The position numbers and the translations under genes were made by a program. Under the pieces are notes generated by a model. The model did no database searches, was not told the DNA's origin, and saw only the letters and a program-made list of their open reading frames with translations. A stretch of 63,605 bases of DNA, counting the filler, from Collodictyon triciliatum (Eukaryota): assembly GCA_043381765.1 (NCBI GenBank). It is 6 parts of 6 records of this genome, joined end to end, with 100 filler letters (N's around TTAATTAATTAA, not from the genome) between each part and the next. Parts side by side here need not be neighbours in the genome. Positions count along the whole stretch, not along the records: positions 20,853 to 36,922 come from JBHJMP010001585.1; 5 more parts are not named here. One strand, given 5' to 3'. Of this stretch, positions 1 through 63,605 are shown piece by piece; the first letter of the stretch is position 1, and each line of letters opens with the position of its first letter.

Positions 1-147
1 AAAAAACAAAAAACAAAAAACAAAAAACAAAAAACAAAAAACAAAAAAACAAAAAACAAAAAACAAAAAAACAAACAAAAAACAAAAAACAAAAAACAAA
101 AAACAAAAAACAAAAAACAAAAAACAAAAACAAAAAACAAAAAAAAA
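1..147 (+). repeat. (AAAAAAC)n simple repeat upstream of ARM gene
   Basis: Directly visible heptamer array. Confidence 0.95.
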
Positions 148-187
148 AGAAAAAAGAGACGAAAAGAAACGAACTCTACACGCAGCC

Positions 188-3100
188 ATGTCAGAGCGAC
201 CGCAGATGGAGCACAACACACAGCGGACCGTCTGGCAATACCACCCCACTGCCGAAGACAACACCAACGCAGCACCGCCGCGGCACCCACGCCCCACCTC
301 GTCCACCTCCTGCACCTCCACGCCCACGCCCACGCCCGTCTCCCTCTCCGTCTCCCTCTCCTCATTGCCACCGACATCGCCGCCGGCAGCGGGGGTCGTC
401 CACCCCACCGCAGCAGCCTTCTACGGAGGCGCCGCCGGCCGCGTGCCGGAGACTGCGCCGGAGATGCAGCAGGTGGTCGGATACCTGTGGTCCACGCAGC
501 AGCGGGCCGCCTCTGGAGCGCCCAGCCGCGCCTCTGGACCACCCAGCCGCGCCGGTGGGCGTGCGCACTCTGCCGGCAGCCTGTCGGGCGGCAGCCTGTC
601 AGCGCTCCCCGCCGTGCCGCCCCGGTCTGCCGCGAGTCTGCCGTCCGTCCCGGACCGCCCGCGCCCGCATCCCAAGAGACGCGCCCGCTCTGCACACCGC
701 CACTTGGCCCCGACAGAGGCCTCCTTCCGCGCAGCCTCCCCCACCCGCGCAAACTCTTCCCTCTCCAGCCCCGTCTGGTGGGCCCAGAATGCCATGTTTG
801 ACCGCTCCCATCGCAAGGCCGTGCAGGTCTCTTTGCTTTTCTCTCTTTTTCTCTCTCACTCTCACTCTCACTCGTTTTCTTTTCTTTTCCTTTTCATTTA
901 TGATTTAATTTTTATTTTTATTTTTATTTTTATTTTACGCTTTGATTTACACTTTGATTTGATTTTGATTTGTGGCCTCGTTGAGATGCTTTCCGCCGCG
1001 CATGAATCTCTGGATGGGAGTGGCGCTCGTTAGTTATCCTGCTTGATGGGTTGATGTCTTGTAGGAGCCCATGGACTGGGCGCCGGTTGCCTACATGCTC
1101 AAGTCTTCTCACCTGTATATGCAGAAGCATGCGGTCGCAATAGTGGCTACTCTAAGTCTTAATCGTATGCGCCTTCAATTTGCTAAACTGTTTCTCATAC
1201 ATGCATGCCGGTTTTTCATGCGCAGGAGAATATGAATTGTGCCCTTATACTTATTTATACATCTTAATTTCTTGTTCGGGTTTCCATTTTCTTCTAATCT
1301 TACCACTTGCGCTTACCTTTCATAATCTCTTCTTTTTTCCTTCATTCTTTCATTCTTTCATTCTTTCATTCTTTCATTCTTTCATTCTTTCATTCTTTCA
1401 TTCTTTCTTTCATTTTTTTAAATCGTTAGACGACAATCATGCCATCATGATAGAATCACAGCTCATTCCACCACTCATTCGGCTATCTAACTCGTCCGAA
1501 TCATCTGTCAGAAAAGATGCACAGCAAGCACTCGCCCATCTAGCCACTAACAGTAAATCCACATACATCAGACATACTGGGAGGAAAGAACATAAGAAAT
1601 GTTTTGTGAACACAGTCACCCTTGCATCTATTCTTGGCAACAATATTGAAAACAATTCTCTCCATCCTTTTATTTCCCCTCTTTACTCAAATCCATAAAT
1701 TTGAGCCCCTCCTCTTGTCAAAATACATCAGTTTGATCTTTTCCTCCCCTGCTTTCAAAAAAAAAAAAAAAGAAGTATAATTCCATTTATTTTGGATACT
1801 AAATTTATCAGGAGATTCACACGAGCAGCTTCTAAAATCAGACGGGCTTGAGTTTTTAATTCGCTCCTTATCCGATTCTGACACAGAACACAGAAAACTT
1901 GCCTTAGAAGCAATTAGAAAAATGCTAGTCACGAGTAAGAACAAATATATATGAGCAAATCCAATGCCAAAAAAAAAACCTTAGAGAAAAAAAACCCCTT
2001 ATTCTTCTTCCTTGTCAAAGGAAAATTAATATATATATGACAGCTTCGGTTTTTTTTTTTTAATATATTGATTCGAATAATTTTTGGACGACAGGGGAAT
2101 ACTGTGAAATTATTGCGCAGTCAGAAGTGATGCCTATGATTCTACAAACGATACGATGCAAATATCCTGACCTTCGAAGACTTGCATCAGCAGCATTACG
2201 TGATATCGTCGGAACCAGTAGGAGTTTTTTTTTGTACTCTTTTGCCTTCACATATTCCGTCCTCTCATGCAGAATAATATAGTAATAATTTATTTTATTT
2301 TTTATTTAATCAATTATGAAAATTACTGCCTACTATCTGCATACAATACCACACCCTTATCTCCGCACCATGTAATCATGCGTAGTTTGAGTATTCTTTC
2401 CTTCACTTTATAGCACTATCTATCACCCATTTTTCTCCCCATTTACTCACGAATGTTATCGCCGTGATTCAGAGTCCATAGTCCCCAGAATGCTATATCG
2501 AGGGATTTTGAAGGAATTCCCATCGTTATTGAAGAGTAAAGATATGATTGTGAAAGCAGACGCTTGCGCTGCTCTTGGACTCATTTTGGAAGACGGTTTT
2601 CTTTCATCAATTTCGATTTACATGACTGAAATCGTCCCGATTCATTGTTTGAAAGTTTAAACNNNNNNNNNNNNNNNNNNNNNNNNNNNNNNNNNNNNNN
2701 NNNNNNNNNNNNNNNNNNNNNNNNNNNNNNNNNNNNNNNNNNNNNNNNNNNNNNNNNNNNNNNNNNNNNNNNNNNNNNNNNNNNNNNNNNNNNNNNNNNN
2801 NNNNNNNNNNNNNNNNNNNNNNNNNNNNNNNNNNNNNNNNNNNNNNNNNNNNNNNNNNNNNNNNNNNNNNNNNNNNNNNNNNNNNNNNNNNNNNNNNNNN
2901 NNNNNNNNNNNNNNNNNNNNNNNNNNNNNNNNNNNNNNNNNNNNNNNNNNNNNNNNNNNNNNNNNNNNNNNNNNNNNNNNNNNNNNNNNNNNNNNNNNNN
3001 NNNNNNNNNNNNNNNNNNNNNNNNNNNNNNNNNNNNNNNNNNNNNNNNNNNNNNNNNNNNNNNNNNNNNNNNNNNNNNNNNNNNNNNNNNNNNNNNNNNN

Positions 3101-4795
3101 NNNNNNNNNNNNNNNNNNNNNNNNNNNNNNNNNNNNNNNNNNNNNNNNNNNNNNNNNNNNNNNNNNNNNNNNNNNNNNNNNNNNNNNNNNNNNNNNNNNN
3201 NNNNNNNNNNNNNNNNNNNNNNNNNNNNNNNNNNNNNNNNNNNNNNNNNNNNNNNNNNNNNNNNNNNNNNNNNNNNNNNNNNNNNNNNNNNNNNNNNNNN
3301 NNNNNNNNNNNNNNNNNNNNNNNNNNNNNNNNNNNNNNNNNNGTGATGAAAAGACTTTAACTGCGGTACTCAATCTTGGATTTTCAAACCATAAATCTAT
3401 AAAACGAGGCGTTGCAGCGATTATACGCCGGTTGGTCAAAGGTATATTCTGGGTGGCCAAACAAGCAGCCGTCCTGACCAACTTTCTATCCGATTGCTTT
3501 ATAAAATACTCTTGATAAAAAAACACCCATCATTAATTTCTTGTAGTTCATCCAATGGAATATCCCGCATATTTGATTGGTTGACACCAAAGTAAGATAG
3601 TTTTTTTTTTTTTTAACAAATTCAGCAAACCATGGAAGTATTCTACTTCAGAAGAATGCCGTTTCTCTTCTTGTGCTCCTCTCCAAGGTGTTTGACCATG
3701 AGGTGCAAGCAGATACAGCTGTCGGGCTAGCTGGAATAATGCAGCTTGGTAGTAAAATCTTCCATTATTACTAAATAAATCACGCAGCACGGAATATGCT
3801 CCGCTTTCATTTCCTTCGAGAAAACTATCCAATTAAAATCACCATTCCATAAATTGAGACGCAACTTTCTAATCATTTCGTCATCTAAGATAATACTCCC
3901 GAAGACGAAAAGCCTTTTGTATTCAGCAAATTAGTCAAGATTGGTAATTTTTAGATAATTAAGTAAATGAATCTGGAATAAGAGCGCTTTATCGGCAAAT
4001 ATTCATACCATCTTCACATCTGTGTTCGCTTTTGAAAAGTTTTTCCTTTCTCTTCTCTTCTTTTTTAAAAAAATAAGGTAAAATAATACATGCATACAAA
4101 TTGATTTTTTTTTTTAAGGCGTTATCGAAGCGATTTCGGCTCTGTGCGATATTGATGTTCGTGATATAAAAGTTGCTCTTTCCAAAGCACTATGCTCCAC
4201 ATGCGAATATGGTAATTCCTTTTCTTTTACGTTTCCTCGTTCAAGTTTTTTTTTTTTTTTTTTGGAATGAAGAAATTGCAGCCTCTATGATAACACAACG
4301 GCCGCTCCACATGGTTTCGTCATCCAGAATATTTGAAGCAGAAGTAGTGATGTTCTCAAACTTAATATTTCATGTTGAATTAAAGTATTTCCATGTATCA
4401 GTACAAGAATTTGACAAATGCATCCCATTGCTTGTATCGTCGCTGTTAAAAATGGCTGCTATAAATGACCGTGAAGTGAACAACATGATTGTGCGCTCGT
4501 TTTACATGCTAAGCTATACAAGTGATTCACTTTTTTCAATCCAATCTATTTTCTCGCAGTGAATACCATCTCCCTTCTGAATAAACAAAGAAAAAAATAC
4601 TATTAAATCAAGGAAATATATACATCATACTTGTCTAGCTAATCTTTTCATTTTCCCTTTGCAGGCGCCAATATCAGACCGATGTGCGAACAAGGCGTGG
4701 TTGCGTATCTACGAAAAGTCAACGCAAATCGCGATGTAAGCGCAGAATACAACGAAGACATATTCAGAGCACTCGACAATATTGCCCGGGAGTAA
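188..4795 (+). CDS. Multi-exon armadillo (ARM) repeat protein with a low-complexity Pro/Ser N-terminus; interrupted by gap 2663-3342
   Basis: GT-AG exons 188-826, 1065-1164, 1430-1552, 1812-1934, 2095-2217, 2473-2595, post-gap 3343-~3441, 3890-~3943, 4119-~4211, 4402-4521, ~4665-4795 give ARM-like units (LIPPLIRLSNSSESSVRKDAQQALAHLA; GLEFLIRSLSDSDTEHRKLALEAIRKM; GVIEAISALCDIDVRDIKVALSKAL). Exon structure around 3550-3750 is not resolved. Confidence 0.8.
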
Positions 4796-5457
4796 GTGCT
4801 TGCAATCAAAATGTCAGCGTGCTTGTTGAATCTCAACTCATCATTTTTCCCGCCCTTTGCCTAACTCGACACATAACTTCAAAGTCTTTTGCGATATATT
4901 GATAACCGAAATTCAATAGGATTGACAGCAGAAAATAAGCAGCAGTGTCGTTCATTCAAGCCACGTGTCTGCAACACAAACATATTTACACGCAAAAGGG
5001 ATACACGCACGATAGAAACTCTGCCGCTCTTGTAAACGAAAACCCCTGCCGAACCAACGCAATCACCAGTGTATTTTGTACCGCATCTAATTCCTTCACC
5101 TCTTTTCATCACTGCCCGTGAACTGCCCCGACACACTTCCGCAAAATGCGCCTTGCAATCCTTCACGCACTAATACACAACTTCCTCCTTCCTTTTTTTT
5201 TTTTTTAAAAAAATAAAATAAAATAAAATAAGATAAAATATCACGATACATAAAGAGGAAACTACACCAGCGAAAAAGATATGTTTGGATTTACTTATCA
5301 GCATCGGCATACAATTAGTCCAACTACACGGCCTAGTCATCCACCCCCACCAACCTCCATCGCACCCACATCCTCGAAAGAGCATGTGAAAGGGAGAGAG
5401 TGAAGGAAAAAGGAAGACAGCCACACATGCATCCTCTTTGCCTCTACAACTTGCTGG

Positions 5458-8400
5458 TCAGCTCTCTCCTGCTCCGCCATTCTGGACGACCTCTGCAACA
5501 GCATCCCTTGCCTGCGTCTCCAAAGCAACATCTGCATCCTTGCCACTCACAAGCTGCTCCTCACTTTCGCGCGGCGAGTCAGCCAACCTGCCAAGCCGAT
5601 TCTCTGCAGCCTTGTGGCCCAACGCTGCTGCTCGACGGTAGTAGATGCCAGCCAGGTCGCAGTCCCTCTGGACGCCGTGGCCCAGCTCATGACAGAGCCC
5701 AAGCATGTAGAGACAGCCCGGATGGTCTTCCTTCGCCTGCAGAAACCAATCGACGGCCTTCGCATGGTCCTGCGCAACCACGCGCCCTTCGTAGTGGAAG
5801 CACCCGACAAGATACTGCGCCTCTGCATCGCCTTGCTTGGCCACGTGCAGATAGCAGTTGTAAGCCACGCGCATGTCCTGCGTGAGTCCGTGGCCGTGTT
5901 CATAGCAGCGTCCGATCTGAACGCGCGCCCCGATGTGGCCCAGGTTGGCTGCCTGGCCAAACGCTGCCGCCGCCTTCTTGTAGTCGCGCGCCACGCCTTC
6001 GCCGCGGAGAAAGCAGAGCCCGAGTCGGTAATGCGCCTCTGGAACACCCACGGCTGCGGCCCGACGCAGCAAAGCAAACGCCTTGGAAACATCCTTTGTC
6101 AGCAAGGCTGCATCTGCATCAGACTCGCCAGACGCACCCGCCTTGCTCTCTGGCGCGTCTTTCAAGGGCGGCCTCATCAGGCGAACCGCCAGCGTGGTCA
6201 GGCCGAGCGGGTGGTCTTGCGCAGCAGCCTGTCCGTACCAGTAGATTGCACGGCGAGAATTCTGGGGGACGCCTTTGCCGCATTCATAGCAGTCACCCAA
6301 GGAACACTGCGACCCGGCATGGCCCAAGGCAGCGGCTTTCTGGAGCCACTCCACGCCGGCCACGGTGTCCAGGTCGCTGTTCTCTTCGCCGAGATGGTAA
6401 AGCCCCAGGTGATGCATGGAGTCTGTGTGGCCCTGTGCAGCCGCCTGCTCATACAGCCAGCGCGCCCCAAGCAAATCCTGCTCTGCGCCTTCTCCAAGCT
6501 GCTTGCAAAGGCCCAATCCGTGCTGCCCTCCACTGTGTCCTAAGTCTGCCGCCTTCTTGTACCATGAAGCAGCTGCGGCCCGGTCTCGCTCCACACCAAG
6601 GCCTTGAAAGTAGCAATCGCCCAGGAGAAAAAACGCGTGGCAGTGGCCTTTGTCAGCCGCTATGTGAAACCAGCTGACAGCTTCGCGCGCTGCATCCTGG
6701 TCGATAAGGGCAAAGTCTTTGCACAGCCCGATTTCTCGTCTCCTTTTCAGACGCTGCTCCGCAAGATGGCGTTTCTCTCGAAAGGTTTGGTGGCTGCCCT
6801 GCTCTCTTGTCTGTTCAATCGCAGGCTCTTTGCCGGGTGGGTTGTGCTCTGGACTCTTTTGGTTGAAGTAGCGCTCGTACTCCTCATCATCAAAGAAGTA
6901 GTAGTCGTATCTCGCACCACCTTCTCCTTCGCTGTCATTGTCGTTGTCGTTGTCGTTGTCGCTCTCACAGTCACTCTCGTGAAACGGATTTCCGGCCTCT
7001 GCATCTATCCCATCACGCAGGGGTTTTCTCGTTCGTGACTTTTCCTCAATGATACAGCGCGGACCTGGTCCGTCTGTGTATTGGGAAGCAAAAGCACATG
7101 AAAAGATATCTGAAAATCCTGAGGCGCTCGTTGGTGGGTTTCCACAGTTCATCAAAAACTCTCCCACTGCAACCTGTGCATCTGCTTGGCCAAAGTGGGC
7201 GGCGATTGTATACCACTCAAAAGCTTCTTCTTCGCTGGCCGGTATTCCGCGGCCGTGGCGATAGCACTCAGCCAGGTGAAACATGGCATCCGCGTGTCCG
7301 TAGCTTGCTGCCTTTACAAAGTACTGGACCGCCATCTCTAGATTCTTTTGGACACCAAGTCCATTTTCATACAGCAAGCCCAGTGTATAGACTGCTTCAT
7401 CAACCACTTCGATTTCTTCATCATTGACGCCCTCCTCCTCCTCCTCCTCTTCTTCCTCTTCTTCTTTTAAAGCGTCTTGCTCTCCCTTTTTACTCCCAAC
7501 GTCACCATTTGTTTCTCCTCTTTGAATACCCATACCACCATCGGCTGTTTCTTGCCCTTGCGAATCAACACTAATAGTTTCAGTGATGCTAGTTCTCTCA
7601 GTCCACCTGCTTGAGTTGCTTTCCTTTTCAGCTATTTTGAGCAGCACTGAGTGATTGCTATTCTCCACAGAATTTATGAGCTTCCCACAGCAAGGACAAA
7701 CATGGGGATTGAGAGAAACGGCTGATTTAGGTTCTGGGGAATGTAAACATTTGACTTCATTTACCTCTTCTTGTACATGGTTCCCCATTTGAGAGACTAT
7801 GTGCTTTGTTTGTCCCACTGTAAAGGAGATAAGGAGGGACTTTTGGCCCTGTGGATTCGTTCCCTTTTTCTGAATGGGCATATCCAGAGTGCTGGACAAT
7901 TCGCTTAGTCCGGAAGGTGTCTTTGTTTCCTCGCGATTCAGCTCCTGGTGATTCAATTTATGATTGGCTTTGAATAAATCGTGGAATATGTTTTTCGTTC
8001 TCCCCCCTGTTTCGACATTTGTTTTGAATAGCGCCTTTTGGATAAATTCATAGGTTTGGCCATAGCTCTTTTCGACACCCAATCCATGGAAATGCATGAG
8101 AGCGAGTACACAGCAAGCGTGTCGGTTACATGATTCAGCCGCTTCTGACAAGAGTTGGAGACCCTGGGCTCTTAAAGAAGGTTCTTCATGTACTACTTTA
8201 TGTCTTTCGTGGAGGATACAATTCTTTGTGTCGATGTAGAAAGCAGACAAGGTCTCGTCCAAATCAACTGTGATATCCGCGGTTGTGTCTGAGCGCGATT
8301 CAAGATGGTACCCTCGGAGATAGCAGAGGGCTAAGGCATACTTTGCATGGACATGACCTTGAGCTTGTGCAAGATTATACCAGGCCATAGCTTCTCGAAA

Positions 8401-11400
8401 AGATTGCATAACACCTACACCATAAAAGAAGCAATCTCCTATGTCTGTCTGTGCGCACTGTAGACCATTTCGGGCAGCCTTAAGTATCCACGCAGATGCC
8501 GTTTTCAAATCCTTTTGCCCGCCAAAACCAACCCCATCAGCATACATCCATCCGAGAACATATTGAGCCCAAGGAAAGTTATTTTTTGCAGAAAGTTTAA
8601 TCCAATATAGCGCGTCAGCCATGTTCACTTGACAATGCAGGCCCTTCAAGTTGCATATGCCAACGATGAATTGAGCCTGCGCACAGTTCATATTTGCCGA
8701 GCGCAGAATCCACCTATAGCCCGATGTCACTGTAAGTGTTATTCTCTTAGAGCAAGATAGCATTCCCAATGCAATAGGTGCATATTTGTCGTATTGCAAC
8801 GACGCTCTAGTCAGGTAATAAACAGCCAGCTCCAATTCAAAATCATGCTGGGCATGATTTGCTATGTTAATACCCAATTGCCTTTGTGATTTTGCGTGCC
8901 CCCTTCTTGCAGCCCTAGCAAGCCAAGTCCTGGCATTATGAATTCGTTTCTTTCTGATCGCTTCATAGTCCAACTCCTCTGGTGACGTTCTTTCAAAATC
9001 GGAGTCGCTCTTATCCTCATTTTTACCAGCTAATCCTCTATCTCCTGTTGCATGCAAAACTGCATTTTGCTGGGGTGCATTTGCACTTTGTTTTTGCTTA
9101 TCAGTACTGAACTCTGGTCGAGATTTGAAATCATTTGATGAATTTTTATTGTCCTCGCTTTTTAAATCCTTTGGATCCTTATCTGGGATATTGCCCCAGT
9201 TCTTCAGGTAGTAAAGTCCACAATTATACATAGCCTCGTAACCCCCTTGGTGCGCAGATATTTTCCACCACTCTAGGGCTTTGCTTGGGTCAGCTTTGAA
9301 TCCATACCCCCGAAGGAAGCAGCAACCAACATTATTGATAGCATGGGTATGTCCTCCATTCGATGCTTTCATGAGCCACTCAAGCCCTTTGTAATAGTCC
9401 TTTTTAGACTCAGTCAGATTTCCATGGCAAAAACTCATGCCGTAGTGATACATGGCTCCAACTATGCCAGCCTCTGCTGCATCACATAGTCTCCTGATAC
9501 CCTCACTTACATTTCGGTCGGCTCCGTACCCATAGATATGGCATATACCAAGAAAGTAGCCAAAAATGTGATGAGAAAATGAGAGTCTTTGAAGACATCG
9601 AAAGGTTGAATCATCAGATCGGCTTGGGTTTTTTTCAATTTGCTCAGATATCTCGACTAGAATGTCATTTCCTCTCGGAAAAGGGATGTCTGATGGGTAC
9701 TCCAGATACAAGCAGCGAATGGCGACAAGAGAAGGAATGAACCTAGGCTTCTTGATTAAAGAGAGTATGTAGAGACATTGCGCACGAAGATAGTTCCGGT
9801 CAGCGTGTGCGACGCCGCCATTCTGTAAGTTCTTTTCGAAAGAGTGAAATAGATCTGCTTGAAAGATAAGTGATGGATTCGGATGGTGCGCTGCTCTTAC
9901 GAGGTCGTTAAGTGCAGTAGTGGTGTTTCTTTCTGTTCCAACTCCGTAGAAGGAGTAAATGCACGAATATACCAAAGCCTCGTGGTTGGAGACCTCACAA
10001 AAACTTCGCACCGATTTGTATATAAAAGTCTCTGTGGACACTTCTCTGGAGTCAAGAACAATCTTCAACTTTGATGTCATATCAACATCTTCTGCAGTAT
10101 CGAGCCTGCATAGATCGGTAGGAGAGAGCTTTTTTACAAAATTGATGGGTACCTCAGACGGTGGAAGGTCAAGATGCTGATCAAATATTGAAATACAGTT
10201 AGTGACTGTGTCTTTGCCTCTATTGTTTTGGTTTGCACTCACTTGAATTAGCAGAATTTTAATTTAACAAGCGGCTACTTTATATTCAGAGACACAAATA
10301 AATAATTTCTGATTGGTGCTATCAATAGAGTGGTAGAGAAATATTACAGACATAATAATGATAAAAAAAAATCACCTCTATTCTAAAAATTGACATCTGG
10401 GACTTTATAAGAAGCTCAGCGTATGGCTGAGATAAATGTACATTTTGGATAGCAGCAAAATCAACAATATCAGCAAGAAATCCAGACTCGTCCATGCCGA
10501 TCAAGCGAGAGTCGGCAGGGTTAAGGTACGGAAACAGAGCGGATAATAGATAAATCGATTTCGTTGAGGACTTTTGTTGAGACACATCTGGTGATTCCTG
10601 TGAGAAAATACATGATTATTTTATGAAATGTCCTTCACGAAGCATTTTAATTTTATTGCAGAGTGCAAGATATACACTTTTCCCCTGCTCCTTTTTATGC
10701 TAGGTCTTTGGAGAGAGAAAGAGTTAAGGAAGGCGAGACACAGCAAGTTTGTTGAATAAGGACTCACGTGCGATTCTCCAGATTTTGTCTCTCCTTCAAA
10801 TCCTTTTGATGATTCCAATCCATCCTTGGTTAGGGATGAGATACTGGAAGATTCCAGTGCACTGTGCTCAAAATCCAAAGGTGATTGGGTAGACTCTGAG
10901 CCCCCTGTCATCACAACCAGTGAGCAGACATAAAAAAAAAATAATTTGTAAACAAGAGGAAAATTAAACAAACTGAAACACCCAAATAAGATTATGCACA
11001 AGGATATGCGATTTAAATCTGAGAATTGGATGCGAGGTAATGATGAAATTAGGTATGCAGGTAAGAGGTAATGAGGAAAAATAAAACAAGAGCACATGGA
11101 TGGATAATGCAGAAAAGGAACGACTTTGGAGAAAGAAATGCTTACTGTCTGAAAAATAGTTGTAAAAGATGTCGTTGTCCATGACCGTCCACAAGGGGTG
11201 CACTCTGATCCGATTAAGAATGGTAACCAGATGGTAGAAATTGGGGCGGGCATATGGATCCTGATGCCACGCGATGGAGAATATATTGCGAATAACCTCA
11301 GGCAGGTTCGCAGGCAGCGGCAGACGTATCTTTGCTGCAACACAAGTGACCACATTAGTCGGGCCAATGCCCTGGAACGGCACACGCCCGCACAGCATCT

Positions 11401-12163
11401 CCCACAGAACCACAGCAAACGAGTAGACATCGCCCAGCTCCCTGCTTCCCACGCTGCGGGTCAAGTCCTCCAAAGCCAGCTCCGGTGCATAGAAGGCTAT
11501 TCCATGCAGCGAGATGCCTGTGCTTGTGCTTGTGCTGGTGCTTTGACTCTGTAGCCAGTGCCTCATGCGTGATGAAAGTCCTCCCCACAAGCCAACCTTG
11601 ACCTTGCCGGCCTTGGGAGGCGGCCCAATAGTGCCTTCGTCCACAACGTAGATGCAGCTGCTGCTCAGGTCTCCGTGCTCCATGCGCACCGACGGACTGT
11701 GAAGATAGGCCATGGCATCTGCAATCTGCAGCGCCCACCGAGTCCAGCGTTCCAGACTCAGCCCGCCCCACGGGCCAGTGCATCTGCTGCCCAGAAAGTC
11801 TCGCAGGCTCGGCCCGGTGGCCTCTGTGACGACATAGGCGCGCCCGTCTCGAGCCCACAGTCCAAAGAAGCGCGTGACGTGCGGGTGCGTGGCAAAGCGC
11901 AGCGCCTGCAAATCGCGTTGCAGTTCTCGCATACTGGCTGCTGTGCTTTCACCGCCGTCTTTGTCCAGATCCACGGGGATTTGGTGCAGATGCACGGCCG
12001 TCTCTGTGTTTGCAGGGTCTGTGCTCTCGAAAGGCCGCCTGTCAGATGCCCGGGTTGCAGAAGCCCCGTGGAGAAGGCCATGGTAGATTGGGCCCCATGA
12101 GTACTCGCCCGTGAAGGCGCCGATGCTGATGCTGGCTGGAGCGAGATCCCAGGTGCTGTCCAT
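5458..12163 (-). CDS. TKL-like (pseudo)kinase domain plus long Sel1-like repeat region, probably one gene
   Basis: Exon 12163-11146 has the kinase fold (HPHVTRFFG, HGDL, YAPE, DVYSFAVVLWEM, W..DPYARP). Linker exons 10904-10768 and 10597-10376 splice in phase. The 4.8 kb exon (~10241-5458) has many Sel1 repeats (AQYxLGxCYxxGxGVxxDxxxAxxWYxKAA) and no ATG near its 5' end. The last junction needs a micro-exon or unusual site, so the fusion is inferred. Confidence 0.75.
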
Positions 12164-12199
12164 TCTGCCCCTGTATTTTGTGTTTGAGTGTGGCTTTCG

Positions 12200-12643
12200 T
12201 TTTTTTTCTTTTTTCTTTTCTTTTTTCTTTTTCTTTTTTCTTTTTCTTTTTTCTTTTTCTTTTTTCTTCTTCTTTTTTTGTCTTCTTTTTTCTTCTTCTT
12301 TTTTTGTCTTCTTTTTTTGTCTTCTTTTTTTGTCTTCTTTTTTGTCTTCTTTTTTTTTGGCCTTTTTTAATTCTTTTTTCTTTTTTTCTTCTTTTTTTCT
12401 TTTTTTCTTTTTTCTTTTTTTGTCTTCTTTTTCTATTTTCTATTTTCTTTTTTTTGTCTTCTTTTTCTATTTTCTTATTTTCTTTTTTCTTTTTTTCTTT
12501 TTATTTGCCTTTTTTCTTTTTTCTTTTTTTGTCTTCTTTTTCTGTTTTCTGTTTTCTTTTTTTCTTTTTATTTGCCTTTTTTCTTTTTTCTTTTTTTCTA
12601 TTTTCTTTTTTTTTCTTTTTTCTTTTTATTTGCCTTTTTTTTA
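12200..12643 (+). repeat. ~440 nt degenerate T/C-rich tract (A/G-rich on kinase sense strand)
   Basis: Directly visible; source of spurious poly-Phe ORFs. Confidence 0.9.
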
Positions 12644-13192
12644 ATCACATATCGGTTATCTTCGTTTTGCTGCGGGATGTGAAACTGTGTCTGCGAGGTG
12701 CGCCCTTCTGCAGCGAATATTGGAACGGAGCGAATACATAAATTACATTCATATATATTAAATATACATTTTGTGACCAACCTGCAAGAATAATAATCAG
12801 TCATGTAATATATAAAGGTAATTTATTATATTTTCCGCATGTATAGATCGAAATTGGCATTCAATGAGAAATATAATTCTGGAATATATAATCTGCATTT
12901 TTCAAACACATATTTCTGTGTTCCCAATCTTTTTTCACTTATGCGTTCTCGTTCCTTGTGGCACGTCGGGGCGTCATCATCTTCGTTATTAGTCTTTCGT
13001 TTCCCCTGGTTTCCTTTTGCTGAACCTTTCTTTTGTGTTTTTTTCCTTTGTTCTGTTTTTTTTCCTTTATTTTTCTTTGTTTTGTTTTGTTTTGTTTTGT
13101 TTTGTATTGTTTTGTTTTGTTTTGTTTTGTTTTGTTTGAGCCTCTACTTACAGTTCCAACGTGAATAGGCTTTGGATCGGTTGGTTCGGGCC

Positions 13193-15223
13193 ATGAATTC
13201 GGATTACTATGCAGTCCTCGGCGTAAAAAAGGATGCCACTCAGGAGGAGATCAAGAAAGCATACCGCATGCTCTCGATGAAACACCATCCAGACAAGGTT
13301 ACATTCGGTCTTCATTTTCATTTCGATGCGCGACTTTTGTATCCTTTTCTTCTTCTTCTTTCCAACAAAGCGGGCAGTTATCGAGTCGGCTCTCAACACA
13401 AATATCCGCCTGGTATGACTGTAACATATTCCCCCGTTGAAAAAGGAAAAGGAAAAGGAAAAGGAAAAAGGAAAAAGGAAAAAAAGGAAAAAAAGGAAAA
13501 AAAGGAAAAAAAGGAAAAAAAGGAAAAAAAGGAAAAAAAGGAGAAAAAAGAAAAAAAGAAAAAAAGAAAAAAAGAAAAAAAGAAAAAAAGAAAAAAAGAA
13601 AAAAAAGAAAAAGCAGTAGAATTCAAATCATGTCGCATCAAAGCCAAGTGTTAGATTTGTACTCTCTTTTTATCAGAGTGCGACTTATCAATAGTACACA
13701 TATCAAATCATTAAAGCCATAACATACAGCCATGAAGGTGACCATATCCATTTGATGGATGGGCATAATAAACGCAATTTTATTAGCCCTTTTTTTTCGA
13801 ATGATTAAAAAGCAGTCTTGTATGCCTAGGGCGGCGACGCAGAGCGATTCAAAAAAATCAATGAAGCGAATCAAGTTCTGTCAGATCCCAACAAGAGGCA
13901 AATGTACGACGCTGTGGGTCCGGCTGGGGCGCAATTTTATGATGGTGTCCAGATGGATAATGTGCAGACAATCCGTGTGGGAATCGTCTCTCTCGGTGTG
14001 CTTTTTGGATGTATATTCCTTCCTTTGTTCCTATTGCAGCTTGTCTTTATACCATTTTCTCTACAAAGAGACTTGGAATGGTCAGCCGGAACAACTCTGG
14101 TACATGCTACATAATTCAATTAATCATTCTCAAATCGTGTTGAAGCGGTTGTTTTTGTTTTTATTTTATGAGAAAAATAATCCATTTGGGTTCCTGTATG
14201 TGCAATTTATGCTTTGTACACGTTCTTATCCTTCGGTCATGTTTGAACGATTTTTTTTTTATCCTCCGAACAAAATCACATGAAATGAAACGCATATAGA
14301 TACCTCTTTTTATCTTGGATGGAGTAACCACGTTGTGCATATTTGCTCTGATTTACGTGCTCTTTGGCTTCACTAAGGGAGACGGGAACGTCACTTTGAG
14401 GGAGCGTCTCGAATCATTCTACTATCTTGTGCCATTCAAGCCTATCATCTATTGCTTCCTCACTACCCTCTTCCACATTCTCCTTGTCAAAAAGATTGAC
14501 GACGAAGAAAATGACTGGATTGAAGTGCTCTACCCGATGATTGGGATTCTGTGCTTTGAAATCGGCCATGCCTTTTTGGCTGCAATCCAGTACTACCGCG
14601 AATACAACACAACCATGGAGGAGACAGGAGGCGATTCGATGGGCGTGTGCTCTTTCTTCTTTGTCTTTGTCATGTCCAACCTGATCCAAATCCTGGTGCT
14701 TGTCTTTGTTGTTCTGGTTGGTTACAAGAAGGACGAGGACATCGACGTGGGCTGGGGAGTCGTCTTCATCCCCGTCTGGATTCTGCTGAGCGGCTTCCTC
14801 TTCTTCACCTGCATCTTCAGCAGACTCTCCAGGCGCGGATATGAAAGCGCCATGGCGCCTGCAGATGTGTCGATTCTCTGCCTCTTCGCCCCATTGGTCA
14901 CGTTCCTTGTTCTTCTAGTCGTCAAGTCAGACGGCGCAGACTATTCATGGCACAGCGTCTTTGTGCCAATCTACATCTACGTCGGGATTTTCTGTCTTGT
15001 CTTGGTCTGCTGCTTCCCGCTTGCGCTCGTGTCCTTCAAAGACGCCTCTGCTGACTCGTCGGCATCTTCCTCGTCCGCCTTCCCTCCAAACGCCTCAGCT
15101 GCCGCAGCACAAACGCAGCCTGCTGCAGATGCTGCCCACGGCGCAAAGCGGGGCTCTGGGCGCGATTATCCCACGCACACGCAGGTCGAAGGCGTTTATC
15201 AAAACATCTCTGATGCTGTCTAG
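13193..15223 (+). CDS. DnaJ/J-domain protein with multi-pass TMEM185 (Fragile-X-F)-like membrane region
   Basis: Exons 13193-13297, 13830-14099, 14300-15223 give [54 protein letters not shown] (HPD motif), then hydrophobic helices with repeated W..VF.P.(W/Y)I motifs. Confidence 0.88.
13440..13612 (+). repeat. A/G-rich (GAAAAAAAG-like) microsatellite in DnaJ intron 1
   Basis: Directly visible. Confidence 0.9.
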
Positions 15224-15581
15224 CGCGACCATCCTCTTTTTCATGTCCGCACATGCAGCCCACGCGGCTCTGTCCAACGCGCCCCACCGACTTATCCTTA
15301 TTGTCCCGGCTCTCCTGCCTGTTTTTGCTCCTTGTCTACCGTCATGCTGCTCACAATTAAAACGAAAACGAACTATAATCCTGTCTCTCTTTTCGCAGTC
15401 TTGTGTCCTTTTTCTGTCGCGTTGCATGAGACTCGCTTTGGAGGCCACGTCCCTTAACCATGTTCAGTCTGTTGTGCAATACGGACTAACGACCGACTCG
15501 CTCTCTTTTTTTTCTTTCTTTCTTCTACCTTCTTGTTCTAGTTATTGTTGTCTCTGCAAGCGAAGGACTCGTTTGTACGTG

Positions 15582-17677
15582 ATGAGTCTGCCACACAGGA
15601 TTCTCCCGCCGAGCGGACTTCGCCACCTGTTTGGCGTCTGCTTGGCTGCCGGCGCGTCTCCTTCCGATCCTCTGCGCGTCGTGGCCTTTGGCGCTGAGAC
15701 TCCCTTGTCCCAGCAGAAGGCGCAGACCCCCGCAAGCGTCAGAGTTTTGGACGGCTCCTCTTGGAAAACACTTCCTACGCGAGGCTGCGAGCCAGTCATG
15801 CGGTAGCGTGAATCAACACAACACAACACAACGCAACACAACNNNNNNNNNNNNNNNNNNNNNNNNNNNNNNNNNNNNNNNNNNNNNNNNNNNNNNNNNN
15901 NNNNNNNNNNNNNNNNNNNNNNNNNNNNNNNNNNNNNNNNNNNNNNNNNNNNNNNNNNNNNNNNNNNNNNNNNNNNNNNNNNNNNNNNNNNNNNNNNNNN
16001 NNNNNNNNNNNNNNNNNNNNNNNNNNNNNNNNNNNNNNNNNNNNNNNNNNNNNNNNNNNNNNNNNNNNNNNNNNNNNNNNNNNNNNNNNNNNNNNNNNNN
16101 NNNNNNNNNNNNNNNNNNNNNNNNNNNNNNNNNNNNNNNNNNNNNNNNNNNNNNNNNNNNNNNNNNNNNNNNNNNNNNNNNNNNNNNNNNNNNNNNNNNN
16201 NNNNNNNNNNNNNNNNNNNNNNNNNNNNNNNNNNNNNNNNNNNNNNNNNNNNNNNNNNNNNNNNNNNNNNNNNNNNNNNNNNNNNNNNNNNNNNNNNNNN
16301 NNNNNNNNNNNNNNCACAACACAACACAACACAACACAACACAACACAACACATCACATCACATCACACCACAACACATCACAACACAACGCAACACATC
16401 ATATCACATCACATCACACCACAACACAACACATCACAACGCAACGCAACACATCACATCACATCACATCACATCACATCACATCACATCACATCACAAC
16501 ACAACACAACACATCACATCACATCACATCACATCACATCACATCACATCACATCACATCACATCACATCACATCACATCACATCACATCACATCACATC
16601 ACATCTCGCCAGGTCGTCTGAAAGCATCGCAATATCAAAAGATCGCGTGCTTGTCCACAAAGAAGAGAGCCAGCTGTACGCTTTGGCTCCACTTCATGGC
16701 CGAGTGGCCTCTTGGTCCAAGTTGACGGCGGGATTCAAGCCTGGCCACGAGCCATTCCTGTCAGACGCATCTGTTCCACGCTTTGTGGTGGCCGACTCGA
16801 GTCCATTATCCGGGCGTGTGTATTCCATGAGGTCCGACTTAACTCGACTACTCGTGCTTGACATGAATCTTGGATACTGGAAAAGCATCAAGGTTGCGGA
16901 TGTATGTCCGTCGATTCCGTGGAGCACAGCTTTGGATGTGAACGCAATTCACTTGGGACAATACATTTGGTTTCGGAGCCGATTGTATCGCCAGACATTC
17001 ATTCTGCAAGTGAATCCGGCAAAGTGGATTACAGCAGAGGCACAAGTTGAAAGCATTCTTTCGTCCGTGTTTGATCACCCCACCGCTTTGAATGAAAATC
17101 AAGGCAGAATACTAGCATCCCGCATTCAGACCAGTGCGACATCGACTACTCTCTCTGTGGTTGTGCAGGATGATGAGCGCACGACTGACTTGTCTTTGAT
17201 TCAAGTCCCACTTGTTCAGGCAAATGCTGACCCGCGTTGGGCTCTTTCTGTGACAGAGTCTCCCGGTGATGTTGAGTGGATTCCATCCCTGATGAATGAG
17301 GAGTGAGTGCATTTCGGTGCTTGAAAATATGTCTAATGATCTCCAAATGAATCTCTCCAATCTGATTATCCATTTGCATATCCACGTATAGATTTATCAT
17401 CACATGCTTTTACTATTTACATCAGTTCCCTGTGGAAAGTAGCTTATAGAGATCTTTTAATCACTTGATGACCTTAAACATTTCCTTACACAGAGCTCAT
17501 GCCTATGACGATGTGCACGACGAAGCCTGCATTAACAACGAACACATTTACAAAGACCCTGCAACTGGTTTTACATGCTTCTCAAGAGTCGGTCTCTTGG
17601 AGCGCGGATTCTGTTGTGGTAACAAATGTAGGCATTGTCCCTACGGTTACAGCAACGTCCCACCCGGAAAGAAATGA
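15582..17677 (+). CDS. Protein with C-terminal DUF5522 (C1orf53-like) Cys cluster
   Basis: Exons 15582-15802, 16613-17302, 17494-17677 join in phase (a gap in intron 1 could hide exons). C-terminus YKDPATGFTCFSRVGLLERGFCCGNKCRHCPY matches the DUF5522 consensus as recalled. Confidence 0.75.
15815..16604 (+). repeat. (CAACA)n/(CATCA)n pentamer array spanning a gap
   Basis: Directly visible on both sides of gap 15843-16314. Confidence 0.9.
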
Positions 17678-17958
17678 AATATATATAAAGATGAACTCCT
17701 ATATTTGAGTTAACTCTAATCATTGTTTTTTTAAAAAAAATAGTGATATGGTCTAAAGAATCTGATATGATAGGAGTTAATATGGATTTGTCTCTGGTAT
17801 AGTTGAAGATGATTTGTGTTTCCTTTATCCAATGCAAAGGAGATGGGTAAATGAAAGGAATGCTTTCTTTAGAAAAGACAAGAATACGTGATATATGATA
17901 GGGAACGATGTAAATTTGATTGATTGCGATAAACAGCCCTTTGATACAAACTGTCGCT

Positions 17959-20591
<2,633 letters not shown>

Positions 20592-20752
20592 TTCCTGAAG
20601 AAATAAAGAGTTGCCCGAACCTATCATCCGTGCTTGTTTCGCTTGTTTGTTGGATATCACCCACCCTTCTTTTAAAAGAATAAAAATAAAAAGCTAATAG
20701 CGGCATTGAAAGTTACAAAAAAAAAAGAAACAAAAAAAGAAACAAAAAAAGA

Positions 20753-20852
20753 NNNNNNNNNNNNNNNNNNNNNNNNNNNNNNNNNNNNNNNNNNNNTTAA
20801 TTAATTAANNNNNNNNNNNNNNNNNNNNNNNNNNNNNNNNNNNNNNNNNNNN
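20753..20852. other. Artificial contig linker N-TTAATTAATTAA-N
   Basis: Six-frame-stop 12-mer at 20797-20808 between two fixed-length N runs; recurs five times. Confidence 0.95.
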
Positions 20853-20955
20853 TATTTTTATTTTTATTTTTATTTTTATTTTTATTTTTATTTTTATTTT
20901 TATTTTTATTTTTATTTTTATTTTTATTTTTATTTTTATTTTTATTTTTATTTTC
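20853..20955 (+). repeat. (TATTTT)n microsatellite
   Basis: Directly visible. Confidence 0.95.
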
Positions 20956-22844
20956 ATCTCGAAAAATCTACTATTATATTGTCTAATCGAATAAACAGAA
21001 AAAAATGTAACTCCCCAAAGTAATGGTAATGGTAATAAACGCTCCTCCCGCATTTATGCTTTTGTAAAAATGCTTGTGCATGACCAAGCGACAGTCAAAA
21101 CTGCTTGTATCCACGATACATATGCATCTTGCCACCATTATAGCTAAACATCGGATTTTCTTTTGTCATTGCAACACATTTGGTTTCTTCACAAACCATG
21201 GGAATATGCCCCATCGGCTACTGCGGCCAGCCACAATTCAATCCCTTCTCGCTGTAGATGGTGGTGATAAAACCTGTCGTTGCATCACACCAAGCCACTT
21301 CGAATCACACCTCCAGCCCAAACCGCGGCTCGCAGAAGAAATCACTGCCCTTGTCGGTAGAGTATTTTGTTACAGACGAGGATAGAGCCAGCGGCCAAGA
21401 AGCTGTGTGGGAGATGTCAGAACGCGAACGCGAACGCGAAGACAAACACAAACACAAACACAAAGGAACACCGTATCAGCGGCCCATGAAGGCTGATTTA
21501 TTGCAGGACTGTGCGTGTTGAGAAAATGGCGGGGGAGAGGCAAGGAGGAGGGATGATTGTCGCAAAGACGAGGACACCAGGGAGGCGGGTGATGTTTTGC
21601 TTGGGCAGGGAAAAGGGATGGGAATTGAAAGTTGAGTGTTCTGGTGTCCTGTTTTCAGCGCCCCCAGCCAGCCTTGTAGGCAGGCGCGTAGAGTCACCTC
21701 CTTGTGCTTCAAGGCACAGGCCGAGCAATGGAAGAGGGACTGGGTACGAGAGGGGCTTCGTCGAGTCTAGGCGAGGGGATGCAGTGTTGTGCTGAGGGGT
21801 CAAGTAGGGAAGACATGGGCAGGTTTGGATGCTGGAAGAGTAAGGGTGGGCTTGGGATTCCAGTCGGATGGCTATGTGAGGCTGCTTTGGCTGTCGTCTG
21901 TGTTGGTTGGGGTTGACAGCTCTTTGACGTGGCTTGGTGTGGATAAGGGTTTGGTGGTTGAAGAGAAAAGAGGCAAGATAAAAGTATGTAAAAAAATGGA
22001 TTGCAGCACCAGGAAGCGAATGCAAGAGAAGTAGGGTTGAGTGAATTGGAATGGGATGAAGCGGAGTGCAGCAGAGAGAAGGCGAAGGTGATGGAGGTGA
22101 GGAAAAGCGGCTGTTGGTTGGTACAACAGAAGCATTAACGAGAGTGCAGCGTCGTTGTGGTGGGCATGAAATGGGATCGATGAAAGGTCTAGGAGATGCT
22201 CAAGGGTCAAGCGGCTATACGACCAGGGTGATTGCTTGTGGGGTCGCCGAAGAGTTGAAAAAAAAAAACAATCGAGAGTGGATAAAAATAAAACGTCAAA
22301 AGGATGGTGGGCTGCGAAGTAAACAGCAGAATGTCTCAGTTACGTAATGTGTGTAGCGTTTGGAGGAAATATAGGAAGGTTAAAAAAGAAAGACGAGGGA
22401 GGGCAAACAGAAAATATGATAAAATAAAAAGGATTGGTGGAGGGGAGAACGAGGAAGATAAAAATTGGTACGAATTGTCTTCCAATAGGTTGCGTTATTG
22501 GAGTAAGTAGATGTGGACCTTCGAGTTGAGAGCTTGAAATTAGGAACTCAATGATTTCTTTTGATGGGCACCAGGTCGCAAGTGCGATTATATACAGTCA
22601 TAATCGTGTGTGTTGTTTGTCCAGGTGGTAAAATAAAGTTCAGCAAAGGTTGATAAAACTGTCCGTAGAGAGGCCCAAATGCTGTGCAAGTTGCCGCAGA
22701 TGAAAGACATAGGGTAACATATCCGTATATTCCTTCGATGGGATTTGACATAAAATGTAATTGGGAAAAAAAACTAGGAAGGCTACATGCAGACTGCAGA
22801 AAGAAAAATACTTGAGACATGAGTACTTCATAGAGCCGCAGATA

Positions 22845-24857
22845 CTAGCATGCATACAGTGAGCGGTCGATGGAAGGAGGAATCGGCTTGATTTCCGTTC
22901 CTAAATCTTGTTCGATGTTGTAAAGAGAGTAGCGATCCTCTGTGGTGATCAGATTGATGGCAAGACCGAGGTGTCCAAAACGACCAGAGCGCCCAATACG
23001 ATGCAAATAAGTTTCGGCTGTCTTGGGGAAGTCAAAATTGATAACAACGTTGACTGCTGGAATATCGATTCCTCGAGTGAAGAGATCTAGGTCAAAATAC
23101 AAATTAGAGTGTGCTAAATGTTCCCATTTTGGTCATGAAAGGGTAAGGAGAAGGTCATGTAAATGCACAGAAAACTCCTGCCCGTGTAATACATGCCGAT
23201 TTGAGCATGGGACAGAACTAACCTGAAGATACCAAATGTCTAGAAGCGCCATTTCGGAAGTCATGGAAGACTCTGTTTCTGTCTTGTTGGCTCATCCTGG
23301 CGTGGATGTAAAAGCAAGAGTAACCAAGCTCTGTAATTTTCTTGGATAGTAGCTCCACTCTGTTCACAGAATTGCAAAAGATGATGGACTGGTTGATCTG
23401 GAGCTAAACGATCATGAGAATGATATTAGTAAAGGATTGTCAATTCAACGATACACAGTCATATTATTATAAACTTTTGAATTACATGTCCTTCTTATGA
23501 CACGAATATGGGGGAGAATTACTGAATTTCATGCGACATTACTCAGGTGTGCTACCATACCTTTGAAAATAAAGTGTTGAGACAGTGCACTTTCTTACGC
23601 TCTTCGACAAAGGCGTAGTATTGGGTGATTCCTTTGAGAGTGAGCTCCTCCATGAGGTTGATTTCATAGGGATCTGGAAGGTACGTTTCGATGAATTCTT
23701 TGACTCCATAAGGGAACGTGGCAGACAGGAGCATTAGTTGACGTGTAGTAGGCAGATAAGAGATGACTTCCTCGACAAGTGTCTTGAATTCCTGGGACAG
23801 TAGCTTGTCAGCCTATGGGGATACATAAGTGAGTAAGAGTCTCATTTGTTGGGGTGAAGAGAAAATATAAGCTTTTGTGCAGGCCAAATCTCAAAGTTAA
23901 GGGGAAAGAAATTACCTCATCCATCACCAAGATAGAGCATTTTGAGATGTCGCAAAGGCTTCGCTGGCAAAGATCGATCACGCGACCAGGGGTGGCTACG
24001 AGGATGTGTACAGTGCTCCCAAGGCGAATAATATCGTCACGAAGACCGAGACCTCCGGTGGTCACCATGACTTGAACGTTTAAGTGTTTGCCTATCTCTT
24101 TGCAGAGTTGTGACGTCTGAAGAGCAAGTTCGCGAGTCGGGAGAAGAATGACGGCTACATAGCGAAGGGGCAGCGTGATAGCATGAGTTGCGAGAAAAAT
24201 ATGAGTATTATATACATTTATGAGACACAGATTCATAGCCTTTCAAGATCTGGCATATATTTTTTTTCGTAGCAGACCTTGAATGTGTGGTTTGGAGGTA
24301 TCGACAAGTTGAAGGACTGGAATGACATAGGAGCCTGTTTTCCCAGTTCCGTTTTTAGCGCGGGCGAGGATGTTTTTGCGTGCAAGGGCAGCAGGAATCA
24401 CCTCCTCTTGAATGGGGGAAGGGTTTTCATATCCTTTTTCGTAGATTCCAAGCAGAAGATCACGCTTCAGATAGTAATCTTCGAATTCATTTCCTTTCAC
24501 GTCAAGTACGTCCTAAGGGCATAGGAAATAGAGCCTTTAGTCCAGCTTTACTATTGGTCAAGAAAGCGATCAGCTTTGTATAAGCTTAATTTCACTTTCT
24601 TGTGTCTATTTATGTTCTTTGAAGAAAAGTATTTACGGTTGTCTTGACACGGGTATCCTTGGGTGGGACAACGGCTGTGCTACGAACGCTAACTTCTTGA
24701 CTGGAGGAGGGGCTATGTAGTTAAGTAAATTAGTAAATAAATAAATAAAAAAGAAAAAAAAGCCAGGTGTGCTTGGGAGAGCACACGATTGGTATGAAAA
24801 GACTCCTAGACCAGAAATATTGTACCGGGTAACTGAGGAAGATGCTGGTGCCGACAT
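22845..24857 (-). CDS. DDX6: DEAD-box RNA helicase DDX6/Dhh1
   Basis: Spliced [101 protein letters not shown]. Confidence 0.97.
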
Positions 24858-25379
24858 TTTAGGTTGCTTTCTTGGGATTGAGGCTGGTTTGGAGGAGTTT
24901 TCTTGAATGGTTTGGCTCGGTGAGGCTTTGATCTAGAGTTGAATAGGTTTTAGCCAAACAGCTTCTAGTGAGCAAATCGGGTTTGGGGCAGAGGAAACAG
25001 TGAATATGGTCATATAGCTATTAAGAGGACCGCTTCTGAGCTTTTACCAGCGTTTGCCTCTCATCACGCGTTTAAATACAAGATCGCGGGTGATAAGTGG
25101 GAAGACTGATCAACAGATATAATTGGCAATGAGAAAAGAATTGGCTGTGGTAGGGAAGTTGGCAAGGTTACATGTTGGGGATTGTTACAGCCTATTTTTG
25201 ATGGTGGTTATGTGACCAGCTCAGCTCATTGCAGCATCGCGTGTGGTATCGATAGCGTCCGTGAAACCGAGAAAAAGGCCCAAATAATCCTTTGCCGCAA
25301 CCTAAAGCAATTCAAGATCCGGAAATTTTTCTGCATCTATACATATTAAGAAATGGGCCCAAAAAATATCGATTGATTT

Positions 25380-25510
25380 CCTATAAAAATAATTATATAA
25401 ATATATATATAACATATTAAATTCTATAAATTATATATAATAATGATAATATAATCAATAATAAACATTATATACAGAAATATAATATTTTCCATGTATA
25501 GTTATATTAA
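25380..25510. promoter_or_regulatory. Near-pure AT block between divergent DDX6 and NOL11-like genes (putative bidirectional promoter)
   Basis: Composition and position only. Confidence 0.4.
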
Positions 25511-25844
25511 AACTGGAATGACCACTTTTTTAACTTTGAAATTTTTTTAATCACCTTCGATGGGTCAGGCACTTGCAAAACGAAACATGGTAGAAGCCAT
25601 GCGCGAACGCGTGGGCTGGACCAAAAAATCCAGTCGATTCACTGGCGGAATATATTCACACATGACACGATCCACGCAAGGATAAAGCCACCTAGTAAAG
25701 GATGGACAAAGAGAAACGCCCGATGATCACCTCTTGTTCTCTTTGTTATAAAGGACTGACAAGCAGAGGTATAACTATTCTGAAATCGTAAGAGTCCTAA
25801 AACAACTGAGAAGATTACATAGCCCAACTCTATACCCTGCTGTG

Positions 25845-28394
25845 ATGTCACTCCTCGAACGCTTGACAGAAGCCCATAAAGCAAAGCAAGAAGACGAAGC
25901 TGAGAAATGTGAGACCTTCCCTTCACTCGACATGAAGGTTTGAGTTCTTTCTCTGTCTATTTTGTCTCATCTTTTCTGGTATTTCCTTTGCCCTATTTCT
26001 AGACCATTTAAAGTCTAAAGTTCTCATAGATAAAAGTAGAAAAGAAATCCCAACTCCTTTGCCCTCATCTTTTTATTCTTTGTTCACTGTTCGGAGATAA
26101 AACCACACCAAAAGATGAAACTGCTTGGGGTCCTCCTGATCCATAAACCCCTCTTTGTCGATTAATTGTGACTGTATTGGGGTTTTCGTAATCCACTCTA
26201 CCTATATATTGAGCGTTGTTGGAAAATTACCTACCCTATTGCACCATAGGCTTTTCTGACAAACATTTCTGGGCCAGCGGCTCTGTACGACGGAGATTTG
26301 GTGGCAAACTCCTTGAAAGAAGCCCGCAGCTGGGAATCTTTTCAAATTCGACGGTCTTGTCTTTAATCAGCTGCCTTTTTCACAAAAACTAGTCTCCTCT
26401 GACAACATGTGCATGAAACAATGCTATGAGTGGCTACTTTTGTCGTCAGCGATAGGTACGCCTAAATAATACTTATTAAATATTTATTGTGATATTAGAG
26501 GGAGTTCACCTGCCCTAGAAAAGCTCTTGTCGTCCTCTCCTGATGAGACAACCAAGGACTATCTTGACAATCTTAAACTTGTCCTATCCTCTGAGGTAAT
26601 CGATAATATAATCTCGAAACCAAAATGTAATTAATATCTTACAATCAAAAAATTTTGAAAAAAATGAATATGGTTCTTCTGAAGAAGTGTCTGTGCTAGA
26701 TAGCATACATTTGGCTATTAGTGAAGTTAAAGTTCCAATAAAGAAACACTCGGCCCCTTCTTATATTCTCTTCCTTTCATTTCATCTCACTTCCTTATCA
26801 TTTTCCCTAGGAGAAGCACGTGTTGAGATTCAGTGAAATTCGTTCAATATGTGACAAATTGATTGAAACGAAGTGTTGGGATGGCTTAAAGCTAATCATT
26901 GAAGCGAAAATGGTGACTTGTTCTGTGTGTCCACGCCTAATTCCAACCTTGATAAAGGAGGATAATAAGGTATTTGAAAGTCCCTTCTAAAAAAAAAAAG
27001 CAATATGTTCATGGATAACTCCATATGTTATGTTTTGCTTTAGAGATGAAGTTAATAATTGCGTTGTCAAACTTTGAATCGAATAAAGGAAAAAAAATTG
27101 TGTTGTCAAACCGCAATAATCTTTGGTAGATTATTTCCCTTTCTACTATCGATCAAAACTAATACAATTTAAATTAACATCATCCATTTATTATAACATA
27201 GGAAATTCTTCTCCTTTCCCTGGAAAAAATCGAGCACATAAAAGAGTCCAATATAGTCGACATCCTTAAGTGGTCCTTGAAATCAACATCTATGTCGGTT
27301 GTCTTTTATGGCCCTTATAAGGAAGTGCTGCAGGACCCAAGCACTCAATATAACCGATACGAGTCAACCAAAAATTTCATGTAACTCATCAATTTTTATT
27401 TCTAGACAAAAAAAGAAAAATACTTTACTTTTTTTTTCTTCACACTTACTCTAGATTCAGTAATGAAATCATCTAATTACATATTTTGAACAACACAGTC
27501 TTTAAAATTTTGAAAATAACTCTGTTATTTCATTTACCAATTTGATAGGAACGCAATCATAGCATATCCTACAACCGAAGTTTTCTTGCACAAAGCTCTA
27601 AGGTCGCTTTCGCGTGAAGAAACCATGGTAATATTAATAGATCGCCTTCTTTTCCGTAGGAAAGACATTCTCGCACGTTCAATTGAATTCATTTTTTATG
27701 TCAATGATTTTTTTTAAAAAAAAGAAAAATCCACAAGATCTTCTTCGCACATTTACGTAAATGGATAAGTGTCTATGGGAAAATACTAGGATTTCCTCGC
27801 TCATATGAGGAAGCCAATAGGATTCCAACCTATGCTCAGGTATAATGGATAACAATTACTTTTTATTTGCATACCTGATTACGTGCGAATGGTTCTTACA
27901 AATGCACCCTCTGCACCCTACCGAGTTTGATTTCTGTATTGTAATTTTGGTATTGGATTCAATCTATAGGTTGTTAGCTTCCTTACTATACTTATTGATG
28001 CTAAGCTCGTTGATCTAATCCAGCACCCTGAAGCCAGTACTATCTTCAAGGTTTCTAAAGTGTTAAATTATGTTTCTCTCGCATTTATTTCGGGTTTATT
28101 CCAAGAAATGAAGATACATGCTGTTTGTTTTAGGTAAAACACAATATGATACGGTACATACCCACAGAGCACATCCTTTCACAAAAAAAAATCCCCTTTC
28201 GCTGGATTGGGGGGTGATGTAACCTTTGTTAAAGAGTATAATATGTGAATCTATAGGAGCTTCAGGAATTCACGATGAAAGATTCAATCCTGGCAAGCTA
28301 TTTGGATGAGACGGTCTTCAACTTAACGCAAGATACAAAGAAAACAAAGTCAAAATCTTCTGGAACATACTTTATCGAGAAAATTTGCTTATAA
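25845..28394 (+). CDS. NOL11: Nucleolar protein 11 (NOL11/Utp8) C-terminal-like protein, about 9 exons, missed by the ORF track
   Basis: Hand-spliced: LKLIIEAKMVTCSVCPRLI..ILLLSLEKIEHIKESNIVDILKW..NAIIAYPTTEVFLHKALRSL..IPTYAQVVSFLTILIDAKL..GTYFIEKICL*, resembling the NOL11 C-terminus. ATG at 25845 is tentative. Confidence 0.75.
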
Positions 28395-28677
28395 GAGTGT
28401 CATCCCTTCAACGCAGCGTTTTTCTTTTCTTCATTTCTTGGATTTCCATCATATCTTGTCCGCATATCTCTCACTGCAACTCAACAAAGACATGCTTTTC
28501 GTAGTCGTCAACTATGACTATTAACTCTAACATGTTCATCATTGAATTGTCATTTTTTTCCTCTTTTTTTCATCGTTTTTTTTTTTTTTACTACACACCA
28601 TCATCGCCTTTTCTCTTTTACATCCATGACCAACTAATAAAAGAAGAAAAGATTAAAGAAACCGAGTCCGAAGTCTA

Positions 28678-29877
28678 TTCACACAGCTGCCCATCCATAC
28701 TCCTGGCTTTGACTCAGAACGGGCGTGTTTTTGTTTTTTGAAGCGCAAGATATACTCCACCCACCAATCCTCTCAGCCTCAGGTGTCTGCGGTATCTACT
28801 TTACGACATACACACATATATATTTCCTCTACATTTTTTACATTCCGTTCTTCTCTCACAATCGGAGGAATAGACATAAACATGCATGGAGGCACAGAGT
28901 CAAAATGGAGATGCGTGGTTGCGCTAAGGTCTCCACATCCGAAGCAACTGGCCTTCTCTCTCCGGCTCGGGACTGCACACAGAGAGGCCAATGCGTTCAC
29001 TTTCCTGGCACAAAGCGCATAACTTTCACGAATGAATCCCCAATCAAGATATGATTTAGTCCAAGACGAGAGACACTCCCGTCCCGACACAGAAATAGGA
29101 AGAAGCAGAAGGCAAAAGGCGGAAGGAGAAGCGATAATCAAAAGCCCAGTAAAGAAGACACAGCAAAGCAAGAGGGAAGAGAGGACGGCAGGGCGCAGTC
29201 AGAGGCGGCAGGGGAAGAGAAGGGCGGGCGAGTCGGACGAGTCAAAGAGACGCACGTCGGCGGCCGAGTTTGGCGAGGGGGATGTGCGCAGAGCACACAG
29301 GGCGGCCACGGCAGCATCGGCCCCGCGCGGGTGTGGCTGTGGCTGTGGTTGTGGCTGTGTTTGTGGCGGAGACAGGCTGGACACAAGCGGGTGGCGGGGC
29401 GGGGCGGCTGTGGCTGTCTCGGCGTCCAGGATGTGGCCGTGGTCTGTGGCTGTGGAGCAGTCAGACAGCGTGTCGCAGTGGATGGCGTGGCTGTGGCTGT
29501 GGCTGTGGCAGCAGCTGTGTGTGGGCGGCAGCGTCGGCAGCGGCAGCGGGAGGGGCGGCGGGTAGTTGAGCATGAGTGGATGCGCGTAGAGCGGCAGAGA
29601 GAGGGCGGCGATGGAGGGAAGCAGCGGCTGTGGCAGCGGCTGTGGTTGTGGTTGTGGCTGTGGCTGTGGCAGGCGGCGTGGCGGGAAGGGGCGCGGCGGG
29701 AAGTGCGGGGCCGGGCGCGAGGAACTCTTGCGGGGCGGCGGGCGGCGCAGGGGCAGCAGGGCGGCTGTGGCGGCAGCCGGGTCTGTGGCAGCCTTTGTGG
29801 CAGCGGCAACGAGTGTGGCAGCCAGTGGGCCTTCGCGGTCCTCGTGCTTCTTGCCCCAGGCGCGCGTGTAGTTCCCG
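28678..29877 (-). CDS. Hypothetical low-complexity protein, 3' part, ending ..TPVLSQSQEYGWAAV*; 5' end lost in gap
   Basis: GC-rich coding-like exon with a donor near 29256 and a terminal exon of about 28794-28678. Middle exon frame unresolved. Confidence 0.4.
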
Positions 29878-30749
29878 NNNNNNNNNNNNNNNNNNNNNNN
29901 NNNNNNNNNNNNNNNNNNNNNNNNNNNNNNNNNNNNNNNNNNNNNNNNNNNNNNNNNNNNNNNNNNNNNNNNNNNNNNNNNNNNNNNNNNNNNNNNNNNN
30001 NNNNNNNNNNNNNNNNNNNNNNNNNNNNNNNNNNNNNNNNNNNNNNNNNNNNNNNNNNNNNNNNNNNNNNNNNNNNNNNNNNNNNNNNNNNNNNNNNNNN
30101 NNNNNNNNNNNNNNNNNNNNNNNNNNNNNNNNNNNNNNNNNNNNNNNNNNNNNNNNNNNNNNNNNNNNNNNNNNNNNNNNNNNNNNNNNNNNNNNNNNNN
30201 NNNNNNNNNNNNNNNNNNNNNNNNNNNNNNNNNNNNNNNNNNNNNNNNNNNNNNNNNNNNNNNNNNNNNNNNNNNNNNNNNNNNNNNNNNNNNNNNNNNN
30301 NNNNNNNNNNNNNNNNNNNNNNNNNNNNNNNNNNNNNNNNNNNNNNNNNNNNNNNNNNNNNNNNNNNNNNNNNNNNNNNNNNNNNNNNNNNNNNNNNNNN
30401 NNNNNNNNNNNNNNNNNNNNNNNNNNNNNNNNNATGGGTATTATTATATTTAACCATAAAACGGTTGCTATGTATTAGACATTATAATTGAAACACTTCT
30501 TCAATACTATTGTATTAATATATATCCTTGGTTTATTATGAATCGAATCAAAATAATATCACTATCGTTTTATTTACGTGTGGCTTATTATTTTTGCAAT
30601 CTATTTAATTTATATTTTTAAAATTAGAAATTAACAATACAAAACGATGCGTGTAATGTAAAATTTGTCAATAATGAATTATTTGAAATAAAAAATCAAC
30701 GAAATAAATTATTTTTTAATTTTAAAATCACATCAATCTTATTTATAGA

Positions 30750-33700
30750 ATGGGATTGAAATCAAAGTCATCTGCATTCGCGTCGCTGTTTGGTGTGTTA
30801 TTTATAATACATTTTTTCTTTAATTGACCTAAAATTACAAAAAAAAAAACTAAATTATTCGACAAAAGCCTTTATTGATAGCTCTCATGCTAACAATTTT
30901 TTGATTTAAAATAAAATTATTATTCTAGGAATTTTAATATGCATTAAAATATGTCAAGTTGAAGCAGTGGATGATTTCTTGATTCGCACGTTGACTGGTC
31001 ATTCCAGTTATGTTTACAGTGTTGCTGTTACTCCTGATAACTCAAAAATTATTTCTGGAAGCTATGGAGAAATCAAGATCTGGAATCTATCTGATGGAAC
31101 ATTGATTCGCACATTGAATGGTCATACTAGTTTTGTTACAAGTATTGCTGTTACTCCTGATGGTTCAAAAATTGTTTCTGGAAGTCTGGATTGGACAATC
31201 ATAATTTGGAATCTCTCTGATGGAGCTTTAATTCGCACATTGAGTGGTCATACTAGTCATGTTTGGGATGTTGCTGTTACTTTTAATGTCTCAAAAATCA
31301 TTTCAGGAAGTAGTGATAAATCAATCAAAATCTGGAACCTTTCTGATGGAACATTGATTCGCAATTTGACTGGTCATACTAATATTGTTAGTACTGTTGC
31401 TGTTACTCCTGATAGTTCAAAAATTGTGTCTGGAAGTTACGATAATACAATCAAAATTTGGAATATTTCTGATGGAGCTTTGATTCGCACATTGACTGGC
31501 CATACTAGTATTGTTGAAAGTGTTGCTGTTACTCCTGATAGTTCAAAAATCGTTTCTGGAAGTAGTGATAATTCAATCAAAATCTGGAACTTTTCTGATG
31601 AAACCTTGATTCGCACATTGGCTGGTCATACTAATACTGTTAGCACTGTTGCTGTTACTCCTGACAGTTCAAAAATCATTTCAGGAAGTAGTGATAATTC
31701 AATCAAAATCTGGAACCTTTCTGATGGAACCTTGATTCGCACATTGACTGCTCATACTGATGATGTAACCAGTGTTGCTGTTACTCCTGATGGCTCAAAA
31801 TTCGTTTCTGGAAGCTGGGATAGAACAATCAAAACATGGGGACTTTGTGTTTCTGGTTTTTTTTATGATTCAATTTCAAAGTCTTGTCAAATATGCCCAT
31901 CTGGAACCTATGGTATTGGAGGAACATCATCATGTTCTTTATGCCCAGCTGGGACATACAATCCATCTAATGGATCTACAAGTCTTTCTGATTGCATTTC
32001 ATGTGAAGCAGGTGCGTACACTAAATTAACTGGTCAAAGTTACTGCATTAAATGTGCAGTAGGTACTTACAACCCTAAAACAGATCAAACTGTTTGCATT
32101 TCATGCCCACTTGGCACTTACAATAATAACACTGGTTCTACAAGCTCTGCTTCCTGCATTTTTTGCGAGGAAGGAAAGTATAGCAACAAGACAGGTCAGG
32201 CATCATGCCTTAATTGCGAACCAGGAACATACACTAATATACGTGGACAGACATCGTGTTTTGATTGTCCATTAGGATTCTATAATGAAGAGCCAGGAAA
32301 AAAGTTTTGCACAGCTTGCAGCCCAGGAACATATTCGAATTCTACTAAAGGGACATCTTGTGAAAAATGTCCAGCCGGTTCATACAACCCAGATGTCGCA
32401 TCAACCAGTGTAACTAACTGTCTGTCATGCCCGAAAGGAAGATATTCATCAAAATCAGGTGAGTCTACATGTGAAATTTGTCAATCTGGTTCGTACAATC
32501 AATATCAAGGTCAGACTGGGTGCACTAATTGCACTGACGGAACATATAATCCAAGATTTGGCTCCAGTTCGAATACATCATGTATTCAATGCCCAAAAGG
32601 AACTTATGGAAATGAACAAAGAGATGAATGTTTATCGTGCTCAGCTGGTACATTTAATGAAAAAACTAGTTCATTCAATCAATCATCGTGTATTTCATGT
32701 CCAAATGGAAGCTACAGCTCAGAAAGAAGCTCATCATGCAGTTTGTGCCCATCAGGATATTATCAAAAAGAAGGAATTATTAAAAACTCAAGCTCATGCT
32801 ACACATGTCCAAAAGGCACATTCAACTCAAAATCCGGTTCGTATGGAGACAAGTCATGTATTGAATGTCCACAAGGCACTTGGAATGACAGAGATGGTCA
32901 AGCGTCATGCACATCATGTCCAGCTGGTACATTCAATAACAAAACTGGATCATTTGAATTATCATCATGCATCCCATGTCAAAATGGAAGCTACAGCTCA
33001 GAAGGTAGCTCATCATGCAGCTTATGTTTATCAGGATTCTATCAAAAAGAATATGCCACGAAAAACTCAAGCTCATGCCTCACATGTCCAAGAGGCACAT
33101 TCAACTCAAAATCCGGTTCGTATGGAGACAAGTCATGTATTGAATGTCCACAAGGTACTTGGAACGAGAGAGATGGTCAAGCGTCATGCACATCATGTCC
33201 AGCTGGTACATTAAACAACAAAACTGGGGCATTTGATGAATCATTATGCATTTCATGTCCAAATGGTAGCTACAGCTCAATTGGAAGCTCATCATGCAGC
33301 TTTTGCTCATCAGGGTTCTATCAAAAAGAAGACGTCCCGAAAAATTCAAGCTCATGCTACACCTGCCCAAAAGGCACATTCAACTCAAACTCCGGCTCAT
33401 ATGGAGAATCATCATGCATTGAATGTCCACAAGGTACTTGGAATGATAGAGACGGACAAACATCATGCGCATCATGTCCAGTTGGTACATTCAACAACAA
33501 AACTGGTTCAATTGAATTATCATCATGCATTGAATGTCCAAACGGAAGCTACAGCCCAGAAAGAAGCGCATCATGCAGCTTGTGCTCATCAGGATTCTAT
33601 CAAAAAGAAGAAATGATGAAAAATTCAAGCTCATGCTATGCTTGTTCAAGAGGCACCTTCAACTCAAACTTCGGCTCATATGGAGATAAATCATGCACTG

Positions 33701-36700
33701 AATGTCCGCAAGGTACTTGGAATGACAGAGATGGTCAAGTGTCATGCACATCGTGTCCAGCTGGTACATTCAACAATGAAACGGGCTCATTCAATGCATA
33801 TTCGTGTAATTCGTGTCCAAACGGAAGCTACAGTCCAGAAAGAAGCTCATCATGCAGGTTATGTTCACCAGGATTCTATCAAAAAGAGGGAATCATTAAA
33901 AACTCAAGCTCGTGCTACACCTGCCCAAAAGGCACATTCAACTCAAACTCCGGCTCATATGGAGAATCGTCATGCACTGAATGTCCGCAAGGCACTTGGA
34001 ATGATAGAGATGGTCAAGCATCATGCACATCATGTCCAGCAGGAACATTCAACAATCAAACGGGCTCATTTAATCAATCATCGTGTATTACATGTCACGA
34101 TGGAAGCTACAGCTCAGAAAGGAGCTCGTCATGCAGCTTATGCTTATCAGGATTCTATCAAAAAGAGAGAATCATAAAAAACTCAAGCTCATGCTACACC
34201 TGCCCAAAAGGCACATTCAACTCAAACTCCGGCTCATCTGGAGAATCATCATGCATCGAGTGTCCACAGGGCACTTGGAATGATAGAGAAGGTCAAGCAT
34301 CATGCACATCATGTCCTGCTGGTACATTCAACAATAAAACTGGCTCATTTGGTGATTCATGCATTTCATGTCCAAACGGAAGCTACAGCTCAGAAAGAAG
34401 CGCATCATGCAGCTTATGCTCACCAGGATTCTATCAAATAGAGTATGTCCTGAAAAACTCAAGCTCATGCTATGCTTGTCTAAAAGGTACATTCAATTCC
34501 AACTCAGGCTCATATGGCAGCTCGTCATGTGTTGAATGTCCACAAGGTACATGGAATGATAGAGACGGACAAACATCATGCATATCATGCCCAGCTGGTA
34601 CATACAATAACGAATTAGGCTCATTTGATCAATCATCATGCCTTTCATGTCCAGACGGAAGCTACAGCTCAGAAAGAAGCGCATCATGCAGCTTATGTCC
34701 ATCAGGATTCTATCAAAAAGGGGGAATCACAAAAAATTCAAGCTCATGTTACTCTTGTCCAAAAGGCACATTCAACTCAAAATCTGGCTCATATGGAAAC
34801 AAATCATCGTGCATTGAATGTCCACAAGGCACATGGAATGATAGAAATGGCCAAGCATCATGCACATCATGTCCAGCAGGAACATTCAATGATAAAACTG
34901 GCTCATTCAATCAATCATCATGCATTTCATGTCCAAATGGAAGTTACAGTCCGGAGAGAAGCTCTTCTTGCAATTCATGTCCCACACGCTCAACTACAAC
35001 TAAAGAGGGCTCTGAATCAATTCATAATTGCACGTGCTTGCATTCGTACATATCATTCGATGGTGCTTGCACATGCCCTCCAGGACAGTTTGAGGATGGA
35101 AATAAATGCGTTTCTTGCAGACTTGGTTCATACAAATCAACAAACGGCACAAATTTCTGCCTTTCATGCGGTGATAAGTTTACGACAATATATAATGGCT
35201 CGATGAACTCAACCGATTGTGTTTGTAGTACTGGATTTGAACTCAGGAACTCCACTTGCGAATGCAAACCTGGGTGGTATGAAAAGCAGAAGAACTGCTA
35301 CGAATGTCCACCAAGCACTTACAATGAAAACTTTGGACAAAGCTTTTGCGAAAAATGCCCAATGAATTCATTCACAAATATGACTGCATCAATATCAATA
35401 TCAGAATGTAAATGTATTCCATCTACATATCTCGAGGCAAAGACCAAGCGGTGCAAAGATTGTCCAACAGGCTTTATCTGTGATGGAAACACTCAACCGA
35501 GTGTCGCACCAGGATATTGGCAAGCGCCTTCATCAAATGGAGAATACATCGCTTACAAATGTCTGAATGAAGATGCTTGCAACGGAGGGAATAATACATG
35601 TGCTGAAGGATATAACGGAGCTTTATGCAGTGTTTGTGAAAAGGGGTTTGGTAAAACCGGTGTTTATTGCACTAAATGCCCCAACCAAGGAACGAGTGGA
35701 TTTTTAGTTTTTCTCAGCATTGCGGTACCTCTATTGTTTGTTCTGTTCATGATAGAGCAATCAAGACAACCAAAGACAGCTAAAATACAGATTCTAAAAA
35801 CACTTGCATCTCATTTTCAAGTTTTGTCATATCTGGCGAACTTCGATGTCGACTGGAGCTCCACCATATTCTCCATAATGAAAATACCAGCTCTCTTTTC
35901 ATTTTCTCTTTCTATAGACACGTATCCAATTGAATGTAGATTTGAAATGACAATTTACGATAAGGTTCTGTATTCGATGATGACTCCTCTGATGTTAATA
36001 GGACTGGTTCTTTCTATAGTTACAGCCAAAATTGTGTGGAAACTAAGAACTAATCAAATTAATAGCAGAGATGTTACTTTCTTCAAAATCAACCAAGAGT
36101 TTATTTTTTCCATGCTGGTTATGCTATTTTTTGTTCATCCCACGATTATGTCGTCAATATCAAACATATTCCGTTGCGAGAGGTTTGGTGATGAAAGTTA
36201 CTTAAAGGCTGACATGTCCATAATGTGTGATGATACAACATACCTCATTTGGAAAAATATTGCTCTTGTTTATGTGATTCTTTACTGCTTTGGTGGCCCG
36301 TTTATTCTCGCTGCATACATGCTCTACAAAAGGTCATCACTGATTGATCCAGCATCAAATGCTTACAACTTACTCCGATTTTTGGTTGATGGATATACGG
36401 AAGAATGCTTTTACTGGGAAATTGTGACTATGATGCAAAAGCTGCTAGTCGTTTTGATAAGCATTTTCTTTTCTTCAGCCTTGCAAATTTACTTTGGATT
36501 GTGGTTACTTTTAATGACTATTGCATCATCTCTTTATTTCAAGCCATTTATGTCCGATGTGCTCAGGAAGTCACAGCTTTACTCAATATCGGTCCTTTAC
36601 TTCACCTTGATGACAAGCCTTCTGTTCAGATATACAGACCTTAGTATAACTGCAGAATATTTTCTTGTGACACTGGTTGTTTTGTTGAACGTAATTATTG

Positions 36701-36891
36701 CAGTTGTCTCTTTAATGAAAGCTGGGCCTGCTGTGCTAATGTCTCTCTTGGGAAAAATGGAAATGTTTGTAGAGCCAATTTATGAAGCCGTGCTAAAATC
36801 ATCTGCAATTACTTACATGAAAAACAAATGGATTATTACCAGAGAAGAACAGGAAATGAAGGATTTCAATGATGCTACAACATCTCTTTAA
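30750..36891 (+). CDS. Large surface receptor: signal peptide, 7 WD40 repeats, GCC2/GCC3 (ephrin-receptor-like) Cys-rich stalk, ~9-helix membrane domain
   Basis: Exon 30750-30792 splices in phase to 30929-36891 giving MGLKSKSSAFASLFGILICIKICQVEA|VDD. Then GH..W(N) repeats, CxxCPxGT(Y/F) repeats, a PGYW..C..G..GALCxVC juxtamembrane motif and hydrophobic helices with FYWE and KPF motifs. Confidence 0.92.
30979..31840 (+). repeat. Seven highly similar 126-bp WD40-coding repeats
   Basis: Unit starts 30979, 31102, 31228, 31354, 31480, 31606, 31732 (first unit one codon short). Confidence 0.95.
32737..34968 (+). repeat. Eight ~279-bp (93-aa) Cys-rich coding tandem repeats
   Basis: Unit starts 32737, 33016, 33295, 33574, 33853, 34132, 34408, 34687. 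Confidence 0.95.
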
Positions 36892-36922
36892 AATTTGCTT
36901 CAAATTTCTCTCACTCACTCAC

Positions 36923-37022
36923 NNNNNNNNNNNNNNNNNNNNNNNNNNNNNNNNNNNNNNNNNNNNTTAATTAATTAANNNNNNNNNNNNNNNNNNNNNN
37001 NNNNNNNNNNNNNNNNNNNNNN
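36923..37022. other. Artificial contig linker
   Basis: TTAATTAATTAA at 36967-36978 within N runs. Confidence 0.95.
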
Positions 37023-37422
37023 AGGTCGAAGATATGATTGACCAACGCAGACAACAACGAGAACAGCAGAAGGAGCAGGAAGCGGAGGAGCTAATGAGAC
37101 AGAAGGAAATGGTGGAGCTACGCAACAAGTTGATTGAGCAGGAACGCCAACGATTGCTACGCGAACACGCAACTAAATTACTTGGCCATCTTCCAAAGGT
37201 TGAGGAATCTTAAATCACATACACGGAAAAAAAAAGGATCGAAAATCATATGTACTTACAACCACCCATTTCCATGCGAATGAATGAGTTGTCCAACACA
37301 ATGAAACCACATAGGGCGTTTTCTCTAACGATGCCGAGGTAGAGGCCATGCCCGAGGAAGTTCGAACAACAATCCGCCAGCGACCAAGCTCTCGTGCATC
37401 GTCGAGTGGTAGCCTCTATTAA
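37023..37422 (+). CDS. MNS1: MNS1 copy A, last two exons only (truncated by linker)
   Basis: Near-identical to 41380-41781; ..LLREHATKLLGHLPK|GVFSNDAEVE..SSSGSLY*. Confidence 0.85.
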
Positions 37423-39237
37423 CAACAAACCAGATATTTACCGCCGCCTTACCTCCCAAACAACCATGCCTTTTTTTTTCTCCTATTTTCCCCCTCTGTT
37501 TCTTTTCCTTTCCTTTCCTACAAATAAATCCAACATGGACGATATTTGCTGCATATTGTCTGAATCCGCACTGAAGCAACATGACCATGTTTAGAATTCA
37601 ATTTTATTGCTAGAGGAAGGAGAATAGGGGGAGGGATTCTCCTTATGAGAAACATCAAAGCATAGATGAAGCTTTTTAAAGTATTATTGAAAGTAAATTT
37701 GCACGGTTTGTTTGTTTGTTTGTTTGTTTGAAAAAGAATATCCAAGGTTGATATATTATATACCAACAATGTGAATAAATGAAGTGATCACACTGGGAGG
37801 GATACTTGAGAGAATTAAGAAAAAACACAATAATTAAGAAAAAGTCCCCTTTGCTGAGAAATAAATACACGGACAGAGACAGAAGACTCACACTTCGTAA
37901 AATAATATTATTACACTGGCGCTCTTTCCTTCTTCCCCCAACCCATCACATTCTGAAGCCGGAAAAGAAAAACACGCAAGCAATCGTAGAGAGGAATCCC
38001 GAGAAGGACGAGACCGCCTACCAGGAGACCGGCGCCAATGAATGCCTACTGACCGTACGCAAACCGAGAAGGCCGACGAAGCCGACTCAGAGAGCAAAAA
38101 GGTAACTTTACCACATCCCTTACAGCACATTTTAGGCACAGAGACACACCGACGACCAAGACGCCAGCCGCCACCGACCTGTGAGTACAACAAACTACTA
38201 ATAATATGGATCGAGCTCTATGATGGTGCTAGGTAGAAGCGAATTGATAGTCTTTTGCACACGGAGCATGAGGATGCGGCGCGCAATGAGGTCAACTCCG
38301 TGGCATGGACGACTCCAATGCTCCTAGCCTGCCAACATAGTGAGATCTCAAAAATACAATATTGCCACCCATAGAATAATAAACCAAATATCATTTATTG
38401 TTTGGCATTAATATTATGTGTAAAATGAAGAATCAAGTGAAGTCAAACATTCCCCTCAATGAAGTGGGCTAAAACAATTACTTAAAAAACAGTTTAAGGT
38501 TTATATTATTTAAAATGATCGAGGTATTTTATTGACGACTTTTTATGATAGTAAATGATGTTTTAAGAAGCTTGAATATCGAATGACATATTAATATAAA
38601 AAAAACTGTATAGTTCGATTTGACGAAGCAAGAAGATAAGCAAAAGGCCATTTTATCGNNNNNNNNNNNNNNNNNNNNNNNNNNNNNNNNNNNNNNNNNN
38701 NNNNNNNNNNNNNNNNNNNNNNNNNNNNNNNNNNNNNNNNNNNNNNNNNNNNNNNNNNNNNNNNNNNNNNNNNNNNNNNNNNNNNNNNNNNNNNNNNNNN
38801 NNNNNNNNNNNNNNNNNNNNNNNNNNNNNNNNNNNNNNNNNNNNNNNNNNNNNNNNNNNNNNNNNNNNNNNNNNNNNNNNNNNNNNNNNNNNNNNNNNNN
38901 NNNNNNNNNNNNNNNNNNNNNNNNNNNNNNNNNNNNNNNNNNNNNNNNNNNNNNNNNNNNNNNNNNNNNNNNNNNNNNNNNNNNNNNNNNNNNNNNNNNN
39001 NNNNNNNNNNNNNNNNNNNNNNNNNNNNNNNNNNNNNNNNNNNNNNNNNNNNNNNNNNNNNNNNNNNNNNNNNNNNNNNNNNNNNNNNNNNNNNNNNNNN
39101 NNNNNNNNNNNNNNNNNNNNNNNNNNNNNNNNNNNNNNNNNNNNNNNNNNNNNNNNNNNNNNNNNNNNNNNNNNNNNNNNNNNNNNNNNNNNNNNNNNNN
39201 NNNNNNNNNNNNNNNNNNNNNNNNNNNNNNNNNNNNN

Positions 39238-63605: not shown

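Follow-up and report, generated by a model that had tools for sequence, protein, structure and literature searches.

What kind of protein carries a WD40 propeller, a fold that is usually intracellular, between a signal-like leader and a long Cys-rich stalk? This question was raised by one locus in a 63,605-nt stretch of Collodictyon triciliatum DNA (the window), which carries a genuine gene of an AT-rich microbial eukaryote. The encoded protein belongs to a very large family of multi-pass surface proteins in protists, within which a WD40 head is rare. The reading we favor, with a probability of roughly 0.6, is a four-part surface glycoprotein that consists of a signal-like leader, a closed seven-bladed WD40 propeller, a GCC2_GCC3 rod, and DUF7630 with about nine membrane helices, and in which the variable top face of the propeller is a putative ligand-binding surface. 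The features of the gene are listed in Table 1.

Table 1. Features of the WD40-headed gene, in window positions.
Feature	Position	Strand	Description and evidence
Candidate first exon	30750..30792	+	43 nt: ATG + 14 codons + 1 nt, encodes MGLKSKSSAFASLF
Candidate intron	30793..30928	+	136 nt, GT..AG, GC 0.20
Remaining signal-like leader	30929..30966	+	G-ILICIKICQVEA
Seven WD40 units	30979..31860	+	TRF, Pfam, model, Foldseek, phmmer
Cys-rich stalk	31846..35697	+	~1,284 aa of Ephrin_rec_like (GCC2_GCC3) modules; Pfam, 31 stretches
Super-repeat inside stalk	32642..34972	+	279 bp (93 aa) x8.4; TRF, 82% matches
DUF7630-like Cys-rich module, directly before membrane	35557..35679	+	PF24633, 26.3 bits (cut-off 27)
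Multi-pass membrane module, ~9 helices	35698..36747	+	Hydropathy scan and model
C-terminal tail (47 aa) and TAA stop	36748..36891	+	

A frame scan detected a 1,993-codon open frame at 30910–36891 on the plus strand, with its TAA stop at 36889–36891. In exon 2, no in-frame ATG was found upstream of the WD40 array. The sequence is compatible with a candidate 43-nt first exon and intron: a GT donor follows the exon, an AG acceptor lies at 30927–30928, the splice to 30929 is in phase, and the GC content is 0.44 in the exon compared to 0.20 in the flanks and intron. The spliced CDS of 6,006 nt has a predicted product of 2,001 residues. An alternative in-phase exon candidate at 30538–30577 (MNRIKIISLSFYL) likewise yields a hydrophobic N-terminus, and read depth in the freshwater sequencing runs was 0 across 30710–30939. 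The leader comprises 27 residues, with a hydrophobic stretch at residues 5–23 in the hydropathy scan, and may be cleaved after VEA, as small residues occupy positions −3 and −1. The WD40-headed protein is probably secreted, and the cell surface is a more probable destination than an organelle lumen. The contig that holds the gene is 6.5 kb long, belongs to a fragmented and concatenated draft, and ends 31 nt past the stop; PMC12222747 cautions that repeat arrays of this kind are misbuilt in short-read assemblies.

Pfam matched WD40 in seven stretches (E 3.6e-69) and Ephrin_rec_like in 31 (E 4.5e-176). The protein is wholly occupied by leader, WD40 array, stalk, and membrane module, a layout that leaves no space for a NACHT domain and confirms its reported absence; a TIR or other signalling domain is also absent from the window protein. 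The stalk region (residues 330–1610) contains 142 Cys, whereas residues 1–330 contain three, two of them in the leader and none in the blades. Pfam, Cys count, hydropathy, and modelling bore out the stalk of >1200 aa and the ~9-helix membrane module proposed earlier, the count of nine coming from the hydropathy scan plus one structure model (pLDDT 82, pTM 0.76). The DUF7630-like module adjoins the first membrane helix, with a score slightly under its cut-off. The membrane-module loops predicted to face outward hold conserved Cys, of which C252 and C269 do not vary across alignment A1, and the N-terminus would lie outside and the C-terminus inside. The evidence supports a placement of propeller and disulfide-rich stalk on one membrane side, downstream of the signal-like leader.

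The WD40 array was resolved by TRF as a 126-bp unit repeated 6.8 times at 30979–31834 (80% matches). In the IRTL register, the units start at 30982, 31105, 31231, 31357, 31483, 31609, and 31735, and unit 1 is shorter by one codon. The propeller model (pLDDT 94.4, pTM 0.90), in which the N-terminal LIRTL strand closes blade 7, matched seven-bladed propellers in Foldseek (TM 0.93/0.98 to 7big), and phmmer against the Nostoc protein 2ymu returned E 1.3e-228. Mean pairwise unit identity was 0.79 for DNA (0.70–0.90) and 0.68 for protein (0.50–0.81). "Nearly identical in DNA", as the units had been described, is thus too strong, and their protein identity falls short of the 85% amino-acid identity that defines high internal conservation of WD40 repeats (PMC4986451).

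All 28 variable residues reported for the seven units were correct as listed: Y,F,H,I,I,T,D at GH+3; Y,T,W,S,E,S,T at GH+5; Y,L,S,Y,S,S,W at SGS+1; and -,W,K,N,N,N,R at SGS+3. When mapped on the structure model, these four residues per blade fall where the d-a loop ends and strand a begins (unit codons 10 and 12) and in the b-c turn (codons 28 and 30). The pattern matches that in the available text of PMC1805685, where Podospora NWD repeats vary at two codon pairs spaced by 18 codons, one in the d-a loop and one in the b-c turn, with each pair bracketing a conserved residue. The first-pass annotation held for the frame, repeats, domains, and 28 residues but overstated DNA near-identity and internal conservation.

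Per-codon divergence was analyzed across the seven units. pN was 0.64 at the four variable codons (their own pS was 0.545), compared to a pN of 0.146 and a pS of 0.26 at the remaining 38 codons, where framework gene conversion could bias synonymous divergence downward. Under a simple Jukes-Cantor model with only seven units, a value of 0.638 was never reached in 4,000 neutral simulations run at d = 0.35 or 0.5, whether the tree was star-shaped or structured; raising d to 0.97 gave P values of 0.036 (star) and 0.013 (structured). Codons with pN of at least 0.55 numbered four of 42 in the WD40 units and two of 94 in the control array of eight 279-bp stalk repeats (pS 0.38, pN 0.115). The non-synonymous excess over neutral expectation that was predicted for these codons was therefore recovered. 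The array, the domain matches, and the clustering of change at four codons chosen a priori all lie far outside chance expectation. Signs of the proposed recombination were also seen within this array, whose units are mosaic: between units 3 and 6, 16 of 63 sites differ in the first half and two of 63 in the second half (Fisher 5.6e-4, with 15 pairs compared), and 18 of 36 site pairs failed the four-gamete test.

Relatives of the membrane module were abundant: a threshold of E <= 1e-3 retained 8,484 representatives, and 142 remained when it was tightened to E <= 1e-30. The homologous module (~32% identity, E down to 5.9e-70 full-length) belongs to an Ephrin_rec_like/TIG + DUF7630 (PF24633) protist family, whose best full-length relatives of the window protein were Rigifila ramosa transcripts. 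DUF7630 was matched by 8 of the 18 aligned relatives, and the five relatives scanned displayed TIG, FG-GAP, RCC1-like or PQQ propellers, Ephrin_rec_like, and DUF7630. As in the window protein, DUF7630 and Cys-rich or TIG modules precede the membrane module in this family, and a beta-propeller frequently forms the distal head. However, these heads are FG-GAP, RCC1-like, PQQ, or BNR propellers, and a WD40 head was found in none of 151 membrane-module relatives. WD40 was combined with the GCC2_GCC3 stalk or membrane module in 0 of 387 proteins and in one of 80 metagenome loci. The architecture search thus showed that the WD40-headed form is rare, but its assumed isolation was not sustained, as the scaffold is widespread in a huge family that already has other extracellular propellers; the WD40 head is new and the scaffold of stalk and membrane module already known. 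A literature search found no paper mentioning 'DUF7630', and the family has no member of studied function.

The single metagenome homologue (L001) comes from an independent data set as a 4,869-nt contig with one uninterrupted ORF of 1,534 codons. Its leader, MKSIIVLAMLLSGILA, is clearly signal-type, and is followed by seven WD40 repeats, Ephrin_rec_like, a weak DUF7630 match, the membrane module, and a C-terminal TIR_2 (32.3 bits vs cut-off 28). L001 is collinear with the window protein at 34% identity over 577 aa spanning the WD40–stalk junction (40.6% over the propeller), and in both the propeller is joined straight to GCC2_GCC3 modules through SGSWD[RK]TI..W and then C..G[FY][FY]. L001 differs in an additional ~230-aa domain-less region ahead of the propeller, in ordinary, diverged blades that lack internal conservation, in a stalk of ~250 aa compared to ~1,280 aa, and in its cytosolic TIR_2, which the window protein lacks.

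Architecture, fold, family, variable-site positions, and the non-synonymous excess there are established; how the protein may work builds on them. The ~1,280-aa rod of GCC2_GCC3 modules would carry at its outer tip one of the interchangeable heads of the family (FG-GAP, RCC1-like, or PQQ-like propellers or TIG domains), here WD40. In the model, strand c of blade 7 is the last propeller element before the chain exits at the bottom, and the top face would therefore be directed away from rod and membrane. Its 28 residues may have been differentiated by selection after the units had recently been amplified or homogenised, with sub-unit segments exchanged among them. The top face would bind a ligand, and binding may be relayed to the membrane module; in L001, the signal would continue to the cytosolic TIR domain. 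We infer that the WD40-headed protein binds ligand and signals. A propeller on an outer stalk tip, with a binding face that varies from blade to blade, therefore looks like a rare surface receptor type. This reading of the first-pass annotation is supported in part: the same-side propeller and stalk, L001, the variable-site pattern, the non-synonymous excess, and the mosaicism speak for it, whereas the 85% identity and the isolation of the architecture did not hold.

A stronger version, that the propeller is a hypervariable NLR-style sensor in which exchange of units, both inside one copy and from copy to copy, continually generates new allelic specificities (prey, pathogen, or self/non-self), is possible but doubtful. 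Like the Podospora anserina HET-E/HET-D/NWD NLRs, the window protein has tandem 42-codon WD40 units far more alike than ordinary blades, signs of unit-segment exchange, and a non-synonymous excess at the same four codons, a pattern under diversifying selection in the Podospora genes according to the available text of PMC1805685. It differs in lacking NACHT/NOD and an N-terminal effector domain, in a propeller predicted to be extracytosolic rather than cytosolic, and in a single seven-bladed propeller below the 85% level. Freshwater contigs from four of four runs contained 38–51-nt pieces 90–95% identical to the unit core, whose flanks kept the LIRTL/GH framework and differed just past GH, and a 287-nt contig of run X4 repeated unit 1 at the position of the window's unit 2. 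However, such short environmental pieces cannot be attributed to this architecture, and repeat-built contigs can be misjoined. The TIR domain of L001 would suit such a sensor, but its ordinary blades would not. No second gene copy was present within the window, and no allele or paralogue was recovered. The non-recognition stalk was amplified just as recently, and therefore this gene may be generally prone to tandem amplification. Specificity might still be reshuffled by repeat exchange at the population level.

Rather less probable is a mechanical tether, in which a rigid mastigoneme-like rod joins a TRP-like multi-pass module, the WD40 head acts as a knob for anchoring or polymerisation, and the module is gated or positioned by force acting on the rod. 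The Pfam TRP family PF06011, of which we take fission-yeast Pkd2 to be a member, was matched weakly, by three of 18 membrane-module relatives (best E 3.9e-5), but not by the window protein, even with the E limit relaxed to 10. In Atlas clusters, 11–15% of members combine Ephrin_rec_like with TRP. As far as the available text of 10.1101/2022.08.11.503631 describes it, Pkd2 has the same layout of signal peptide, outside domain, nine helices, and cytosolic tail. The only solved relative of the stalk is the Chlamydomonas mastigoneme protein Mst1 (8tx1, E 4.2e-32), whose polymers attach to the TRP channel PKD2 in the accessible part of PMC7265326; there too, a TRP-type membrane protein is paired with an extracellular Cys-rich rod, although rod and channel are separate proteins. 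Against this alternative, the membrane-module model gave no channel-fold match (best TM-score 0.14; TRPM4 hits at E ~0.07–0.2), the structure search returned no solved fold at E <= 0.001, and a purely mechanical knob needs no top-face differentiation above neutral expectation.

An assembly artefact, that is, a chimeric contig, a repeat collapse, or a separate (e.g., cytosolic or bacterial) WD40 gene misjoined to a stalk gene, is very improbable: the window does consist of scaffolds concatenated across N gaps with GC from 24 to 68%, and the best WD40-unit relatives are bacterial and fungal STAND proteins and 2ymu, but L001 has the same junction, the open frame crosses it, all three parts of the gene share a low third-position GC (0.23, 0.32, and 0.38), and the units differ by 10–30%, sufficient for placing reads.

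The surface glycoprotein favored here resembles Toll-like receptors in logic only: both place a repeat-built sensor outside and an anchor in the membrane, and L001 also has a TIR inside. Toll-like receptors have an LRR solenoid instead of a WD40 propeller and a single-pass anchor. In the available text of 10.1101/2020.08.10.245050, the plant CRINKLY4 ectodomain is likewise a seven-bladed propeller followed by a TNFR-like Cys-rich domain, and its propeller holds a functional, putative ligand-binding groove. However, CRINKLY4 crosses the membrane with one helix, in contrast to the multi-pass anchor here, and has a kinase in the cytosol, and its blades are not canonical GH-WD and are each tied by a disulfide. 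The window blades lack Cys; unlike CRINKLY4, this propeller shows no disulfide adaptation to the outside, which counts against the favored reading, as do the missing signalling domain and the lack of a solved counterpart for the membrane-module fold. In favor of that reading, six of the seven units carry a W-N-x-S glycosylation motif, which the model places on the bottom side, where strand c ends.

Canonical GH-WD propellers are regarded as cytosolic or nuclear scaffolds. Here, a WD40 propeller is predicted in the secretory pathway, at the tip of a receptor-like protein, in two independent sequences: the window protein, which combines a WD40 head, a Cys-rich stalk and a membrane module, and a homologue encoded by the metagenome locus L001. 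The coordinates of the features are collected in the table.

Table. Positions of the gene, its repeats and other features of the window, with one region of the metagenome locus L001
Feature	Position	Detail
Contig carrying the gene	30434-36922	6,489 bp; N runs at both ends
Alternative in-phase first-exon candidate	30538-30577	also gives a hydrophobic N-terminal start
Candidate first exon	30750-30792	ATG; GT donor at 30793; in-phase splice
Open frame	30910-36891	1,993 codons; TAA at 36889-36891
AG acceptor of the candidate intron	30927-30928	
126-bp tandem repeat	30979-31834	6.8 copies; 80% matches (Tandem Repeats Finder)
N-glycosylation sequon W-N-[LIF]-S	31081-31089	same place in units 2-6, thus in 6 of 7 units
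Stalk super-repeats	32641-34870	eight units of 93 aa; pS 0.38, pN 0.115
279-bp tandem repeat	32642-34972	8.4 copies; 82% (Tandem Repeats Finder)
Membrane module as modelled	35422-36888	
TIR_2-bearing end of L001	3500-4783 of L001	TIR_2, then a further region of ~200 aa
Sel1-repeat frame	5458-10263, minus strand	1,601 codons; 8 Sel1 repeats
Kinase-domain frame	10964-12439, minus strand	Tyr/Ser-Thr kinase domain; adjoins the Sel1-repeat frame
Microsatellite-like tract	29300-29700	GGCTGT/GGCTGTGGTTGT type; GC-rich
GC-rich region	44203-49380	57-68% GC
TTAATTAATTAA linkers, each between two 44-N runs	20797-20808, 36967-36978, 53131-53142, 59499-59510, 61667-61678	stops in six frames

Exon 2 contains no in-frame ATG ahead of the WD40 array, and an upstream exon is therefore needed. 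A plausible candidate was identified from the upstream sequence; splicing it would give a 6,006-nt CDS of 2,001 codons starting with MGLKSKSSAFASLFGILICIKICQVEA joined to VDD. The GC content of this candidate exon is 0.44, compared to 0.20 for the intron as well as for the sequence upstream, and a hydropathy scan of the spliced protein displayed a hydrophobic leader. A run search for RNA returned small shares only, at most 0.14 of sampled words. In four runs compared with 30434-31104, positions 30710-30939 were without cover, and what the runs carry is short stretches from related WD40 units instead of the window gene. At the 3′ end, the stop codon lies 31 nt from the contig end, and the tail of the protein is 47 residues long. 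The Rfam scan of the window gave no matches. Neighbouring genes were rejected as context: the window consists of unrelated scaffolds joined by linkers, which makes such neighbours uninformative.

The Pfam WD40 family (PF00400) matched seven stretches (E 3.6e-69, 226.7 bits against a cut-off of 27), and the single-sequence AlphaFold model of the domain is a closed propeller with four strands per unit (pLDDT 94.4, pTM 0.90), which places the head among the seven-bladed WD40 propellers. The model superposes on the seven-bladed 7big with TM 0.93/0.98 and an rmsd of 0.8 A, and compares to WDR5 at TM 0.92. The best solved relative in sequence is the highly repetitive Nostoc propeller 2ymu (E 1.3e-228). 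The units had been described as nearly identical in DNA by the first-pass annotation; they are less alike than that, with a mean pairwise identity of 0.79 (0.70-0.90) in DNA and 0.68 (0.50-0.81) in protein. This likeness far exceeds that of ordinary WD40 blades. All 28 variable residues listed in the same annotation were correct. Only three Cys occur in residues 1-330, two of them in the leader, and the blades have none. By the register mapped on the model, the N-glycosylation sequon repeated among the units (table) sits where strand c ends, towards the bottom of the propeller. In L001, blades 3 and 5 carry W-N-V-T and W-N-L-T at this place (2 of 7 blades).

In canonical WD40 topology, the top of the propeller is made up of the d-a and b-c loops, and the c-d loop lies at the bottom. 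When the register was mapped on the model strands, unit codon 10 ended the d-a loop, codon 12 came second in strand a, and codons 28 and 30 fell within the b-c turn. The proposal that the variable residues share one top face holds for their placement at the d-a loop and b-c turn, and the direction in which they face would follow from the canonical topology. The chain exits the propeller after strand c of blade 7, so the stalk should leave from the bottom and the variable face would be directed away from it. For Podospora NWD repeats, positive selection is reported on four codons, arranged as the pairs 7/9 and 25/27 around one conserved consensus residue each, in the d-a loop and b-c turn at the propeller top (PMC1805685). 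In the window units, the invariant V11 stands between codons 10 and 12, and D29 between codons 28 and 30; the two pairs are 18 codons apart, as they are in Podospora, the register being matched by pattern to the text description and not by sequence alignment. Because the four sites are known from the Podospora literature, the set was defined in advance.

Divergence among the seven units was counted by the Nei-Gojobori method. The four a-priori codons had a pN of 0.64 and a pS of 0.545, and the other 38 codons a pN of 0.146 and a pS of 0.26. The NLR-like focus of change on four codons that had been proposed is therefore borne out by a pN of 0.64 against a framework pS of 0.26, a comparison based on only seven units and a crude substitution model, in which the framework pS may be too low owing to conversion. 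Four codons were also simulated under neutrality for seven tips, with star and structured trees. At a pairwise distance of 0.35 or 0.5, none of 4,000 simulations reached 0.638 on either tree; at a distance of 0.97, the fraction was 0.036 for the star tree and 0.013 for the structured tree. Codons with a pN of at least 0.55 numbered 4 of 42 in the WD40 units, compared to 2 of 94 in the stalk repeats, which served as an internal control. The face with putative ligand binding bears the evolutionary signature pointed out in the first-pass annotation.

The WD40 units are mosaic. When units 3 and 6 are compared, the first half shows differences at 16 of 63 positions and the second half at 2 of 63 (Fisher 5.6e-4, 15 pairs tested), and 18 of 36 informative-site pairs among the units failed the four-gamete test. 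Taken with the codon counts above, the pattern fits unit homogenisation or recent amplification, together with selection for differing top-face residues. Environmental pieces of 38-51 nt, 90-95% identical to the unit core at 31009-31063, were present in all four runs. Their flanks keep the LIRTL/GH and D.TIKIWN framework, and the difference lies just after GH. One low-depth 287-nt contig from run X4 starts at 30952 inside exon 2, matches 30952-31101 with three differences and then goes back to 30979-31066 with none; it reads as unit 1 and then another copy resembling unit 1, in the place of the window's unit 2. Since repeat contigs of such likeness are unassignable to the window gene, these pieces give only a hint of a pool of related units, perhaps varying in unit order.

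With the fungal NWD/HET-E NLRs, the array shares the four-codon variation in the d-a loop and b-c turn. The fungal repeats are also polymorphic in number and order between individuals and exchanged between paralogues, for which the window gene offers hints from the short environmental contigs and the mosaic units of its own array. PMC4986451 speaks of high internal conservation when repeats are 85% or more identical in amino acids over a length of 100 aa or more, whereas the window units reach 0.68 in protein. In the fungal receptors a NACHT or NB-ARC domain lies upstream, whereas the window protein has only 27 residues before the array. As the first-pass annotation had noted, NACHT is absent: the 27-residue leader is followed by the array, the stalk and the membrane module, with no NOD domain among the Pfam matches listed, and no NOD family was present among the best 25 of the 44 Pfam families matched or in the C-terminal scan. 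With no NOD domain and a lower identity, the array falls outside the fungal NLR class whose repeats show high internal conservation. By analogy, it may still function like those repeats.

A reading to which we assign a probability of about one in five is that free-living protists carry surface immune or allorecognition receptors, in which a WD40 sensor would be held outside the cell, its top face diversified by unit exchange and selection in the manner of cytosolic fungal NLRs, and a nine-helix module would connect it to cytosolic effectors such as TIR. If true, it would be a third, independent solution next to the LRR-TLRs and the NACHT-WD40 NLRs.

A main rival to the surface-receptor interpretation is that the protein would be a mechanical tether instead of a recognition receptor. 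Pfam detected 31 stretches of Ephrin_rec_like (formerly GCC2_GCC3; E 4.5e-176) in the window protein. The sole solved relative of the stalk is Mst1, a mastigoneme protein of Chlamydomonas (E 4.2e-32), and a profile compared with PDB sequences for the fold of the membrane module matched the Cys-rich part only, in Eph receptors and Mst1. Mst1 reportedly forms an extracellular filament attached to the TRP channel PKD2 (PMC7265326). On the side of a recognition receptor stands the concentration of change in four codons of the head. Among themselves, the stalk super-repeats differ less than the WD40 units do, and they have a small variable patch of their own at codons 45-47 (QKE-xxx-KNSS). The propeller is contiguous with this disulfide-rich stalk, so both must lie on one side of the membrane.

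The proposed Cys-rich stalk of more than 1200 aa was confirmed, with 142 Cys in residues 330-1610, and the proposed module of about nine helices is predicted by a model built on the relatives' alignment, with approximately nine helices of membrane-spanning length (pLDDT 82, pTM 0.76). In the hydropathy scan, residues 1605-1623 stood out as a strong helix, along with seven other hydrophobic segments. From the model and the alignment, a beta-hairpin with invariant cysteines lies in a loop that is predicted to face outward. DUF7630 (PF24633) scored 26.3 bits, against a gathering cut-off of 27, directly before the first membrane helix, and was matched by 8 of 18 aligned relatives at E <= 1e-3. A phmmer search of the last 489 residues against 1.84 billion representatives returned 8,484 proteins with E <= 1e-3, of which 142 reached E <= 1e-30, spanning query residues of about 2-430, and the module is thus homologous to a DUF7630 and multi-pass family of protist surface proteins. 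The best full-length relatives, at approximately 32% identity, are transcripts of the amoeboid protist Rigifila ramosa. In Atlas, the C-terminal part matched Ephrin_rec_like/TRP/DUF7630 clusters at 0.94-0.96, which are leads only. Foldseek of the module against the PDB gave no match at E <= 0.001; a confident model thus matches no solved structure despite a family of thousands. The scaffold is a known, very large and unstudied family, and our literature search found no paper naming 'DUF7630'.

Fission-yeast Pkd2 is presumably a member of Pfam TRP PF06011, a family of the fungal Pkd2/Flc type matched by 3 of the 18 relatives (best E 3.9e-5); the window protein gave no match to PF06011 even at E up to 10. 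Pkd2 is described as having a signal peptide, a domain on the outside, nine helices and a tail in the cytosol (10.1101/2022.08.11.503631), the same gross layout as the window protein.

Most relatives of the membrane module have long N-terminal extensions. The five scanned with Pfam combine TIG, FG-GAP, RCC1-like, PQQ/BamB-like or BNR propellers with Ephrin_rec_like and DUF7630. These heads indicate that an extracellular propeller on this membrane anchor is the rule and that the WD40 head is the unusual part. WD40 occurred in none of 151 membrane-module relatives, and neither stalk nor membrane module was found among the best 120 matches to the WD40 region. Protein searches by word index, for which the module, the WD40 region and the junction served as queries, recovered, among the best 120-150 matches each, proteins with WD40 only or with stalk or membrane module only. 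In 387 proteins fetched from these best 120-150 matches per search, local phmmer detected the WD40 part in 227, the stalk in 18 and the membrane module in 154, and no protein had WD40 together with either of the other parts. The Atlas look-ups gave no cluster with both, and the N-terminal 700 aa matched WD40 clusters only, at no more than 0.85. No relatives were found in viral contigs, and no second gene copy was found inside the window.

When metagenome contigs were searched for the junction region, 80 loci were returned, and all three parts were present in exactly one, L001. This 4,869-nt contig has a single 1,534-codon ORF between short non-coding ends. Its product starts with the leader MKSIIVLAMLLSGILA and a stretch of about 230 residues to which no Pfam family matched; then come seven diverged WD40 units, modules of the Ephrin_rec_like type with a weak DUF7630 match, the membrane module and a C-terminal TIR_2 (32.3 bits, cut-off 28). 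In BLASTP, it was collinear with the window protein over the seven blades and the junction (34% over 577 aa, E 2e-76). An assembly artefact has a low probability: short-read assemblies do misbuild repeat arrays of this kind (PMC12222747), but the units here are 10-30% diverged, which lowers that risk, and the independent L001 has the same architecture, which rules out chimeric assembly as its source. The architecture is real and rare, a new version of a known, unstudied scaffold. Judged from its sequence, the leader of L001 is unambiguously of signal type within an uninterrupted ORF, and it would provide the family with a bona fide secretory leader. Together with the position of propeller and stalk on one side of the membrane, this leader lends indirect support to the plausible signal exon of the window gene.

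TIR domains are best known from immune signalling, and L001 ties the family to a predicted cytosolic signalling domain. Toll-like/TIR receptors carry a cytosolic TIR, which is absent from the window protein and present in L001. CRINKLY4 has one disulfide per blade and a cytosolic kinase, whereas the window blades lack Cys and the protein lacks a kinase. If the head binds ligands, as the receptor reading holds, the repertoire of extracellular recognition folds would be wider. The protein would also be a natural test of whether sensors can evolve outside the cell in the mode of the fungal NLRs, by homogenising the units while the top-face codons diversify. Furthermore, it would be the first functional handle on the DUF7630 and multi-pass family with its thousands of members.

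Elsewhere in the window, the joined scaffolds range from 24 to 68% GC, and a mixed origin is possible. The GC-rich region at 44203-49380 is unlike the remaining window; two frames lie in it, one of 1,055 codons that weakly matches inner-membrane-complex protein (IMCp, E 6.8e-5) and, on the opposite strand, one with ankyrin repeats. The microsatellite-like tract runs into a gap of 556 N, directly ahead of the contig with the gene.
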